64,000 bases of DNA from Clostridiales bacterium Firm_18 (GCA_001604215.1 LVAX01000092.1:3027-67026), one strand, 5' to 3'; numbered from the stretch's first letter, positions 1 to 64,000 are shown. The notes: generated by a model from the sequence alone, not told the origin. Translations and numbers: made by a program.

Positions 1-1
1 C

Positions 2-694
2 AAAAAGTCGGAGGAGGACAGGCGGCGGCTTATTCTTGACATTTCCCATGACCTTAAAAATCCTATGTCCGGCATACAGGGTTATGCGGAGCTGCTCATG
101 CAAAAGCCGGATATGACCGGGCAGGAGCGCGGTGAATACATCAAGACCATTCTTAATAACAGCAAAAGGGCCAATCGACTGCTTACAGAGTTGTTCGAGC
201 TTTCACAAATGGACAGCCCGGAATTTTCGCTAAAGTTAGAAAAAACGGATATCTGCGAATGCCTCCGGCAAATATGCGGCGAGCTTGTGCCGCAGTTGGA
301 GCGGGAAGGATTTGAGTATAAGTTTGACATTCCCGAGGAAGGCATTTTTGTTATGCTGGATACAGGCCGGTTTAGCCGGATTATTCAAAACATTGCCGAC
401 AATGCAATGCGGTACAATCCGCGGGGGACACTTGTTGCCGTAAGATTGAAGCTGCAGGATAATCAGGCGGTGATTGATTTTAGTGACGACGGGGCGGGAA
501 TACCGGCTCGGCTTGCGGAAAACATATTCAAGCCTTTTGTCCGGGCGGACGATTCCCGCAACTCGCAAACCGGCGGCAGCGGGCTGGGGCTTTCCATAGC
601 TAAAAGAATTGCCGAGGCGCACGGAGGGGATTTGACTCTTTTGCCCGGCGGGAATAAAGGAAGCACCTTCCGGATTACCATTCCCGCGATTTAA
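2..694 (+). CDS. sensor histidine kinase, C-terminal part (5' end lies outside the window)
   Basis: The frame is open from nt 2. The H-box ISHDLKNPMS is encoded at nt 41-70, upstream of the first ATG of the listed ORF. HATPase_c motifs are present: N box DNAMRYN and G boxes DDGAGIP and GGSGLGLSIA. Confidence 0.9.
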   Translation, partial: KKSEEDRRRLILDISHDLKNPMSGIQGYAELLMQKPDMTGQERGEYIKTILNNSKRANRLLTELFELSQMDSPEFSLKLEKTDICECLRQICGELVPQLEREGFEYKFDIPEEGIFVMLDTGRFSRIIQNIADNAMRYNPRGTLVAVRLKLQDNQAVIDFSDDGAGIPARLAENIFKPFVRADDSRNSQTGGSGLGLSIAKRIAEAHGGDLTLLPGGNKGSTFRITIPAI

Positions 695-777
695 GGTAAA
701 TTTAAGGTTTATATCAGCTGTATGACAGGTTCGGTTGCTATAATGGCGATGAATCTGAAATAAAGCTGATTTTTTAA

Positions 778-895
778 CTTATAGGAAATTGCGCAAAATT
801 CGCGCAAATTTGCGCTCCGGCGGAATAAATCCGCCTTCGCTTTCCCTCGCGGGGCGAGATGAAGCGCTTTTGGAAAGCGCTACGCGCCGGAACGC
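778..895 (+). repeat. 118-bp multi-hairpin repeat element, copy C, ending in a hairpin plus T-tract
   Basis: Aligns along its full length with 10181-10297 and 10311-10427 (TTATAGGAAATTGCGC...GCGCC(C)GAACGC followed by T-rich sequence). Lies just downstream of the + strand kinase gene. Confidence 0.85.
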
Positions 896-966
896 TTTTA
901 TTTTTAAAGAGGGTTATTACGGCGGAAAAATCAAGCGTATAAACTGAAAAATAGCGGAGGTTTATC

Positions 967-2172
967 ATGATTCAAACAGTTATCTTTTTAATTTTTACCG
1001 TTTTATTCGTTGCTGCATTTGTATGGATTTTGCTCCTGTCGGCTTATTGTATAATTTCACGCATAAGAAAAAAGGCAAGTCCGAAGCAGCATTTTCGCTT
1101 GAAAAGAACAGCAATATTCTCGGCTGCGGTGATGGTATTAAACCTGGGATTGGTTACCCTTTCACAGCTAACCGCTTCCACTCCGCGTATCGTTGATGAA
1201 AACGGGAATACTCCCGAAGGCAGCATTGCGGAGCTTAAAAGGCTTGAACTAAACGGCAGGAAGCAGTGGATTAGCCTTAGAGGCCGGGATAAAAATGCTC
1301 CCGTCCTGCTGTTCCTTGCAGGCGGGCCCGGCGGTACGCAGATGGCGGCGGTGCGGCATGAACTGGCGGAGATGGAGAAGCATTTTGTCATTGTCAACTG
1401 GGACCAGCCCGGCTCCGGAAAATCCTATTATGCGGAAAAAACAAAAAATATTACGGTTGAAACATATATTCAGGATGGCTTCGCTTTGACGGAGTACTTA
1501 AAGGAGCGATTTTCGCAGAAAAAGATTTATCTTATGGGCGAATCCTGGGGCAGCGCCCTGGGGATTTTCCTTATTCATAAGTATCCCGGGTCCTATCACG
1601 CATTTATTGGCACGGGGCAAATGGTGGACTTTGCCGAAACCGAGCGGATGGATTACGCGAAGGCTTTGGAAATTGCACAATCCAAAGGCGATACCGCTTT
1701 AATAAAACGGCTTATGGCAAACGGCACTCCGCCCTATTACGGAAAGGACGTAACATGGAAAAGCGCGGCATACCTGAATTATCTCAGTGCTTACATGGCA
1801 AACAATCCCGAAATTCACAATCCCGGTTACAATACCCTTCGGGACATCGGTTCCCCCGAATATGGAATGCTTGACAAAATCAACTTTTTCCGCGGCATTA
1901 TCAACACATATAATCACGTTTATCAACAGCTTTATACCATCGATATGCGGAAGGATTACACCAAACTAAATGTGCCTGTGTATTTTTTCCTGGGCAGGCA
2001 TGACGTAAATGCGCCTGTGGTGTTGGCTGAGGAATATATGAATGTTTTGGATGCGCCTGACAAAGGTATTGTATGGTTTGAGCATTCCGGGCACAGTCCC
2101 TGGATTAACGAAACGGCAAAGTTTGTAAGAGAGGTATTGTCATGCTTTTTAGAAATCAAAATGCAAGAATAA
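967..2172 (+). CDS. alpha/beta hydrolase (proline iminopeptidase-like) with an N-terminal membrane anchor
   Basis: 401-aa ORF with a GGAGG RBS 8 nt upstream. Hydrophobic N-terminus, nucleophile elbow GESWGS, and HSGH near the C-terminus. Confidence 0.75.
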   Translation: MIQTVIFLIFTVLFVAAFVWILLLSAYCIISRIRKKASPKQHFRLKRTAIFSAAVMVLNLGLVTLSQLTASTPRIVDENGNTPEGSIAELKRLELNGRKQWISLRGRDKNAPVLLFLAGGPGGTQMAAVRHELAEMEKHFVIVNWDQPGSGKSYYAEKTKNITVETYIQDGFALTEYLKERFSQKKIYLMGESWGSALGIFLIHKYPGSYHAFIGTGQMVDFAETERMDYAKALEIAQSKGDTALIKRLMANGTPPYYGKDVTWKSAAYLNYLSAYMANNPEIHNPGYNTLRDIGSPEYGMLDKINFFRGIINTYNHVYQQLYTIDMRKDYTKLNVPVYFFLGRHDVNAPVVLAEEYMNVLDAPDKGIVWFEHSGHSPWINETAKFVREVLSCFLEIKMQE

Positions 2173-2186
2173 AGAAGGTTTGTAAT

Positions 2187-2564
2187 ATGCACCCGATTAT
2201 TTTTCTGCCGCTGTTTATTGCGGTTATTACAGCAATTTCGGCTTGCTCCGAAACAAAGGGCAGCATTGTGGTTCTTGAAAATCCGAATGGGACAGGATTC
2301 ACAATTAATTTAAATAAGTGGAGTTTGGAAAATAAATGCGAATTATCCCTAAGCAAGGGCGATGTGCTGCAAATTGAAGTTTCCCGCGAAGGCGGAAAAA
2401 TTGCCCTTACGGTCAGAGGCAAAAAGGGCAGAGAGCCCTATACGGGAAGCAACCTTGAATCAGGTTTGTTTACTGTAACGGTATCCGAAACGGATAAATA
2501 TGATATACTAATTACCGGTAAAGATGCAACCGGAAAGGTTACGATAAAAAAAGTTCAGTTATAA
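2187..2564 (+). CDS. small putative lipoprotein of unknown function
   Basis: The internal Met at 2187 gives MHPIIFLPLFIAVITAISAC-SE, a lipobox-like signal peptide. The upstream part of the listed ORF overlaps the hydrolase gene. Confidence 0.5.
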   Translation: MHPIIFLPLFIAVITAISACSETKGSIVVLENPNGTGFTINLNKWSLENKCELSLSKGDVLQIEVSREGGKIALTVRGKKGREPYTGSNLESGLFTVTVSETDKYDILITGKDATGKVTIKKVQL

Positions 2565-2632
2565 TGCCTTATGCCTGCACACCGATGCGGCTTAATAACC
2601 TGGCAGGTATTTCAAGTGATTTTCAAAAAAGC

Positions 2633-2687
2633 TTGACAAATGTGTTTTATAGTTGTAAAATGAAGTTGTATTCTACAACTGTAAAAT
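2633..2687 (+). promoter_or_regulatory. sigma-A type promoter with an overlapping TGTA/TACA dyad operator for the BlaI-like repressor
   Basis: TTGACA at 2633-2638, a 17-nt spacer, TAAAAT at 2656-2661. Dyad GTTGTA-TTC-TACAAC at 2665-2679, flanked by AGTTGTA (2651-2657) and TACAACT (2674-2680). TGTA/TACA dyads are the known BlaI/MecI/CopY-type operator theme. Confidence 0.65.
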
Positions 2688-2701
2688 AAGGAGAGCTAAA
2701 A

Positions 2702-3070
2702 ATGAATGATATAAAAAGACTACCCGACAGTGAGCTTGAAATTATGATGATTGTATGGGATGCCAAGGAAAAAGTAACGTCGGATTTCATTATGGAAAAG
2801 CTTAGCAAAAGCTGGGCAAGGACAACCGTACTTAATTTTCTTGCGCGTTTGTGTGACCGCGGCTTTCTCTCCTGCACCAAAAAAGGAAGGCATAATATTT
2901 ATTCTGCACAGGTGAAAAAGGAGGATTATCTTAAAAGGGAGAGTCGCTCTTTTTTGCAAAAGTTGTATCATGGCTCCCTGACAGGCCTTGTGGCTTCCCT
3001 TTATGACGGAAAAATCGTTTCAAAGGAGGAACTGGAGGAACTGAAGCGATTTATTGAGGAGGCGGAGTAG
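2702..3070 (+). CDS. BlaI/MecI/CopY family transcriptional repressor
   Basis: 122 aa with an AAGGAG RBS. Winged-helix N-terminus (LPDSELEIMMIVW...TTVLNFLARLCDRGFL) and the family's C-terminal dimerisation helix pattern. Directly followed by an M56 peptidase gene. Confidence 0.85.
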   Translation: MNDIKRLPDSELEIMMIVWDAKEKVTSDFIMEKLSKSWARTTVLNFLARLCDRGFLSCTKKGRHNIYSAQVKKEDYLKRESRSFLQKLYHGSLTGLVASLYDGKIVSKEELEELKRFIEEAE

Positions 3071-3928
3071 GTGCTTACAAATATTTTTTTGATTTCTCTT
3101 TCCATGACGGCGGTAATTCTGATTCTGCTTATCATTTCTCCGCTTCTGAACAATAGGTTCAGTGCAAAATGGCGTTATTTTGTGTGGCTTATATTAGCGC
3201 TTCGCCTTATAATTCCTTTCAGGCTTGAAATGCCCGATGCTCCGGTAAATATATCCGCACCTAAAAATCAAATTATCATTTTCAGGCAAGAAGGGATACC
3301 GCTTACAATAGTGGATAAAAGTTTCGTTGAGAAAGGCAATTCTTCCACCGGTTCTGCGGATTATGCACCGATTATTACATTGAAGGAATTACTGACGGTT
3401 ATTTGGGCATTTGGTGCTGTTGCTTTTTTTCTGTTTCATATTATAAGTTATTTAATTTTCAAACGTAGAATAAAGCGATATTGCGATACAGTTAACTCAG
3501 ATATAATACAAAATGTATTAGATGATATGAAGATAAAAAGAAAGCCACAGTTTTTAAAATGCAGCAAAATCGCAAGCCCCATGATGATAGGATTTTTTAA
3601 GCCAATGATTTTATTACCGGACGCAGAATATTCGAATAATGAGTTTTCCGTTATTTTAAAGCATGAGCTTACGCATTACAAACGTTGTGATATATGGTAT
3701 AAGCTGCTCTTGGTAATTGCAAACAGTGTTCATTGGTTCAATCCCCTTGTGTATTTAATGGCGCGCCGTGCGAACCGTGATTTGGAATACTTTTGCGATG
3801 ATGTTGTAGTAAAAAACAGCGATATAAATTATAGAAAAGAATATTCCATGGCAATTCTAAAAGCGATGCAAAGTGTTGAGGCAACCACACTTTCAACATA
3901 TTTAAACGGGGGTAAAAAAAATGGGTAA
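3071..3928 (+). CDS. BlaR1-like M56 family membrane metalloprotease without a C-terminal sensor domain
   Basis: GTG start immediately after the blaI-like stop, with GAGGAGG upstream. Several TM helices and the HExxH motif HELTHY. Only 285 aa, ending ...LSTYLNGGKKNG. Confidence 0.8.
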   Translation: MLTNIFLISLSMTAVILILLIISPLLNNRFSAKWRYFVWLILALRLIIPFRLEMPDAPVNISAPKNQIIIFRQEGIPLTIVDKSFVEKGNSSTGSADYAPIITLKELLTVIWAFGAVAFFLFHIISYLIFKRRIKRYCDTVNSDIIQNVLDDMKIKRKPQFLKCSKIASPMMIGFFKPMILLPDAEYSNNEFSVILKHELTHYKRCDIWYKLLLVIANSVHWFNPLVYLMARRANRDLEYFCDDVVVKNSDINYRKEYSMAILKAMQSVEATTLSTYLNGGKKNG

Positions 3929-4330
3929 ATATATAAAACCACCCAAACTTTCAACCTTATTTTCCGAGAGTGGAACCGGAAGAAAAGCCGGGAGGATTTT
4001 CAGTGCCGGTGTATCGGTTGATAATTGGGCATACAAAGCCGGCCGCAGCGATGGACGATACCATCGCCACACCTGAGCACTATCTGTTTTTGAATAGTGA
4101 AGCCGATTTTACAGTAAATCTTGCTTGAAATACAGAATTACTCTCCGCCAGACAAAGACTTGAAATCGCTAAAAGTGTAGTTGTTTCATCAGAGATCGCT
4201 CCATACACTATGACTGAAATCTATAAACTGGCGGATATCCGGGCAAAGGCCTGGATGAGCAGGGATGGTAAGTCACGCTACGACATTATGAGTGAAGAAA
4301 TGAAACAATTATCGGTAAAAAATCAATAGC
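3921..4330 (+). pseudogene. decayed paralogue of the downstream gene 4343-4945 (fragments in more than one frame)
   Basis: ATG at 3921 opens 51 codons, MGKYIKPPKLSTLFSESGTGRKAGRIF..., matching the N-terminus MKVNRYITPPILSTSFSESGRRAKKRF of the next gene. A second open piece at 4129-4329 is in another frame. There is no intact ORF. Confidence 0.4.
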
Positions 4331-4342
4331 AAAGGAGACTGA

Positions 4343-4945
4343 ATGAAAGTGAACAGATATATAACTCCGCCTATTTTATCAACTTCTTTTTCCGAAAGCG
4401 GAAGAAGGGCAAAAAAGAGATTTGAGAATATACTAAACACAAAGGCAAGGAAAACAAGTGTTTTGGCATTTGTTTTGGTGCTTTTGGTTACAGGCGCTGC
4501 TGGCGTAATATTCAGCTTTAATTCCGGTGACAATATTGTGCATCGCTGCAAGACCTTTGACTGTTCCTTTGAGCTGCCGCAAGGCTGGGAAAATAAATAT
4601 GAAATTGAAGAGGAAAATAATAATATCGTGTATGTCTATCATAAGGCCATTCGCCGGCAATACGGAGAAGGCACGGGAATGCTGTTTTATATAGAAATGC
4701 TCCAGGGCGATAGTCTTACCCATGACGACATTACAGACCCGGGAAACCGCACAATTGCTTTGCAGGAGGGCGGCTTCACCTATGTTTTCGGCATGCCCAC
4801 CGATATTCAGTACCCGATATGGGAGGGCGGCGACAGGGCGCTGGCGGATGATTACATTATAATGTCAAAAGACCATGATAAAATCAAGGAAAGTATTACA
4901 CGAGTGTCACGCGGTTTGCAGATGAGTTTGAAAGTGCTGTTATAA
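4343..4945 (+). CDS. membrane-anchored protein of unknown function (possible detached sensor module of the BlaR1-like system)
   Basis: 200 aa with an AAAGGAG RBS. N-terminal LSTSFSESGRRAKKRFENIL, then one TM helix (VLAFVLVLLVTGAAGVIF), then a ~140-aa soluble domain. Confidence 0.55.
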   Translation: MKVNRYITPPILSTSFSESGRRAKKRFENILNTKARKTSVLAFVLVLLVTGAAGVIFSFNSGDNIVHRCKTFDCSFELPQGWENKYEIEEENNNIVYVYHKAIRRQYGEGTGMLFYIEMLQGDSLTHDDITDPGNRTIALQEGGFTYVFGMPTDIQYPIWEGGDRALADDYIIMSKDHDKIKESITRVSRGLQMSLKVLL

Positions 4946-5056
4946 CTGAGGGTGCAGGCTTGTTTGCCTTATCAACAGGAAGGATTCATGAATACATGCC
5001 CAAGCAGCTTACCGGGGAGACGGTAAGCGATTATAAACTTATGTCTAAAGAAATAT

Positions 5057-5479
5057 TTATTTTGCAATCATAACCAGTCCGGCGGCACATATGCCCACTC
5101 CGAGCAATTGGCGCAAGCTAAGCGTTTCCTTGTACAGGAGTATTCCGACAATTAACAAAACACAAGATAAGGTTACAGCAACAATTAAATTTGCAACGCT
5201 AATCTTCCAGCCCGCACGATAAATACACAAAAACCCGAATTCCAGGCCGACAATTGCTATTCCGAGAGCATAGGCCGTCCAGTTTGCTTTTGACAGCTCC
5301 CTGAAAAGGTTTTTTTCACCGGTAATGAAATACATAATTATCGAACAAATCATGGCTATTAAGTAGGTAATCGAAAGCGAAGCAAATGCATTTATATCAG
5401 CGGATGTTGATTTTGCACTGATGTGATAAATTGTATTTGCGGCAACAACGATTAGAATTGGCCACAGCATGTTCCACAT
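5057..5479 (-). CDS. small EamA/DMT-superfamily-like membrane protein
   Basis: 140 aa, almost entirely hydrophobic with 4-5 predicted TM helices. The family assignment is only by general resemblance. Confidence 0.45.
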   Translation of the reverse strand: MWNMLWPILIVVAANTIYHISAKSTSADINAFASLSITYLIAMICSIIMYFITGEKNLFRELSKANWTAYALGIAIVGLEFGFLCIYRAGWKISVANLIVAVTLSCVLLIVGILLYKETLSLRQLLGVGICAAGLVMIAK

Positions 5480-5618
5480 AGTATAAAACCCCTTTTATAA
5501 GAAAAATTACAAGTCAGCCTTGCATGCTGAATTAACATGCAGTTATTATACATTAAAAGATTATGGATTGCAACAACAAGTAAAATTCAATGCAAAATTT
5601 AATTAATGATAAAAAATA

Positions 5619-5673
5619 TTTACAAATTTTCAAAATAGTTATATAATTAAATAAATACTGGTTGAACCGGTAT
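5619..5673 (+). promoter_or_regulatory. gdh promoter plus downstream dyad
   Basis: TTTACA at 5619-5624, a 17-nt spacer, TATAAT at 5642-5647. A 19-bp near-palindrome ATACTGGTTGAACCGGTAT at 5655-5673 has 8 of 9 arm positions complementary. Confidence 0.55.
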
Positions 5674-5714
5674 ATTTATAATTATTTTTTTTATTAGACG
5701 GAGGTATCTTTATA

Positions 5715-7001
5715 ATGAAGCCAAACTCGTACAACCCTTATGTTTCCGCACAAACGCAATTTGACAATGTTGCGGCTATGATTAATTTAGAACCGGGGGT
5801 TAGAGAGCTGCTGAGGCAGCCCTTGCGTGAAATCCATTTTACAATACCGGTGAAAATGGATGACGGCAGTACAAAAGTGTTTAAAGGATTTAGAATCGTG
5901 CACAATGATGCAAGAGGGCCTGCTAAGGGCGGTATTCGTTTCCATCCGCACGAAACGGCTGATACCGTTCGCGCTTTATCCATGTGGATGACATGGAAAT
6001 GTGCGGTTGTGGATATCCCCCTCGGCGGAGGAAAGGGAGGCGTAATTTGCGACCCGCATAACCTGTCAAAGGGAGAGCAGGAAAGACTTTGCAGGGGTTT
6101 TGCAAGAAGGGTGGCTCAAAATATTGGACCTGTAATCGATGTGCCTGCCCCGGATGTAATGACAAATGGCCAGCACATGCTGTGGATAATGGATGAATTT
6201 GAAGCCATAGCGGGCGGACGGTATCCAGGTGTCATTACAGGCAAACCAATCGGTATGGGCGGCTCACTCGGGCGTAAGGAGGCAACCGGCTACGGCGTTA
6301 TTTATGTTTTGCGCGAGGCATTGAAAAAGCTTAATATTGATATATCCAAAACAACGGCAAGCATACAAGGCTTTGGCAATGTGGCCGAGTATGCCGCAAG
6401 GCTGTATTCTTTAATGGGCGGCAGGATAATAGCGTTGTCCACCTGGGACGAGCATGATAAAAAAGCGTATACCTTCCGTAAAAAAGACGGCCTGGATATT
6501 GAGAAAATGGTTGAAATAAAAGATTCTTTCGGAACAATAGACAAGAAAAAGGCGGCTGATCTGGGATGCGATATATTGGACGGCGGGGAATGGCTTTCCC
6601 AGGATGTGGACATTATAATGCCATGTGCGCTTGAAAATCAGCTGACGCCTGAGGTTTTCACAAAAATCAGCGATAATGTTAAAGTTATTTGCGAGGGTGC
6701 CAACGGGCCTACAACCCCCGACTGCGATAAATTGATTAAGGAAAAAGGGATATTTATTATACCGGACTTTTTATGCAACGCAGGTGGAGTGACATGCAGC
6801 TATTTCGAGCAGGTACAGTGCAATATGAATTATTTCTGGACAAAGGAAGAGGTGCTTGAAAAGCTTGATACGAAGATGACACAGGCTTTTAATGCTGTTT
6901 ATGATTTGGCCGAGGATAAAAGGCTGTATATGAGAGATGCGGCCTATGTTATAGCAATAAATCGTGTGGCGGAAGCGGTAAAGCTAAGAGGCTGGGTCTG
7001 A
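5715..7001 (+). CDS. gdh: glutamate dehydrogenase (Glu/Leu/Phe/Val dehydrogenase family)
   Basis: 428 aa with a GGAGG RBS. Signature KGGIRFHP and catalytic-Lys region PLGGGKGG. Rossmann motif GFGNVAEY. Confidence 0.92.
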   Translation: MKPNSYNPYVSAQTQFDNVAAMINLEPGVRELLRQPLREIHFTIPVKMDDGSTKVFKGFRIVHNDARGPAKGGIRFHPHETADTVRALSMWMTWKCAVVDIPLGGGKGGVICDPHNLSKGEQERLCRGFARRVAQNIGPVIDVPAPDVMTNGQHMLWIMDEFEAIAGGRYPGVITGKPIGMGGSLGRKEATGYGVIYVLREALKKLNIDISKTTASIQGFGNVAEYAARLYSLMGGRIIALSTWDEHDKKAYTFRKKDGLDIEKMVEIKDSFGTIDKKKAADLGCDILDGGEWLSQDVDIIMPCALENQLTPEVFTKISDNVKVICEGANGPTTPDCDKLIKEKGIFIIPDFLCNAGGVTCSYFEQVQCNMNYFWTKEEVLEKLDTKMTQAFNAVYDLAEDKRLYMRDAAYVIAINRVAEAVKLRGWV

Positions 7002-7049
7002 TACATAAGGAATGTTCGAATAATGGCGGCAAAGCAGGAGGGTTCTTTT

Positions 7050-10000
7050 ATGGATAAGTCTAAGGATATATCGGTTTTAATAGAGCGGGCTAAGGAGCTT
7101 GAATGTCTTTATTTAATCGATGAGGCGTTGTCCAAGGATTCACTGTCCGATATATTAACGGAAATTTCTGCGGTAACCCCGTCGGGTTTCTGTTATGAAA
7201 AGGAATGTATTGTAACGGTTGTGCTTGACGATGTCCATTATTCAGTAAAAGAACAAGCGCCGGATTGCCATGAGCTTAAGGTGGATATTGTTATCAACGA
7301 TAAGATAAGAGGGTATATTAAGGCGGCTTATCCCCAAAATATATTTGCCAAAGGCGATATTGTTTTTCTGCCCCAGGAGAAAAAGCTGTTGCAAGCCATC
7401 TCGAATAAAATCGCGCGGATAATATACCAGAAGTTTTACCGGTATTACAGTGACGACAACGGCAATTGGACGGCCATATTAAAGCTGCTTCAGAATTCGA
7501 ACCGAGAAATGCTGCTGCATGTTTGTGAAAAAATGCTTGTGCATCTTGCGGCGAAGAACACAAAGCTTGTTGAAAACGTTTTTTCCGAAATGGGCTGGAT
7601 TGAACATAAGTATAAGGGCGAAATAAATTATCCCCTTGAGAATTTATCGGCAGTGGATGCGGCAGTGCTGAGCGAAAAGCTTTTTAATGCCGCAAGCCAA
7701 TGCTTCGATGATAAGCATATATTCGAGCAGATATTGCTGTGGATATATCAAAGGGAAACATACGAGCTTATTAAAATAGTCAACAGGCAAAGTACCGAAA
7801 TAAAAGACATTTCAAAAGCCCTGACAAAATATCAAAACGCTGTAAAGGCAAATAAAAAAGTTAACGAGTCTACCCAGCGCTGGCTTTTTGTTGAACTTAT
7901 CCGAAGGTTTTTAACGGATAATCCGAAGCAAATAGAAAAAATAAGAAAATATGTATCCGTCGATGACTTTTGCGAGCTGCTGGGCAGCTTTGTTTGCTCG
8001 CCGCAAAGCAAGGGGAAGCTGGGCGGCAAGGCAACCGGTTTTTTTGCCGCCAATCAAATTATAAAAGCTCATATCCGGCAGTATCCTGAGTTTGAAAATG
8101 TAAGGATGCCGAAAACCTGGTTTATACCTTCCGGCGAAATGGATTACTTTTTGTCCGAAAACGGGCTTGACGAATTAAACGAGCATAAGTACCGTGATAT
8201 GACGGAAATCAGGATTATTTATCCCAAAATCGTGCAAACCTTTAAAAACGCAAAGCTTTCGTCATATGTTATAAATCAGTTAAACCAGATTCTTGACGAA
8301 TACGATAACAAGCCTTTGATTGTAAGGTCTTCAAGCTTGCTTGAGGATCATCTTAATTTTTCGTTTTCCGGAAAATATAAAAGCCTGTTTGTTTCAAACA
8401 GCGGGCCGAAGGCAAAGCGTCTTAAAGAATTAACGGATGCCATTTTGGAAGTATATGCTTCGATGTATAATCCGGACGGTGTCCAGTACAGGAAAGAGCG
8501 CAACTTGCTCGACAGCGCCGAACAAATGGGTATTATGATTCAAGAGGCGATAGGCTTTCGTGTCGGCCCGTATTATTTCCCGTTATACGCCGGTGTGGCT
8601 TTCAGTAATAATGAGCTCAGATGGTCGCCCCGGATAAAGCGTGAAGACGGGCTTGTCAGGGTTGTAATGGGTTTGGGTACGCGTGCCGTGGACAGGGTAG
8701 GGGACGATTATCCCGTTTTGATATCACCCGGACAGGCAAATTTAAGCGTAAATCAAGCCCCGGAAGAGATACAAAAATATTCGCCCCAGATGCTTGATGC
8801 CATAGATATGGAAAACAGCAGGTTCGTCACCGTTTCGATAGCACAGCTTATAAAAGAGTACGGAAACGAGATACCCCAGCTTGATACCGTCCTGTCTGTT
8901 TTTAAAAACGACTTTATTTCGGATTTTAATGTGTTTACGGCCGATTATAAAAAAGATAATTTTGTTGTCAGCTTTAGCGGTTTGATAAATAAAACGCCGG
9001 GGATAAAGCGAATTAAACTGATATTGGATTTATTAAAAGAAAACTTGGGCTACCCGGTGGATATAGAATTTGCATATGACGGGCAGTTCTTTTACCTGCT
9101 GCAGTGCCGCCCTCAAATCGACAGCTATTACAGTGATTCCGTTGCTATCCCCAATGAAATCTCACCAAAGGATACGATATTCACCGCCGATAAATATATA
9201 TCAAACGGAAAGGTCTTGGGTATAAAGACAATAATTTATGTTGACCCGGAGGAATATGAAAAGCTTGAAACCTATGATGATTTAATAAATGTTGCCTCTG
9301 CAGTAAGCGAGCTTAACAGGATGCTTCCGCGTAAAAGCTTTATTTTAATAGGACCGGGGCGCTGGGGCAGCAGGGGTGACATTAAATTGGGCGTGCGGGT
9401 GACATACTCGGATATATGCAATACGGCCATGATTATAGAAATAGCAAACAAAAATTCCAAATATCAGCCGGAGCTTTCCTTCGGAACCCACTTTTTCCAG
9501 GACCTGGTTGAAGCGGGTATCAAATATCTGCCGCTTTACCCGGAAAGGGAAGGAACGGTTTTTAACAGCAGGTTTTTCAGCCGCAGCCAAAACAAGCTGA
9601 GCCAGTCGCTGCCGGCTTATTCGTATTTGGATAAGGTTATAAAGGTTATAAGCATAGAAGAAGAATACCCTTCCAGAGAAATGAATGTGCTTATGAATGC
9701 CGACCTTGAAAAAGCGGTTGCTTATCTGGAACTTGCTTCAAAGGAAGAAAAATACCAAAACCCGTATATTGAAAACGAAGTGTACGATAAAACCAAACAA
9801 GAAGGCCAGGGCTGGAAGTGGCGGCATTATATGGCGGAAGTTATTGCCTCAAAAATGGATTTTGATGCGTTCTGTGTTAAAGGTGTTTATTTATTCGGCA
9901 GTACAAATACCTGCACCGCCGAATTAAACAGTGATATAGATATTATCATACATTTTGGCGGCACGAAAGAGCAAAAGAAGCAATTGGACGCATGGCTTGA

Positions 10001-10169
10001 CGGCTGGAGCAAGGCACTGTCCGAAATGAATTATTTAAAAACGGGTTATTCCTCGGACGGTCTTTTGGATGTACATTATGTAACGGATGAAGACATAAAA
10101 AATAAAAGCTCGTATGCCGTTAAAATCAATTCGGCCTATGACCCCGCGACCCTGCTTCGCAAAAAATAA
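7050..10169 (+). CDS. large multidomain protein: unknown N-terminal region, PEP/pyruvate-binding (PPDK_N-type ATP-grasp) domain, C-terminal Pol-beta-type nucleotidyltransferase domain
   Basis: AGGAGG lies 7 nt before the ATG at 7050; the listed ORF starts at 7023. PPDK_N-like motifs are KLGGKATGFF, VRSSSLLEDHLNFSFSGKYKSLF, MGIMIQEAI, GVAFSNN and VVMGLGTRAVD (about nt 7995-9116). NTase signature LFGS-x10-DIDIII is at about nt 9825-10112. I did not see a phospho-histidine swivel motif. Confidence 0.7.
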   Translation: MDKSKDISVLIERAKELECLYLIDEALSKDSLSDILTEISAVTPSGFCYEKECIVTVVLDDVHYSVKEQAPDCHELKVDIVINDKIRGYIKAAYPQNIFAKGDIVFLPQEKKLLQAISNKIARIIYQKFYRYYSDDNGNWTAILKLLQNSNREMLLHVCEKMLVHLAAKNTKLVENVFSEMGWIEHKYKGEINYPLENLSAVDAAVLSEKLFNAASQCFDDKHIFEQILLWIYQRETYELIKIVNRQSTEIKDISKALTKYQNAVKANKKVNESTQRWLFVELIRRFLTDNPKQIEKIRKYVSVDDFCELLGSFVCSPQSKGKLGGKATGFFAANQIIKAHIRQYPEFENVRMPKTWFIPSGEMDYFLSENGLDELNEHKYRDMTEIRIIYPKIVQTFKNAKLSSYVINQLNQILDEYDNKPLIVRSSSLLEDHLNFSFSGKYKSLFVSNSGPKAKRLKELTDAILEVYASMYNPDGVQYRKERNLLDSAEQMGIMIQEAIGFRVGPYYFPLYAGVAFSNNELRWSPRIKREDGLVRVVMGLGTRAVDRVGDDYPVLISPGQANLSVNQAPEEIQKYSPQMLDAIDMENSRFVTVSIAQLIKEYGNEIPQLDTVLSVFKNDFISDFNVFTADYKKDNFVVSFSGLINKTPGIKRIKLILDLLKENLGYPVDIEFAYDGQFFYLLQCRPQIDSYYSDSVAIPNEISPKDTIFTADKYISNGKVLGIKTIIYVDPEEYEKLETYDDLINVASAVSELNRMLPRKSFILIGPGRWGSRGDIKLGVRVTYSDICNTAMIIEIANKNSKYQPELSFGTHFFQDLVEAGIKYLPLYPEREGTVFNSRFFSRSQNKLSQSLPAYSYLDKVIKVISIEEEYPSREMNVLMNADLEKAVAYLELASKEEKYQNPYIENEVYDKTKQEGQGWKWRHYMAEVIASKMDFDAFCVKGVYLFGSTNTCTAELNSDIDIIIHFGGTKEQKKQLDAWLDGWSKALSEMNYLKTGYSSDGLLDVHYVTDEDIKNKSSYAVKINSAYDPATLLRKK

Positions 10170-10180
10170 CTTTATTTAAA

Positions 10181-10297
10181 TTTATAGGAAATTGCGCGAA
10201 AGGCGCGCAATTTCACGCTCCGGCGAAATAAATTCGCCTGCGCTTACGCTCGCGCGGCGAGATGAGGCGTTCGGGAAAGCGCTACGCGCCCGAACGC
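10181..10297 (+). repeat. 118-bp multi-hairpin repeat element, copy A
   Basis: Four consecutive stem-loops: ATTGCGCG/CGCGCAAT, GGCGAA/TTCGCC, CTCGC/GCGAG, GCGTTCGGG/CCCGAACGC. Followed by ATTATTTTTTT. Directly downstream of the large + strand gene. Confidence 0.85.
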
Positions 10298-10310
10298 ATT
10301 ATTTTTTTAA

Positions 10311-10427
10311 TTTATAGGAAATTGCGCAAAACCCGCGCAATTTCGCGCTTCGGCGGAATGAATCCGCCTTCGCTTTCCCTCGCGGGGCGAGATGAGGCGT
10401 TCGGGAAAGCGCTACGCGCCCGAACGC
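10311..10427 (+). repeat. 118-bp multi-hairpin repeat element, copy B (tandem to copy A, 130-bp period)
   Basis: Same architecture as copy A. The second stem is GGCGGA/TCCGCC, which is compensatory relative to copy A. Followed by TTTTTT. Overlaps the last codons and the stop of the minus-strand PBP gene. Confidence 0.85.
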
Positions 10428-11812
10428 TTTTTTACATATTGCCTTATAATATCCCTTGCAATAGGTGCGCACAGCTCTCCGCCGCTGCCGCCGCTGTATT
10501 CGAGCATTACCGCAACCGCAATTTGAGGGTTTTCGGCAGGAGCGAAGCATACGAACCATGCGTGGTCTTTGTTTTTTTCCTTGCCCTTTAATTCGTTTTC
10601 CGCAGTCCCGGTTTTTCCGGCCACTTTAATAGTGCTTATTTTAGCGTTTTTTCCGGTACCATTTTCAACCGTTTCAACCATTAAATCTTTAATTTTTGCC
10701 GCAACGTCGTTTGACACGGCGGTGTAAAGCTGTTGAGGGCGCTTCTCATAAACTATGCTGCCGTTTTTGTCCTCCGCCCGCTGTACGATGTAGGGCTTCA
10801 TTATTATCCCGTTGTTTGCTATCGCACATGCGGTCAGGGCCATTTGAAAAGGCGTTGCAAGGGTTTCGCCCTGTCCTATTGCAAGTGCGGCGCTGCCCGC
10901 CTCGTCCGTGTCTTTGGCTTGAAACCGGCTTCTGGTGAAATCAATGTCAAAATCAAATGTTTTGTCAAACCCGAACCTTTGCGCCGTTTGCCTCAGCACC
11001 GGGCTTGTCAGTTTTGCGCCCAATGTGCAAAAGGCATAATTGCTTGATAGTGCAAAGGCTTTTTTAAAGTCAATCCTCCCGTTTGCCTTTTTGCCGTAGT
11101 TGTCAAAGGCTGCCCCCCCTATCGAAACGGTCCCGGTATCTAAGTATTCTTCTTTGTCAAGGCCGTTTTCGATTGCAGCGGCAGCGGTAATTATTTTAAA
11201 GGTGGAGCCGGGCGGGTACAGTCCGCCTGTTGCACGGGGCAAAAGAGGGGAGTCCTTGCTTTCGGTAAGCTCTGTCCATTTTTTTGCCAGTACAGAGTCG
11301 TTGGGGTCAAAATCCGGGTTGTTTACAAGTGCCAGCACTTCACCCGTTTTCGGGTTTATGGCTACGACAGAGCCATGACGGCTTCCTAATTTGCTTTTGG
11401 CCGTGCTTTGGAGATTATGGTCTATCGTAAGCGTTAAATCGTAGCCCGATTTGCCGCTGCCGCCAATTCCGAAAACCTCCGCCACGCTGCCCCGGCCTAA
11501 AAGCAAATTGTTAAATTTGCTTTCAATCATGGTCTTTCCGTATATTTTTGAATTGTAGCCAATAACATGGCAGTATAAGGGGCCGTATTCATAAATTCTT
11601 TTGCCCTCTTGCGAATACGCCAGTACTGCGCCGCTCCTGTCTTTTATGGTTCCCCTTTCGATATCCTCCTCATATGCCCAAAGCCTTTTGTTATAAGGGC
11701 TTTGCATGACCGCCTCCCTTTGAAACACAACAAAATAGGTAAGGTATACGATAAGCATGATAAATAAAAATGAAAGGACGACAAGGGTCCTGATAATTCT
11801 TTTATTGGTCAT
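10412..11812 (-). CDS. penicillin-binding protein 2-type transpeptidase (class B PBP)
   Basis: 466 aa with an N-terminal TM anchor. Active-site motifs STFK (GSTFKIITAAAA), SSN and KTGTA. Overlaps the SEDS gene stop by 11 nt. Confidence 0.9.
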   Translation of the reverse strand: MTNKRIIRTLVVLSFLFIMLIVYLTYFVVFQREAVMQSPYNKRLWAYEEDIERGTIKDRSGAVLAYSQEGKRIYEYGPLYCHVIGYNSKIYGKTMIESKFNNLLLGRGSVAEVFGIGGSGKSGYDLTLTIDHNLQSTAKSKLGSRHGSVVAINPKTGEVLALVNNPDFDPNDSVLAKKWTELTESKDSPLLPRATGGLYPPGSTFKIITAAAAIENGLDKEEYLDTGTVSIGGAAFDNYGKKANGRIDFKKAFALSSNYAFCTLGAKLTSPVLRQTAQRFGFDKTFDFDIDFTRSRFQAKDTDEAGSAALAIGQGETLATPFQMALTACAIANNGIIMKPYIVQRAEDKNGSIVYEKRPQQLYTAVSNDVAAKIKDLMVETVENGTGKNAKISTIKVAGKTGTAENELKGKEKNKDHAWFVCFAPAENPQIAVAVMLEYSGGSGGELCAPIARDIIRQYVKKRSGA

Positions 11813-13025
11813 TTGCCTGCCTCCTTCCGGCGGATACTGCCTGCAGGATACCCAGCGATATAAAACTGGTTACAAGGGAGCTTCCCCCGCTGCTTACAAA
11901 GGGCATTGTTATACCCGTCAGCGGTATAAGCTTTATTACGCCGCCTATAATTATGAAGGTTTGGAAGGCAAACATAATCGAGATGCCGAGAGCAACGCAT
12001 TTATCGAATCCCTCCGGCAGCAGGAGCGCAATTTTAATGCCCCGGTAAACAAATATGAAGTAAAGCAAAATAACCGCGGCCCCCCCGAAAATGCCCATTT
12101 CTTCGCATATGGCGGAAAATATAAAGTCCGAATTTGCCTGAGGGATAAAATCCGGGTTGCCCATGCCTATGCCCCTGCCGAAAAAGCCGCCGGACGCAAT
12201 GGCAAAAAGTGACTGTGTGATTTGATAGCCGGTGTTTGAAATATCTTCCCATGGATTTCTCCATGTTTTTATGCGAATTGCAATGTGATGCATGGTAAGC
12301 GAGCCGATAGCGCCAACCGCTGCTGTAACAAGGGCGTTTGCCAAAAGGAAAATTTTATCGTCGTCATAAATATACGTAAGGGTAAAATAAGTTAAAAAAT
12401 AAAGAAGCGTCAAGCCCCATTCACGCTGGAGTATCAAAAAAAACATAAAAACAAAGGAGAACAGTGCGGTTGTATAGTTTTCCGGCAGGTTAAACAATTT
12501 TTTGTTATTGCCGGTGAGCCGTGCGGCGATAAATAAGATAAATAAAATTTTAATTATCTCGGAGGGCTGAAACGAAAGGCTGCCTATCATTATCCAGTTC
12601 TTTGCGCCGTTAATGGTTATGCCGATTACCTGAGTCAGAATGTAAAGAAAAACCGACAAGCCGAAATAAAACCATTTAAGAAAACGCCAGATATTTATAT
12701 ATCTGTATAAAATATATGCAGCGTAAAAAACGCATACGGAAATCAAATACCAGCCTACCTGCGCAATTCCCATCGAATAATCCAGCCTGCACAGCATCAC
12801 AACCCCGATTGATATCAGCATGGAAGCAATTATGAATAAATACCTGTCCCCTAAATTAAAAAAACTTATCGCCAGGTATGTAATTACGCTGAGTATCGTA
12901 ATTGATACGCCCACGAAAAGAATCTGATAATTGGGCGGCGTGCGGTAAAAAAACAAAAGCAAAAAAGCAAGCGTATTTATTATAACTATCATATTAATCG
13001 GATGCTTTGCAAGCTTTGATATCAT
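11802..13025 (-). CDS. FtsW/RodA/SpoVE (SEDS) family peptidoglycan glycosyltransferase
   Basis: 407-aa polytopic membrane protein with the conserved C-terminal region ...TGITMPFVSSGGSS. Operonic with the PBP2 and FHA genes. Confidence 0.9.
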   Translation of the reverse strand: MISKLAKHPINMIVIINTLAFLLLFFYRTPPNYQILFVGVSITILSVITYLAISFFNLGDRYLFIIASMLISIGVVMLCRLDYSMGIAQVGWYLISVCVFYAAYILYRYINIWRFLKWFYFGLSVFLYILTQVIGITINGAKNWIMIGSLSFQPSEIIKILFILFIAARLTGNNKKLFNLPENYTTALFSFVFMFFLILQREWGLTLLYFLTYFTLTYIYDDDKIFLLANALVTAAVGAIGSLTMHHIAIRIKTWRNPWEDISNTGYQITQSLFAIASGGFFGRGIGMGNPDFIPQANSDFIFSAICEEMGIFGGAAVILLYFIFVYRGIKIALLLPEGFDKCVALGISIMFAFQTFIIIGGVIKLIPLTGITMPFVSSGGSSLVTSFISLGILQAVSAGRRQANDQ

Positions 13026-13034
13026 TGCCTTAAA

Positions 13035-13517
13035 TCACCTCAATACCGCCATAAATTCAACCTGACCGATTTTTATACGGTCGCCGCTGTCTAAAATCAA
13101 AGGTTCGTCGTCCATTTTTATTCCGTTTATATACGTTCCGTTAGTGCTTCCCATATCGGCTATGTACCATTCGTCGTCCTCGCTCCAAAGCTGGACGTGC
13201 CGTGTTGAAATATAATAATCATCAATTACAATATCGCAATTTGCACCCCTGCCTATAACAATAACCTCTTTATCCAGCGGATATGCTGATTCGACTTCGA
13301 AGTACAAATTGTTTTTATCCGTCAAAAGCTGAAGATATGCCATACCCCTGGGGATTCCACGGGGACGCGGCATGTTTGTTTTTTTAATGTCAAGATATAT
13401 CATTCTCATAATACCGAAAATGAACAAATAAATTATTGTTATAAAAATGTACTTAAAAATCGCAGCTAAAATATTATACACATTATATATATCCGCCATA
13501 TTAAAAAGCCTTTCCAT
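13035..13517 (-). CDS. FHA domain protein with an N-terminal membrane anchor
   Basis: C-terminal FHA signature VIGRGANCDIVIDD...ISTRHVQL...STNGTYING. The second Met at 13499 is a possible true start. Confidence 0.85.
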   Translation of the reverse strand: MERLFNMADIYNVYNILAAIFKYIFITIIYLFIFGIMRMIYLDIKKTNMPRPRGIPRGMAYLQLLTDKNNLYFEVESAYPLDKEVIVIGRGANCDIVIDDYYISTRHVQLWSEDDEWYIADMGSTNGTYINGIKMDDEPLILDSGDRIKIGQVEFMAVLR

Positions 13518-13639
13518 TTAACAGATTTGGTATTTGCTGCTTTTTCCTCTTATAGACATTTTAGCATATAATGCATTGAAAGGTCAATAAGATTTGTATT
13601 TTTAGCTTCTCTGTCAATAATTCTGCCACAAAGAATTTG

Positions 13640-13705
13640 CGCAAAAAAAGTAAAAAGCATATAAGACCCGGCTCTCTTATGTCTAAAAGAGCCAAGCCCT
13701 TATGC
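13640..13705 (-). terminator. intrinsic terminator downstream of the Gfo/Idh-isomerase operon
   Basis: On the minus strand, GCATAAGGGCTTGGCTCT...AGAGCCGGGTCTTATATGC forms an imperfect long hairpin followed by TTTTTACTTTTTTT. Confidence 0.6.
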
Positions 13706-13735
13706 TTTTTAAAGAAGGGGTGAAATATTGATTAA

Positions 13736-14797
13736 TTACAGTATAACTTCCCGGCAGGTTTTGGCGGATTCGTATATGGCGTCCAGGATTTTCATTATTT
13801 CAATACCGTCATCCGCGGGCGAAATACAGCGTGCTTCGTTTTTTGTGCAGGATACAAAATGGTTGATTTCGTTCGAGAATAAGCCGTCGAAGGACAATGC
13901 GGTATCCGCGTCAAGGCTTATATCCGCCAAATAATTATTTGCTTCGGTGTAAAGTTCCAATTCGGGGTTAAGCCTGGCGCCGCCTTTCGTACCGAACAGT
14001 TCGATTTTTCCTTCGTCATTTTTGGTATGCAGGCTAAAGCTTGTTTCTACCGAGAGAACAGTTCCGTTGTCAAACCTTATCATTGCGGTTGCTAAATCCT
14101 CTACGGAGCAAATATCATTATCCGATGATCCGGCGGATTTATAGACCCTCTTTCCCTTGATATTTTTTCTGTCGCCGAGCTTGTCGAAGGTTGCTCCGTA
14201 AACGGATACCGGCCTGGGGTTGCCGAGCAGGTACCTGACAAGGTCGATAACATGAACACCCAGGTCAATAAGCGGGCCGCCGCCGGAGCGTTTCACGTCG
14301 CCGAACCATCCGCCCGGGTTGCCGATTTTCCTTATATATGTTGCTTTTGTGTAGTATATATCACCAAAAAAATCCGATTCAATAAAATCCTTCAGTATTT
14401 CGCAGTCATTTCCGAATCGTCGTACAAAGCCAATCATCAGAAGTTTTTTGTTTTTATCCGCGGCATCCTTCATAAGCTGCGCATCCCGGGCCGATACGGA
14501 CATCGGCTTTTCACACAAAACATGCTTGCCTGCATTGAGGGCCGCGATTGTACACGGCGCATGCATGGAATTCCAGGTACACACGCTTACCGCGTCCAGT
14601 TCTTTAAGCTTTAACATTTCGTTATAATCGGTATATTTTTTATCAATATTGTATTTCAGAGCCTTTTTTTCAAGAAGTTCGGAATCAATATCGCATAAAG
14701 CATAGAGCCGTACATCAGGGTTTTGAAGGTATCCGTTTATATGTAAATCGGAAATTGAACCCGCTCCTATTACCCCCACATTTATTTTATCATGCAT
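13736..14797 (-). CDS. Gfo/Idh/MocA family oxidoreductase
   Basis: 353 aa with the N-terminal Rossmann motif INVGVIGAGSIS and the typical EKP motif (LCEKPMS). Confidence 0.85.
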   Translation of the reverse strand: MHDKINVGVIGAGSISDLHINGYLQNPDVRLYALCDIDSELLEKKALKYNIDKKYTDYNEMLKLKELDAVSVCTWNSMHAPCTIAALNAGKHVLCEKPMSVSARDAQLMKDAADKNKKLLMIGFVRRFGNDCEILKDFIESDFFGDIYYTKATYIRKIGNPGGWFGDVKRSGGGPLIDLGVHVIDLVRYLLGNPRPVSVYGATFDKLGDRKNIKGKRVYKSAGSSDNDICSVEDLATAMIRFDNGTVLSVETSFSLHTKNDEGKIELFGTKGGARLNPELELYTEANNYLADISLDADTALSFDGLFSNEINHFVSCTKNEARCISPADDGIEIMKILDAIYESAKTCREVIL

Positions 14798-14799
14798 TT

Positions 14800-15648
14800 T
14801 TATATCCCCCTAATTTTTTTGGTTAAAAAAGCAATCGCATTTTTAATATCAAGCTCGGGGTTATCCCCCACCTCCCGTTCGATTGTCAAAAAGCCTTTAT
14901 AGCCGATGCTGTCGAGTGCTTTTAAATAGTTGTCAAAATCAACATCCCCTTCGCCTAAGGGCAGTTCGATAAATGCTTTGCTTTCTTTTATTTCATCTTC
15001 AATCAGGCCGTATATTACCTCGGGATCTTTAACCGCAAGCCTTCTTCCGTCTTTGGCGTGTGTATGGACGATGTAATCCTTCAGCGTATAAACCGCCGCC
15101 ACAGGGTCGTCGCCCGTAACCATGACAAAATTTGCCGGGTCAAGGTTAACGGCAACGCCTTTGGAATTCAAATCATCCAAAAAGACCTTTAACACCGCAG
15201 CCGTTTCCGGTCCGGTTTCAATTGCAAAATGCGCGCCGACACTGTCCGCATACCTGCTTAGTTCAAAGCAAGCCTCATGCATGATTTTATACCTTTCATG
15301 GCTTTTATCGGCAGGCACAACACCGATGTGTGTGGTAACCACATCGGTTTCCAGGTCCTTTGCAAGGTCCAGAATCCTTTTTGATTTTTCTATCAGCATC
15401 GGATTCTTTTCCTTGTTGCCGAAGCCTTGCCCCAAATCGCCGCACAATGCCGAAAAAACAAGCCCGCTGGACTTTACCATGTCGAGCAGTTCCTTCCTTT
15501 TGGCCGGTGTCAGGTTTTCCGGCGCATAGTCCCCCGAGGTTGCATACATTTGCAATCCTTTTGCCCCAAGGGAAGCGGCCTTTTCAATTGCCTCTTTTGT
15601 ATCAAGCTTAAAGGAATCAAGCATTACACCTATTGAAAAATTATACAT
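14800..15648 (-). CDS. sugar phosphate isomerase/epimerase (xylose isomerase-like TIM barrel)
   Basis: 282 aa with family-typical segments (THIGVVP, FAIETGPE, HTHAKDG, TIERE). Only 2 nt from the downstream oxidoreductase gene. Confidence 0.8.
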   Translation of the reverse strand: MYNFSIGVMLDSFKLDTKEAIEKAASLGAKGLQMYATSGDYAPENLTPAKRKELLDMVKSSGLVFSALCGDLGQGFGNKEKNPMLIEKSKRILDLAKDLETDVVTTHIGVVPADKSHERYKIMHEACFELSRYADSVGAHFAIETGPETAAVLKVFLDDLNSKGVAVNLDPANFVMVTGDDPVAAVYTLKDYIVHTHAKDGRRLAVKDPEVIYGLIEDEIKESKAFIELPLGEGDVDFDNYLKALDSIGYKGFLTIEREVGDNPELDIKNAIAFLTKKIRGI

Positions 15649-15771
15649 AATTTTTTCTCCTTTCCGAGGTTGCTTTATTATAATTATTATTGTATAATTG
15701 TTTCATAAAGTTGTAAACATATTTTTTTGAGGCAAATTAACACTATTTTGATTTACCGGGGTTGATTTTTT

Positions 15772-16596
15772 ATGAATTCGGCATGCTATGAAGCTCATAC
15801 TTATCCGGACCCGGATTTACCGATTATATTTCATTATAATCATATGAATGAAAATATAAAATTTTTATCGCACTGGCATGAGGCTGTTGAGATTTTATAT
15901 ATTGTAAAGGGAAGCATATCGGTAATATCCGGCCACAAATGGTTTACGGCTGAAAAAGGTAATATATTAATAGTCAATTCAAACAATATTCACTATATAA
16001 GAGGAAACGCCGAGTATTACTGTTTGATAATGGGAGAGAAGCTGTGCTGTAATTTAGGTTTTGGTGCAATTGATAATGTTGTGTTTCGGGAATTAATTTC
16101 GGATATTAAAATAGCAAACAGCATCATAGAAATCGAGACGGAATTGAAAGATAAAAAAGCACACTATAAAACAGCCGTAAAGGCAAGGTTGGCGGATATT
16201 ATGATAATTCTTTTAAGGGATTATGCTCTCTCAAAGTCTTTACTGAGCGACAATGTACAAAGTGCCAAAACGGATATGGTAAAAAAGGCAATCAAATATA
16301 TAAAAGAGCATTACAGTGAAAGGATATCCACTAAAGATGTTGCAAGGCAAGCGGGCGTCAGCGAGGCGCATTTTTGCCGGATTTTCAAAGCGAATACCGG
16401 GTTTTCGGTTATTTCGTATATTAATTTATTAAGATGCTATCATGCCAGGTCGCTTTTTCTTAAAGGCACGCACAATGTCGGAGAGGCTGCCATCTCCTGC
16501 GGGTTTGAAAATATATCCTATTTTACAAAGACTTATAAAAAACATATAGGCAGTTTGCCCTCCGCCGATAAAGCCGCGGCGGAGGATACGGAATAA
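15772..16596 (+). CDS. AraC family transcriptional regulator (cupin N-domain plus HTH)
   Basis: 274 aa. The C-terminus has the AraC HTH pattern (ISTKDVARQAGVSEAHFCRIFK...GFENISYFTKTYKKHIG). Divergent from the sugar operon. Confidence 0.88.
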   Translation: MNSACYEAHTYPDPDLPIIFHYNHMNENIKFLSHWHEAVEILYIVKGSISVISGHKWFTAEKGNILIVNSNNIHYIRGNAEYYCLIMGEKLCCNLGFGAIDNVVFRELISDIKIANSIIEIETELKDKKAHYKTAVKARLADIMIILLRDYALSKSLLSDNVQSAKTDMVKKAIKYIKEHYSERISTKDVARQAGVSEAHFCRIFKANTGFSVISYINLLRCYHARSLFLKGTHNVGEAAISCGFENISYFTKTYKKHIGSLPSADKAAAEDTE

Positions 16597-16610
16597 CGGG
16601 CAAACTGTAG

Positions 16611-16654
16611 GCATAAGGGAGCCAAACCCCATATAGGGTTCGACTCCCTTATGC
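16611..16654. terminator. hairpin between convergent genes (araC-like and the last glutamate synthase gene)
   Basis: GCATAAGGGAG...CTCCCTTATGC has an 11-bp stem. Followed by TTTATA on the + strand. The T-tract is weak in both directions. Confidence 0.5.
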
Positions 16655-16664
16655 TTTATACAAG

Positions 16665-17399
16665 CTATACATAAGCATACATATTGGCGTACGGACGTTT
16701 GGAGCGGGGAATGATTTTTACAAATTCCTCGTTTAATATATCCTTTCGGTCATAATTAAAGCGCGAACAATATCCGTCGATATATTGCGATATTATTTTT
16801 TTATCATCTTCATCACATGCTAAGGCCATAACTTCATTTGAAATCCTTGCTTTGGGGATGCCGCCGCGAAGGTATATCACGCCGCCGTGCATGCCCGTGG
16901 CAAACCTGTACCCGGCAATTTCGGCGTCCCTGGGTTTGTCCAGCCCCAGAATTATGATTATTCCGCCCGCCATATATTCCCCTAAGAAGGAGCCGGCGCA
17001 ACCGCCTATAACAATTGCGGGCCTGGAGTTTTTGTATTCCTTCATGTGAATTCCGCAGCGGTAACCCACATTGGATTTTATATACATTGTGCCGCCCCGC
17101 ATTGCATAGCCCGGCGCATCGCCCGCGCTGCCGCAAACCGTTATTTCACCGCTGCCCATTGTGTTGCCCGCAGCGTCCTGAACATTTCCGCTTACCCTTA
17201 CTACCGGGCCGTCCATGTATGCGGCAAGGTCGTTTCCGGGTGTTCCGAATATATCAAGATTGTAGTCCCCTTTCAGGCCGCAGCCAATATAACGCTGGCC
17301 GTTAACATCCTTTATCGTTACTTTTTTGTGCTTTGCATAAGCTTTTCTGAGGTCTTCGTTTAAATTTTGATAGTGCTTGCTGTTTGCGCTTATAATCAT
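16665..17399 (-). CDS. glutamate synthase alpha-subunit C-terminal (GXGXG) domain protein
   Basis: 244 aa of repetitive G-x-G beta-helix motifs (GTPGNDLAAYMDGPVVRVSGNVQDAAGNTMGSGEITVCGSAGDAPGYAMRGG). Confidence 0.85.
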   Translation of the reverse strand: MIISANSKHYQNLNEDLRKAYAKHKKVTIKDVNGQRYIGCGLKGDYNLDIFGTPGNDLAAYMDGPVVRVSGNVQDAAGNTMGSGEITVCGSAGDAPGYAMRGGTMYIKSNVGYRCGIHMKEYKNSRPAIVIGGCAGSFLGEYMAGGIIIILGLDKPRDAEIAGYRFATGMHGGVIYLRGGIPKARISNEVMALACDEDDKKIISQYIDGYCSRFNYDRKDILNEEFVKIIPRSKRPYANMYAYV

Positions 17400-18640
17400 T
17401 GTATTTCGCCCCCTCCTATTTTTTTCTTTATTTCATCTTTACTGAAATTAATAAGCCCCATCTCTTCGGTAATATCCCCGCTGAGGGAAGAAAGAGGTTT
17501 TTTATCCCTGACAAGTGCGGTGTACAGGCCTGCCCGGTGCGGGCTGTCTACCAGTACAAAGCCGCGCAAAACGTCATCTTTTATAACAAACTTTTTATAT
17601 TTTTGCCCTTCTGTTTTTATTATTGTTTCGTAAGAGTTATCCCTGGGGTCAGTGATGCCGCATGTCATAACATTAAGGGAAAAGAAACCGACCGAATTAA
17701 GCGGCATTGTGCCCTTTTCCGCCGGCTCCGCGCCGCCTGCCATGTGTGAGCCCGCTATTATTCCCTGTCTTACCGCGTTCGGCCACAGCGCAAGAATCCT
17801 TTTAGACCCGTCCGTGATATCAAAGCTTTCGACGCAGTCACCCGCAGCGTATATATCGGGGTTTGATGTCTGCATATTCTCGTTTGTTACAATACCTTTG
17901 TTTATACTTATTCCCGCACTTTCGGCAAGCCGTACGTTTGGCCGCACCCCAACTGCAACAACCAAAATATCGCAGCCCACAGCCTCGCCGTTTTTTAAAA
18001 TTGCTTCGTTATTGTTAAATGCCTCCACGCTATTGCCGGTGATGCATTTGATACCGTTTTTTTCAAGGTGGTCTGATACGATATCACCGCCTTGTTTGTC
18101 TATTACCGCGGCAAGCACCCTGTCCGCAAGTTCCACCACCGTAATGTTGTCACAAATGGCGTGGAGCCCTTCGGCGGCTTTAAGGCCTATAAGCCCCCCG
18201 CCCACGATTACAACACGGCTGTCTCTTTTTACCGCTTTTTTAAGTGCTATGGCGTCGTCAAGCTTTAAAAAAGTAAATACGTTCGGATTCCCGGAAAGCC
18301 CCGAGATGGGAGGGATAAAGGGCAGGCTGCCTGTTGCGATCAGAAGCTTGTCAAACTCTACCCTTTGCCCGCTATTTAAAACAACGCTGCCGCTTTCTAT
18401 TTTTTCGGCGCTTTGCCCGAAAACTGTTTTAATGCGGTAATCCTCATAAAAGGAGGGGCTTTTGTAGGGCATTTTATCTTGCGTAACCGTACCTTTTATA
18501 AAATATGATATAAGCGGCCGGCCGTAAGCGGCGTAGGGCTCATCGGAGATAACGGTAATACTGCCCTTTTTGTCGTGCTTTCTTATTGCCCCCGCCGCGG
18601 ATATTCCGGCGGCGCCGTTTCCGATAATAACATACTTCAT
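17396..18640 (-). CDS. FAD-dependent pyridine nucleotide-disulfide oxidoreductase (probable electron-input subunit of the split glutamate synthase)
   Basis: 414 aa with the dinucleotide folds KYVIIGNGAAGISAA and VVIVGGGLIGLKAAE. 4-nt overlaps with both neighbours. Confidence 0.8.
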   Translation of the reverse strand: MKYVIIGNGAAGISAAGAIRKHDKKGSITVISDEPYAAYGRPLISYFIKGTVTQDKMPYKSPSFYEDYRIKTVFGQSAEKIESGSVVLNSGQRVEFDKLLIATGSLPFIPPISGLSGNPNVFTFLKLDDAIALKKAVKRDSRVVIVGGGLIGLKAAEGLHAICDNITVVELADRVLAAVIDKQGGDIVSDHLEKNGIKCITGNSVEAFNNNEAILKNGEAVGCDILVVAVGVRPNVRLAESAGISINKGIVTNENMQTSNPDIYAAGDCVESFDITDGSKRILALWPNAVRQGIIAGSHMAGGAEPAEKGTMPLNSVGFFSLNVMTCGITDPRDNSYETIIKTEGQKYKKFVIKDDVLRGFVLVDSPHRAGLYTALVRDKKPLSSLSGDITEEMGLINFSKDEIKKKIGGGEIQ

Positions 18641-19077
18641 CTTTCGCTGCCCCCTTCAATATATATTAAAGCCCTGTTCGGACAGTTTTTTACGCAGGCG
18701 GGCATTTCCTCACCCCGGCACAAATCACATTTGTAAGCTATATTTCCCGCCTTTACCGCGCCGTACGGGCAGGCCAGAACGCAAGACAGGCAGCCTACGC
18801 AGCGCTCGCTGTTGTTGATGACAATTCCTGTTTCAGGGTCCTTTACCATTGCGCCGGTTATACATGCCTCGACACAGGCGGGTTTATCGCAATGGCGGCA
18901 GTTTACGGCAAAGGATAGCATGTTGTCGCCCTCAACAAACAACCTTGAAACAGGCTCCGGTTTCTCGGTTTTATGCGCTTTTATAATATCTTTCGAAACG
19001 GAATGCGCGGTTTTGCAAAAGCACTCGCACAGCCTGCAGTTTATGCAATATTGTTCCCGTGCATAGATTCTTTTCAT
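18637..19077 (-). CDS. 4Fe-4S dicluster ferredoxin-domain protein
   Basis: 146 aa with four Cys clusters: CINCRLCECFC, CRHCDKPACVEAC, CVGCLSCVLACP, CDLC...CVKNCP. Confidence 0.85.
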   Translation of the reverse strand: MKRIYAREQYCINCRLCECFCKTAHSVSKDIIKAHKTEKPEPVSRLFVEGDNMLSFAVNCRHCDKPACVEACITGAMVKDPETGIVINNSERCVGCLSCVLACPYGAVKAGNIAYKCDLCRGEEMPACVKNCPNRALIYIEGGSER

Positions 19078-19094
19078 ATACGACCCTCCCTTAA

Positions 19095-20594
19095 TTATTC
19101 TCCGGCGTGTTTGATACCCAGTATATCCAGTTCCTTCTGGGAAAGGCCGATGCCTCTTAACATTAGCCTGTTCCCCCTTAAGCTGTCTATGGAATTAATG
19201 CCCATTCCGCCCAGCATTTCTTTTATTTCATGATTCCATGCCGTAAGAAGGTTTGCTGCGCGCTGGGACATTATTTCGGGGTTTAGCCTTTTAACCAAGT
19301 CGCTGCGCTGGGTTGCAATGCCCCAGTTGCATTTTCCGGTATGGCACTGCCGGCACATGTGGCAGCCCATTGCGATAAGTGCGGCGGAAGCAATGTAAAC
19401 CGCGTCCGCTCCAAGCGCAATGCCTTTTACCACATCGGCACTGTTTCTGAAGCTGCCTGCGGCGATAAGCGAAACCTTTGAGCGGAGCGACTCACTGCGA
19501 AGCCTCTCGTCAACCGCCGCCAGCGCAAGCTCAATCGGTATACCTACGTTATCCCTTATGCGAACGGGCGCTGCGCCCGTTCCGCCCCGGAAACCGTCAA
19601 GCACGATTATATCCGCGCCAGCTCTTGCAATACCGCTTGCAATTGCCGCGCTGTTATGAACGGCGGCTATTTTAACGCTTACCGGTTTTTGGTAATTTGT
19701 CGCTTCTTTAAGCGAATATACAAGCTGCCGCAAATCCTCAATGGAGTATATATCGTGATGGGGCGCCGGTGAAATGGCATCGGTGCCGATGGGAATCATC
19801 CTGGTTTTGCTTACGTCTTCGTTTATTTTTTCACCCGGCAGGTGCCCGCCTATTCCCGGCTTTGCACCCTGCCCGATTTTTATTTCGATTATCCTGCCCA
19901 TGTCAAGGTATTCCTTGCTTACCCCGAAACGCCCCGAGGCGACCTGGACTATAGCGCAATCCTTATAAGGCATTAATTCCTCGTGGAGTCCACCTTCGCC
20001 CGTATTGAAAAGTGTTCCGCACTGCTGGGCGGCGGCCGCAAGGGATTTTTGGGCGTTTAGCGAAATCGAGCCGAAGGACATTGCGGAAAACATAATCGGC
20101 ATTTCAAGCTTTACCTGGGGCGGCATTTTTGTTTTCAGCTTCCCGTTGGAATCAAATTCTATCTTATCCGGCTTGGCACCGATATACGTTCTTGTTTCCA
20201 TCGGTTCCCTGAGCGGGTCGATAGAAGGGTTTGTTACCTGGCTTGCGTTCAGTAATATCTTATCCCAGTAAATCGGGTACGGCTGCGGGTTTGACATTCC
20301 GGACAGCAAAACCCCTCCCGTTTCGGCCTGGCGGAATATCTGGTTGATATAGTCGCTGGTCCAGTTGGCGCTCTCACGGTACACCGATTCGTTTTTCTTA
20401 ACGGTGAGTGTCCTTGTGGGGCAAATAGAGGTGCACCGGTGGCATGCAACGCAGTTTATGTCATTTGTGTATAATTCACCCGTATCCTTATCCGATACAT
20501 GCACTTCGTATGAGCACTGGCGGACACATGCCCCGCATTTGATACATCTATCCTTATCTCTTATTATCTGAAATTCGGGATTTAAAAAGTTCAT
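19095..20594 (-). CDS. glutamate synthase FMN-binding (GltB domain 2-like) protein with N-terminal 4Fe-4S motifs
   Basis: 499 aa. N-terminal CIKCGACVRQC and CVACHRCTSICP, then TIM-barrel glutamate synthase motifs (QGAKPGIGGHLPG, SPAPHHDIYSIEDL, LDGFRGGTGAAP). Confidence 0.88.
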   Translation of the reverse strand: MNFLNPEFQIIRDKDRCIKCGACVRQCSYEVHVSDKDTGELYTNDINCVACHRCTSICPTRTLTVKKNESVYRESANWTSDYINQIFRQAETGGVLLSGMSNPQPYPIYWDKILLNASQVTNPSIDPLREPMETRTYIGAKPDKIEFDSNGKLKTKMPPQVKLEMPIMFSAMSFGSISLNAQKSLAAAAQQCGTLFNTGEGGLHEELMPYKDCAIVQVASGRFGVSKEYLDMGRIIEIKIGQGAKPGIGGHLPGEKINEDVSKTRMIPIGTDAISPAPHHDIYSIEDLRQLVYSLKEATNYQKPVSVKIAAVHNSAAIASGIARAGADIIVLDGFRGGTGAAPVRIRDNVGIPIELALAAVDERLRSESLRSKVSLIAAGSFRNSADVVKGIALGADAVYIASAALIAMGCHMCRQCHTGKCNWGIATQRSDLVKRLNPEIMSQRAANLLTAWNHEIKEMLGGMGINSIDSLRGNRLMLRGIGLSQKELDILGIKHAGE

Positions 20595-20598
20595 GTTT

Positions 20599-21681
20599 TT
20601 ACCCCCTAACTTTTGCCACTACCGGGGTGCCGCCTTCCACCGACCAGAGTGTGTCGGGATTGGGGCAAACAACCCTGATTGCCGATTCTTCGCTTGCAAA
20701 ATATATTTTTTCTTTGTCCTCAGCCGCCATAAGGGCTCTCAGCTTCAGCCTGTCGTTTAAAGCGACCAACCCGCCGTCGAAGCCTAAAATTATTGAAAAA
20801 GGCCCGTTAATCAGCGCTCCTGAATATGTTGCCCTAAGGGCGGTGTATTTTTCCTTTTCTTCTTGCTCCATGGCGTCGATAATATCCCAATCCGGCGCCG
20901 TCAGTACCTTTGCCGCCGTTTCGAGGGAAAGCCCCTGCTTTCGTACAAGCAAGTCGAACAAATAGGTTATTACTTCGGTATCCGTTTGAAGGTTGCATTT
21001 GTAGCCGAACATTTCAACATAACGCCTGTTTGCGTCATAGGAGGATATTTCTCCGTTATGCACTATCGACCAGTTAAGGAGGGTGAAGGGGTGGGCGCCG
21101 CCCCACCAGCCGGGCGTGTTTGTGGGGAACCTGCCGTGAGCCGTCCAAAGGTAAGCTTTATATTCGTCCAGCATGTAAAACTCGCCGACTTCCTCCGGAA
21201 AACCCACCGCTTTAAACGCTCCCATGTTTTTACCGCTTGAAAACACATAAGCGCCGGGTATACTGCTGTTTATTCTAATTACGCAGCGGGCGGTATATTC
21301 ATCCTCGTTTTTACCCGAAGAATTTAATCTGATTTTATTTGGCAAAGCAAAGTATCTCCATATTTTAGGACTGTTTTTAATGCCTGCGGTGGGTTTTGTG
21401 GGAATAACCCCGCACATTTTGATGTCAAAATGATTATTTAAAAATTCCTCTGCAAGTGTTTTTGCCTGGTTGTTGTCGTAAAAAATATGGAGGGCGAAGC
21501 ATTCTTTGTATTCGGGGTATATACCGTATGCCGCAAAGCCGCCGCCAAGACCGTTTGATCTGTCCCGCATCAGGGCAATTGATTTTATAATCTCACTTCC
21601 CGAAAACGGTTTGGCCTGTTTATCCATAATGGCTGCAATGGCGCAGCCCGACGGTATTCTGACTTGACCTTCCTTTAACAT
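20599..21681 (-). CDS. class II glutamine amidotransferase (GltB domain 1-like)
   Basis: GGGAGG RBS 7 nt upstream of the ATG at 21681 (MLKEGQVRIPSGCAIAAI...). The candidate nucleophile Cys follows a short propeptide. The listed ORF extends to 21792, but that extension runs into the leader terminator hairpin. Confidence 0.8.
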   Translation of the reverse strand: MLKEGQVRIPSGCAIAAIMDKQAKPFSGSEIIKSIALMRDRSNGLGGGFAAYGIYPEYKECFALHIFYDNNQAKTLAEEFLNNHFDIKMCGVIPTKPTAGIKNSPKIWRYFALPNKIRLNSSGKNEDEYTARCVIRINSSIPGAYVFSSGKNMGAFKAVGFPEEVGEFYMLDEYKAYLWTAHGRFPTNTPGWWGGAHPFTLLNWSIVHNGEISSYDANRRYVEMFGYKCNLQTDTEVITYLFDLLVRKQGLSLETAAKVLTAPDWDIIDAMEQEEKEKYTALRATYSGALINGPFSIILGFDGGLVALNDRLKLRALMAAEDKEKIYFASEESAIRVVCPNPDTLWSVEGGTPVVAKVRG

Positions 21682-21787
21682 GATCGATTCCTCCCTTATG
21701 TCCTTTTCGTTTTTCAAATGCCGGTAAATTGGTGTTTTCGTTGCTGAAAGAAAAACAGTATAAAATAAATTCCAAGCTTTATCCGGT

Positions 21788-21830
21788 GTCAAAAGACGGT
21801 AGCCGCAAGTATATGGCTACCGTCTTTTTG
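21788..21830 (-). terminator. intrinsic terminator inside the 5' leader of the glutamate synthase operon (candidate attenuator)
   Basis: On the minus strand, GACGGTAGCC-ATATACTTGC-GGCTACCGTC followed by TTTTG. Lies about 107 nt upstream of the 21681 start codon and downstream of the ANTAR gene. Confidence 0.65.
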
Positions 21831-21923
21831 CGACCTCTCTGTCTTTTTTATTCAATTTAAGTTTTTAGTATTATTTGTTTGACAGTGTTTTGTTTAATTA
21901 ATGTCCAAGGGTTGAAAAAAGTA

Positions 21924-21962
21924 ATCAAAAAGGGATAGCTGATTTAATAATCCGCTATCCCC
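21924..21962 (-). terminator. intrinsic terminator after the glnA-ANTAR operon
   Basis: On the minus strand, GGGATAGC-(14-nt loop)-GCTATCCC followed by TTTTTG. Confidence 0.65.
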
Positions 21963-22081
21963 ATTGATAACTTTTTTGCTCAAGTATTACAAGGCGTCTT
22001 TTTCTATCCCGCCCGTTTTTGTTTTTATTGCATATTTAACATGGCATATGAAAATTATAGTGTTGCCGTAAGATTCTGTTT

Positions 22082-22648
22082 TCAAAGCACCCCGTCCCTT
22101 TCAAATAAGATTTTTCGCGCTGTGTCAACCATTTTTGAACCGCTGTTCATGCTTTGCTTTTGCAGCATTCGGTGCGCATCCTCCTCAGATATGTTGTGAC
22201 GTACCATAAGCATTCCCTTTGCCCGCTCTATTGTTGAAATGTCCATAGCGTTTTTGTCGGCAATACGGCGCAGTTTTTGCTTGACGGATGTTATCCTTTG
22301 CATATGCTGTATGGTTAAAACCGATGTAATCAGTTCGTTTTTATTGACGGGTGTGGTAAGAAAAATTACATCATGGTTGGTACAAAGGTTTTGCTGCAAT
22401 TGTGTGGCAAGCATAAGCATAACATAACCGTCGGGCAGCATTACGCTTAAATCATTGGCAGTCATATCAAGAAGCTTGAAGCCGGAAACCACTATGCCCT
22501 TGTCAAATTTAGCCGCTTCCCGCAATACCTTGGCCCCGGAGGTGCATGCCGTTCTAACCGGAATGCCGCTTGATTCAAGCAGGGAATGGACATTGCGGCA
22601 GGTGCTTTCGTTTGCAAATGCTAAAATTAAGCTTTCCACACATATCAA
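22082..22648 (-). CDS. ANTAR-domain antitermination regulator with a receiver-like N-domain
   Basis: 188 aa. The C-terminus has the ANTAR helix pattern IERAKGMLMVRHNISEEDAHRMLQKQSMNSGSKMVDTARKIL. The N-terminal receiver-like fold lacks the usual acidic DD pair. Starts 10 nt after the glnA stop. Confidence 0.8.
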   Translation of the reverse strand: MICVESLILAFANESTCRNVHSLLESSGIPVRTACTSGAKVLREAAKFDKGIVVSGFKLLDMTANDLSVMLPDGYVMLMLATQLQQNLCTNHDVIFLTTPVNKNELITSVLTIQHMQRITSVKQKLRRIADKNAMDISTIERAKGMLMVRHNISEEDAHRMLQKQSMNSGSKMVDTARKILFERDGVL

Positions 22649-22658
22649 CTCCGGTTTA

Positions 22659-23990
22659 TTAGTATCGGTCCAGGTAGTTATCGATTTCCCATTGGTTAAC
22701 CCTTACGCGGTAGTCATCCCATTCCTTTTTCTTGGCGTGCACATAATAACTAAATATGTGATCGCCCAATGCTTCTCTGACCAGGGAATCCTTTTCGAGC
22801 TCTGCAATCGCTTCTTCAAGCGTACCCGGCAGGCTTTCAATCCCTATGCTTGCCCGCTGCTCTTCACTCATGCTGAATATGTTTTCATCAACGCCCTCGC
22901 ACGCGGTAAGGTTTCTTTTAATGCCGTCAAGCCCTGCCATGAGGCATACGGCAAGTGCCAGATAAGGATTTGCGGAAGGATCGGGGCAGCGAAGCTCTAT
23001 TCTTGTACTCTCGCCTCCGGAAGCAGGAACTCTAATCAGAGGGCTCCTGTTATGGGCGGACCAGGCAATGTAAACAGGCGCCTCGTAACCCGGGACAAGT
23101 CTTTTATATGAATTAACAAGCGGATTTGTAACGGCAACCATTCCCTTGATGTGTTCTAAAATTCCGGCTATAAAGCTGTAGGCAATTTTGCTCAGCCCGT
23201 TTTTGTCGTCTTTATCGTAAAAAGCATTGCGGCCGTCTTTTGTAAGGGACATATTGGTGTGCATTCCTGAGCCGTTTATACCGTATATCGGCTTGGGCAT
23301 AAAGGTTGCATGCAGGCCGTGGCGCTGGGCGATTGTCTTTACAATCAACTTGAAGGTCATTATATTGTCTGCGGTTTCAAGTGCTGACCCGTATTTAAAA
23401 TCGATTTCATGCTGGCCCTGGGCCACCTCGTGGTGCGAAGCCTCGACTTCAAATCCCATATCCTCTAACATCATGCACATGTCTCGTCGGGCGTTTTCGC
23501 CTAAATCGACAGGGCCTAAATCAAAATATCCGGCTTCGTCATGGGTGATTGTTGTAGGCCTTCCTTTTTCATCGGTATGGAAAAGGAAAAATTCGCATTC
23601 CGGGCCTACGTTAAAGCTGTATCCCATTTTTTCCGCCTCGGCTAAAGCTCTTTTCAGGATAAAACGGGGATCGCCGACAAACGGTTTGCCGTCCGGGGTA
23701 TAAACGTCGCATATCAAACGCGCTACCCTGCCCTGCTGCGGCCTCCAGGGGAAAATTGCAAATGTATCAAGATCGGGGTGAAGATACATATCCGATTCTT
23801 CGATACGGACAAAGCCTTGTATTGATGAACCGTCGAACATGCACTTGTTGTCTAATGCTTTTTCAAGTTGGCTGTCGGTAATCGCTACGTTTTTAAGCAT
23901 TCCGAAAATATCCGTAAACTGAAGCCTGATGAATTTTACGTCATTTTCTTTAACTAATTTTATTATTTGTTCCTTTGTGTACTTTGACAT
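22659..23990 (-). CDS. glnA: glutamine synthetase type I
   Basis: AAGGAGAGG RBS before the Met at 23990 ([13 protein letters not shown]...), giving 443 aa. GS motifs include FDGSSIQGF, the MHTNMSL region and the NRSPLIRVP region. Confidence 0.92.
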
Positions 23991-24115
23991 TGTGACAACC
24001 TCTCCTTGCTTTGATTTGTTAACGATGAGCGCCATTGCACACCGATATTTTACTGGAGGGAAAAAATTAAGGCATTCCCATTATCGAGAACACCCTTGTT
24101 CTTTTCCTTAGATAT

Positions 24116-24144
24116 ATAATACTACGATTTTTTAATATTGTCAA
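24116..24144 (-). promoter_or_regulatory. glnA promoter
   Basis: On the minus strand, TTGACA (24139-24144), a 17-nt spacer, TATTAT (24116-21). Gives a leader of about 118 nt. Confidence 0.6.
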
Positions 24145-24350
24145 TATAAAAAATGAAAAAAATTTAAAATTTTTTTCATTTATGCAAAAACGACACAAGA
24201 CAAACCTTGCGTGGGAAATTTTTTAGAATATTTACCAAAGCCCTGTTAAAGCGAAGATTAAGCCTTGTTGTACATATTAAAATATTGTATGTTTTATCCG
24301 GATTAATATTTTGAAAAATGAAAAAAGGATTTAATATTTTGCAAACATGT

Positions 24351-25649
24351 TTAAGTCATAATGCAAATATTTTCTTTTATTTCGTCGGCAAGCTGTTTTG
24401 TTATAACCTCGCCGGGCGCAATCAGGCTTATGCACGGCGGTATTTTAAATACGGCGCGTGCGGCAATTTTTCCGATAGCGTCTTTGGGACTGACCGTTTT
24501 TGTATCGGAGTAGTAAGCCAGTGCGGGAGGCAGTGCCAAGCGGGTTTTCGAAGGAGCGGGATAACTTGTTTTTTTTAACATCGGGAGTTTGCCCGCTTCG
24601 CAAAGCAGGGCTTTTTCCAAACGGTCAAGGTCCGAAGCTTTGCCGAAAAGCTTTGCTATAAATATTAGATTCCTCCCGTCGCACATTTCGGCGCGTATGT
24701 CATAGCCGCGCTCCAGGGCGGAATTTATCCTGTCCGCATTTTCCCCCGCATTGATAACAATACGTGTTGTGTCGCTGTTGTCAAGACACTTGTACTTGCC
24801 CGTTGCCGAAACCGCATTCTTTAGCCGGATACAGCGCTTTATTGTTTTTTCCGCGTCTTTTAATTTTGATATTTTGTCAACGGCATCGTCTATTGACATC
24901 ATTATAAGGTAGGAAGGACTGGTGGTGTGGAGCATGTTAAGGTTTTCGCGTACTTCTTGCTGATTTATCCTGCCGCTCCCTATATGCAGCAGCGCGCCCT
25001 GGGTAATACAGGGCAGTGTTTTGTGAGCGCTTTGGACAACACCGTCCGCACCGCATGCCAGGGCGGGAGGCGGAAGTGTGCCGCACACCGAAAAATGTGC
25101 ACCGTGCGCTTCGTCAACGATTAAAGCCGCTCCGAAGGCATGAGCAATATCAGCGATTTTTTTTATATCCGAGCAAATACCGTAATAATTGGGGGATGTT
25201 ATTAATACGCCCTTCGCGCCGGGATGTCCGGCAAGCGCCGCTTCAATATCGGCGGGGTTTATATGGGTAAATATTCCGTATTCGCTGTTGTATTCGGGGT
25301 ATATATAAACCGGACGGATATCATTTAAAACAAGGGCATTTATAACCGAGATATGGCAGCTCCTGTCCACTATGAGAGTATCCCCTCTTTTGCAAACGGA
25401 CATTATAAGGGCATGCAAACCTACGCTCGAGCCGTTTACCAAAAAAAAAGTGGCGAGCGCGCCAAAAACAGCAGCGGCCTTTTCCTGCGCTGCTTTTATT
25501 ATTCCGCTGGGGTTTTGCAAATTGTCCGTGCCTTTTATTTCGGTAACATCATATTTAAGGGGCAAATACTTATCGCCGTTATGCCCCGGCATAAAAAACC
25601 GTGCGGTGTTTTTGCCCACCGCCCTGGCTATACCCTTGCGTATTATCAA
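24351..25649 (-). CDS. Orn/Lys/Arg decarboxylase family PLP enzyme
   Basis: 432 aa with a TTG start and a GGGAGG RBS. PLP-lysine motif SAHKTLP (VVQSAHKTLPCITQGALLH) and N-terminal FFMPGHNG. Confidence 0.8.
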   Translation of the reverse strand: MIIRKGIARAVGKNTARFFMPGHNGDKYLPLKYDVTEIKGTDNLQNPSGIIKAAQEKAAAVFGALATFFLVNGSSVGLHALIMSVCKRGDTLIVDRSCHISVINALVLNDIRPVYIYPEYNSEYGIFTHINPADIEAALAGHPGAKGVLITSPNYYGICSDIKKIADIAHAFGAALIVDEAHGAHFSVCGTLPPPALACGADGVVQSAHKTLPCITQGALLHIGSGRINQQEVRENLNMLHTTSPSYLIMMSIDDAVDKISKLKDAEKTIKRCIRLKNAVSATGKYKCLDNSDTTRIVINAGENADRINSALERGYDIRAEMCDGRNLIFIAKLFGKASDLDRLEKALLCEAGKLPMLKKTSYPAPSKTRLALPPALAYYSDTKTVSPKDAIGKIAARAVFKIPPCISLIAPGEVITKQLADEIKENICIMT

Positions 25650-25662
25650 TTATAACCTCCCG

Positions 25663-26274
25663 TTAAAAATACGAGCACATGCTTTCCACGGCGTTGTTTT
25701 CCACCAAAAGGTCGCCGTGCTCGGCAAGCTCGCCGGATTTGATTATTGCGGCCGCAGATTCTTTTCGGGCGAATTCGGTAAGAATAACATCCATATCATC
25801 GGCGATAAAGTCATTTAGAATATTTAAGGATAAATAGTATTTTCCTTTATATTTGTACAAACTGCTGTCGCCTGTAAATCTTGATTCGATGGTTTTGCAG
25901 GCATGGATAACATCATCAAGGGATAAAAATTCAAAAATCAACGGATTTGATACTATACGGACTTTCCTGCGAGGTCTGGTTTCTTTTTTAATCCTTGGTC
26001 TTATATATTTTTGAGCAATATTCTCGTCTTCCTCAATTTTAGTAATTATCATGACGAAACCGTCGTTTTTTACAGGCATTGCTTCGACAACAAGCTGAGA
26101 GCCTTCCGTGTAAAAGCCCATTTCCGCTTCGGCGCGGCGTATAAGATTCCAGAACAGCTCCTGGGCTTCGGGAGAATTATAAGTCAGGCTTTCAAAGTTG
26201 ACATCCCATTTTTTAAGGTCTTCAACGGATAAGGTGATTTTTATTTTATTTGGTGCAATACGTTCTATTTTCAT
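25663..26274 (-). CDS. mecA: adaptor protein MecA (ClpC adaptor)
   Basis: 203 aa. The N-terminus MKIERIAPNKIKITLSVEDLKKWDV and the overall layout are typical of MecA. Confidence 0.7.
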   Translation of the reverse strand: MKIERIAPNKIKITLSVEDLKKWDVNFESLTYNSPEAQELFWNLIRRAEAEMGFYTEGSQLVVEAMPVKNDGFVMIITKIEEDENIAQKYIRPRIKKETRPRRKVRIVSNPLIFEFLSLDDVIHACKTIESRFTGDSSLYKYKGKYYLSLNILNDFIADDMDVILTEFARKESAAAIIKSGELAEHGDLLVENNAVESMCSYF

Positions 26275-26424
26275 ATTAACACCTCCTTGATTACATTATA
26301 CTATAAAAATTGTATTTTGAAAAGAGGAAAAAAAGATATTGTAATTGTATTATAATAATAGTATAATATACGTTGATGGTTTTGTTGTCAATAATTTTGC
26401 GAGTTTCGCTCACAAGGAGGCATA

Positions 26425-27786
26425 GTGTTGTTACGATTACCATTTAAAAGCCGTACTTTCAGGGGCGGAGTACACCCTTATGATAATAAGGAACATACAA
26501 GATACCTGAAAATTGAAGAGCTGCCCGCACCTAAGACGATGATTTTCCCGGTGTCACAGCACATCGGCGTCGATTCGCAGGTTGTCGTAGGGGTAGGTGA
26601 CAGCGTAAAAGTCGGCCAGCTTATTGCAAAGCAGGACGGATTTGTTTCCGCCAACCAGCATTCCTCGGTTTCGGGGGTTGTCGCCGCAATTGCGCCCCGT
26701 TTGCATCCTAACGGCAAATACGTTAATTCGATTGTAATCGAAAATGACGAAAAGTACGAAGTTTTTGACGGGATTAAACCAAATAAGCCCGTCAGCGAGC
26801 TTTCTAAGGATGAAATTATTAAAATTGTCAGCGATGCCGGAATAGTCGGCATGGGGGGAGCCACTTTTCCCACCCACGTCAAGCTGTCGCCGCCGCCCGG
26901 CAAAAAAATAGATTATGTTATAATAAACGGGGCCGAATGTGAGCCCTACCTTACTTCGGACCACCGTGTTATGCTTGAAGATGCCGAGCTGCTTTTAACC
27001 GGCTGCAAGGCCCTTATGAAGGCGCTTGACGCGCCCGAATGTATTATTGCCGTGGAGTCCAACAAAAAAGACGCAATAAGGGTAATAGAAGAAAGTATAT
27101 TATACCGCAAAGAGGATTCCATAAGGGTTGCTAAGCTTAAAACAAAATACCCCCAAGGAGCCGAAAAGCAGATAATTTTCGCTGTTTGCGGCAGGGAGGT
27201 TCCGCCCGGAGGTCTTCCCGCAGATGTGGGTGTTATCGTTAACAATGTGGATACCTGCGCCGCGGTGGCAAGGGCAATTACAACGGGTATGCCGCTTATT
27301 ACAAGGATTGTAACGGTATCCGGCAGCGCTATGTCGAATAAAAGAAATTTTAAAGTCCGCATAGGTACCCCCATAAAGGATGTTATTGAAGGTGCCGGAG
27401 GCTTTAAGGAAGAGCCGGTAAAAGTTATTTTGGGCGGCCCGATGATGGGAATTGCGGTTTATTCCCTTGACGTTCCGGTGATAAAGGGAACGGGTGCCGT
27501 ATTGGCTTTGACGGATGACGATATAGGCAAAAAGGTTTCGACCAACTGCACCAGATGCGGCAAATGCGTACAGGTTTGCCCCATGAGGCTTATGCCTACG
27601 ATTATCGACAGGTATTGCGACAGGTTTGATCCCGAAATGCTTGAAAAATATAATATTTTCGATTGCATAGAGTGCGGCGCATGTACCTTTATTTGCCCCG
27701 CACGAAAAGACCCTCTTCAGAAAATAAGAGTGGCAAAGGGAAAAATCACGGCAATAAAAAAGGCAAAAAAGGAAGAAAAGAGGTAG
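26425..27786 (+). CDS. rnfC: Rnf electron transport complex subunit C
   Basis: 453 aa with an AAGGAGG RBS. NADH/FMN site GMGGATFPTHVK and two C-terminal 4Fe-4S motifs (CTRCGKCVQVCP, CIECGACTFICP). Confidence 0.92.
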   Translation: MLLRLPFKSRTFRGGVHPYDNKEHTRYLKIEELPAPKTMIFPVSQHIGVDSQVVVGVGDSVKVGQLIAKQDGFVSANQHSSVSGVVAAIAPRLHPNGKYVNSIVIENDEKYEVFDGIKPNKPVSELSKDEIIKIVSDAGIVGMGGATFPTHVKLSPPPGKKIDYVIINGAECEPYLTSDHRVMLEDAELLLTGCKALMKALDAPECIIAVESNKKDAIRVIEESILYRKEDSIRVAKLKTKYPQGAEKQIIFAVCGREVPPGGLPADVGVIVNNVDTCAAVARAITTGMPLITRIVTVSGSAMSNKRNFKVRIGTPIKDVIEGAGGFKEEPVKVILGGPMMGIAVYSLDVPVIKGTGAVLALTDDDIGKKVSTNCTRCGKCVQVCPMRLMPTIIDRYCDRFDPEMLEKYNIFDCIECGACTFICPARKDPLQKIRVAKGKITAIKKAKKEEKR

Positions 27787-27790
27787 AAAC

Positions 27791-28750
27791 TTGGATAGAA
27801 TGTTAAGAGTCGGCGCTCCGCCGCATATTTTTACCAAAGACAGTACGGCGCTGATAATGCAGGATGTTATTATTGCGCTTTTGCCTGCGCTTCTGGCAGG
27901 CGTGTATATTTTCGGTTACCGTGCCGCACTGCTTACCCTTATTGCGGTTGCAAGCGCGGTTGCTTTTGAGCATTTATGGAATGTTGCCCTAAAGAAACAA
28001 ACTACGGTTTATGACCTGAGTGCAGTCGTGTCGGGTATGCTGCTTGCTTTTAACCTGCCCGCCTCGGCACCGTGGTGGATAGCCGTAGTCGGCAGCTTTT
28101 TTATGATTATAATAGTAAAAATGTGCTTTGGCGGTTTGGGGCAGAACTTTTTAAACCCCGCACTGGGCGCAAGGGCTTTTTTGGTTGCCTCATGGCCGGG
28201 CATTATGACAAACTATGTAAATCCCGGGGCAAAACTGCTGCCGGTTTTATCACCGGATGCCGTTTCTTCGGCAACACCGCTCAGCGGTGAGGTACCCGTT
28301 GATTACATAAGCCTGCTGCTGGGGAATGTGGGAGGATGCATAGGAGAAACTTCAAAGATTGCCCTTTTGATAGGGCTTGCTTACCTGCTTGTTCGCAGGA
28401 TTATAACATGGCATACCCCGGTTGCGTTTGTCGGAACCGTCGCATTGCTTTCCTGGATTTTCGGGGGCGATGGTTATTTCAGCGGCGATTGGCTTTTTCA
28501 TATTTTATCGGGCGGTCTTTTTCTCGGCGCGTTTTTCATGGCAACGGATTATTCAACCACACCCGTAACTCAAAAGGGAGCGTTTGTTTTCGGAGTTGGA
28601 TGCGGGATATTAACCGTTATAATAAGGCTTGCCGGAGGGTATCCCGAAGGTGTCAGCTATTCTATTTTGCTTATGAATGTTGCATCGCCGATAATTGAAA
28701 GGCTTACCGCCCCGAAGCGTTTCGGAAAGGGAGGTTTAAAAAATGCGTGA
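27791..28750 (+). CDS. rnfD: Rnf complex subunit D
   Basis: 319-aa polytopic membrane protein of the NqrB/RnfD pattern, including the FMN-attachment region MATDYSTTP. Confidence 0.9.
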   Translation: MDRMLRVGAPPHIFTKDSTALIMQDVIIALLPALLAGVYIFGYRAALLTLIAVASAVAFEHLWNVALKKQTTVYDLSAVVSGMLLAFNLPASAPWWIAVVGSFFMIIIVKMCFGGLGQNFLNPALGARAFLVASWPGIMTNYVNPGAKLLPVLSPDAVSSATPLSGEVPVDYISLLLGNVGGCIGETSKIALLIGLAYLLVRRIITWHTPVAFVGTVALLSWIFGGDGYFSGDWLFHILSGGLFLGAFFMATDYSTTPVTQKGAFVFGVGCGILTVIIRLAGGYPEGVSYSILLMNVASPIIERLTAPKRFGKGGLKNA

Positions 28751-29312
28751 TTATGTTAGACTTGGCGGAATATTATTTATAATTACGGCATCGGTTGCGC
28801 TTGTGTTGTCAATCGGCAACCATGCCACAAAGGAAAGGCAAAAGGCTTTGACCGACGAGACCGCGAATAAGGCGCGCCTTGAGGTAATAAGCAGCGCAGA
28901 GGATGTTTTGGAGGATACCGCTGAAACGATGGAGTATTCTAAGGAAGGAAGCTCGGTTAAATCGGTTACAAGCTATAAAAAATCGGACGGCAGCCACATT
29001 TATGCTGTTTTCTGCACTCCGAAGGGTTACGGCGGCGAGATTTCAATGATGGTTGGGGTGGACGATAAGCTGACTGTTACGGATATAAGCATAACGGACA
29101 GCACAAAGGAAACGCCGGGGCTTGGCTCACGGGTAGGCGATACCGCGTTTTTAAGCCAGTTTGCCGGAAAGGGAAAAAATATCGGCATTAATAAAAACCA
29201 GCCGGAAGGTAATGAAATTCAGGCTGTAACGGGCGCAACCATATCGTCAAAAGCCGTTGTAAAAGGAACAAACGACGCAATTGATGCGGTAGAGGAGGTT
29301 ATGGGCAGGTGA
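28743..29312 (+). CDS. rnfG: Rnf complex subunit G (FMN-binding)
   Basis: 189 aa with an N-terminal anchor and the FMN-binding motif VTGATISSKAV. Confidence 0.88.
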   Translation: MRDYVRLGGILFIITASVALVLSIGNHATKERQKALTDETANKARLEVISSAEDVLEDTAETMEYSKEGSSVKSVTSYKKSDGSHIYAVFCTPKGYGGEISMMVGVDDKLTVTDISITDSTKETPGLGSRVGDTAFLSQFAGKGKNIGINKNQPEGNEIQAVTGATISSKAVVKGTNDAIDAVEEVMGR

Positions 29313-29905
29313 GAAAAGCATTTATTAACGGGTTAATCACCGAAAACCCCACATTTGTTCAACTGCTCGGCATGTGTCCGCTTCTTGCCGTTACAACCTC
29401 GGTTGCAAACGCTATCGGCATGGGCCTGTCGGCAACCGTTGTGCTGATGTGCTCCAACGTTGCGATATCGCTGATACGAAGGTTTATACCCGACAAAATA
29501 AGAATAGCATCTTTTGTAGTTGTAATTGCCGGCTTTGTAACGCTTGTGGATTTGATGCTTAAAGCGTATCTTCCGGCTCTGTCACAATCCCTCGGCATTT
29601 TTATACCTCTTATTGTCGTTAACTGTATAATACTTGCAAGGGCAGAGGCTTTTGCTTCGAAAAACAATGTTTTAAACAGCGCGTTCGACGGCTTGGGCAT
29701 GGGGCTTGGATTTACCTTAGGGCTTTTAACCTTAGCCTCGGTGAGGGAGATTATCGGGAACGGAACGTTTCTCGGATTTCCCCTTTTCGGCCAGAGCTAC
29801 CGTCCGGCCATTATGGCAATACTTCCGCCGGGCGGCTTTATACTGCTCGGATTGATACTCGGAACGGTTAATGCGGTAAAGGCAAGGAGGAAGAAGAATG
29901 CTTAG
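29309..29905 (+). CDS. rnfE: Rnf complex subunit E
   Basis: 198-aa membrane protein of the RnfE/NqrD pattern (LGMCPLLAVT..., IPLIVVNCIIL). Confidence 0.9.
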   Translation: MRKAFINGLITENPTFVQLLGMCPLLAVTTSVANAIGMGLSATVVLMCSNVAISLIRRFIPDKIRIASFVVVIAGFVTLVDLMLKAYLPALSQSLGIFIPLIVVNCIILARAEAFASKNNVLNSAFDGLGMGLGFTLGLLTLASVREIIGNGTFLGFPLFGQSYRPAIMAILPPGGFILLGLILGTVNAVKARRKKNA

Positions 29906-30479
29906 GGATATACTTGTTATTGCAATATCGGCTATTTTTATAGAAAATTTCGTGCTTGTCAAGTTTTTGGGCATATGCCCGTTTTTGGGAGTGTCGAAAA
30001 AGATACAAACCGCAATGGGCATGGGTATGGCGGTAACCTTTGTAATGGCAATGGCTTCCGCCCTCACCTGGTGCATTAACCATTTTATATTGCAGCCCTG
30101 CGGGCTGGATTACCTTCAGACGATAGCTTTCATACTTGTAATTGCAGCGCTGGTGCAGCTGGTTGAGATGTTCTTGCAGAAAATGCTGCCGGGCCTTTAC
30201 AACGCACTGGGAATATACCTTCCGCTTATAACTACAAACTGTGCGGTTTTAGGAGTTGCACTGCTTAATATTCAAAATGAGTTTAACCTTATTAAATCAA
30301 TAGTTTACGGAGCAAGTGCCGCGCTTGGCTTTACGCTTGCCATAGTGTTGTTCGCCGGCGTCAGGGAGCACCTTGAGTTTTCCGAAATACCCGAAGCCTT
30401 GAAAGGTTTCCCCATAGCTTTGATTACCGCGGGGCTGATATCGATAGCTTTCCTCGGGTTTTCGGGCTTGCAGATTTGA
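29898..30479 (+). CDS. rnfA: Rnf complex subunit A
   Basis: 193-aa membrane protein of the RnfA/NqrE pattern (LGICPFLGVS, LPLITTNCAVLG). Confidence 0.9.
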   Translation: MLRDILVIAISAIFIENFVLVKFLGICPFLGVSKKIQTAMGMGMAVTFVMAMASALTWCINHFILQPCGLDYLQTIAFILVIAALVQLVEMFLQKMLPGLYNALGIYLPLITTNCAVLGVALLNIQNEFNLIKSIVYGASAALGFTLAIVLFAGVREHLEFSEIPEALKGFPIALITAGLISIAFLGFSGLQI

Positions 30480-30499
30480 CCTAAAGGAGGTAAACGACA

Positions 30500-31303
30500 A
30501 TGCATATATTAATACCCGTCGTGGCGCTCGGCGCAATAGGGCTTGTGCTTGGGGTGCTGCTTGCGGCGGCTTCAAAATATCTTTCGGTGGAGCAGGACGA
30601 GAGGATTGGGCAAATTGAAGAGGCTCTTCCGGGTGCAAACTGCGGTGCGTGCAGCTATGCGGGCTGCGCGGTGCTTGCGGCCGCGATAGCTGAAGGGAAG
30701 GCTCCTGTTAACGCATGTCCTGTTGGGGGCGCAAAAAGCAGCGAAATAATAGCCGGAATAATGGGGGTTGAAAACAGCCCCGCAGCGGAAAACGTTGCTG
30801 TTGTTATGTGCAGGGGCATAAGCGGTGCGGCGCAAAAAAAATATTTGTACGAAGGCTTTGAGGACTGTGATATTGCAAACCGTTTGGCGGGCGGAGGCAA
30901 GGCCTGCGAATACGGCTGCTTAGGTCTGGGAAACTGTGTTAGAGTATGTCAATTTGATGCGATTAAGGTTGAAGATTCGGTTGCGGTGGTTGATCCGGAA
31001 AAATGCACCGCTTGCGGCTTGTGTGTTGCGGCATGCCCGAAGAAAGTCATACACCTTGTGCCGAAGGAAAGGCAATACACTGTCCGTTGTATTTCTCAGG
31101 ATAAGGGCGCGCAAATGAAAAATCTGTGCAGTGTGGGATGCATCGCATGCCGTCTTTGTGAAAAGGCGTGCCGGTTTGATGCAATCAAGGTCAAGGATAA
31201 TTTTGCGATAATAGATTACGACAAGTGTACGGACTGCGGCAAGTGCTTTGAAGCATGTCCCAAAAAAATTATATACAAAAAAGAGTTGCCAAACGAAGCA
31301 TAA
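30500..31303 (+). CDS. rnfB: Rnf complex subunit B (polyferredoxin)
   Basis: 267 aa with an N-terminal anchor, the CGACSYAGC cluster and several CxxCxxCxxxCP motifs. Confidence 0.9.
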   Translation: MHILIPVVALGAIGLVLGVLLAAASKYLSVEQDERIGQIEEALPGANCGACSYAGCAVLAAAIAEGKAPVNACPVGGAKSSEIIAGIMGVENSPAAENVAVVMCRGISGAAQKKYLYEGFEDCDIANRLAGGGKACEYGCLGLGNCVRVCQFDAIKVEDSVAVVDPEKCTACGLCVAACPKKVIHLVPKERQYTVRCISQDKGAQMKNLCSVGCIACRLCEKACRFDAIKVKDNFAIIDYDKCTDCGKCFEACPKKIIYKKELPNEA

Positions 31304-31380
31304 AGTTGTATAATAAAGGTTATATATTATCGTTATATATAAATAGCGTTATAGCGGCAGAAAGGAAGGGCTTGTAAACC

Positions 31381-32223
31381 TTGAAAAAAGTAATTGCCGC
31401 TCACGACCTTTCGGGCCTTGGAAAAGCTTCATTGGGAAGTGTCATACCCATAATATCTTCTATGGGAAGTGTGGTATGCAGTTTGCCTACCGCTGTTTTA
31501 TCCACAATAACGGGTGTATTCGACGGTTATTCCATTACCGATTTGACGGAGCAAATGATAAAAACCATATCTCATTGGGAAAGTCTGAAAGCAGACTTTG
31601 ACATTATATACAGCGGTTTTTTGGGCAGCCATGAGCAAGTGGATGTTATATTATCCGCAATTGAACGCTTTAAAGGCTGCTATGTTATAGTGGACCCTGT
31701 TTTTGCGGATAACGGAAGGCTTTATCCCACTATGAGCCATGAAATGGTTAAAAACATGAAACGTTTGGTTTCCCGGGCAAACCTGATAACTCCGAATTTT
31801 ACGGAGGCATGCTTTTTGCTTGACGAAAACCCGGAAACTAAGGCGGACGATAACACACTGAAAAAGTGGCTTTCAAGGCTTTGTGATATGGGGCCGGAGC
31901 GCTGTGTCATAACAAGCTGCCCGTTGGGAAAGGATATTTGTGTGGCGGCATACGACAGGATTAAGAATGAATATTGGAAGCTAATTTGCAGGTATATACC
32001 GATTGAATTTCACGGCACGGGTGATATTTTTACCAGCGTTTTAACCGGTGCTGTTGCGCGCGGCGATTGCTTTGAAGCGGCAATCAGTCTTTCGGCAAGC
32101 TTCGTACGCGATGCCATTGACGCCACCTCGGGCGAGGATTGGGACAGGCGTTACGGACTGCTGATTGAAAAGGTGCTTGAAAAGGTAACACGGCCTGCCG
32201 TGAATATGTGTGAAAGGTTTTAA
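31381..32223 (+). CDS. pdxK: pyridoxal/pyridoxamine kinase (ribokinase superfamily)
   Basis: 280 aa with a TTG start. Motifs DPVFADNGRLY, ITPNFTEA and the anion-hole GTGDIFTS. Confidence 0.75.
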   Translation: MKKVIAAHDLSGLGKASLGSVIPIISSMGSVVCSLPTAVLSTITGVFDGYSITDLTEQMIKTISHWESLKADFDIIYSGFLGSHEQVDVILSAIERFKGCYVIVDPVFADNGRLYPTMSHEMVKNMKRLVSRANLITPNFTEACFLLDENPETKADDNTLKKWLSRLCDMGPERCVITSCPLGKDICVAAYDRIKNEYWKLICRYIPIEFHGTGDIFTSVLTGAVARGDCFEAAISLSASFVRDAIDATSGEDWDRRYGLLIEKVLEKVTRPAVNMCERF

Positions 32224-32226
32224 CAT

Positions 32227-33093
32227 ATGTGGATAGCTGATGGTTGGCGGCAATATACCCTTATTGATTCAGGTGACGGCGAGCGGCTTGAAAAATGGGG
32301 CAATTTTTATCTTATACGGCCCGAGCCCCAGGCTATATGGAAAAGCCCCCGGAATAACGGTTATTGGCATAAACCCAATGCAGTTTATTTCAGGAGTGAA
32401 AAGGGCGGGGGTCATTGGGAATATAAGACCCGCTTGCCCGAAAGCTGGGTTATAGACCAAAACGGATTAAAGTTTAAAATTAAGCCGATGGGCTTTAAGC
32501 ACATGGGGCTTTTTCCGGAGCAGCTTGTTAACTGGAATTGGTGCGGCGGTCTTATCAAAGCCGCAAACCGGCCGGTTAAGGTTTTAAACTTGTTTGCATA
32601 TACGGGCGGAGCAACGGTTGCCGCCGCAAAGGCGGGGGCATTTGTATGCCATGTTGACGCTTCAAAGGGAATGGTGTCACATGCCAGGGAAAATGTTGTT
32701 TTATCCGGATTGGGCGAAAAAAGTGTCCGGTATATAGTTGACGATTGCGTAAAATTTATAGAGCGCGAGCATCGCAGGGGAAATAAATATGACGGGATAA
32801 TAATGGATCCCCCGTCTTACGGCAGGGGGCCGAAGGGTGAGGTTTGGCAGATAGAAGCCGAGCTTTTCGGTTTTGTTGAGAAATGCGCTTTGCTGCTGTC
32901 GGACAATCCCCTGTTTGTACTGCTTAACTCGTACACTACCGGGCTTAGTGCGGGGACTATGAAAAATATACTTGAAATGACGGTTTCGAAAAAATTTAAA
33001 GGCATTGTGTCTGCCGATGAAATAGGTCTTGCGATGAGCGAAAACGGGCTTGTTCTTCCGTGCGGCTCGTCGGCGCGTTGGGAGAGGCTATGA
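32227..33093 (+). CDS. class I SAM-dependent methyltransferase (RlmI-like rRNA m5C methyltransferase family)
   Basis: 288 aa with the SAM-binding stretch [13 protein letters not shown] and catalytic motif IIMDPPSYG. Confidence 0.7.
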
Positions 33094-33914
33094 TTAAAAC
33101 AAAAAATTTGGAATTTAAATATAACGTTGATTTAGACCCTGTTATAAAAAATATAAACATTAATATAAAAAAGGGCGAATTTGTTGCGGTTTTAGGACAT
33201 AACGGAAGCGGAAAATCCACTCTTGCGAAGCATTTTAACGCCATATTGCTTCCTTCGGGCGGCGCCGTGTATATTCGCGGTATGGATACGCGAAACGAGA
33301 ATCTGCTGTATGAAATACGCCGCGAAATAGGCATGGTGTTTCAAAACCCGGACAACCAGATAGTAGCCACAATAGTGGAGGAGGATGTGGCGTTTGCCCT
33401 TGAAAACCTCGGAGTGCCATCGCAGGAAATCAGGAAAACGGTTGATTGGGCGTTGGAAACGGTGGGAATGTCGGAATATAAAAAACATGCGCCCCATCTT
33501 TTATCCGGAGGACAGAAGCAAAGGATAGCGATAGCGGGCATACTTGCCATGAAGCCGGAGTGCATTGTTCTGGACGAACCTACCGCAATGCTCGACCCAA
33601 TAGGGCGGGGCGAGGTTATAAACACCTTAAAGCGTCTAAATAAATCCGAAGAAATAACGATAATACTTATAACCCACAATATGGACGAGGCGGTTTTTGC
33701 CCACCGTGTTTTGGTTATGAACGATGGAGAAATCATAAAAGAAGGTACGCCGGCGGATGTATTTTCGGACGTGGAGGGGATGAAGTCGGTGGGCCTTGAC
33801 GTCCCGCAGGTTACCGAGCTTATGTATGAGCTTCGAAAGGAAGGAATCGATGTCCCCCAGGATGTTTTGACAATTGAGCAGGCATACGAGGTGTTATCGG
33901 AGGTATTGTGTTGA
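33090..33914 (+). CDS. ecfA1: ECF transporter ATPase component 1
   Basis: Walker [10 protein letters not shown], signature LSGGQKQR, Walker [12 protein letters not shown]. Start chosen at the Met ([11 protein letters not shown]) that just overlaps the upstream stop. Confidence 0.9.
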
Positions 33915-34744
33915 TTATCAAGGCTGAAAATATAAGCTACACATATTCTGAAGGCGGTCCGTTTGAAAAAGCTGCCTTATATAACGTGTCCTTGACGATA
34001 AACCGCGGGGATTTTGTCGGTATAATAGGCCATACGGGGAGCGGGAAATCCACCCTTGTACAGCATTTCAACGGCTTGCTGAAGCCCGAGAGCGGAAGGC
34101 TGACGGTGGACGGTATCGACACCTCGGAGAAAAAAGCAGATTTAAAAAAGGTAAGAACAAAGGTAGGCCTTGTTTTTCAATATCCGGAGCACCAACTTTT
34201 TGAGGAAACGGTACGCAAGGATATTGCGTTTGCCCCTGTTAACATGGGGCTTTCGCCGGACGAAATTCACGACAGGGTTATATGGGCGTCCCGGCTTGTG
34301 GGCTTGCCGGAAGAAATATTGGACAAATCACCTTTTGAAATTTCCGGCGGGCAGAAAAGGCGCGCCGCAATAGCAGGAGTGCTTGCCATGAAGCCGGAGG
34401 TTCTGGTGCTGGACGAACCTACCGCAGGGCTTGACCCCCGCGGCAGGGATGAAATACTCAGGCAAATCAAAAAGCTGCATGACGAGACAGGCATTACCGT
34501 TGTTCTGGTATCACACGGCATGGAGGACATTGCAAATACGGTTAATTATTTATACGTTATGAATAACGGGCGTATAGTAATGCATGGCGAGCCGATGAAA
34601 GTGTTTTCCCGTTATGAAGAGCTGGAAGAAATGGGCCTAACCGCGCCCCAGGTAACAAAGCTTATGAAAAAGCTGTGCGGTTTGGATGTATGCACCGTCC
34701 ATCAGGCCAAGGAGTATATATTGGGGGTGCTGCGTCGTGCTTAA
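33908..34744 (+). CDS. ecfA2: ECF transporter ATPase component 2
   Basis: Walker [10 protein letters not shown], signature ISGGQKRR, Walker [12 protein letters not shown]. Confidence 0.9.
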
Positions 34745-35537
34745 GGACATAACGCTCGGTCAGTATTTTCCGGGGAACTCTTTTATACACAGGCTTGACG
34801 CGATGATAAAGCTGATTTTATCCGCTGTTTATTTGGTTATAATTTTTCTTATAAAAAATTTTTACGGTTACGGGCTGCTTGCGGCCTTTACACTGTTTAC
34901 GATTATTATATCGACCGTCCCGCTGAAATTTGTTTTAAAGGGCATAAAACCGCTTTTGTGGTTTATAATTTTTACCGCGATACTTAATTTGTTTATGACG
35001 GGCGGAACCGTCATTTGGCAATTTGGTTTTTTAAAGCTGACAAAGGAAGGCATATCTTTTGCCGTATTTATGATGCTCAGGATTGTTTTTCTTGTATTGG
35101 GGACATCGCTTCTGACATATACAACCTCACCGATAGCGCTGACCGACGGTATTGAGCGGCTGCTGACGCCGTTTGGCAAAATGGGGCTGCCCACTCACGA
35201 GCTTGCGATGATGATGAGCATTGCCCTTAGATTCATACCCACACTTCTTGAAGAAACGGACAAAATCATGAAGGCGCAAATGGCGCGGGGGGCGGATTTC
35301 CAAAGCGGGAATCTGATAAAAAGGGCAAAGGCTTTAATACCGCTTTTGGTGCCTCTTTTTATCAGTGCGTTCAGGAGAGCGGACGAGCTTGCCATAGCAA
35401 TGGAATGCCGCTGCTACCGCGGAGGCAAAAACCGCACCCGGCTGAACGAGTCGAAAATAGGGTATCCGGATATAATTGCCTGCGTTTTTGTATTATTGTT
35501 TGCGCTTGCGATTATATCGGTGAATAAAGCGGGGTGA
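34737..35537 (+). CDS. ecfT: ECF transporter transmembrane component T
   Basis: CbiQ/EcfT-type membrane protein with the ARG motifs (MARGADF, FRRADELAIAMECR). The GTG at 34737 overlapping the ecfA2 stop is taken as the start; the listed ORF begins at 34686. Confidence 0.85.
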   Translation: MLKDITLGQYFPGNSFIHRLDAMIKLILSAVYLVIIFLIKNFYGYGLLAAFTLFTIIISTVPLKFVLKGIKPLLWFIIFTAILNLFMTGGTVIWQFGFLKLTKEGISFAVFMMLRIVFLVLGTSLLTYTTSPIALTDGIERLLTPFGKMGLPTHELAMMMSIALRFIPTLLEETDKIMKAQMARGADFQSGNLIKRAKALIPLLVPLFISAFRRADELAIAMECRCYRGGKNRTRLNESKIGYPDIIACVFVLLFALAIISVNKAG

Positions 35538-35541
35538 TGCT

Positions 35542-36303
35542 TTGAGAAACCTTGCGCTTATGCTTTGCTTTAACGGGAGCCGTTATCACGGGTGGCAGCG
35601 CCAGAAAAACGCAATAACGGTGGATGAAACACTGTCGAAGGCCGTCCGGAAAATTACCGGCCTTTGCCCCGAAATCACCGGCTGCAGCAGGACCGATGCC
35701 GGAGTACACGCACTTGAATTTGTATGTAATTTCCGAAGCGACACTTCAATTCCCTTGTCCAAGCTTCCGTTTGCTCTTAATACCGCACTTCCGCCGGACA
35801 TAAGAGTTTTAAAATGCGGTGCTGCGAGCGACAGTTTCCATTCCCGGTTCAGTGCGGTGTCAAAAACGTATATTTATAAGGCCTATAACAGCAAAATATC
35901 AAATCCTTTTCTTGAAAATTCAGCTTATCACTTCCCTTACGAACTGGATTTCGAAAAAATGAAAAAGGCTGCGGCTCATTTTATCGGCAGGCATGACTTT
36001 TCGTCATTTATGGCTTCCGGCGGCTCTCAAAAGACTACCGAAAGATGTATTCATTCTCTTAATCTTACAAAAAATGAAGATGTTTATCTTTTTGAAATAA
36101 CCGCCGACGCATTCCTTTATAATATGGTCAGGATTATTGCCGGGACGCTGCTTTATGTGGGAATCGGAAGGATAAAGGAAAGCGATATACCGGGTATAAT
36201 AAAAAGCAGGGACAGGAAAAAAAGCGGTATTACCGCCGGCCCGATGGGGCTTTATTTGGCAAAGGTTTGCTACGGTGACGGGGGTGTACTATGGGACGAG
36301 TGA
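35542..36303 (+). CDS. truA: tRNA pseudouridine(38-40) synthase
   Basis: 253 aa with a TTG start. Motifs GSRYHGWQRQ and the catalytic Asp motif RTDAGVHA. Confidence 0.92.
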   Translation: MRNLALMLCFNGSRYHGWQRQKNAITVDETLSKAVRKITGLCPEITGCSRTDAGVHALEFVCNFRSDTSIPLSKLPFALNTALPPDIRVLKCGAASDSFHSRFSAVSKTYIYKAYNSKISNPFLENSAYHFPYELDFEKMKKAAAHFIGRHDFSSFMASGGSQKTTERCIHSLNLTKNEDVYLFEITADAFLYNMVRIIAGTLLYVGIGRIKESDIPGIIKSRDRKKSGITAGPMGLYLAKVCYGDGGVLWDE

Positions 36304-37382
36304 AAAAAAACAAGAATAAATCGGCGTACTACGCAGTAATAATTATAATAATAATTATTTTGGCTTTTGCGGTGTACCAAAACCGGGGCACGCTCAGAGC
36401 GCTGAATGGCAGCAGCGAAGTATTTTCCTATGAATCGGGGCAGAATTTCAGTTTTGACACCCAAAACGGTAATGTTGTCGCAATCGGCAGCGACGGCGCC
36501 CAGTGCTTCTCGGACAAGGGCATCCGCAAATGGAATGTCATACGCAGGTTTGTAAATCCGCGCATGCAAAACGAGGGCGATTTCAATCTTTTTTACGAAA
36601 AGGGCAACAAGGAAGTTTATCTTTATTCGGACGGCTCAAAAATTTGGGAATACGTTTCGGACCAGCCGATAATTGCCGCGAAAATCAATGCAAAAGGCTA
36701 TGCGGCCGTTGTATCGTACGAAACGGGGTACAGGGCCAAAATAGAAATAATAGACGGACTGGGCAGTCTTTTGTACAAATGGCAGCTCAGCGAGGACTAT
36801 GTGATAGACGCCGACGTCTCCCCCGACTGCAAGCAGTTTGCGGCGGCAACGGTAAGCCCCAACGACGCAAATGTTACAAGCAGGGTTACGGTGGTTGATA
36901 TCGACGGCGAAAAAATAACCGGCGAAACGTTGCTTGAAGGTACGCTGACAGTATGTATCGAGTATCAGAAAAACGGCTCTATTGCAGCCGTCGGCAGCGA
37001 CAAGCTTGTCTGTATATCTCCAAGGGGCGAAATGCAATGGGCTGTTGATTTTGAAGAAAAGCAGCTTCAAAAATTCAAGCTTGGATATAATACAAGCCAT
37101 ATCCTGACATTCGAAGGGAGCAGGAACAACAGCATACTTGAAATATACGGCAAAGACGGGAAAAAAACGGGCGAATACATATCCGGGGAAGAGATTAAGG
37201 ATATTGACATAAACGGCGCCACGATAGCCGTGCTGGAGAAACAGGAATTATCCCTTATAAGCCTTAAAGGTGCGGTGATGTCGGAAACGGAGCTTAAAAA
37301 AGACGTTAAGAAGGTAATGCTTCTGCCGAAAAACCGCATAGCGGCGGTGGGAAGCAGCTCGGTTGAAATTATTAAACCGTAG
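36291..37382 (+). CDS. membrane-anchored protein of unknown function (repetitive beta-rich ectodomain)
   Basis: 363 aa. N-terminal basic stretch plus a poly-Ile TM helix, followed by a beta-strand-rich sequence. Confidence 0.6.
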   Translation: MGRVKKNKNKSAYYAVIIIIIIILAFAVYQNRGTLRALNGSSEVFSYESGQNFSFDTQNGNVVAIGSDGAQCFSDKGIRKWNVIRRFVNPRMQNEGDFNLFYEKGNKEVYLYSDGSKIWEYVSDQPIIAAKINAKGYAAVVSYETGYRAKIEIIDGLGSLLYKWQLSEDYVIDADVSPDCKQFAAATVSPNDANVTSRVTVVDIDGEKITGETLLEGTLTVCIEYQKNGSIAAVGSDKLVCISPRGEMQWAVDFEEKQLQKFKLGYNTSHILTFEGSRNNSILEIYGKDGKKTGEYISGEEIKDIDINGATIAVLEKQELSLISLKGAVMSETELKKDVKKVMLLPKNRIAAVGSSSVEIIKP

Positions 37383-37395
37383 AGGGAGGATTAAT

Positions 37396-37989
37396 ATGGC
37401 GGATATTATTGTTGTTTTGATAATAGCGGCAGCTGCCCTTATAGGGATGAGGGCCGGCTTTGTAAAGGCGGTGTTTCATCTTGGATATTACATAATTTCC
37501 GCGGCAGCGGCGTTTGCCTTGTACCCGATTCTTTCAAAGGCATTGGCGGCATCGCGCCTTGGAGGTTATATCCATGATAATATCATAATGCCGAGGGTTT
37601 CGGTGGACACCTCACAAATACGCATGCCAAACTTTATCCGACACGCGCTGACGGAGGGCATTGAAAACACAACCGAGGCGGTGGCGGCATCCCTTACCGA
37701 AATGGCGATAAATATTTTATGCTTTTTAGCGGTTTTTATAATTGTAAAATTCGGTTTAAAGCTAATTGTAAAGCTTTTAAACGGTGTGGCAAACCTGCCC
37801 TTGCTTTCCTTTTTCAACAAAGTGGGAGGGCTTGCGGTAGGCGCATTTAACGGGGTATTGATTGTTTATATTCTGCTTGCGATAGCCTCGGTATTTATGA
37901 CCGACAGGCTTTACGGGTTGGTTGAAGCGTCCACTTATGCAAAGATGATGTATAACAACAACATTATTTTAAAGTTTTTGTTTGGCTGA
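37396..37989 (+). CDS. cvpA: CvpA family membrane protein
   Basis: GGGAGG RBS before the Met at 37396 (MADIIVVLIIAAAALIGMRAGF...). Four TM helices typical of the colicin V production protein family. Confidence 0.75.
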   Translation: MADIIVVLIIAAAALIGMRAGFVKAVFHLGYYIISAAAAFALYPILSKALAASRLGGYIHDNIIMPRVSVDTSQIRMPNFIRHALTEGIENTTEAVAASLTEMAINILCFLAVFIIVKFGLKLIVKLLNGVANLPLLSFFNKVGGLAVGAFNGVLIVYILLAIASVFMTDRLYGLVEASTYAKMMYNNNIILKFLFG

Positions 37990-38049
37990 AGTTTTACCAT
38001 GAATTACAACAGGGAGTAAATTTTTAAGCCGGAAAGGAATGAAGTTTTT

Positions 38050-39711
38050 ATGAGAAGCAACGAAATAAAAAAAGGAATCGAAAAAACGCCCCACCGCTCT
38101 TTGCTCAAAGCACTGGGACTCACCGACGAGGAAATATCCCGCCCCTTAATCGGTGTGGTCAACAGTAAAAACGATATTGTTCCGGGACATATGCATTTGG
38201 ATATAATAGCCAAAGCGGTTATGGAAGGCATAAGGACGGCGGGGGGTGTTCCGCTGCAGTTCCCCGCAATAGGGGTGTGTGACGGTATCGCAATGGGGCA
38301 CAGGGGGATGAAATATTCCCTTGCTTCAAGGGAGCTTATTTGCGATGGAATCGAAGCAATGGCAGCCGCACATGCCTTTGACGCGCTTGTGCTTATACCC
38401 AATTGCGATAAAATCGTACCGGGCATGCTTATGGCCGCCGCGCGCATTAACATCCCGACGATAGTGATAAGCGGAGGCCCGATGCTTTCCGTTACGGACT
38501 CCGACGGCCGGTATATAGACCTTAACTCAACCTTTGAGGCGGTGGGCAGCTATAAGGCGGGAATTATGACGGAGGAAGAAGTAAAAAGCATTGAAGATAC
38601 CGCATGTCCCACCTGCGGCTCTTGCAGCGGGATGTTTACCGCCAATTCCATGAACTGCCTTACCGAGGCGATAGGAATGGGCCTGGGCGGAAACGGTACG
38701 GTGCCCGCCGTCTATTCCGAGAGAATACGCCTTGCCAAAAAGGCCGGGATGAAAATAATGATGCTTTTGGAAAAGGATATAAAACCGCGGGACATTATGA
38801 CGTATGACGCGTTTATCAATGCGCTTACCGTTGATATGGCGCTGGGCTGTTCCACCAATTCCATGCTCCATCTTCCCGCAATAGCGTATGAGGCGAGTGT
38901 GGAAATTAATCTTGACATAGCAAACGAAATATCCTCCAAGACGCCCAACCTGTGCAAGCTCGCTCCCGCCGGAGGGCATCATGTCCAGGATTTATACCTT
39001 GCGGGCGGCGTATATGCCGTTATGAAAGAGCTTACAAAGCAGGGTTTGATTAAAACCGATTGCATGACGGTAACGGGAGCGACAATAGGCGAAAACATTT
39101 CGGGCAGCGAAATCAAAAACCCCGACGTTATAAGAAGTGTTGACAATCCGTATTCAAAAACGGGGGGAATCGCCGTTCTGCGCGGCAATATCTGCCCCGA
39201 CGGCGCGGTAGTCAAGCGAAGCGCGGTTCATCCCGACATGCTTGTGAGAAGATGCACCGCAAAGGTTTTCGACAGTGAGGACGAAGCGATTGCCGCCATA
39301 TACGGCAAACAAATAAAAGCGGGCGATTGTGTGGTAATCCGTTACGAGGGGCCCAGAGGAGGCCCGGGAATGAGGGAAATGCTTTCACCGACTTCCGCGA
39401 TTTGCGGAATGGGCCTTGATAAAAGCGTGGCACTGCTGACGGACGGCAGGTTTTCCGGCGCGACAAGGGGCGCGGCTATCGGGCATATATCCCCGGAGGC
39501 CGCCACAGGCGGCAACATTGCACTTTTGCGCGACGGTGACATAATCGAAATCGATATCCCGGGCGGCAGGTTAAATGTCACGCTTTCGGATGAAGAACTG
39601 GAAAACAGAAGAAAAAGCCTTAAAATAAAAGAGCCCGAAATAAAAACAGGATACCTTGCGCGGTATGCCGGATTAGTGTCGTCTGCCGCTCAGGGCGCGG
39701 TGTTGAAGTAA
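38050..39711 (+). CDS. ilvD: dihydroxy-acid dehydratase
   Basis: 553 aa with IlvD/Edd motifs (CDKIVPGM, the Fe-S Cys residues [16 protein letters not shown], and TDGRFSG). Confidence 0.95.
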
Positions 39712-39744
39712 ATAAAATAATATTATTATATAGTTTTAGGAGGT

Positions 39745-41067
39745 ATGATATTGACTGCGGATGATTTAAAAACGAAATCGTTGGTAGAACTGCGTGAAAT
39801 AGCAAAAGAAAAAGGCATAAAGAGCATAACCAAATATAGAAAAAGCCAGCTTATAGAAATGCTTGCGCAAACGCAGGAGGAAAAGCCGGCTGCCATGGAA
39901 AGCGAAGATACGAACGGCAACGGCACCGCCGCCGATACGAGGGTCAGGACCGATACGGTGGAGGTGTCCGGAATACTGGAAGTGTGCGAAGACGGCTTTG
40001 GCTTTTTGCGGTGCGAAAATTACTTGTCGGGACAGAACGACGTGTATGTTTCGCCGACTTTAATCAGGCGGTTTCGCCTGAAAACAGGCGACGACATTAG
40101 CGGCATCGCAAGGCTGCAGCGTGAAAACGAGCGTTTTAAGGCAATGCTTTATGTAACAACGGTAAACGGCGACAGGCCGGATGTTTCGATACACAGGACA
40201 CCCTTTGAAAACCTAACGCCTATTTACCCGAATTACAGGCTTCATCTTGAAAGCAAGCGGACAAATTATGCAATGCGGCTGATAGACCTTATCGCACCTA
40301 TCGGCAAAGGCCAAAGGGGTATAATAGTGTCGCCGCCAAAGGCGGGAAAAACAACCCTTTTAAAGCAGATTGCAAACAGTATAGAGATAAACCATCCCGA
40401 AGCAAAGCTTATTGTTTTGCTTATCGATGAGCGTCCGGAAGAGGTTACCGATATGCGCCGCAGCATTAAGGGCGAGGTTATATTTTCAACCTTTGACGAG
40501 GAGCCGTCACACCATATCAAGGTTGCGGAAATGGTGCTGGAAAGGGCCATGAGGCTGGTGGAGCATAAAAAAGATGTTGTTATACTGCTCGACAGCATAA
40601 CAAGGCTTGCAAGGGCTTATAATCTGACAATAACCCCGACGGGCAGGACGTTGTCCGGCGGTTTGGACCCGGGGGCACTACACAAACCCAAAAAGTTTTT
40701 CGGGGCGGCAAGGAACATTGAAAAGGGCGGAAGCCTTACCATACTTGCAACCGCTCTTATTGAAACGGGCAGCAGGATGGACGAGGTTATATTCGAGGAA
40801 TTCAAAGGCACCGGCAACATGGAGGTACACCTTGACCGCAAGCTGCAGGAAAAAAGGATTTTCCCGGCAATAGACATAAACAAATCCGGCACGAGAAAAG
40901 AAGAACTGCTGCTTTCCCAAAAAGAGCTTGAAGCGGTATGGTGCATCAGAAAAGCGCTGAGCAACCATATGCCCGCAGAGGTCACCGAAACTCTTATTGC
41001 CAGGCTTGTCGCCACAAAGACAAACGCGGATTTCGTTGAAAGCATAAACAATATATACGGAAGGTAG
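39745..41067 (+). CDS. rho: transcription termination factor Rho
   Basis: 440 aa. N-terminal Rho_N (LVELREIAKEKGI), an RNA-binding cold-shock-like domain (GFGFLR) and Walker A GQRGIIVSPPKAGKTTLL. Confidence 0.95.
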   Translation: MILTADDLKTKSLVELREIAKEKGIKSITKYRKSQLIEMLAQTQEEKPAAMESEDTNGNGTAADTRVRTDTVEVSGILEVCEDGFGFLRCENYLSGQNDVYVSPTLIRRFRLKTGDDISGIARLQRENERFKAMLYVTTVNGDRPDVSIHRTPFENLTPIYPNYRLHLESKRTNYAMRLIDLIAPIGKGQRGIIVSPPKAGKTTLLKQIANSIEINHPEAKLIVLLIDERPEEVTDMRRSIKGEVIFSTFDEEPSHHIKVAEMVLERAMRLVEHKKDVVILLDSITRLARAYNLTITPTGRTLSGGLDPGALHKPKKFFGAARNIEKGGSLTILATALIETGSRMDEVIFEEFKGTGNMEVHLDRKLQEKRIFPAIDINKSGTRKEELLLSQKELEAVWCIRKALSNHMPAEVTETLIARLVATKTNADFVESINNIYGR

Positions 41068-41077
41068 TTTAAAAGCC

Positions 41078-41866
41078 ATGCGCAAAATCAATATTATCCT
41101 GATTTTTGTATTAATATTTATGTCGGCTACCGTTTTTTTAAAGTCATATACAAAAGAAAACGAGGCAGCGGCTTGTGTTCCGGTGTTGCTGTATCATAAC
41201 ATAGTGCCTGTCATCGAAAACGAAGACGTATTGCTCAATATAACACCGGAGCAGTTTGGCCTGCATATGAAGGCAATAAAAAATGCAGGCTTTAATACCA
41301 TTACATACCGCCAGTTTTATGACTTTGCCTTTAACGGGGGCTCCCTTCCCGAAAACCCGATAATAGTAACCTTTGATGACGGGTATAAAAGCAATTACAC
41401 GTATGCGTACCCGGTATTAAAAGAGCTTGGCATGAGAGCAACCATTTTTATCGTCACGTCAACCGTGGGGGCTACAGAGAACGTGAATTATCCTCATTTT
41501 TCATGGGAAGAAGCAAGTGAAATGGAAAAAAGCGGGGTAATGGAAATACAGTCCCATTCCCATTCGCACAAAGATATGGCAGATATGGATTACGCAGACG
41601 CGGTGCGTGAAATACGCCTGTCGAAATATTTGATAGAAACAAACTTAGGCAAAACATGCGATTTTTTTGCCTATCCGTACGGCGGTTACAATGATTTTAC
41701 CTTCAATGCCGCACAGCAGGCGGGCTACCTTCTGCAAAGCAAGGTAGGGAACCAGGGCAGCAACACAAAGGATACGCCGCCCGACCCGATGAAAAGGCTG
41801 ACGGTTTGCGGTGACATGACCGCGGAGGATGTTATACAAATGATTGAAAGCAATTTAGGGTTATAG
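41078..41866 (+). CDS. polysaccharide deacetylase (NodB homology domain) with signal/anchor
   Basis: 262 aa with NodB motifs TFDDGY and HSHSH. Confidence 0.85.
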   Translation: MRKINIILIFVLIFMSATVFLKSYTKENEAAACVPVLLYHNIVPVIENEDVLLNITPEQFGLHMKAIKNAGFNTITYRQFYDFAFNGGSLPENPIIVTFDDGYKSNYTYAYPVLKELGMRATIFIVTSTVGATENVNYPHFSWEEASEMEKSGVMEIQSHSHSHKDMADMDYADAVREIRLSKYLIETNLGKTCDFFAYPYGGYNDFTFNAAQQAGYLLQSKVGNQGSNTKDTPPDPMKRLTVCGDMTAEDVIQMIESNLGL

Positions 41867-41868
41867 GT

Positions 41869-43119
41869 CTATGCCTGTGAATAATCCTTTATAATATTTT
41901 CAATATTTTCGCCTTTATTAAGTCTTAACAGGGTGCTTTTGGCAGGGCAAAGCTTTTTTTCGGCCCGCTCAAAAAGCGGCTCAAGCAGCTTTTCCTCGCC
42001 TTTTTGCCGGAGCACCAGTCCCCGGCGGGCTATCTCGACAAATTCGGATAAAATATTGTTATTAACCGGCAATTCCCCGCCGTATATTACGGTGTTCCTA
42101 AGCTCGCGAACGCTCCGACCGGCAAAAAGGCCGCTCAGTAAATCATTAGCTTCATTTAGGTTATATAATATCCCGAGGGAAAAAGCGCTCGGCGCAAAGG
42201 CGTCGCTAACCGGCTGGGCGCAGTCGCTTCGTACCTCAAGCGTGCCCCTTGCGGTTATTTCGATGTTTCGAAAGGAAAGAAAATATTTAATGTCTTCATC
42301 GTTATCCCCGTTAAAATATTCCGGTAGCGCCACGGGGGCAAAGACCTTGTATTTGCCGTTTCTTATGCAGTTGAACATTTTCCTTTTTTTAAAGCTTGAA
42401 ATAATATCCCCGGTTGTTTTATACTCTTCGTCAACCTTTCCGGTGTTGGTATCCGGAAATGCGCTTGCCTCCCACAAATAGTCCCTGTAGCACAGTGTTT
42501 TATCGCCCCGGTCCCATGACGGCGAATTTGAAAACAGCATGGCGCGGATAAAGTCAAGGCGCGCAAATACCGTTGCCGCGAAGGGCAGCTCACCGAGCGG
42601 CAGGTCAAGATGTGTCTGGACAGAGGACAAATAAGCGGGGAAGTCGGGGAAATTGTGCTTTGCGGGAAAGGTATGCAGGTATTCGTCAACCATGTTATAA
42701 ACGGGGAAATTTACGTGGTGCTGCAGCGTATATTTTTTGTACGGGTTTGTACCCATGCCGGTAAGTATATGGTTATGCTTCAGGGCAAAAGAGTTTGCAT
42801 GAGTGAAATACCGGCAGAACCTTTCGGCAATGTCGCAAAGGCTTGGCCCGTAATTCATCGAAAACTCAAAATTGTTGTACGAATTGTCAAAGGACAAAAC
42901 ATCCCCCGCATCGTTTGAAATAAAAGCGTTTTTTCCGTCAATAGTTGTTTCTTCCGCTTTAAAGCCTTTTTCGAGGAACGAGTCTAAAAGGTTTTGCGCC
43001 ACAGTAAGCGAAACAGGCTTTTTTTCCATGTTAATAAGCGGGAACTCAAGCTCCACGCCGACATTTCCCTTTTGCTTATTCATAAAAGGCTTTAAAAAGT
43101 GGTTTTTGATAATATCCAA
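41869..43119 (-). CDS. glutamate--cysteine ligase family / carboxylate-amine ligase
   Basis: 416 aa with the N-terminal motif VGVELEFPL typical of GCS-type ligases. Confidence 0.6.
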   Translation of the reverse strand: MDIIKNHFLKPFMNKQKGNVGVELEFPLINMEKKPVSLTVAQNLLDSFLEKGFKAEETTIDGKNAFISNDAGDVLSFDNSYNNFEFSMNYGPSLCDIAERFCRYFTHANSFALKHNHILTGMGTNPYKKYTLQHHVNFPVYNMVDEYLHTFPAKHNFPDFPAYLSSVQTHLDLPLGELPFAATVFARLDFIRAMLFSNSPSWDRGDKTLCYRDYLWEASAFPDTNTGKVDEEYKTTGDIISSFKKRKMFNCIRNGKYKVFAPVALPEYFNGDNDEDIKYFLSFRNIEITARGTLEVRSDCAQPVSDAFAPSAFSLGILYNLNEANDLLSGLFAGRSVRELRNTVIYGGELPVNNNILSEFVEIARRGLVLRQKGEEKLLEPLFERAEKKLCPAKSTLLRLNKGENIENIIKDYSQA

Positions 43120-43187
43120 GCTAAATCCTCCGTGTAAATTGTGATATTGGGCATAAAAAGGCCGAGTCCCAATTATATGTTATGGTA

Positions 43188-44606
43188 TTATTTGACGGCG
43201 GGCAGGGTAAAGGAAAAGGTTGTCGCATTGCCGGAGCTTTCAAGCTCGATTTCCTCGCTGTGCTGGTTTAAAATGCTTTTTACTATAAACAGGCCGAGAC
43301 CGAAGCCGTCGCCCGGCTGCGTCCTGGATTTGTCCGATTTATAAAACCTTTCCCAAATATGCTTTTGGTCCTCCTCGGAAATAGGCTTGCCGCTGTTGGT
43401 GACGGAAAACAATATTTTTTCTCCCTTTTGTATTGATTTGATAATGATTTTCCCGTTGTCGTCAACAAACTTTGCCGCATTGTCGAGCAAGTTCATTATT
43501 ACCCTGTGTATTTCGTTTTTGTCCGCATAAACAAAGGTGTTTTCGTTTTCAAACTCAAAAATCACCTCTGCGTTTTTTTCGCGTATGCGTGCTTCAAGCG
43601 ACAGGATAACATCCCGGATCATCCCGTTGATATCGAAGGATGTTTTTTTAAGTGTTATTTTATTTTCCCCGCCGTATTTGGAAACGTCAAGGAAGGAGTT
43701 TACAAGGGTGGACAGCCGAAGCGTTTCGTTTCGCACAATTTCAAGATATTTGTTATGCTCTTCCGGCGGGATTGTACCGTCCAGTATTCCCTGGATAAAC
43801 CCGTTAATCGTTGTCATCGGCGTGCGCAGGTCGTGTGAAACGTTACCGATAAACGCCGTCCTGACCTTTTCGTGGTTTTCAATGGACCCTGCCATTGTAT
43901 TAAACGCCCTGCCCAGCTCCGCAAGCTCGTCTATATTGCTTATGTCAACCCGCCTTCCGTAATTGCCCTTGGCAAGGTCGTGGGCCGCTCTGCTGAGCGC
44001 CCGTATGGGCTTGATAATATTCTTGGAAATAATATAAGACAAAATAAAAGCCACAATCGATGATACCAGTATGGAAATCGCAAGCATGGAAAACAGGGCA
44101 TATCTGTCCCGGTACAGCTCGGGCACCGGAGAGTTAAAAAAAACTATGCCGTATACCTTTTTATTTATCATAACAGGTACCGCCACAGTAAAAATTTTTT
44201 GCCCGAATATGCTGTCAAACGGGCCTATTTTATATACGTTTTCGCCTTCCATTGCCGCCCCGAAGGCGTCAATGTTAATATTTTTGTTTACTATATACTT
44301 TTTTGCCGGAGTGGAAAAATTCACAACATTCCCCTTTGTGTCGGTAACAATTATGTGGGACTGGGTATTTTGCGCCACAAGGTCCATATTAAGCCTGTAA
44401 AAGCTTTCAAGCTGGGGACTGTAATTTTCGGACAGCGCCGCCGTCAGCTCGCTTATTCTTTCGGCGCTTTGAAGCATTGTGTGTTTTTTTGAAGAAATAA
44501 TATACCGGTCGATCAGCACAATATGTACACAGCCCAACACAAAAGCGCTTACCAGAATTATTGTTATACTAAGCCACATCAAGGGCGCAAATATGGTCTT
44601 TTTCAT
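43188..44606 (-). CDS. sensor histidine kinase (two TM helices, HAMP, HisKA, HATPase_c)
   Basis: 472 aa with H-box VSHDLRTPMT, N box NLLDNAAKF and G-box region GFGLGL. Confidence 0.9.
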   Translation of the reverse strand: MKKTIFAPLMWLSITIILVSAFVLGCVHIVLIDRYIISSKKHTMLQSAERISELTAALSENYSPQLESFYRLNMDLVAQNTQSHIIVTDTKGNVVNFSTPAKKYIVNKNINIDAFGAAMEGENVYKIGPFDSIFGQKIFTVAVPVMINKKVYGIVFFNSPVPELYRDRYALFSMLAISILVSSIVAFILSYIISKNIIKPIRALSRAAHDLAKGNYGRRVDISNIDELAELGRAFNTMAGSIENHEKVRTAFIGNVSHDLRTPMTTINGFIQGILDGTIPPEEHNKYLEIVRNETLRLSTLVNSFLDVSKYGGENKITLKKTSFDINGMIRDVILSLEARIREKNAEVIFEFENENTFVYADKNEIHRVIMNLLDNAAKFVDDNGKIIIKSIQKGEKILFSVTNSGKPISEEDQKHIWERFYKSDKSRTQPGDGFGLGLFIVKSILNQHSEEIELESSGNATTFSFTLPAVK

Positions 44607-44630
44607 AAGGCAACCTGCCTTTCGGAAGAA

Positions 44631-45317
44631 TTATTTTACTTCGAACTTATAACCTATGCCCCATACCGTTTTAAGCTCCCACTTGTCGCTTGCCCCTTCG
44701 ATTTTTTCCCTTATCCGTTTAACATGGACGTCCACCGTTCGGGTGTCGCCGTAAAATTCAAAGCCCCACACCTCGTTTAAAAGCTTGTCGCGGGAGAATG
44801 CTTTGTTCGGGTTGGATGAAAGGAAGTATAAAAGCTCAAGTTCTTTCGGGGGTATTTCAACCGCTTTTCCCTTTACCGTCAGCTCGTGGTTGACTATGTC
44901 TATCTTAATGTTCTCATACTCCACAACCGCCTTTATCTCTTCGTCCGCGGAATTGTATCTTCTGAGCACTGCCCTTATTCGTGCAATCAGCTCTTTCATT
45001 TCAAAGGGCTTTACTATATAATCGTCCGCGCCGAGCTCAAGCCCCATAACCTTGTCATACGTTTCGCCTTTTGCGGTAAGCATGATTATCGGCACCTTCG
45101 ACATGTTCCGGATATTCCTGCATACCTGCCAGCCGTCTGTACCCGGCAGCATTATATCCAAAATAACCACCGAAGGAGAATGGGCGGCAAACAATTCAAT
45201 TGCCTTAACCCCGTTATGCGCGATTAATACTTCAAAACCTTCCTTAGTCAGATAAAGACGCAACAGTTCGCATATATTTGCGTCATCATCCACCGCTAAA
45301 ATTTTAGTTTTTGACAT
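44631..45317 (-). CDS. OmpR/PhoB family response regulator
   Basis: Receiver (ILAVDDD...DIMLPGTDGW...LTAKG) plus a winged helix (TRTVDVHVKRIREKI). The second ATG at 45317 has better spacing to the GGGGGA RBS than 45323. Confidence 0.9.
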   Translation of the reverse strand: MSKTKILAVDDDANICELLRLYLTKEGFEVLIAHNGVKAIELFAAHSPSVVILDIMLPGTDGWQVCRNIRNMSKVPIIMLTAKGETYDKVMGLELGADDYIVKPFEMKELIARIRAVLRRYNSADEEIKAVVEYENIKIDIVNHELTVKGKAVEIPPKELELLYFLSSNPNKAFSRDKLLNEVWGFEFYGDTRTVDVHVKRIREKIEGASDKWELKTVWGIGYKFEVK

Positions 45318-45337
45318 GTACATTCCCCCTTTGATTA

Positions 45338-45666
45338 TGAGCGTAAGAGCGTAAGAGCTGAAGAGCCTAAGAGCTCAAGAGCTGAAGAGCTTAAGAGCGT
45401 AAGAGCTTAAGAGCCTCCGCTTTTCCGCCTTTTAGCTATTCAGCCTTTCCGCTTTTCCGCTTTTTAGCTTTTTAGCTTTTTAGCTATTCCGCTTTTTAGC
45501 TATTCAGCTTTTTAGCTTTTCCGCTTTTCCGCTTTTCAGCCTTTCAGCTTTTCAGCCTTTCAGCTTTTCAGCTATTCAGCTTTTCAGCTATTCAGCTTTT
45601 CAGCTATTCAGCTTTTCCGCTCTTCAGCTTTTCCGCTTTTCCGCTCGTCCGCTATTCCGCTTCTAC
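45338..45666. repeat. 8-bp tandem repeat array B1: about 9.5 NNAAGAGC units, then about 31 GCTNTTNN units
   Basis: Read directly. GTAAGAGC GTAAGAGC TGAAGAGC CTAAGAGC TCAAGAGC ... up to 45414, then GCTTTTCC GCCTTTTA GCTATTCA ... to about 45666. The last units supply the final codons and stop of copZ. Confidence 0.95.
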
Positions 45667-45870
45667 TTCATACCCTGCTTCGTTTATTCCTTCTTTAATC
45701 TGTTCGAGGTTTGTGCCCGTGCTGTCATAATCCACCGAAACGGTGCCTTCGTCAACGCTTACGCTTACGGACATCACGCCGGGTATTTTATCCAGTTCCT
45801 TTTTCACCGCTTTGGCACAATGCTCGCAGCTCATGCCTCTTACTTGTATATTTGCCGTTTCTTTTGCCAT
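45652..45870 (-). CDS. copZ: heavy-metal-associated domain copper chaperone
   Basis: 72 aa with the metal-binding motif GMSCEHC in a ferredoxin-like HMA fold pattern. Confidence 0.85.
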   Translation of the reverse strand: MAKETANIQVRGMSCEHCAKAVKKELDKIPGVMSVSVSVDEGTVSVDYDSTGTNLEQIKEGINEAGYEVEAE

Positions 45871-45906
45871 TTGTTATCACAGTCCTTTGGTTTTTTGTTT
45901 AATAGA

Positions 45907-45954
45907 TGAAGAGCTGAAAAGCTGAAGAGCTCAAGAGCTTCCGCTCTTCCGCTC
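45907..45954. repeat. 8-bp tandem repeat array B2 (4 forward plus 2 reverse units)
   Basis: TGAAGAGC TGAAAAGC TGAAGAGC TCAAGAGC TTCCGCTC TTCCGCTC, in the divergent copZ/asnB intergenic region. Confidence 0.9.
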
Positions 45955-46043
45955 ATTATCTTTCCCTCTTTCACGCAATATTATATAATATTTTCCGCAA
46001 TATATCAATATATATTAGTGTAGAATAGTTGGGAGGGTGAAAA

Positions 46044-47885
46044 ATGTGCGGAATTGTAGGATATATTGATTTCGAAAACGATGTCTCGGGCGAGATGGAA
46101 ATAATAAACGAGATGAAGGATATGTTAAAGCACAGGGGGCCCGATTCATCCGGGGTATGGCTGTGCAACGAGGCGGCCATAGGCCACACGCGCCTTGCCG
46201 TAATCGACATCGAGGGGGGCGCCCAGCCGATGGTCAGGACAGAGGGGGAGGACAAATACGTTATAACATATAACGGGGAGCTTTACAACACAAACGAACT
46301 CCGGTACGAACTGGAGTATATGGGGCATAATTTTTATACCCGCTCGGATACGGAGGTTGTACTGGCAAGCTATATCCAATGGGGGGACGGCTGCCTGTCC
46401 CGGCTAAACGGCATATATGCCTTCGGCGTGTGGGACGACGGCAAAAAAACGCTTTTTTTGGGCCGCGACAGGTTCGGGGTAAAGCCTTTGTTTTATACCC
46501 TATGCAAAGGCAAGCTTATTTTCGCTTCCGAGATTAAAGCCATACTTGCGCATCCCAATGTGGAAGCGGTGATAGACAAAAACGGAATTGCGGAGGTGTT
46601 CGGGCTCGGTCCCGCCCGCACCCCCGGCATCGGCGTGTTTAAGGACATATACGAGCTGAAGCCGGCCCACTTTATGCGCTATAACAAAACGGGAATGAGC
46701 ATAAGAAGGTATTGGGAGCTTGCAAGCGAGGAACATTCCGACAACCTTTCCAATACCGCGGAAAAAGTAAGGTATTTGGTCAGGGATTCAATTACAAAAC
46801 AGCTTGTGTCGGATGTCCCGCTTTGCACCTTTTTATCGGGCGGGCTTGATTCGAGCGCCATAACCGCAATCGCGGCAAACCAATACGTTTTTGAAAAAGG
46901 GGTGCGCATAGATTCGTATTCCTTTGATTACAAGGATAACGACAAGTTTTTCAAGCGCAGCATATTCCAGCCCGACACCGATAAAATGTGGATTGACATA
47001 ATGAGCATCGAAACGTCCTCAAGACACAAATACCTTGTGGCGGATGTTGATTCTGTGGTAAACGGTCTGGAAGCGGCGGTTTATGCCCGCGACCTGCCCG
47101 GCATGGCGGATGTGGATTCGTCACTGCTGTATTTTTGCTCTTTGGTTAAAAAACGCCATACCGTTGCCCTGTCGGGCGAATGCGCCGACGAGATTTTCGG
47201 CGGCTACCCGTGGTTCCACTCACAAAAGGCGTTTGAAACCCAAATGTTCCCGTGGATGAATTCCCTCCCGCAGCGTGTGGCTTTGTTAAATCCGGATATG
47301 GCGTTTTATACCGACTTGGAGGGATATGTGAAAAAAAGATATATCGAAACGGTTGAAAAAACACCCAGGCTGCAAGGCGAGAACCAGCATGAGGCACGCA
47401 GGAGGGAGCTGTTTTATTTAAATATTGTATGGTTTATGTCGCTGCTTTTGGAGCGCAAGGACAGAATGAGCATGGCAAGCGGACTGGAGGTCAGGGTTCC
47501 GTTTTGCGACCACCGCCTTGCCGAATATGTCTGGAACATACCGTGGAATATGAAGTCGCTCGGAGGAAGGGAAAAGGGCATTTTAAGGCTTGCAATGAAG
47601 GGTATATTGCCGGATGTGATAATCGAGCGCAAAAAGAACCCGTACCCGAAAACCTATAACCCCGGGTATGAATTTAAAGTAAAGGAGATTTTAAATGAGA
47701 TACTTGCTGATAATAATTCGCCGCTGCTGGAGATAATAAACAAGGAATATGTAATGCAACTGATGAGCGGGACAAACGACAATTCCGCGCCCTTTTTCGG
47801 CCAGCTTATGTGTATGCCCCAGTTGTTCGCGTATCTAATACAGGTGAATATGTGGCTGAGAAATTATAGGATATCGATTAGGTGA
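46044..47885 (+). CDS. asnB: asparagine synthase (glutamine-hydrolysing)
   Basis: 613 aa. N-terminal nucleophile MCGIVGY (class II GATase) and the synthetase-domain PP-loop SGGLDSS. Confidence 0.9.
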   Translation: MCGIVGYIDFENDVSGEMEIINEMKDMLKHRGPDSSGVWLCNEAAIGHTRLAVIDIEGGAQPMVRTEGEDKYVITYNGELYNTNELRYELEYMGHNFYTRSDTEVVLASYIQWGDGCLSRLNGIYAFGVWDDGKKTLFLGRDRFGVKPLFYTLCKGKLIFASEIKAILAHPNVEAVIDKNGIAEVFGLGPARTPGIGVFKDIYELKPAHFMRYNKTGMSIRRYWELASEEHSDNLSNTAEKVRYLVRDSITKQLVSDVPLCTFLSGGLDSSAITAIAANQYVFEKGVRIDSYSFDYKDNDKFFKRSIFQPDTDKMWIDIMSIETSSRHKYLVADVDSVVNGLEAAVYARDLPGMADVDSSLLYFCSLVKKRHTVALSGECADEIFGGYPWFHSQKAFETQMFPWMNSLPQRVALLNPDMAFYTDLEGYVKKRYIETVEKTPRLQGENQHEARRRELFYLNIVWFMSLLLERKDRMSMASGLEVRVPFCDHRLAEYVWNIPWNMKSLGGREKGILRLAMKGILPDVIIERKKNPYPKTYNPGYEFKVKEILNEILADNNSPLLEIINKEYVMQLMSGTNDNSAPFFGQLMCMPQLFAYLIQVNMWLRNYRISIR

Positions 47886-47887
47886 GA

Positions 47888-48058
47888 TGAGCTTAAGAGC
47901 TAAAGAGCTAAAAAGCTAAAGAGCTTAATAGCTTAAGAGCTGAATAGCGCAAGGGCGTAAAGGCATTAACCTTTACGCCCTTGTTTTTTAGCTTTTCCGC
48001 TTTTTAGCTTTTCCGCTTTTTAGCTTTTCCGCTTTTTAGCTTTTCCGCTTTTCAGCTT
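47888..48058. repeat. 8-bp repeat array B3: forward arm, central GC hairpin, reverse arm
   Basis: Forward units TTAAGAGC TAAAGAGC TAAAAAGC ... (47888-47948). Central hairpin at 47950-47983. Reverse units GCTTTTCC GCTTTTTA ... (47990-48058) run into the stop of the SLH gene. Confidence 0.95.
47950..47989 (+). terminator. intrinsic terminator of asnB embedded in repeat array B3
   Basis: AAGGGCGTAAAGG-CATTAA-CCTTTACGCCCTT has a 13-bp stem and is followed by TTTTTT. Confidence 0.85.
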
Positions 48059-49224
48059 GCCATGTCCATCTCAGCTATCAGCTGGCGCATTACTTCGGGG
48101 TTGCTTTCTTTGTATTTAATTGTTTGCAGTATCATTTCCGCGGCCATTGCGCGCGTTATCTTTGCAAACGGTCTTACCGTGCCGTCGTCATAACCTCTTA
48201 CCAGCCCGTAAGCGGTCATGTTGCTGATATACGGAATTCCCCACTCCGGAACAATATCCAAGTCGGTGTAATCGGGCAAATCCTCAGGCTCCGCGTCCGG
48301 CTTTATTGTGTTGTTAAGCATTGCGATTGATTCCAGACGTGTAAGCTTTTCCGAGGCGCGCAGATAAAGCTTGTCGCCTTCCAAAGAGCCTTTGATAATA
48401 CCCGCGTCATATGCCGCTTTTGCCTGCAGGTTCATCCACGCGGGGGTTTCTTCCGCGTCCGCAAAGGGCGAAGGCATTTCGGCATATTCCGAAACATCAA
48501 TTCCCATGGCGGATACAAGATACAGGATAAAATCCCCTCTTGACAGTTCGCTTTCGGGATAAAAATAAAATTTATTCCCTATTTGAAAACCTTTTAAAAT
48601 ATTTCTTTCGCCGAGCCGTATTGCCGAATACTCGCCCCAATGGTTAAACATATCTTCATATCTGAACGAATATACCGGCGGGGTGGGCTCGGGAGATTCT
48701 TCCGGAGAAGGTTCGGGTGATTCTTCCGGCGACTCTTCCGGTGAAGGCTCGGGCGACTCCTCGGGCTCTTCGGATATTGTAACCGAAATCGTGGCCGTTT
48801 CCGTTCCAAGATCATCTGATGTAACGGAAAAAACAAAAGAATCGGTGCCTGTCTCATCCTCATGCGGCGTATAGGTAAAATCCCCGTTTGAGGTATCCGT
48901 TATTTCAACATCACCCTTTGTGGGCGGCGTTTCAATGTCAAACATCACTTCTTCTTCAGCCGGTACGTTACATTCCATTGAGCCGGTTGCGGGAGTGTTG
49001 ACAATGACGTTTAACGTGCCGTCCAGAGCGGCAAATTCCCCCGTATTTTGGGTTACCGACGTTTTAATCGAGCTTTGATACGTTGCTTTTTTGCTGAAAA
49101 TCGAAAAAATGTTAAACCCGGGCTTTTCATCACTGTTTACAAAACTTGCGTCAGATGCAATTGCTGCCGTATGGATTAGTAAAACCGCCGCAGCAGCAAA
49201 ACTTATTTTTTTAATATGCTTCAT
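48052..49224 (-). CDS. secreted cell-wall protein with a Pro/Glu/Ser linker and three C-terminal SLH domains
   Basis: 390 aa with signal peptide MKHIKKISFAAAAVLLIHTAAIA and a PEESPEPSPEESPE linker. Three SLH-like segments (FRYEDMFNHWGEYS..., FADAEETPAWMNLQ..., YTDLDIVPEWGIPY...). Confidence 0.8.
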   Translation of the reverse strand: MKHIKKISFAAAAVLLIHTAAIASDASFVNSDEKPGFNIFSIFSKKATYQSSIKTSVTQNTGEFAALDGTLNVIVNTPATGSMECNVPAEEEVMFDIETPPTKGDVEITDTSNGDFTYTPHEDETGTDSFVFSVTSDDLGTETATISVTISEEPEESPEPSPEESPEESPEPSPEESPEPTPPVYSFRYEDMFNHWGEYSAIRLGERNILKGFQIGNKFYFYPESELSRGDFILYLVSAMGIDVSEYAEMPSPFADAEETPAWMNLQAKAAYDAGIIKGSLEGDKLYLRASEKLTRLESIAMLNNTIKPDAEPEDLPDYTDLDIVPEWGIPYISNMTAYGLVRGYDDGTVRPFAKITRAMAAEMILQTIKYKESNPEVMRQLIAEMDMAS

Positions 49225-49292
49225 TTATCCTCATCTCCTATCAGTAAATATTTTCTCTAATTTGCAAAAGTATATGCGGACTAAAAAATGGT

Positions 49293-49424
49293 AACAGAGC
49301 GGAAAAGCGTAAGAGCGGAAGAGCTGAAAAGCTGAAGAGCTTAAAAGCTGAATAGCTAAATAGCTAAAGAGCTTAAGAGCGGAAAATCGGCAAGGGTGTA
49401 AGGGCAAATACCTTTACTCTTTTG
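49293..49424. repeat. 8-bp repeat array B4: 12 forward units plus a degenerate copy of the central hairpin, with no adjacent reverse arm
   Basis: AACAGAGC GGAAAAGC GTAAGAGC ... GGAAAATC (49293-49388), then GGCAAGGGTGTAAGGGCAAATACCTTTACTCTTTTG, which resembles the B3 centre. Confidence 0.9.
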
Positions 49425-49509
49425 TGAGTCTGTGGAAACTTTGTGTTTGTTAATAAAAAACTCTTTCTTGGCAGAAATTAGGATATGAAGCTAAGGGTGA
49501 GATTTTTGC

Positions 49510-49689
49510 ATGTTAGTGTTACCAAACATTGTAAAGTTAATGAAGTTCTTCATTTTTTTACTTAGGATAGAAGATGTACGAAATGCTCTTGGAAAAGAAG
49601 TTGATGTTTTTGACGTCACACATATTATTCCTGATTCTAAGATTTCGAAAGAGATCAACAAGGATGGAGTAGTGATTTATGAAAAATAA
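49510..49689 (+). pseudogene. mntA: MntA-type nucleotidyltransferase antitoxin, C-terminal remnant only
   Basis: A 59-codon frame ends ...LRIEDVRNALGKEVDVFDVTHIIPDSKISKEINKDGVVIYEK, the typical C-terminal half of minimal NTases. The catalytic GS...DxD part is absent. Overlaps the hepT start by 11 nt. Confidence 0.6.
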
Positions 49690-50012
49690 GATTATAGTTG
49701 AAAAGATTCTCAAGTATATTAAAAAAGTAAAAAACTATACAGAAAACGCAACCTACGACGAATTTGTTTGTAATTCTATGATGGTAGAGGCTTGTGTTTT
49801 TAACCTTGGTCAAATAGGAGAGCTTGCAAACAAAATAGACAAGAAATTTGAAACTTTATTACAGTAATATTCCATGGAGAACACTATATGGTCTTAGGAA
49901 TAAAATAGTCCACGATTACGAGGGTGTAAATTTAGTGCTTATATGGGATATAATCAAGAATGATTTAACAAATCTATACGGACAACTAACTGATTTATAT
50001 AATATGATGTAG
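49679..50012 (+). pseudogene. hepT: HepT (DUF86) toxin gene inactivated by a +1 frameshift
   Basis: The listed ORF stops at 49867 (...KKFETLLQ*). The next frame, from 49869, continues IPWRTLYGLRNKIVHDYEGVNLVLIWDIIKNDL...* and carries the RxxxH motif (RNKIVH). Removing one nt near 49856-49861 restores ...ETLYSNIPWR.... Confidence 0.8.
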
Positions 50013-50018
50013 TAATAA

Positions 50019-50050
50019 ACCTGCAAGCCCTAATAGCCTGCAGGTTTTGT
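50019..50050 (+). terminator. intrinsic terminator after the hepT remnant
   Basis: ACCTGCA-(13-nt loop)-TGCAGGT followed by TTTTGT. Confidence 0.55.
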
Positions 50051-50072
50051 ATAACAATTCATTTGTTTTTAC

Positions 50073-50813
50073 TCACTTGCCGCTCTTCAGCCCTTCCGCT
50101 CTTAACCTCTTCAGCCCCAAAACCACTTCCCCCGCGATTATCAGACCTGCGACGGAGGGGACAAATGCCACGCTGCCCGGCACCTGTCTTTTTCCGGGCG
50201 GGCATACCTCGCCGACAGATTCGGGTTTTATCGGAGGCTCTTTTGAATATACCACCTTTAACGAATCTATGCCCCTTGCTTTCAACTCTTTTCTCATAAC
50301 CTTCGCAAGAGGGCAGACCGAGGTGTTATATATATCGTCCACTTCAAACATTGTCGGGTTCAGCTTATTGCCCGCGCCCATGCTGCTTATTATCGGCACA
50401 TTCGATTTTTTTGCGTTTTCGATAAGCAGCAGCTTTGACGATACGGTGTCTATCGCGTCAACAACATAATCATACTTTGACAGGTCAAAACTGCCGGCAT
50501 TTTCCGCGCTGTAAAAGCAGTGGTATGAATATACCGTTGCGTCCGGGTTAATATCTTCAATGCGTTCCTTCATTACGTCAGCCTTTTTCCTGCCCAGCGT
50601 TTTGGTTGTTGCGATAAGCTGACGGTTTATGTTCGATTCGCACACAACATCGCCGTCAAACAGCGAAATTGTTCCGACGCCGCTCCTTGCAAGCGCCTCT
50701 GCCACATACGAGCCGACACCCCCTACCCCGAAAATTGCCACGGAGGCATTTTTAAGCCTTTCCATACATTCGCCGCCAAGCAGCATTTCACTTCGTACAA
50801 ACCGGTTTGACAT
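50073..50813 (-). CDS. tcdA: tRNA threonylcarbamoyladenosine dehydratase (ThiF/MoeB-type E1-like)
   Basis: 246 aa with the nucleotide-binding motif VAIFGVGGVGSY and general TcdA/CsdL-like layout. The last ~13 codons (LKRLRAEGLKSGK) are encoded by 8-bp repeat units. Confidence 0.8.
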   Translation of the reverse strand: MSNRFVRSEMLLGGECMERLKNASVAIFGVGGVGSYVAEALARSGVGTISLFDGDVVCESNINRQLIATTKTLGRKKADVMKERIEDINPDATVYSYHCFYSAENAGSFDLSKYDYVVDAIDTVSSKLLLIENAKKSNVPIISSMGAGNKLNPTMFEVDDIYNTSVCPLAKVMRKELKARGIDSLKVVYSKEPPIKPESVGEVCPPGKRQVPGSVAFVPSVAGLIIAGEVVLGLKRLRAEGLKSGK

Positions 50814-50904
50814 TCAATCACCCCAAAAAAATGATATATTAAAAAAATATCTTGCAAAAAAACTCCAATTATGGTACAATATAGTACAAGCAGATAAGAC
50901 AATT

Positions 50905-51010
50905 TAAAAAAGTCGCCGTGACCGAGAAGTGAGGCAACACTCCTCGGCTCGCGCAAAAGGTGACGGAACCACCCCTGCACGTACTCAAATATGAGCCACA
51001 AGCGACATTA
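50905..51010 (-). ncRNA. candidate ~100-nt structured RNA (leader or sRNA) upstream of tcdA, class unknown
   Basis: On the minus strand, a closing stem GTCGCTTGTGGC/GTCACGGCGAC encloses three hairpins: CTCA-TATT-TGAG, GTGCAGGGGTG-GTTCCGT-CACCTTTTGCGC and CCGAGGAGTG-TTGCCT-CACTTCTCGG. It is followed by TTTTTT and preceded by a good promoter. Confidence 0.4.
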
Positions 51011-51013
51011 CAT

Positions 51014-51042
51014 AGTATAACACATTTCCCCTTTTTTTACAA
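51014..51042 (-). promoter_or_regulatory. promoter for the candidate RNA / tcdA
   Basis: On the minus strand, TTGTAA (51037-42), a 17-nt spacer, TATACT (51014-19) with an upstream TGT (extended -10). Confidence 0.55.
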
Positions 51043-51227
51043 GAGGGCTGAAATGATATTTTACTATAAAAATGTAGCCAAGGCACATTGACATCAGGTG
51101 GAAAACCGCCTTTTGCCGATGTGCCTTATTTGCGTGGTTTTATACGGAAACAGGGCGGCATTTCCGTATAGAACCGTACATTAAGAATACCAATCAGCGA
51201 CTTAAAATACATGGTTTTAGTTGCAGA

Positions 51228-51256
51228 TTGGTATTGAAAGAAGTTAAATATATAAT
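51228..51256 (+). promoter_or_regulatory. promoter of the GGDEF gene
   Basis: TTGGTA (51228-33), a 17-nt spacer, TATAAT (51251-56), then AAGGTGG RBS and the ATG at 51275. Confidence 0.55.
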
Positions 51257-51274
51257 ACAAGGTGGCTAATCATT

Positions 51275-51844
51275 ATGAATTTTTTTGTTTTTGCAATTCT
51301 TTTTACTCTCTTTGCTTTTTTGGTTTTTATTTTTATACTTTTGAAAATCATAAAAGCGCTGTATAAATTGGCGTATTATGATTACCTGACCGGAGTATAC
51401 AACAGAAGGTATCTGTCCGGGTATATGCAAAGACTGGCCGAAAAGCGACAATCCGTCTGTTGTGTAATGCTTGATATGGATAACTTCAAAAAAATCAACG
51501 ACACCCTCGGGCACAGCATAGGTGACAAGGTTATAAAAGAAATCGCCGCAATATTGCAAAAGGCAATTGCTTCGTCAAACATGCGCGGCTTTGTTGCCAG
51601 GTACGGCGGGGACGAATTTTACATGGTTTTGCATACAAAAAACAAATTCCTTGTCAAGCCCGTTATCAATAAAATCAAACTCGCCTTCGAGCAGTTTTAT
51701 TTTTTCGCAAGCATGCCCCACAAAATATCCTGCTCTGTCGGCTATGATATATACGACCCCGCCAAGTGGAGCAGCTTTGACATGTTCGAAAGGCATATAG
51801 ACAAGCTGATGTATAAGAACAAAGGAAAAATATCATGTAATTAA
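51275..51844 (+). CDS. diguanylate cyclase (single TM helix plus GGDEF domain)
   Basis: 189 aa with YDYLTGVYNRRY, MLDMDNFKKINDTLGH and the active-site RYGGDEF. Confidence 0.88.
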   Translation: MNFFVFAILFTLFAFLVFIFILLKIIKALYKLAYYDYLTGVYNRRYLSGYMQRLAEKRQSVCCVMLDMDNFKKINDTLGHSIGDKVIKEIAAILQKAIASSNMRGFVARYGGDEFYMVLHTKNKFLVKPVINKIKLAFEQFYFFASMPHKISCSVGYDIYDPAKWSSFDMFERHIDKLMYKNKGKISCN

Positions 51845-51861
51845 AAACTTGTTAAATCATT

Positions 51862-51973
51862 GCCCTTCAGCTCTTGAGCTTATAAGCCTTTCCGCTCTTA
51901 AGCTCTTCCGCTCTTAAGCTCTTCCGCTCTTAAGCTCTTCAGCTCTTGAGCTTTTTCGCTCTTCCGCTTTTAT
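51862..51973. repeat. 8-bp repeat array B5 (14 reverse-type units)
   Basis: GCCCTTCA GCTCTTGA GCTTATAA GCCTTTCC GCTCTTAA GCTCTTCC ... GCTTTTAT. Sits between the GGDEF gene and the AT-rich EPS island. Confidence 0.95.
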
Positions 51974-52122
51974 AAATTTATTCCAGTGTAACAGATAAAA
52001 TGACAAAATTCGCTTGAATTTTGTGCTATATTATATTATAATGTATGTTATTGATGCGGATATTACAATAATAATTATAAAAAATGGAATATTATAAACG
52101 ATTTTTATAAGTAGGTGTGTAT

Positions 52123-52494
52123 ATGTATTTGGCGATTAAGCGAATACTGGACGTTATTATTTCTTTGATAGGATTAATAGTGCTTTCGCTTTTTTTAGTA
52201 CTTGTAGCTATTACAATTAAATTAGAATCAGAAGGTCCTGTGGTTTTTAAACAAAAAAGATTAGGCAAAAATGGGAAGGTCTTTGAAATCTATAAGTTTC
52301 GTACCATGGTTGTTGGAGCAGAGCATACAGGAAGCGGCGTTTACTCGACGAAGGATGATCCCCGAGTTAGCCGGGTAGGTAAAATATTAAGAAAACTAAG
52401 TATAGACGAACTCCCACAATTTTTAAATATAATTAAAGGGGATATGTCGGGTGGATACTCAAAAGGGATAAACCTTGAAAGCCTTGTGGTATAA
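52123..52494 (+). pseudogene. undecaprenyl-phosphate sugar phosphotransferase (Bac_transf), 3'-truncated copy
   Basis: N-terminal TM helix plus KFRTM and SIDELPQFLNIIKGDMS, then the frame diverges (GGYSKGINLESLVV*) exactly where intact homologues continue (I/V)xGPRP. The catalytic C-terminal half is missing. Confidence 0.75.
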
Positions 52495-52710
52495 GGGTTT
52501 CAAGGGTTTTGCATAGATTCAACGCTTGCGGATATAAAAATACAAAAGTGATGGTAATAGAAAATTTTATTATTGAAATTTTCTGCTCTTATCATATATC
52601 CATGGCTAAGTTAGACCGTAAAAAAATAACTTTGATAAGGTGGATAGCAGCGTTGTTGTATGCAATGGCAGAAGAATTTCTTGCATTAGTTTTTTAAGGT
52701 AGGTGTGCTT

Positions 52711-53340
52711 ATGTATCTATTCGTTAAAAGGACAGCAGACATTATCCTTTCACTAATGGCATTAATTTTATTGTCGCCAATATTTTTGATTATTATCATT
52801 GCAATTAAAATTGACTCAAAGGGACCGATATTATTTAAACAAAAGAGAGTAGGTATACATAAAAAACACTTCAACATACTTAAATTTCGCACAATGCGAA
52901 TAGATACGCCAAAGGATATACCTACCCACCTTCTTGAAAAACCGGAGCAGTACATAACAAGAGTAGGAAAGTTTTTAAGAAAAACAAGCTTAGACGAGCT
53001 GCCGCAAATTATTAATATTTTCTTTGGCGACATGAGCATCATTGGCCCTCGCCCGGCTCTTTGGAACCAGTACGATTTAATTGAGGAAAGGGATAAATAC
53101 GGAGCAAACGATATTAGACCAGGACTGTCAGGATATGCACAAATTTATGGAAGGGATACTTTGACAATTGCTGAAAAGGCAAAGCTTGACGGCGAATATG
53201 TAAAAAATATTAGTTTATGGTTTGATGTAAAATTATTTTTCAGTACGATACCTTATGTTTTAAAAGGCGATGGTGTTGTTGAAGGCGGCACCGGTAAAGT
53301 AAATCCTGTTGTGGGAATAGAAAAGGTTGAATTGAAATGA
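52711..53340 (+). CDS. undecaprenyl-phosphate sugar phosphotransferase (small Bac_transf type, CapM-like)
   Basis: Intact: KFRTMRIDTPKDIPTH..., SLDELPQIINIFFGDMSIIGPRPALWNQ, IRPGLSGYAQI. The RBS region (GTAGGTGTG) is duplicated from the truncated copy upstream. Confidence 0.88.
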   Translation: MYLFVKRTADIILSLMALILLSPIFLIIIIAIKIDSKGPILFKQKRVGIHKKHFNILKFRTMRIDTPKDIPTHLLEKPEQYITRVGKFLRKTSLDELPQIINIFFGDMSIIGPRPALWNQYDLIEERDKYGANDIRPGLSGYAQIYGRDTLTIAEKAKLDGEYVKNISLWFDVKLFFSTIPYVLKGDGVVEGGTGKVNPVVGIEKVELK

Positions 53341-54179
53341 AAAGAATACTTATCACCGGGGCAAATAGCTACATAGGCACAAGCTTCGAAAAATGGTTGA
53401 GAAAAGACTCTGATAAATATATAGTTGATACGATTGACATGATTGGTGATGACTGGAGGAAAAAGTCTTTTGCAGGTTATGATGCGATCCTACATGTTGC
53501 GGGTATTGTACATCAAAAGAAGGAACATAAAATAAAAGACTTATATTATAAGGTGAATAGGGATTTAGCATATGAAACTGCTAAGAAAGCGAAGGAGGCA
53601 GGTGTTAAGCATTTTGTTTTTTTAAGCTCAATGAGCGTATATGGAATTGAAGAAGGAGTTATTGACGAAACTACTCCAGTTAGACCAAAGAGTGCTTATG
53701 GCAAATCAAAAGCAGAAGCTGAAGAGCTTATTGGTGGGCTGGAAGATGAATTCTTCACTGTATCAATCATAAGGCCGCCTATGGTTTACGGTAAAGGTTG
53801 TAAAGGGAATTATCCAAGATTGGCAAGACTTGCTTTGGGGGTTCCAATATTTCCTGAAATGGATAATAAGCGTAGCATGATTTATATAGATAACTTATCA
53901 GAGTTTGTAAAGCTTTTGATTGATAACGGAAGCGGCGGACTGTTTTGTCCGCAGAATGCAGAGTATGTTAACACATGTGAGATGGTCAAACTGATTTCCA
54001 AAGCCCACGGGAAGAATATTATAATGACCAAGTTATTCAATCCCTTTTTAAAATTAATAAATGCGAGTGTCTTAAATAAAGTGTTTGGTGACTTAGTGTA
54101 TGATATGAGAATGTCCAGATATATGGCAAATTATATAGTTTGCAATTTTGGGGAATCAATAAAAAAGACGGAGGGATGA
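53337..54179 (+). CDS. NAD-dependent epimerase/dehydratase (short SDR, CapN-like)
   Basis: 280 aa with ITGANSYIG and catalytic YGKSK. Confidence 0.8.
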   Translation: MKRILITGANSYIGTSFEKWLRKDSDKYIVDTIDMIGDDWRKKSFAGYDAILHVAGIVHQKKEHKIKDLYYKVNRDLAYETAKKAKEAGVKHFVFLSSMSVYGIEEGVIDETTPVRPKSAYGKSKAEAEELIGGLEDEFFTVSIIRPPMVYGKGCKGNYPRLARLALGVPIFPEMDNKRSMIYIDNLSEFVKLLIDNGSGGLFCPQNAEYVNTCEMVKLISKAHGKNIIMTKLFNPFLKLINASVLNKVFGDLVYDMRMSRYMANYIVCNFGESIKKTEG

Positions 54180-54182
54180 ATA

Positions 54183-55319
54183 TTGAATACAATTGAACAA
54201 AAGAAGATTTTAATTCTCTCCAATCATCATAGATACACTTATAACTTTCGCAAAGAGATTATTCAGAGATTGGTAGATGAAGGGTGCCAGGTTTATATTT
54301 CCTTGCCTTATGGCGAAAAAGTGGAATTGCTTAAAAAAATGGGATGTAAGTATATAGAGTCTTGCTTAGACAGAAGAGGAATGAATCCATTTGTAGATTT
54401 TAAATTAGTCAGAACTTATTATAAAACAATAAAGAAATTACAGCCGGATATAATTCTTTCATATACCATCAAACCTAATATTTATGGCGGCTTAGTATCC
54501 CGGTGGTTTAAAACACCCTTTATTGCAAATATTACAGGGTTGGGAACAGTAGTAGGTAATGAAGGTATTCTTCAAAAAATCTTAATTTTATTATACAAAT
54601 CTGCATTTAAAAAAGCGACATGTGTCTTTTTTCAAAATGAGAGCAACAAGGATTTTTTTATTAATCAAGGCATACCCGTTAAAAAATTCAGGGTTATTCC
54701 AGGCTCTGGTGTTAATATAGACGAGTTTTATTATCAAGATTATCCACAAGATGATGGGACTTTGAAGTTTGTATTTATTGGCAGGATAATGCGTGATAAA
54801 GGAATAGAAGAACTTATAGAGGCGGCAAAAAAGGTTAAAAAGGTGTATAAAAATTTGCAGTTTGATGCTTTGGGTTTTTGTGAAGATGAATATAGGAAAA
54901 AAGCTGACTTATTATATAAAGAAAACATAATAACTTTCCATGGGGTTAAAAACAATGTTAGAGATTATTTAAAAAAATGTCATGCAGTAATCCTTCCATC
55001 ACATCATGAGGGAATGGCAAATGTTTTGTTGGAAGCGGCAGCTACTGGCCGTCCCGTTCTTGCTTCAAATGTGCCAGGATGTAAAGAAACATTTGATGAA
55101 GGCATTAGCGGATTTGGTTTTGAAGTTAAGAATGTAGATAGCTTAGTTCGTGCAATTATAAAGTTTATAAACTTACCTTATGACAAAAAAAAAGCCATGG
55201 GATTGGCTGGACGCCACAAGATGGAAAAAGAATATGACAGGCGTATCGTAATCAATTCTTACCTTGAAGAAATAAATAAAATTAATGAAATGAGTGAAAA
55301 TAAGAATGTCATTATATGA
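54183..55319 (+). CDS. glycosyltransferase family 4 (GT-B)
   Basis: 378 aa with the C-terminal EGMANVLLEAAATGRPVLASNVPG motif (E-x7-E type). Confidence 0.85.
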   Translation: MNTIEQKKILILSNHHRYTYNFRKEIIQRLVDEGCQVYISLPYGEKVELLKKMGCKYIESCLDRRGMNPFVDFKLVRTYYKTIKKLQPDIILSYTIKPNIYGGLVSRWFKTPFIANITGLGTVVGNEGILQKILILLYKSAFKKATCVFFQNESNKDFFINQGIPVKKFRVIPGSGVNIDEFYYQDYPQDDGTLKFVFIGRIMRDKGIEELIEAAKKVKKVYKNLQFDALGFCEDEYRKKADLLYKENIITFHGVKNNVRDYLKKCHAVILPSHHEGMANVLLEAAATGRPVLASNVPGCKETFDEGISGFGFEVKNVDSLVRAIIKFINLPYDKKKAMGLAGRHKMEKEYDRRIVINSYLEEINKINEMSENKNVII

Positions 55320-56616
55320 AAAAATATTAAACAAGCAAGATAAGATTTCAATAATTGGTTTGGGATATGTCGGACTTCCTATTGCGGTTGCATTTGCAAA
55401 AAAAGTTAATGTTATCGGCTTTGATCTAAACAAAGAAAAAATAGAGCTTTATAAAAAGGGGATTGACCCCACAAATGAAGTCGGCGATGACGCAATAAAA
55501 AATACAACGGTTGATTTTACATATGATGAGGCAAAACTTCGCAACGCGAAATTTCACATAGTTGCTGTTCCAACGCCTGTTAACAGCGATAAGACACCTG
55601 ATCTTACTTTCATTGAAGGGGCAAGTGAAATTGTGGGAAGGAATCTTTCAAAGGGTTCGGTTGTTGTATATGAGAGCACCGTATATCCCGGTGTAACCGA
55701 GGAGGTCTGCGTTCCGATATTGGAAAAAACGTCAGGCCTAAAGTGCGGGGTGGATTTTAAAGTCGGATATTCGCCCGAAAGAATAAATCCGGGAGATAAG
55801 GTACATAGGCTTGAGACAATAATAAAGGTCGTATCGGGCATGGACGAAGAAACATTGGATTTGGTCGCAAAGGTATATTCGCTTGTTGTTGAAGCGGGGG
55901 TATATAAAGCAGAATGCATAAAGGTAGCCGAAGCGGCAAAGGTTATTGAGAATTCCCAAAGGGATATCAATATTGCCTTTATGAATGAATTGTCAATAAT
56001 ATTCAATAAAATGGGGATTGACACCAAGGCTGTGCTAAATGCGGCGGGAACCAAGTGGAACTTTCTTAATTTCACGCCCGGTTTGGTAGGCGGGCACTGC
56101 ATAGGTGTCGACCCATATTACCTAACCTATAAGGCGGAGCAGCTGGGCTATCACTCGCAAATTATTTTATCCGGTCGTCGTATTAATGACGGTATGGGTA
56201 AATATGTTGCGGAAAATGCTATTAAGTGTCTGATTCGCACTAACAAGGCGGTCAAGGGCGCTCGGGTTGTTATTCTGGGCTTTACCTTTAAGGAAAACTG
56301 CCCTGATACTCGTAATACCAAAATCATTGACATCGTCTATGAACTGGGTGAGTACGGCATTACCCCATTGATTGCCGATCCTGTGGCGGATGCTGATGAA
56401 GCAAAGCAGCTGTATGGCATCGAGTTTGTCTCCATTGATAGTATCCGCAACATGGACGCTGTGATTTTGGCGGTGGCGCATACCGAGTTTAAAACACTGT
56501 CTTTGGCGGAAATAGAAGCTTTCTTCGGAGATGGCAAGAAGGTACTCTTAGACTTAAAAGGCCTGCTAAGCCGTAAGGAGTACGAAGATGCAGGATATGA
56601 ATATTGGAGGCTATAA
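55306..56616 (+). CDS. tviB: UDP-N-acetyl-hexosamine 6-dehydrogenase (TviB/WbpO-like nucleotide sugar dehydrogenase)
   Basis: Start at the Met at 55306 (MSLYEKILNKQDKISIIGLGYVGLP). Catalytic Cys region GLVGGHCIGVDPYY. Confidence 0.8.
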   Translation: MSLYEKILNKQDKISIIGLGYVGLPIAVAFAKKVNVIGFDLNKEKIELYKKGIDPTNEVGDDAIKNTTVDFTYDEAKLRNAKFHIVAVPTPVNSDKTPDLTFIEGASEIVGRNLSKGSVVVYESTVYPGVTEEVCVPILEKTSGLKCGVDFKVGYSPERINPGDKVHRLETIIKVVSGMDEETLDLVAKVYSLVVEAGVYKAECIKVAEAAKVIENSQRDINIAFMNELSIIFNKMGIDTKAVLNAAGTKWNFLNFTPGLVGGHCIGVDPYYLTYKAEQLGYHSQIILSGRRINDGMGKYVAENAIKCLIRTNKAVKGARVVILGFTFKENCPDTRNTKIIDIVYELGEYGITPLIADPVADADEAKQLYGIEFVSIDSIRNMDAVILAVAHTEFKTLSLAEIEAFFGDGKKVLLDLKGLLSRKEYEDAGYEYWRL

Positions 56617-56618
56617 TC

Positions 56619-57596
56619 ATGGGCTATGAACATTTAGTATTCCCAGGAAATTCGCTGTTTCTCGTCACAGGTGGAGCGGGATTTATCGGCTCTAATTTGT
56701 GCGAGGCGATCTTGCAACTGGGCTATCGTGTCCGGTGCTTGGATGATTTGTCAACCGGCAAACAAGCCAATGTGGATTTGTTTCTTGAGAATCCAAACTA
56801 TGCATTTATAAAGGGAGATATTAAGGATTTAGATACATGTCTGGTAGCGTGTGAAGGTGTGGACTACGTTCTCCACCAGGCTGCGTGGGGGAGCGTGCCC
56901 CGCAGCATTGAGATGCCCCTATTTTACTGCCAAAACAACATTGTGGGCACGCTGAACATGATGGAGGCGGCGCGGCAGAAAGGCGTCAAAAAATTTGTAT
57001 ATGCTTCCAGTTCCTCAGTGTACGGTGACAAAGCCTCACTACCTAAGCGGGAAGGGGTAGAGGGAAATCTGCTTTCGCCCTATGCGCTGACAAAGCGGGC
57101 AAACGAGGAGTATGCCAAGCTTTATACAAAGTTATACGGATTGGAAACCATAGGGCTTCGTTACTTTAACGTATTTGGCAGAAGGCAAGACCCTAACGGG
57201 GCGTATGCAGCGGTAATTCCTAAATTTATTAAACAGCTGTTAAAAGATGAGGCGCCGACAATCAACGGCGATGGTAAGCAGAGCAGAGATTTTACATATA
57301 TTGAAAATGTTATCGAAGCAAACTTGAAAGCATGTATGGCATCAGGTGAAGCTGCAGGAGAGGTTTTTAATATTGCTTATGGCGGAAGAGAATTATTAAT
57401 TGATGTATATAATTTATTATGTCAATTGCTAGGGAAAAATATCAAACCAAGATTTGGCTCTGACCGAAAAGGAGACATAAAGCATAGTAACGCCGATATT
57501 TCTAAAGCACGCAATTTATTGAATTACATGCCGTCATGGGATTTTCAGCAAGGTATAGCAGAAGCTATAGAATGGTATAAAGAAAATTTGTACTAG
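56619..57596 (+). CDS. tviC: UDP-N-acetylglucosaminuronate 4-epimerase (TviC/WbpP-like SDR)
   Basis: GGAGG RBS before 56619. Motifs VTGGAGFIGSNL, AAWGSVPRSI, SPYALTK and GLRYFNVFGRRQDPNGAYAAVIPKF. Confidence 0.82.
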   Translation: MGYEHLVFPGNSLFLVTGGAGFIGSNLCEAILQLGYRVRCLDDLSTGKQANVDLFLENPNYAFIKGDIKDLDTCLVACEGVDYVLHQAAWGSVPRSIEMPLFYCQNNIVGTLNMMEAARQKGVKKFVYASSSSVYGDKASLPKREGVEGNLLSPYALTKRANEEYAKLYTKLYGLETIGLRYFNVFGRRQDPNGAYAAVIPKFIKQLLKDEAPTINGDGKQSRDFTYIENVIEANLKACMASGEAAGEVFNIAYGGRELLIDVYNLLCQLLGKNIKPRFGSDRKGDIKHSNADISKARNLLNYMPSWDFQQGIAEAIEWYKENLY

Positions 57597-57610
57597 AGGT
57601 GATTTGATTT

Positions 57611-58789
57611 ATGAAGAACATTGCAGTTCTTACATATCATAGCGTGATAGATCATAATCAGAAACGGAACTGGAGCTTTTTATCAACATCGGTCAAAGCA
57701 TTTGAAAGCACTTTAAAGTACCTTAAAAAAAAAGGATATAAATCTATCTCCCTTCAGGAGCTTTATGATTTAAAAACTGAAAATACTGACATAGATGATT
57801 CAAAATATATTATTATTAACTTCGATGATGGTTTTTTAGATAATTATACAATTGTATTTCCGTTGCTGGAAAAATATGGCTTTAAAGCAACCGTTTATGT
57901 TAGCCCAGATTTTGTGGATCCGCGTCCCATAGTGCGCACAACTATGTATGACAAAATTATAAATGGTGAAGATGTACCACTTGAAACGTGCTGGGGCTAT
58001 ATGAGCTGGGAGGAGTTAAAGCTTATTGACCGGTCGGGTATCATAGATGTTCAGGCTCACGCCATGACCCATACTTGGTATGCCACAGGACCAGAGCTTG
58101 TGGATATTCACCATGCGGGTGACAAGTACTTCTGGCTTTGGTGGAATTCTTTTAAAGAGTTGAAACCTTTTTGGCTGACTAAGTACAATGAAAATGATGT
58201 GAAATTCGGAACTCCTGTTTTCCAATTTGAGAAATCTATTGTTGCAAAAAGGTTTTTTGTCAATGATGAGGTAAATAAATTCATTATGGACAAGTATCGC
58301 GAAAGGAAAATTAGCAATGATAGTGAGCGTCGTAAATTTGTTTTGGATTTGAATAATCAAATAAAGGAAAAATTCGCGGATGGAATCGGACGTTTCGAGA
58401 CGGATGAAGAGTATTACCAAAGATTAGTGGATGAAATACAAACCTCTAAAAAAATTATTGAAGAGCGCTTAGATAAGCAAGTAAGATTTTTGGCATGGCC
58501 CGGCGGGGGAAACAACACATTGGCGCAACAGATTGCAAGGGATGCCGGTTTTTACTCCGTAACAAAGAAGGGAAAGGCATATAACGAGTTGACCGACGCC
58601 CCGTTTTATTTTTATCGTGTGGGCGGATGGAGTGGCATAAAGATAATGAACAAGCCATGCTTAATAATCGAAAGGCTTTTTATTATGATGCAGCTTTACA
58701 GAAGCAAGGGAGATAAATACTTGCTAAACAGGCTTTTTTCCCTCATTGGCAATGTGCACAGATATCGAAACATTAATATAAAAAGGTGA
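57611..58789 (+). CDS. polysaccharide deacetylase family protein (NodB domain)
   Basis: 392 aa with NFDDGFLDNY and HAMTH motifs. Confidence 0.75.
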   Translation: MKNIAVLTYHSVIDHNQKRNWSFLSTSVKAFESTLKYLKKKGYKSISLQELYDLKTENTDIDDSKYIIINFDDGFLDNYTIVFPLLEKYGFKATVYVSPDFVDPRPIVRTTMYDKIINGEDVPLETCWGYMSWEELKLIDRSGIIDVQAHAMTHTWYATGPELVDIHHAGDKYFWLWWNSFKELKPFWLTKYNENDVKFGTPVFQFEKSIVAKRFFVNDEVNKFIMDKYRERKISNDSERRKFVLDLNNQIKEKFADGIGRFETDEEYYQRLVDEIQTSKKIIEERLDKQVRFLAWPGGGNNTLAQQIARDAGFYSVTKKGKAYNELTDAPFYFYRVGGWSGIKIMNKPCLIIERLFIMMQLYRSKGDKYLLNRLFSLIGNVHRYRNINIKR

Positions 58790-58801
58790 TGGTATCAAAT
58801 T

Positions 58802-59878
58802 ATGTCTTATAAAGTGCTGTACTTAATAAGTACGCTTGGTGGAGGAGGAGCGGAAAGTTATTTATGCTCATTTTCCGAGGAGCTGGCTTTATCGCATCCT
58901 GAAGTAAGCTTCACTATTTGTGCTTTAAAAAAAGGAGGCGTATTTCAAAAAAAACTGCAGGATTGCAATATGAAACATATGGTAATCGGCGGCAAAGGTA
59001 TTATACGCCATGCCGTTATAGTTGCAAGGCTTGTGAGAAAAGAAAGAATTGATATTATTCATTCACATATGTTATATGCTGACATCGTTGCTAGATTGGC
59101 CAAGCTTATGTCTAAATGTTATGTGGTGTCTACACATCACGGCCTTGGAAAATGGAAGAAAAAACTGCTGATTGCGATTGACAGGCTGACAAAAGGGCTG
59201 GTTGACCATTTTATTATGGTTTCGGATAAATCAAAGGAAATCAGAATAAAAAGGGAAAAATACAGCCCGGATAAGATTACTGTTATATATAACGGCATTT
59301 CACAAAGATTTTGCGAAAATGAAGGAAAAACAATCGGAAATAAAATTACGATTGGAACAATTGCTCGTTTTACAGATAACAAGCAGATTAATCTTCTGAT
59401 AGACGTTTTTTACGCACTACGTGGGATTGGGAATATAAATCTTGAGATAATCGGAGCAGGGGAAAATGAGATTGCTCTTAAACAGCAGGTAAAGAACCTA
59501 AAGATTGAAGAGCAAGTGACATTTCACGGATGGTTGAACGATATAAAGCCCGTTACAAAAAACTGGAATATATTTGTACTTTGCTCCATTAACGAAGACC
59601 TGCCTATCTCGCTTATCGAAACTATGGCACAGGGAATCGTTCCGGTGGCGTCCAATGTCGGAGGGATACCGCTGCTTTTGAAAAACGGCGAATTAGGAAT
59701 GCTTTGCGACAGTAAAAACAAGGAAGTATTTATTGACGGAATAAGGTTTCTGATAGATAATCCGGATGTTTATCAATCAATGTCAACCGCAGCAGTTAAG
59801 TACATAAAGGATAACTTTTTAATTGATATGTCCGTTGAAAAAACGCTCGATATTTACAATAAATTAATCAAAGGATGA
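58802..59878 (+). CDS. glycosyltransferase family 4 (GT-B)
   Basis: 358 aa with an N-terminal GGGAE motif and C-terminal EDLPISLIETMAQGIVPVASNVGG. Confidence 0.85.
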   Translation: MSYKVLYLISTLGGGGAESYLCSFSEELALSHPEVSFTICALKKGGVFQKKLQDCNMKHMVIGGKGIIRHAVIVARLVRKERIDIIHSHMLYADIVARLAKLMSKCYVVSTHHGLGKWKKKLLIAIDRLTKGLVDHFIMVSDKSKEIRIKREKYSPDKITVIYNGISQRFCENEGKTIGNKITIGTIARFTDNKQINLLIDVFYALRGIGNINLEIIGAGENEIALKQQVKNLKIEEQVTFHGWLNDIKPVTKNWNIFVLCSINEDLPISLIETMAQGIVPVASNVGGIPLLLKNGELGMLCDSKNKEVFIDGIRFLIDNPDVYQSMSTAAVKYIKDNFLIDMSVEKTLDIYNKLIKG

Positions 59879-59884
59879 TTACAT

Positions 59885-62236
59885 TTGCTAAAGCTGAAGG
59901 ATATATATGATAAGCTTCCGATATCTCTACAAAATGTAGCTGTAAGCTTATATGGCTGGAAAAGGGAACGCGACCGTTACGGCGGCTCCTTTAAAGAACG
60001 ATTGGCATATTTTTCAAGCATTGAAAAAAAGGATACTGCTTTTATTGAAGAATATCAGCTGTCCGAGCTGAAGAAGCTTATTGCAGTTTCCAAAAATTCT
60101 GAATATTACAAGTGTTTGTTCGAACAGCTGAAAATAGACATTAATGATTTTAAAGATATAAAAGATATAATGAAAATTCCTATTTTGGAAAAGGAAAGCC
60201 TTCGTGGTCACGAAAGCAGTTTTTATACGGATAACCGCAGGGATAACCTAACTTTTCATACCAGCGGTTCTACCGGAACGCCGCTTACCGTTAAAATGAG
60301 CAAGGCCGATTTCAGAGATAGAATGGCTATACTTGAAAGGCTTAGGCTTTGCCATGGCGTAAACAGAAAAATGCGTTACATCACTTTTGTCGGTAAAATT
60401 ATAAACAACCGCAACAAAAAGTGTTTTTGGCGTTATAATATATTTGGTCATCAGCTTGTAATGTCCGTGTATGATCTGCATCAAGATAATAAGCTGCATT
60501 ACATAAATAAGATAAAAAGTTATAAACCCGATGTGATTGAAGGATACCCGTCCGCCTTGAGCGTTATCGCGCAATGGATTGTTGAAGAAAATATCAGCTT
60601 GAGTGTTAAAGCGGTGTTTGTTACCGCCGAAACACTTACTGCCGAGCAAAAAGAAATAATGGAAAAGGCGTTCAAATGCCGCATAATAAATTATTACGGC
60701 TCAACAGAAGGGGCGCCGATGATCACCCAATGCGAACATGGTAATTTGCATATAAGCTATGAAACGGGTATCATAGAATTTTTGCGTGAAGACGGCACTG
60801 ATGCCGACCCGGGGGAGCTTGCAAATATGGTTGTAACGAGTTTTTCTTCCAAGGTTACTCCTCTTATTCGCTATAAAATCGATGATCTGGCAATTTATTC
60901 GTTGAAAAAATGTGCCTGCGGTAGAAATACATTAGTAGTTGAGGAAATAGTCGGAAGGGTTGACGATGTATTAGAAACTCCGTACAAAGGCAAGGTTGCT
61001 AGGTTATCAACAAGCCTGAAGCTTTTACCGTCTGAAATTAAAAGGGCGCAGATACAGCAACATTCACCAGTCAAATTTGTTTTGATTATGGAGACAGAAG
61101 AAAAACTTTCAACCGAAAAAATCCAGCCGGTGCTTGATGATTTGCACAACAAGCTTGGCCCTGTTGATATAGAAGTATCTTACACAAATAAAATACCTGC
61201 CGGCGCGAACGGCAAGTTCCGAAGCCAAGTGAATTGCATAAAGAAAAATATTGTTCATAACAAATTAATTAGCGTTGTCATGCCCGTTTACAATGTGCAG
61301 GATTGCTTAAAAGGCAGCGTGTATTCAGTTTTAAACCAAACTTTAAAAAATCTGGAGGTTATATTGGTTAATGACGGTTCAACCGATAACAGCGGCCAGA
61401 TATGCGCCAAAATCGCGTCAAAGGATGAAAGAGTCAAAGTTATAAACCAGCCGAACAGGGGAGTATCTGCCGCGCGAAACACGGGTTTGGAGGCTGCAAC
61501 GGGTGATTATATAGTCTTTATTGATTCAGATGATAAGATTCATCCGGATACCTTAGAGCTATTATATAATAATCTGGTTGAAAACAATGCGGATATATCT
61601 TTCTGCGGGGTTAAAATAGAGGCTCTTGACGGGAGTACCGAGCTTATTTACGGAACGGGGAGAAAATACATATTTACCTGTGAAGAGGCAATTGCGAATT
61701 TTTTGAAAGGAGGCTTGTTTCCCGCCAGCTGCAACAATAAACTATATAAAGCGGATTTAGCAAAATCCGTACGATTTGAAGAGGGGAAAAAGATAAACGA
61801 GGATAGATACTATTTTTATAGTGCAGTGCTGAAGGCTGATAAGATTGTGTTTGAAGATAAATGTAAATATTTTTATATTAAAAGAAAAAACTCTGCTTCA
61901 ACCACTCCTTTCAGAGAGGCAAGCTTTGACCAGGTATATTTTTCAAAAAAAATTATGGAGGAAGTATCTTTAGAATACCCCTCGCTTAGATTGCTCGCGG
62001 AGTATAATGATTATAAAACAAAGCTGGATGTTTTACGTAATCTTTACAGAAATAAGGAAGCAGAAAAGAAATTTTGCTCTGAAGCCAAATCATTAAGGGA
62101 AGACATTAAAGCAATGCCGTTAAAGAAGTACGGTGATTATTTTCCTTTCATGAAGAAGACGGAGATTTTTCTGCTGAAACATTGCTTTTTTGCTTATAAA
62201 AAGTTTTTATCATTGTATAATTATTTGTTTAAGTAG
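59885..62236 (+). CDS. fusion protein: CapK/PaaK-like adenylate-forming enzyme (N, about 455 aa) plus family 2 glycosyltransferase (C, about 325 aa)
   Basis: TTG start. AMP-binding core FHTSGSTGTPLTV and C-terminal lobe VGRVDDVL. Then GT2 motifs ISVVMPVYNV...VNDGSTDNS and FIDSDD. Confidence 0.75.
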   Translation: MLKLKDIYDKLPISLQNVAVSLYGWKRERDRYGGSFKERLAYFSSIEKKDTAFIEEYQLSELKKLIAVSKNSEYYKCLFEQLKIDINDFKDIKDIMKIPILEKESLRGHESSFYTDNRRDNLTFHTSGSTGTPLTVKMSKADFRDRMAILERLRLCHGVNRKMRYITFVGKIINNRNKKCFWRYNIFGHQLVMSVYDLHQDNKLHYINKIKSYKPDVIEGYPSALSVIAQWIVEENISLSVKAVFVTAETLTAEQKEIMEKAFKCRIINYYGSTEGAPMITQCEHGNLHISYETGIIEFLREDGTDADPGELANMVVTSFSSKVTPLIRYKIDDLAIYSLKKCACGRNTLVVEEIVGRVDDVLETPYKGKVARLSTSLKLLPSEIKRAQIQQHSPVKFVLIMETEEKLSTEKIQPVLDDLHNKLGPVDIEVSYTNKIPAGANGKFRSQVNCIKKNIVHNKLISVVMPVYNVQDCLKGSVYSVLNQTLKNLEVILVNDGSTDNSGQICAKIASKDERVKVINQPNRGVSAARNTGLEAATGDYIVFIDSDDKIHPDTLELLYNNLVENNADISFCGVKIEALDGSTELIYGTGRKYIFTCEEAIANFLKGGLFPASCNNKLYKADLAKSVRFEEGKKINEDRYYFYSAVLKADKIVFEDKCKYFYIKRKNSASTTPFREASFDQVYFSKKIMEEVSLEYPSLRLLAEYNDYKTKLDVLRNLYRNKEAEKKFCSEAKSLREDIKAMPLKKYGDYFPFMKKTEIFLLKHCFFAYKKFLSLYNYLFK

Positions 62237-63433
62237 GTGAAACGTGTGCCGGATAACACTGAAAACTGCTACGGATGCAGAGCTTGCGAGCAGATATGCC
62301 CTGTCGGTTGCATAAAAATGGTGGCTGATGACGAAGGCTTTTTATATCCCCAAAAGGATAATGCATTATGTACGGAATGCGGATTATGTATTAAAGTCTG
62401 TCCAATAGATAACGATTCTGTTTTTCAAGAAGGCAAGCAAACGTATTATTGTTTCGTAAATGCCGATGCCGGTGTTGTTGACAGCAGTTCTTCGGGCGGC
62501 GCTTTTTCTGCCCTTGCAAATGAATTCTGTAAATCAAACAAATGCAAAGTATTCGGTGCTAGATGGGGGAATGGCTTTAATGTTCGACATTGCAGTGTCG
62601 ATAATCCTTTGAATATAGAGATATTTCAAAAATCAAAGTATTTACAAAGCGATGTTTTACACACTTATTCTGAAGTAAAGGAGGGTCTAGAACAAGGCGA
62701 AAAAGTGGTATTTAGCGGCACCCCTTGTCAGATAGCAGGACTAAAAGCGTTTTTGCAAAAGGAATATGATAATCTGCTTACAATAGATATTTTGTGTCAT
62801 GGTGTGCCCAGCTACAAGGTTTTCAAGCATTATATCGAATATCTTGAAGATATGTATAATTCAAGCGTAAAAGAATTCGAGTTCAGGAAACGAAGCAGTT
62901 TATTCGGTGTTAAAGACTCCTGCGGTACCGAAGTAAAGTTTTCAAATGGTAAAGAACTTTCGTTTTATTCTTTTAATGATATATATATGAAAGGCTTTTT
63001 TTCGGCTCTTTACTATCGGAAAAGCTGTTACCGTTGTGAGTTTTCACAGGAAAAAAGAGTTTCCGATGTAACAATCGGTGACTTCTGGGGAATTGAGAAA
63101 ACCGACAAAAGACTAAATGCGCATGAGGGGGTTTCCTTAATTATATCGAACAGCGTTAAGGGAAGTGCGGTTCTAAAAGGGCTACATGATAAGCATAAAA
63201 TTTATCAAATCGATAAAAGCTTCGCAATCCCATACAATAAAAATCTCATAAGCCCGACGCCGCTTAATAAAAATCGTGATGAGTTTTTTAGACGTCTAAA
63301 AGTCGAGCGTTTTGATATAATTGTTAATGATTATGTTCGGAACGTTGGAAAAATCAAATTTTTAGCCGCTGCCGTTACACCGGACAAAATTAAAAATATC
63401 ATGCGGAATGTGAGGGAAAGGATAAAAACATGA
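62237..63433 (+). CDS. coenzyme F420 hydrogenase/dehydrogenase beta subunit-like (FrhB family) protein with N-terminal 2x4Fe-4S
   Basis: 398 aa with a GTG start. Motifs CYGCRACEQICP and CTECGLCIKVCP, followed by the FrhB-like body. Confidence 0.7.
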   Translation: MKRVPDNTENCYGCRACEQICPVGCIKMVADDEGFLYPQKDNALCTECGLCIKVCPIDNDSVFQEGKQTYYCFVNADAGVVDSSSSGGAFSALANEFCKSNKCKVFGARWGNGFNVRHCSVDNPLNIEIFQKSKYLQSDVLHTYSEVKEGLEQGEKVVFSGTPCQIAGLKAFLQKEYDNLLTIDILCHGVPSYKVFKHYIEYLEDMYNSSVKEFEFRKRSSLFGVKDSCGTEVKFSNGKELSFYSFNDIYMKGFFSALYYRKSCYRCEFSQEKRVSDVTIGDFWGIEKTDKRLNAHEGVSLIISNSVKGSAVLKGLHDKHKIYQIDKSFAIPYNKNLISPTPLNKNRDEFFRRLKVERFDIIVNDYVRNVGKIKFLAAAVTPDKIKNIMRNVRERIKT

Positions 63434-64000
63434 AAATATTTACAATAACTTGCCACCGGCCCTTCAATTACGGCGCCGTGCTTCAGACTTACGCGTTGAA
63501 CAAATATCTTCGCGATATTGGCCATGATGCGCAGGTAATTGATTATATCCCGAGTTTTTACAAAAGCATTTCGGAAAAGTATGAAAAAAACATAGTGGCA
63601 AAGGTAATAAGGAAAGTTTTGCTTTTCCCTGATATGCTAAAAGGCGACAGGGTTTTCGGAAAGTTTTTGGCGGATAATATTCGGCTTACTGAACGTTCAT
63701 ATTATTCAATCAGGGATATGGAGGATAACTTGCCTTTAGCGGACATATACATCGCAGGCAGTGACCAAATATGGAACAGTGATATTCCTGCCGGCAAGGA
63801 TGATGCCTATTTTCTTACTTTCGTAAAAAAAACAGGGAAGAAAATTTCATACGCGGCAAGCCTTGCTATGGATGTTCTTCCGCCGGGGCAGAAAAAACGA
63901 TATTATGATTTACTAAAGGATTTTAAAGCAATATCTGTCAGAGAAAGTTCTTCTGTTAAGCTTTTGAATTCTGCCGGCTTAGAGAATGTAACAAATGTTT
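63430..64000 (+). CDS. polysaccharide pyruvyl transferase (3' end outside the window)
   Basis: ATGA overlap with the upstream stop. MKIFTITCHRPFNYGAVLQTYAL... and IAGSDQIWN are typical of the PS_pyruv_trans family. Confidence 0.75.
   Translation, partial: MKIFTITCHRPFNYGAVLQTYALNKYLRDIGHDAQVIDYIPSFYKSISEKYEKNIVAKVIRKVLLFPDMLKGDRVFGKFLADNIRLTERSYYSIRDMEDNLPLADIYIAGSDQIWNSDIPAGKDDAYFLTFVKKTGKKISYAASLAMDVLPPGQKKRYYDLLKDFKAISVRESSSVKLLNSAGLENVTNV

Follow-up and report, generated by a model that had tools for sequence, protein, structure and literature searches.

The window analysed here, a stretch of 64,000 nucleotides (64 kb) from an uncultured member of the Clostridia, contains a region of 6.6 kb in which genes are interspersed with arrays of an octanucleotide tandem repeat. 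According to Pfam, the neighbouring genes encode a response regulator, HMA/copZ, asnB, an SLH protein, ThiF/tcdA, a GGDEF protein and a sugar transferase, in agreement with the gene calls of a preliminary description of this DNA. The six arrays, named A1 to A6, consist of the following parts, with unit numbers taken from our own unit scan:

45335–45414, + strand: A1 forward block, 10 units, mostly NNAAGAGC
45419–45666, − strand: A1 reverse block, 31 units, NNAAAAGC/NNAATAGC read on the − strand
45899–45954, no strand assigned: A2, 5 forward and 2 reverse units in the divergent copZ/asnB gap
47885–47948, + strand: A3 forward block, 8 units, starting on the third base of the asnB stop codon
47949–47990, + strand: A3 core, an intrinsic terminator: 15-bp stem (GCAAGGGCGTAAAGG / CCTTTACGCCCTTG), 6-nt loop, T6 run
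47983–48058, − strand: A3 reverse block, 9 units, mostly the 16-bp super-unit GCTTTTTA GCTTTTCC repeated four times
49293–49388, + strand: A4 forward block, 12 units
49390–49425, + strand: A4 hairpin, a degenerate copy of the A3 core (GGCAAGGGTGTAAGGG-CAAATA-CCTTTACTCTTTTG)
50079–50116, − strand: A5, 4–5 degenerate units (4 in the scan) forming the C-terminal tail of the ThiF/tcdA ORF
51862–51973, − strand: A6, 14 units, forward on the − strand

The arrays are closely fitted to the genes around them. The A1 forward block, separated by 12 bp from the response-regulator start codon (− strand, start at 45323), is linked by CTCC to the reverse block, in which the copZ stop codon (TAG, 45652–45654) forms part of the unit GGAATAGC. 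A2 contains a small hairpin, AAGAGC-TTCC-GCTCTT, and probably belongs to the copZ 5′ UTR, given its position between the copZ start and a promoter-like site for this gene (45980–46008). At A3, the forward block shares a base with the asnB stop codon (TGA, 47883–47885), and the TGA of the first reverse unit serves as the SLH gene's stop codon (48052–48054). The A4 forward block is located 69 bp upstream of the SLH gene start, on the opposite strand to that gene, and its hairpin is 83% identical to the A3 core when the two preceding units are included. A5 makes up the last ~14 codons of the tcdA ORF (stop at 50073–50075). The first unit of A6 follows the GGDEF stop codon at a distance of 17 bp, and the array end closest to this gene resembles one half of the A4 hairpin (AAGGGCAAT). 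In correction of the earlier description, six of the seven gaps in the region carry an array, the exception being the tcdA/GGDEF gap, and the arrays are not purely intergenic: A5 lies inside an ORF, and the copZ stop codon falls within A1 and that of the SLH gene within A3.

The analysis confirmed that the six arrays are real and occur nowhere else in the window. Tandem Repeats Finder reported period-8 arrays at 45335–45414, 45419–45645, 45907–45954, 47889–47948, 47985–48058, 49296–49384, 50080–50112 and 51865–51968, accompanied by super-periods of 16, 24 and 32, and no comparable array outside 45335–51973 in the 64-kb window. Our own scan of the window found 95 contiguous 8-bp units in six places and no block of three or more units outside this region, with shuffled windows as a control yielding 0–2 short blocks. 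The two-unit pattern AADAGCNNAADAGC matches 62 times in the window against 0.22 expected, and 61 of these matches fall inside the region. No arrays were found in the other ~66 kb of contiguous sequence, compared with six within 6.6 kb. The 95 units, in register, have the consensus K-N-A-A-[G/A/T]-A-G-C. The repeat is degenerate (33 different 8-mers among the 95 units), and across all loci positions 3, 4, 6, 7 and 8 are far better conserved than positions 1, 2 and 5. TGA or TAA is present in 62 of the 95 units, and as the step of 8 equals 2 modulo 3, stops may fall in all three frames of an array.

Blocks mostly adjoin or overlap gene 3′ ends in sense orientation: seven of the eight that abut a 3′ end read NNAARAGC in the sense of the gene. 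Three genes, copZ, the SLH gene and tepA (the last outside the region, see below), end in a stop codon that belongs to an array unit, and the array allele sets the length of the TepA protein (234–253 aa). Forward and reverse blocks fold into long hairpins, as had been predicted, with −92.4 kcal/mol (z = −9.9) for the facing blocks and terminator of A3 and about −118 kcal/mol (z = −5 to −7) for the two blocks of A1. Only the A3 core has the make-up of an intrinsic terminator located behind a gene, with a GC-rich stem-loop (15-bp stem) and a T run (T6) after asnB; the A4 copy is degenerate, and A1, A2, A5 and A6 contain no such core. The proposed terminator role is supported in part, A3 having a canonical intrinsic terminator at its centre. 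The module of array plus hairpin occurs twice, in A3 and A4, and leaves a remnant at A6.

The suggestion that the repeat is hypervariable was borne out when unit counts were compared between strains of the species, in more than 20 metagenome contigs with 99–100% identical flanks that come from independent samples and assemblers (NCBI, JGI, ENA, Logan). Length differences in A1, A2 and A3 are exact multiples of 8 bp. A1 has alleles of 142, 166, 294 and 350 bp from anchor to anchor, with 4–11 units in the forward block of other strains and 11–31 in the reverse block across strains. A2 has two alleles (65 and 73 bp) that are one unit apart, each present in several independent assemblies. The eight alleles of A3 (158–190 bp) share the same number of forward units and vary in the reverse block (5–9 units), whereas the three alleles of A4 are equal in length and differ in unit types. 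A5, which is embedded in coding sequence, is invariant in nine contigs. Allele differences are tandem duplications of adjacent unit blocks, such as the 24-bp block CTAAGAGC-TCAAGAGC-TGAAGAGC duplicated in contig L002 or the 16-bp GCTTTTTA-GCTTTTCC block present in 2–4 copies depending on the strain, so that whole units and blocks of 2–4 units are gained or lost between near-identical strains. Many of the contigs are short-read assemblies that frequently break inside arrays, for which reason the lengths of the longest arrays are uncertain and some of the differences in the long A1 array could reflect assembly collapse. The 8-bp differences in A2 and the 8–32-bp differences in A3 cannot be collapse, because several assemblers recovered them. 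That the arrays themselves are an assembly artefact, an idea to which contigs ending inside arrays and the uncertain lengths of the longest ones might lend some colour, is refuted, since more than 20 contigs, derived independently from different samples and assemblers, show the same arrays and agree in the order of the units at either flank.

The orthologous gaps of related species have no arrays. Species with 73–79% identical AsnB (79%, 74% and 73%) keep the gene order HK-RR-copZ-asnB(-SLH) and contain ordinary hairpins but no arrays there; the same holds where TepA is 80% identical and synteny is conserved. A sister lineage at 84% nucleotide identity does carry arrays (contig L142, 83.6% identical to 50868–51915 of the window). 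At its A6 site it has six units and a right flank different from that of the window, and the presence of an array at the same site in a lineage diverged by 16% suggests that an array may persist. The arrays are not confined to the region but are found at a minimum of one, and probably two, unlinked further loci of the same organism. A polymorphic array of the same units (102, 110 and 174 bp; six alleles in six contigs) lies between tepA and an M16 peptidase gene, on contigs from the same five samples as those of the window, and a second extra array probably lies behind cdaR, on a cdaR/tRNA-Thr contig from a sample that also holds the SLH locus. This brings the total found so far to 7–8 loci, six of them clustered.

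Comparison with known systems places the octamers among the dispersed short tandem repeats. The preliminary description had rightly held that the contiguous, non-coding 8-bp units are neither CRISPR, REP nor MITE sequences. CRISPR arrays have repeats of 23–50 bp with unique spacers about as long as the repeats, and the 8-bp units have no spacers. REP/BIME elements are imperfect palindromes of 20–40 nt with a conserved head and many near-identical copies, and the tandem 8-mers have related hairpin cores only in A3 and A4. MITEs are elements of defined length that end in inverted repeats and duplicate their target site, while the arrays vary in length between strains, lack boundary duplications and have arms that vary independently. 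It overlooked that dispersed tandem repeats of 5–11 nt have been described, as STRRs and long simple sequence repeats. The arrays share with these head-to-tail units without spacers (period 8, 95 units), several dispersed and mainly non-coding loci (the six, tepA/M16 and probably cdaR/tRNA-Thr), whole-unit differences in copy number (A1, A2, A3 and the tepA array) and a sporadic, lineage-restricted distribution (absent from three relatives, present in one sister lineage).

The STRR heptamers of filamentous cyanobacteria form intergenic hairpins, as in hupS/hupL, and are proposed to influence how stable transcripts are or where they terminate (PMC2670836). Like the octamers, they are short contiguous intergenic units, dispersed in the genome, lineage-specific and hairpin-forming between genes, but they are 7 bp long, have another sequence and belong to Cyanobacteria, whereas the arrays of these uncultured Clostridia have 8-bp units with a 6-nt core and two variable positions. 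STRRs are also widely dispersed, at about a hundred loci per genome, compared with the few and clustered octamer loci. Long simple sequence repeats of 5–11 nt (Mrazek et al, 2007, as summarised in PMC4679880 and PMC4692102) are phylogenetically sporadic and explained by a slippage model (PMC4679880). They too are tandem, mostly non-coding unless the unit length is divisible by 3, and ascribed to polymerase slippage; in that class, however, heptamers dominate and units are usually near-identical, while the octamer arrays are degenerate and form facing blocks. The GGGNATC repeats of Xanthomonas and Nostoc, found on the sense strand within 50 bp of stop codons (PMC4692102), and the TAACTGA repeats of Beggiatoaceae, Cyanobacteria and Bacteroidetes are likewise dispersed, intergenic and variable in copy number (2–26 and 2–43, respectively), and TAACTGA, like the octamer, is built of stop codons. 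Both are 7-mers, the former forming G-quadruplexes and the latter lying just upstream of start codons, and neither has been reported to form facing arrays around terminators or to furnish the stop codons of genes.

Taken together, the length changes between strains and the absence from related species give the arrays the appearance of rapidly evolving satellite DNA, not of a conserved regulatory element. With a probability of about 60%, we interpret them as lineage-specific long simple sequence repeats, an octanucleotide version of the STRR heptamers of cyanobacteria and a counterpart of the TAACTGA and GGGNATC repeats. Their founders would have been terminator stems or small palindromes of the form AAGAGC-NNNN-GCTCTT located at gene ends, and slipped-strand mispairing or unequal exchange, favoured by hairpin formation, would have made the arrays grow and shrink. 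Local copying would have spread them into neighbouring gaps, with the array and hairpin modules of A3 and A4 as paralogues, and expansion would halt where coding sequence would suffer; a dedicated binding protein would not be required. The clustering of six arrays in 6.6 kb is attributed to local copying, although the satellite reading itself gives no explanation for it. The array kept at the A6 site of the sister lineage likewise speaks against this reading, as it suggests persistence. Nor would pure slippage predict the uneven conservation of positions 3, 4 and 6–8 over 1, 2 and 5, which could reflect a sequence-specific reader, but could equally stem from selection for AAGAGC/GCTCTT pairing or from descent from few founder units.

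Such a reader is the basis of a competing and rather unlikely explanation, in which the arrays are platforms for a multimeric sequence-specific protein that binds DNA or RNA and insulates or regulates neighbouring genes. A conserved 6-nt core beside two variable “spacer” positions, direct and inverted units, and the sense bias at gene ends, which recurs in 13 of 18 Bacteroidales contigs with similar units, fit this idea, and facing AARAGC arrays also occur in Elusimicrobiota, Alphaproteobacteria, Opitutae and Bacteroidales, albeit with the motif preselected by our search pattern. For DNA, the model would be ribbon–helix–helix proteins such as omega of pSM19035 and ParG of TP228 (parH), whose contiguous 7–8-bp operator or centromere units, direct and inverted without spacers, are fixed at 4–12 and lie at plasmid promoters or centromeres next to the cognate gene; the octamers here number from 4 to 41 units, mostly at chromosomal gene 3′ ends, and Pfam revealed no such small DNA-binding protein among the annotated neighbours. 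For RNA, the models would be proteins of the TRAP, HutP or CsrA type. TRAP sites contain nine to eleven GAG/UAG triplets 2–3 nt apart, and HutP sites UAG triplets 4 nt apart, in two sets of three. The resemblance to these sites noted earlier fails, as the triplets recur every 8 nt with 5-nt spacers, a third of the units (32/95) are AAAAGC and lack GAG or UAG, and only 11 of the 95 cores contain UAG. Geobacter metallireducens has tens of loci with paired tandem hepta- and octanucleotides, proposed as sites of a global regulator (PMC2700814); these comprise 3–5 facing units on opposite strands at variable distance, but their copy number is small and fixed and their sequences differ. A binding platform is further at odds with the 2–8 fold variation in unit number across strains, the array-free relatives with the same genes, the occurrence in all kinds of gap and even at ORF ends, and the lack, among the annotated neighbours, of a candidate gene for the protein.

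Slightly less probable is that the arrays are selected contingency loci, acting by phase or rheostat, in which slippage creates heritable expression variants within the population. Conceivable targets are the TepA tails, the copZ 5′ UTR (through A2) and, through A1, the hairpin and spacer that precede the RR-HK operon. A2 is situated between promoter-like site and start codon, with two alleles common in many samples, A1 varies from 142 to 350 bp directly before the response regulator, and TepA tails differ. However, most blocks follow genes, a position in which length should have little effect; asnB, tcdA, tepA and cdaR, which flank arrays, are housekeeping rather than surface or host-interaction genes; and there is no on/off frameshift configuration, because arrays at ORF ends change protein tails and cannot switch an ORF off. 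We give similarly little credence to a functional cis-element shared across phyla, as proposed for TAACTGA, in which AARAGC arrays would be sense-oriented marks of transcript ends, with a multimeric protein as reader or a dedicated 8-nt-measuring process as writer. Its hosts would be Clostridia, Lentimicrobiaceae-like Bacteroidales, Elusimicrobiota, Opitutae and Alphaproteobacteria.

Still harder to defend is the view that the arrays are the termini or footprints of an element that is mobile or prone to recombination, or are recombination hot spots that organise a variable island from copZ to the EPS genes. It draws on the repeated array and hairpin module, the synteny break at A6 relative to the sister lineage, the ATGAGC unit with which A1, A3 and the tepA array all begin, and 26 copies inside the arrays of AGCGG, the Bacillus subtilis Chi sequence, which arises where units precede GG. 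Outside the arrays, AGCGG lacks strand skew (89 versus 74); the arrays lack target-site duplications and a fixed element length, no transposase lies nearby, and the copZ-asnB-SLH order is kept in array-free relatives, so these genes are not cassettes. An artefactual origin merits practically no weight, given the recurrence described above.

Under the satellite reading, the effects of the arrays on the cell are probably by-products, which may include longer terminator or 3′-end hairpins, stops in three frames and variable C-terminal tails; reinforcement of terminators and all-frame stops would be side effects at most. A conserved function is not supported, because relatives with the same gene order have no arrays.

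Direct sequence reading and Tandem Repeats Finder placed period-8 arrays (A1–A6) at all six positions named in the preliminary description, and these were confirmed by a register-aware scan of the window, from which the block boundaries below are taken.

Octamer blocks in the window (+, forward unit; −, its complement)
45335–45414, +: A1 forward block, 10 units, with a CTCC junction after it
45419–45666, −: A1 reverse block, 31 units
45899–45954, both strands: A2, 5 forward and 2 reverse units
47885–47948, +: A3 forward block, 8 units
47949–47984, between the forward and reverse blocks: A3 GC hairpin, then T6
47983–48058, −: A3 reverse block, 9 units
49293–49388, +: A4, 12 forward units, then a hairpin
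50079–50116, −: A5, 4–5 reverse units
51862–51973, −: A6, 14 reverse units

The 95 units share the consensus K-N-A-A-[G/A/T]-A-G-C, in which positions 3, 4, 6, 7 and 8 are near-invariant and positions 1, 2 and 5 vary. Within the 64-kb window, the two-unit pattern AADAGCNNAADAGC has 62 matches against 0.22 expected, 61 of them in the array region, and blocks of at least three units are confined to the A1–A6 region, as the first reading of the window had indicated. Pfam identified the neighboring genes as encoding a histidine kinase and an OmpR-type regulator (HK-RR), HMA/CopZ, AsnB, an SLH/Ig-like wall protein, ThiF/TcdA, a GGDEF protein and the sugar transferase that opens the EPS cluster. No Rfam family was detected over the window at gathering thresholds, and at E ≤ 1 the arrays gave only spurious matches to miRNA precursor-like hairpins; tRNA genes are absent from the window. 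Database records sought for the right-end and GGDEF proteins, which would have extended the window, were not found.

Contigs encoding identical AsnB, SLH protein or TepA occur in more than 20 independent metagenome assemblies from several sources (NCBI, JGI, ENA and Logan), which excludes an assembly artefact as the origin of the arrays; one 13-kb contig is 99.1–99.9% identical to the window. Measured between fixed anchors, A1 is 350, 294, 166, 166 and 142 bp long, whereas A2 measures 65 or 73 bp, both lengths recurring across several samples. A3 has eight alleles of 158–190 bp, with unit number changing only in the reverse arm, A4 has three alleles of equal length that differ in unit types, and the coding array A5 does not vary among nine contigs. 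Every length difference is a multiple of 8, with adjacent blocks of one to four units duplicated or lost; a 24-bp block is duplicated in contig L002, and a 16-bp super-unit is present in two to four copies in A3. The comparison of unit counts between strains thus bears out the suspected hypervariability. Many short-read contigs terminate within arrays, so some assemblies may have shortened the longest arrays by collapse, which cannot account for the small length differences in A2 and A3. Separately, other strains (L001, 11379–11628) have 250 bp that are missing from the window at ~49567, a position between A4 and the HepT-like ORF. This deletion, shared by some contigs, removes the 5′ part of a nucleotidyltransferase (MNT) antitoxin-like gene, and other contigs carry an intact pair of a 103-aa MNT and a 62-aa HepT-like protein.

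The nearest AsnB homologues are 79%, 77%, 74% and 73% identical, the last belonging to "Firmicutes bacterium ADurb.Bin193", which puts the window in an uncultured lineage of anaerobic-digester Clostridia. The order HK-RR–copZ–asnB is kept in the 79% and 73% relatives, the latter also having the SLH gene, and only HK-RR is kept near asnB in the 74% relative. None of these three relatives has 8-bp arrays in the orthologous gaps, where ordinary terminator hairpins or an unrelated repeat of 125 bp are found instead. ADurb.Bin193 also lacks an array between tepA and the M16 gene. A sister lineage (contig L142), 83.6% identical over window positions 50868–51915, has six units at the A6 site compared with 14 in the window, with a shared left boundary and a different right flank. 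A6 (51862–51973) coincides with a synteny break relative to L142, and nothing in L142 corresponds to the sequence on its right, toward the EPS cluster (GC 35%). The window (10175–10427, 1.9 tandem copies) also contains a second dispersed repeat, ~125–130 bp long with several GC-rich hairpins (AATAAAGCGTTCGGGCGCGTAGCGCTTTCCCGAACGC...GAAATTGCGCTTTGCGTAATTTCC) and no Rfam match, which was seen as well in contigs L214 (12270–12400), L217 (3755–4010) and L135 (9403–9603); another locus has one or two copies, depending on the sample. ADurb.Bin193 carries a diverged copy of it in the RR/copZ gap, at the exact place of A1.

A metagenome scan with a mixed-unit pattern returned 43 loci, one of which is the SLH locus of the window (98.7% identity). 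Two further loci from the same sample share the unit repertoire of the window; the tepA locus and probably the cdaR locus belong to the same organism, and the arrays are not confined to one region of its genome.

Arrays outside the window
tepA/M16 array: between the convergent genes for TepA (ClpP-like) and a peptidase M16; 20 forward and 3 reverse units
cdaR array: directly after cdaR and upstream of a tRNA-Thr gene; sense orientation; 11 units

The five samples that gave the contigs of the window also yielded the tepA locus, whose closest named relative is likewise ADurb.Bin193. No further arrays were found in ~27 kb around tepA or in the ~9-kb left flank of the window; the family is thus scattered at low density, and the six arrays packed into 6.6 kb are a genuine local cluster. 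Among six complete contigs, the tepA array has six alleles of 102–174 bp. The tepA stop codon lies inside it, and TepA proteins in databases end at 234, 237, 242, 245 or 253 residues, with tails that differ by allele (...ELKS, ...ERKSGKA, ...ERKSGKAEKLKS and ...AEKRKSEKAEKRKSGKA; L176, L202–L203 and L214–L221). This length polymorphism is caused by the repeat.

Arrays in the window are similarly interwoven with gene ends. The copZ stop codon TAG (45652–45654) is the TAG within a GGAATAGC unit of A1, the SLH gene stop TGA (48052–48054) is that of the first unit in the A3 reverse block, the last base of the asnB TGA is the first base of A3, and the final ~14 residues of TcdA are encoded by A5. 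Seven of the eight blocks that abut gene 3′ ends, including the two loci outside the window, read NNAARAGC in the sense of that gene, the sole exception being A6 behind the GGDEF gene. In gene-sense orientation, 62 of the 95 units contain TGA or TAA, and because 8 = 2 mod 3, every frame is closed by a run of three units. At 5′ ends, the A1 forward block stops 12 bp from the regulator start codon, and A2 sits between the copZ start and a good promoter-like site for that gene (45980–46008, 11 of 12 matches). An AT-rich motif, …TATCAATATATATTA(T/G)TGTA…GGAGGG, is conserved upstream of asnB in the copZ/asnB gap (window 45960–46043; L130, 9867–10000; L135, 9817–10000) of species with and without arrays and may be an operator or leader; A2 leaves it untouched.

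In predicted folds, the cores of facing blocks pair with each other and the two variable positions open into small internal loops, in line with the long hairpins anticipated in the preliminary description. The whole asnB/SLH gap forms a single predicted hairpin of −92.4 kcal/mol (z = −9.9) as + strand RNA and −74.7 kcal/mol (z = −6.6) as − strand RNA, A1 folds at ~−118 kcal/mol on either strand, and A2 gives a small hairpin. Single-orientation blocks fold weakly through an AGCU palindrome that arises when position 1 is U. Of the terminator role proposed earlier, one part stands: the center of the A3 hairpin is a canonical intrinsic terminator (15-bp stem and T6) around which the array is built. 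G–U wobbles favor the + strand at A1 and A3, yet A1 is transcribed from the − strand, an inconsistent signal that led us to reject RNA-level selection for pairing. The hairpin that follows A4 matches the A3 core at 83% identity over a stretch that takes in the two units in front of it, and the end of A6 nearest the GGDEF gene looks like one half of this hairpin; an "array + hairpin" module was therefore copied within the region.

Octamer arrays also occur elsewhere. The GTDB matches listed include >119 loci in bacteria of widely differing taxa, mostly with one homogeneous 8-mer array each and without a match to the window locus, which makes octamer repeats with the AARAGC core a common background; this core was required by the search patterns, so its recurrence across phyla cannot be evaluated from these matches. 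Viral contigs gave 19 generic matches, several in giant-virus bins, and none connected with the window. Facing array pairs around a central segment were found in one Elusimicrobiota, one alphaproteobacterial and one Opitutae MAG. Across 210 kb, contigs of a Lentimicrobiaceae-like Bacteroidales, many of them in a single metagenome, carry tandem arrays of diverse motifs, 52 with octamer and 26 with heptamer units, and sense orientation is slightly favored (13 versus 5). These contigs (L136–L175, metagenomes Ga0209628 and Ga0209737) include the motifs CAGAAGAG, GTAAGACC and GGTGAGGG, and some of their arrays are facing and compound (e.g., L169, 10395–11079). In Paenibacillus endophyticus (L119, 6180–7540), octamer arrays CTCTTCTG and GCTCTGTT alternate at least four times with a conserved hairpin-rich ~250-bp segment, and a Verrucomicrobia MAG (L041, 1920–2320) carries a ~125-bp compound unit of 7-mer and 8-mer runs three times.

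Dispersed long simple-sequence repeats have units of 5–11 nt, a sporadic, lineage-specific and intergenic distribution, and a variable copy number generated by slippage (PMC4679880), and STRR repeats form hairpins between genes (PMC2670836). As a family, the arrays share the short units, the mainly intergenic and lineage-specific occurrence, the variable number and the hairpins between genes. Their TGA/TAA-containing units at gene ends resemble both TAACTGA repeats, which are composed of stop codons, and GGGNATC repeats, which lie on the sense strand near stop codons (PMC4692102). With these class properties matched by the sequence data, we conclude that the arrays probably represent an octamer member of this class; we found no published description when searching the literature for this repeat sequence. 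The arrays may have arisen at gene ends, on terminator stems or short AAGAGC/GCTCTT palindromes, would expand and contract through slipped-strand mispairing, and could have spread locally by copying, with selection on coding sequence presumably setting their bounds. The arrays do extend a terminator, place stops in all frames and vary protein tails, whether or not these effects are selected.

Slippage alone does not account for how strongly five core positions are conserved, for the sense-strand bias, for the retention of A6 in a diverged lineage or for the clustering. These features would favor arrays that serve as protein-binding sites, which we judge improbable, or as regulatory elements, for which we see a similarly small chance. 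The likeness to TRAP or HutP sites drawn earlier does not withstand comparison with their definitions, and the arrays were correctly set apart from CRISPR, REP/BIME and MITE elements, whose definitions they do not match. A cassette or integron-like origin is ruled out by the copZ–asnB–SLH synteny, which is conserved without arrays. AGCGG, the Bacillus subtilis Chi sequence, shows a ~2-fold excess on both strands outside the arrays, with no skew between them, and is thus uninformative, and GAAGAGC, the SapI/BspQI recognition sequence, is carried by only 13 of 95 units, a coincidence in our view.

The literature on dispersed bacterial tandem repeats of 5–11 nt goes back to 1990; to our knowledge, no function has been assigned to them, and nearly all the work that we are aware of deals with heptamers from Cyanobacteria, Xanthomonas and Beggiatoaceae. 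The octamer family described here adds anaerobic-digester Clostridia with unusually clear comparative data, comprising many natural alleles and clean "empty" orthologous sites in relatives. Most contigs of the species end in arrays, which break short-read assemblies and so fragment metagenome-assembled genomes and place spurious protein length variants in databases. The arrays also surround a terminator and provide real genes with their stop codons, so that C-terminal tails vary, and they offer a simple system for studying slippage rates and effects on termination or mRNA stability.
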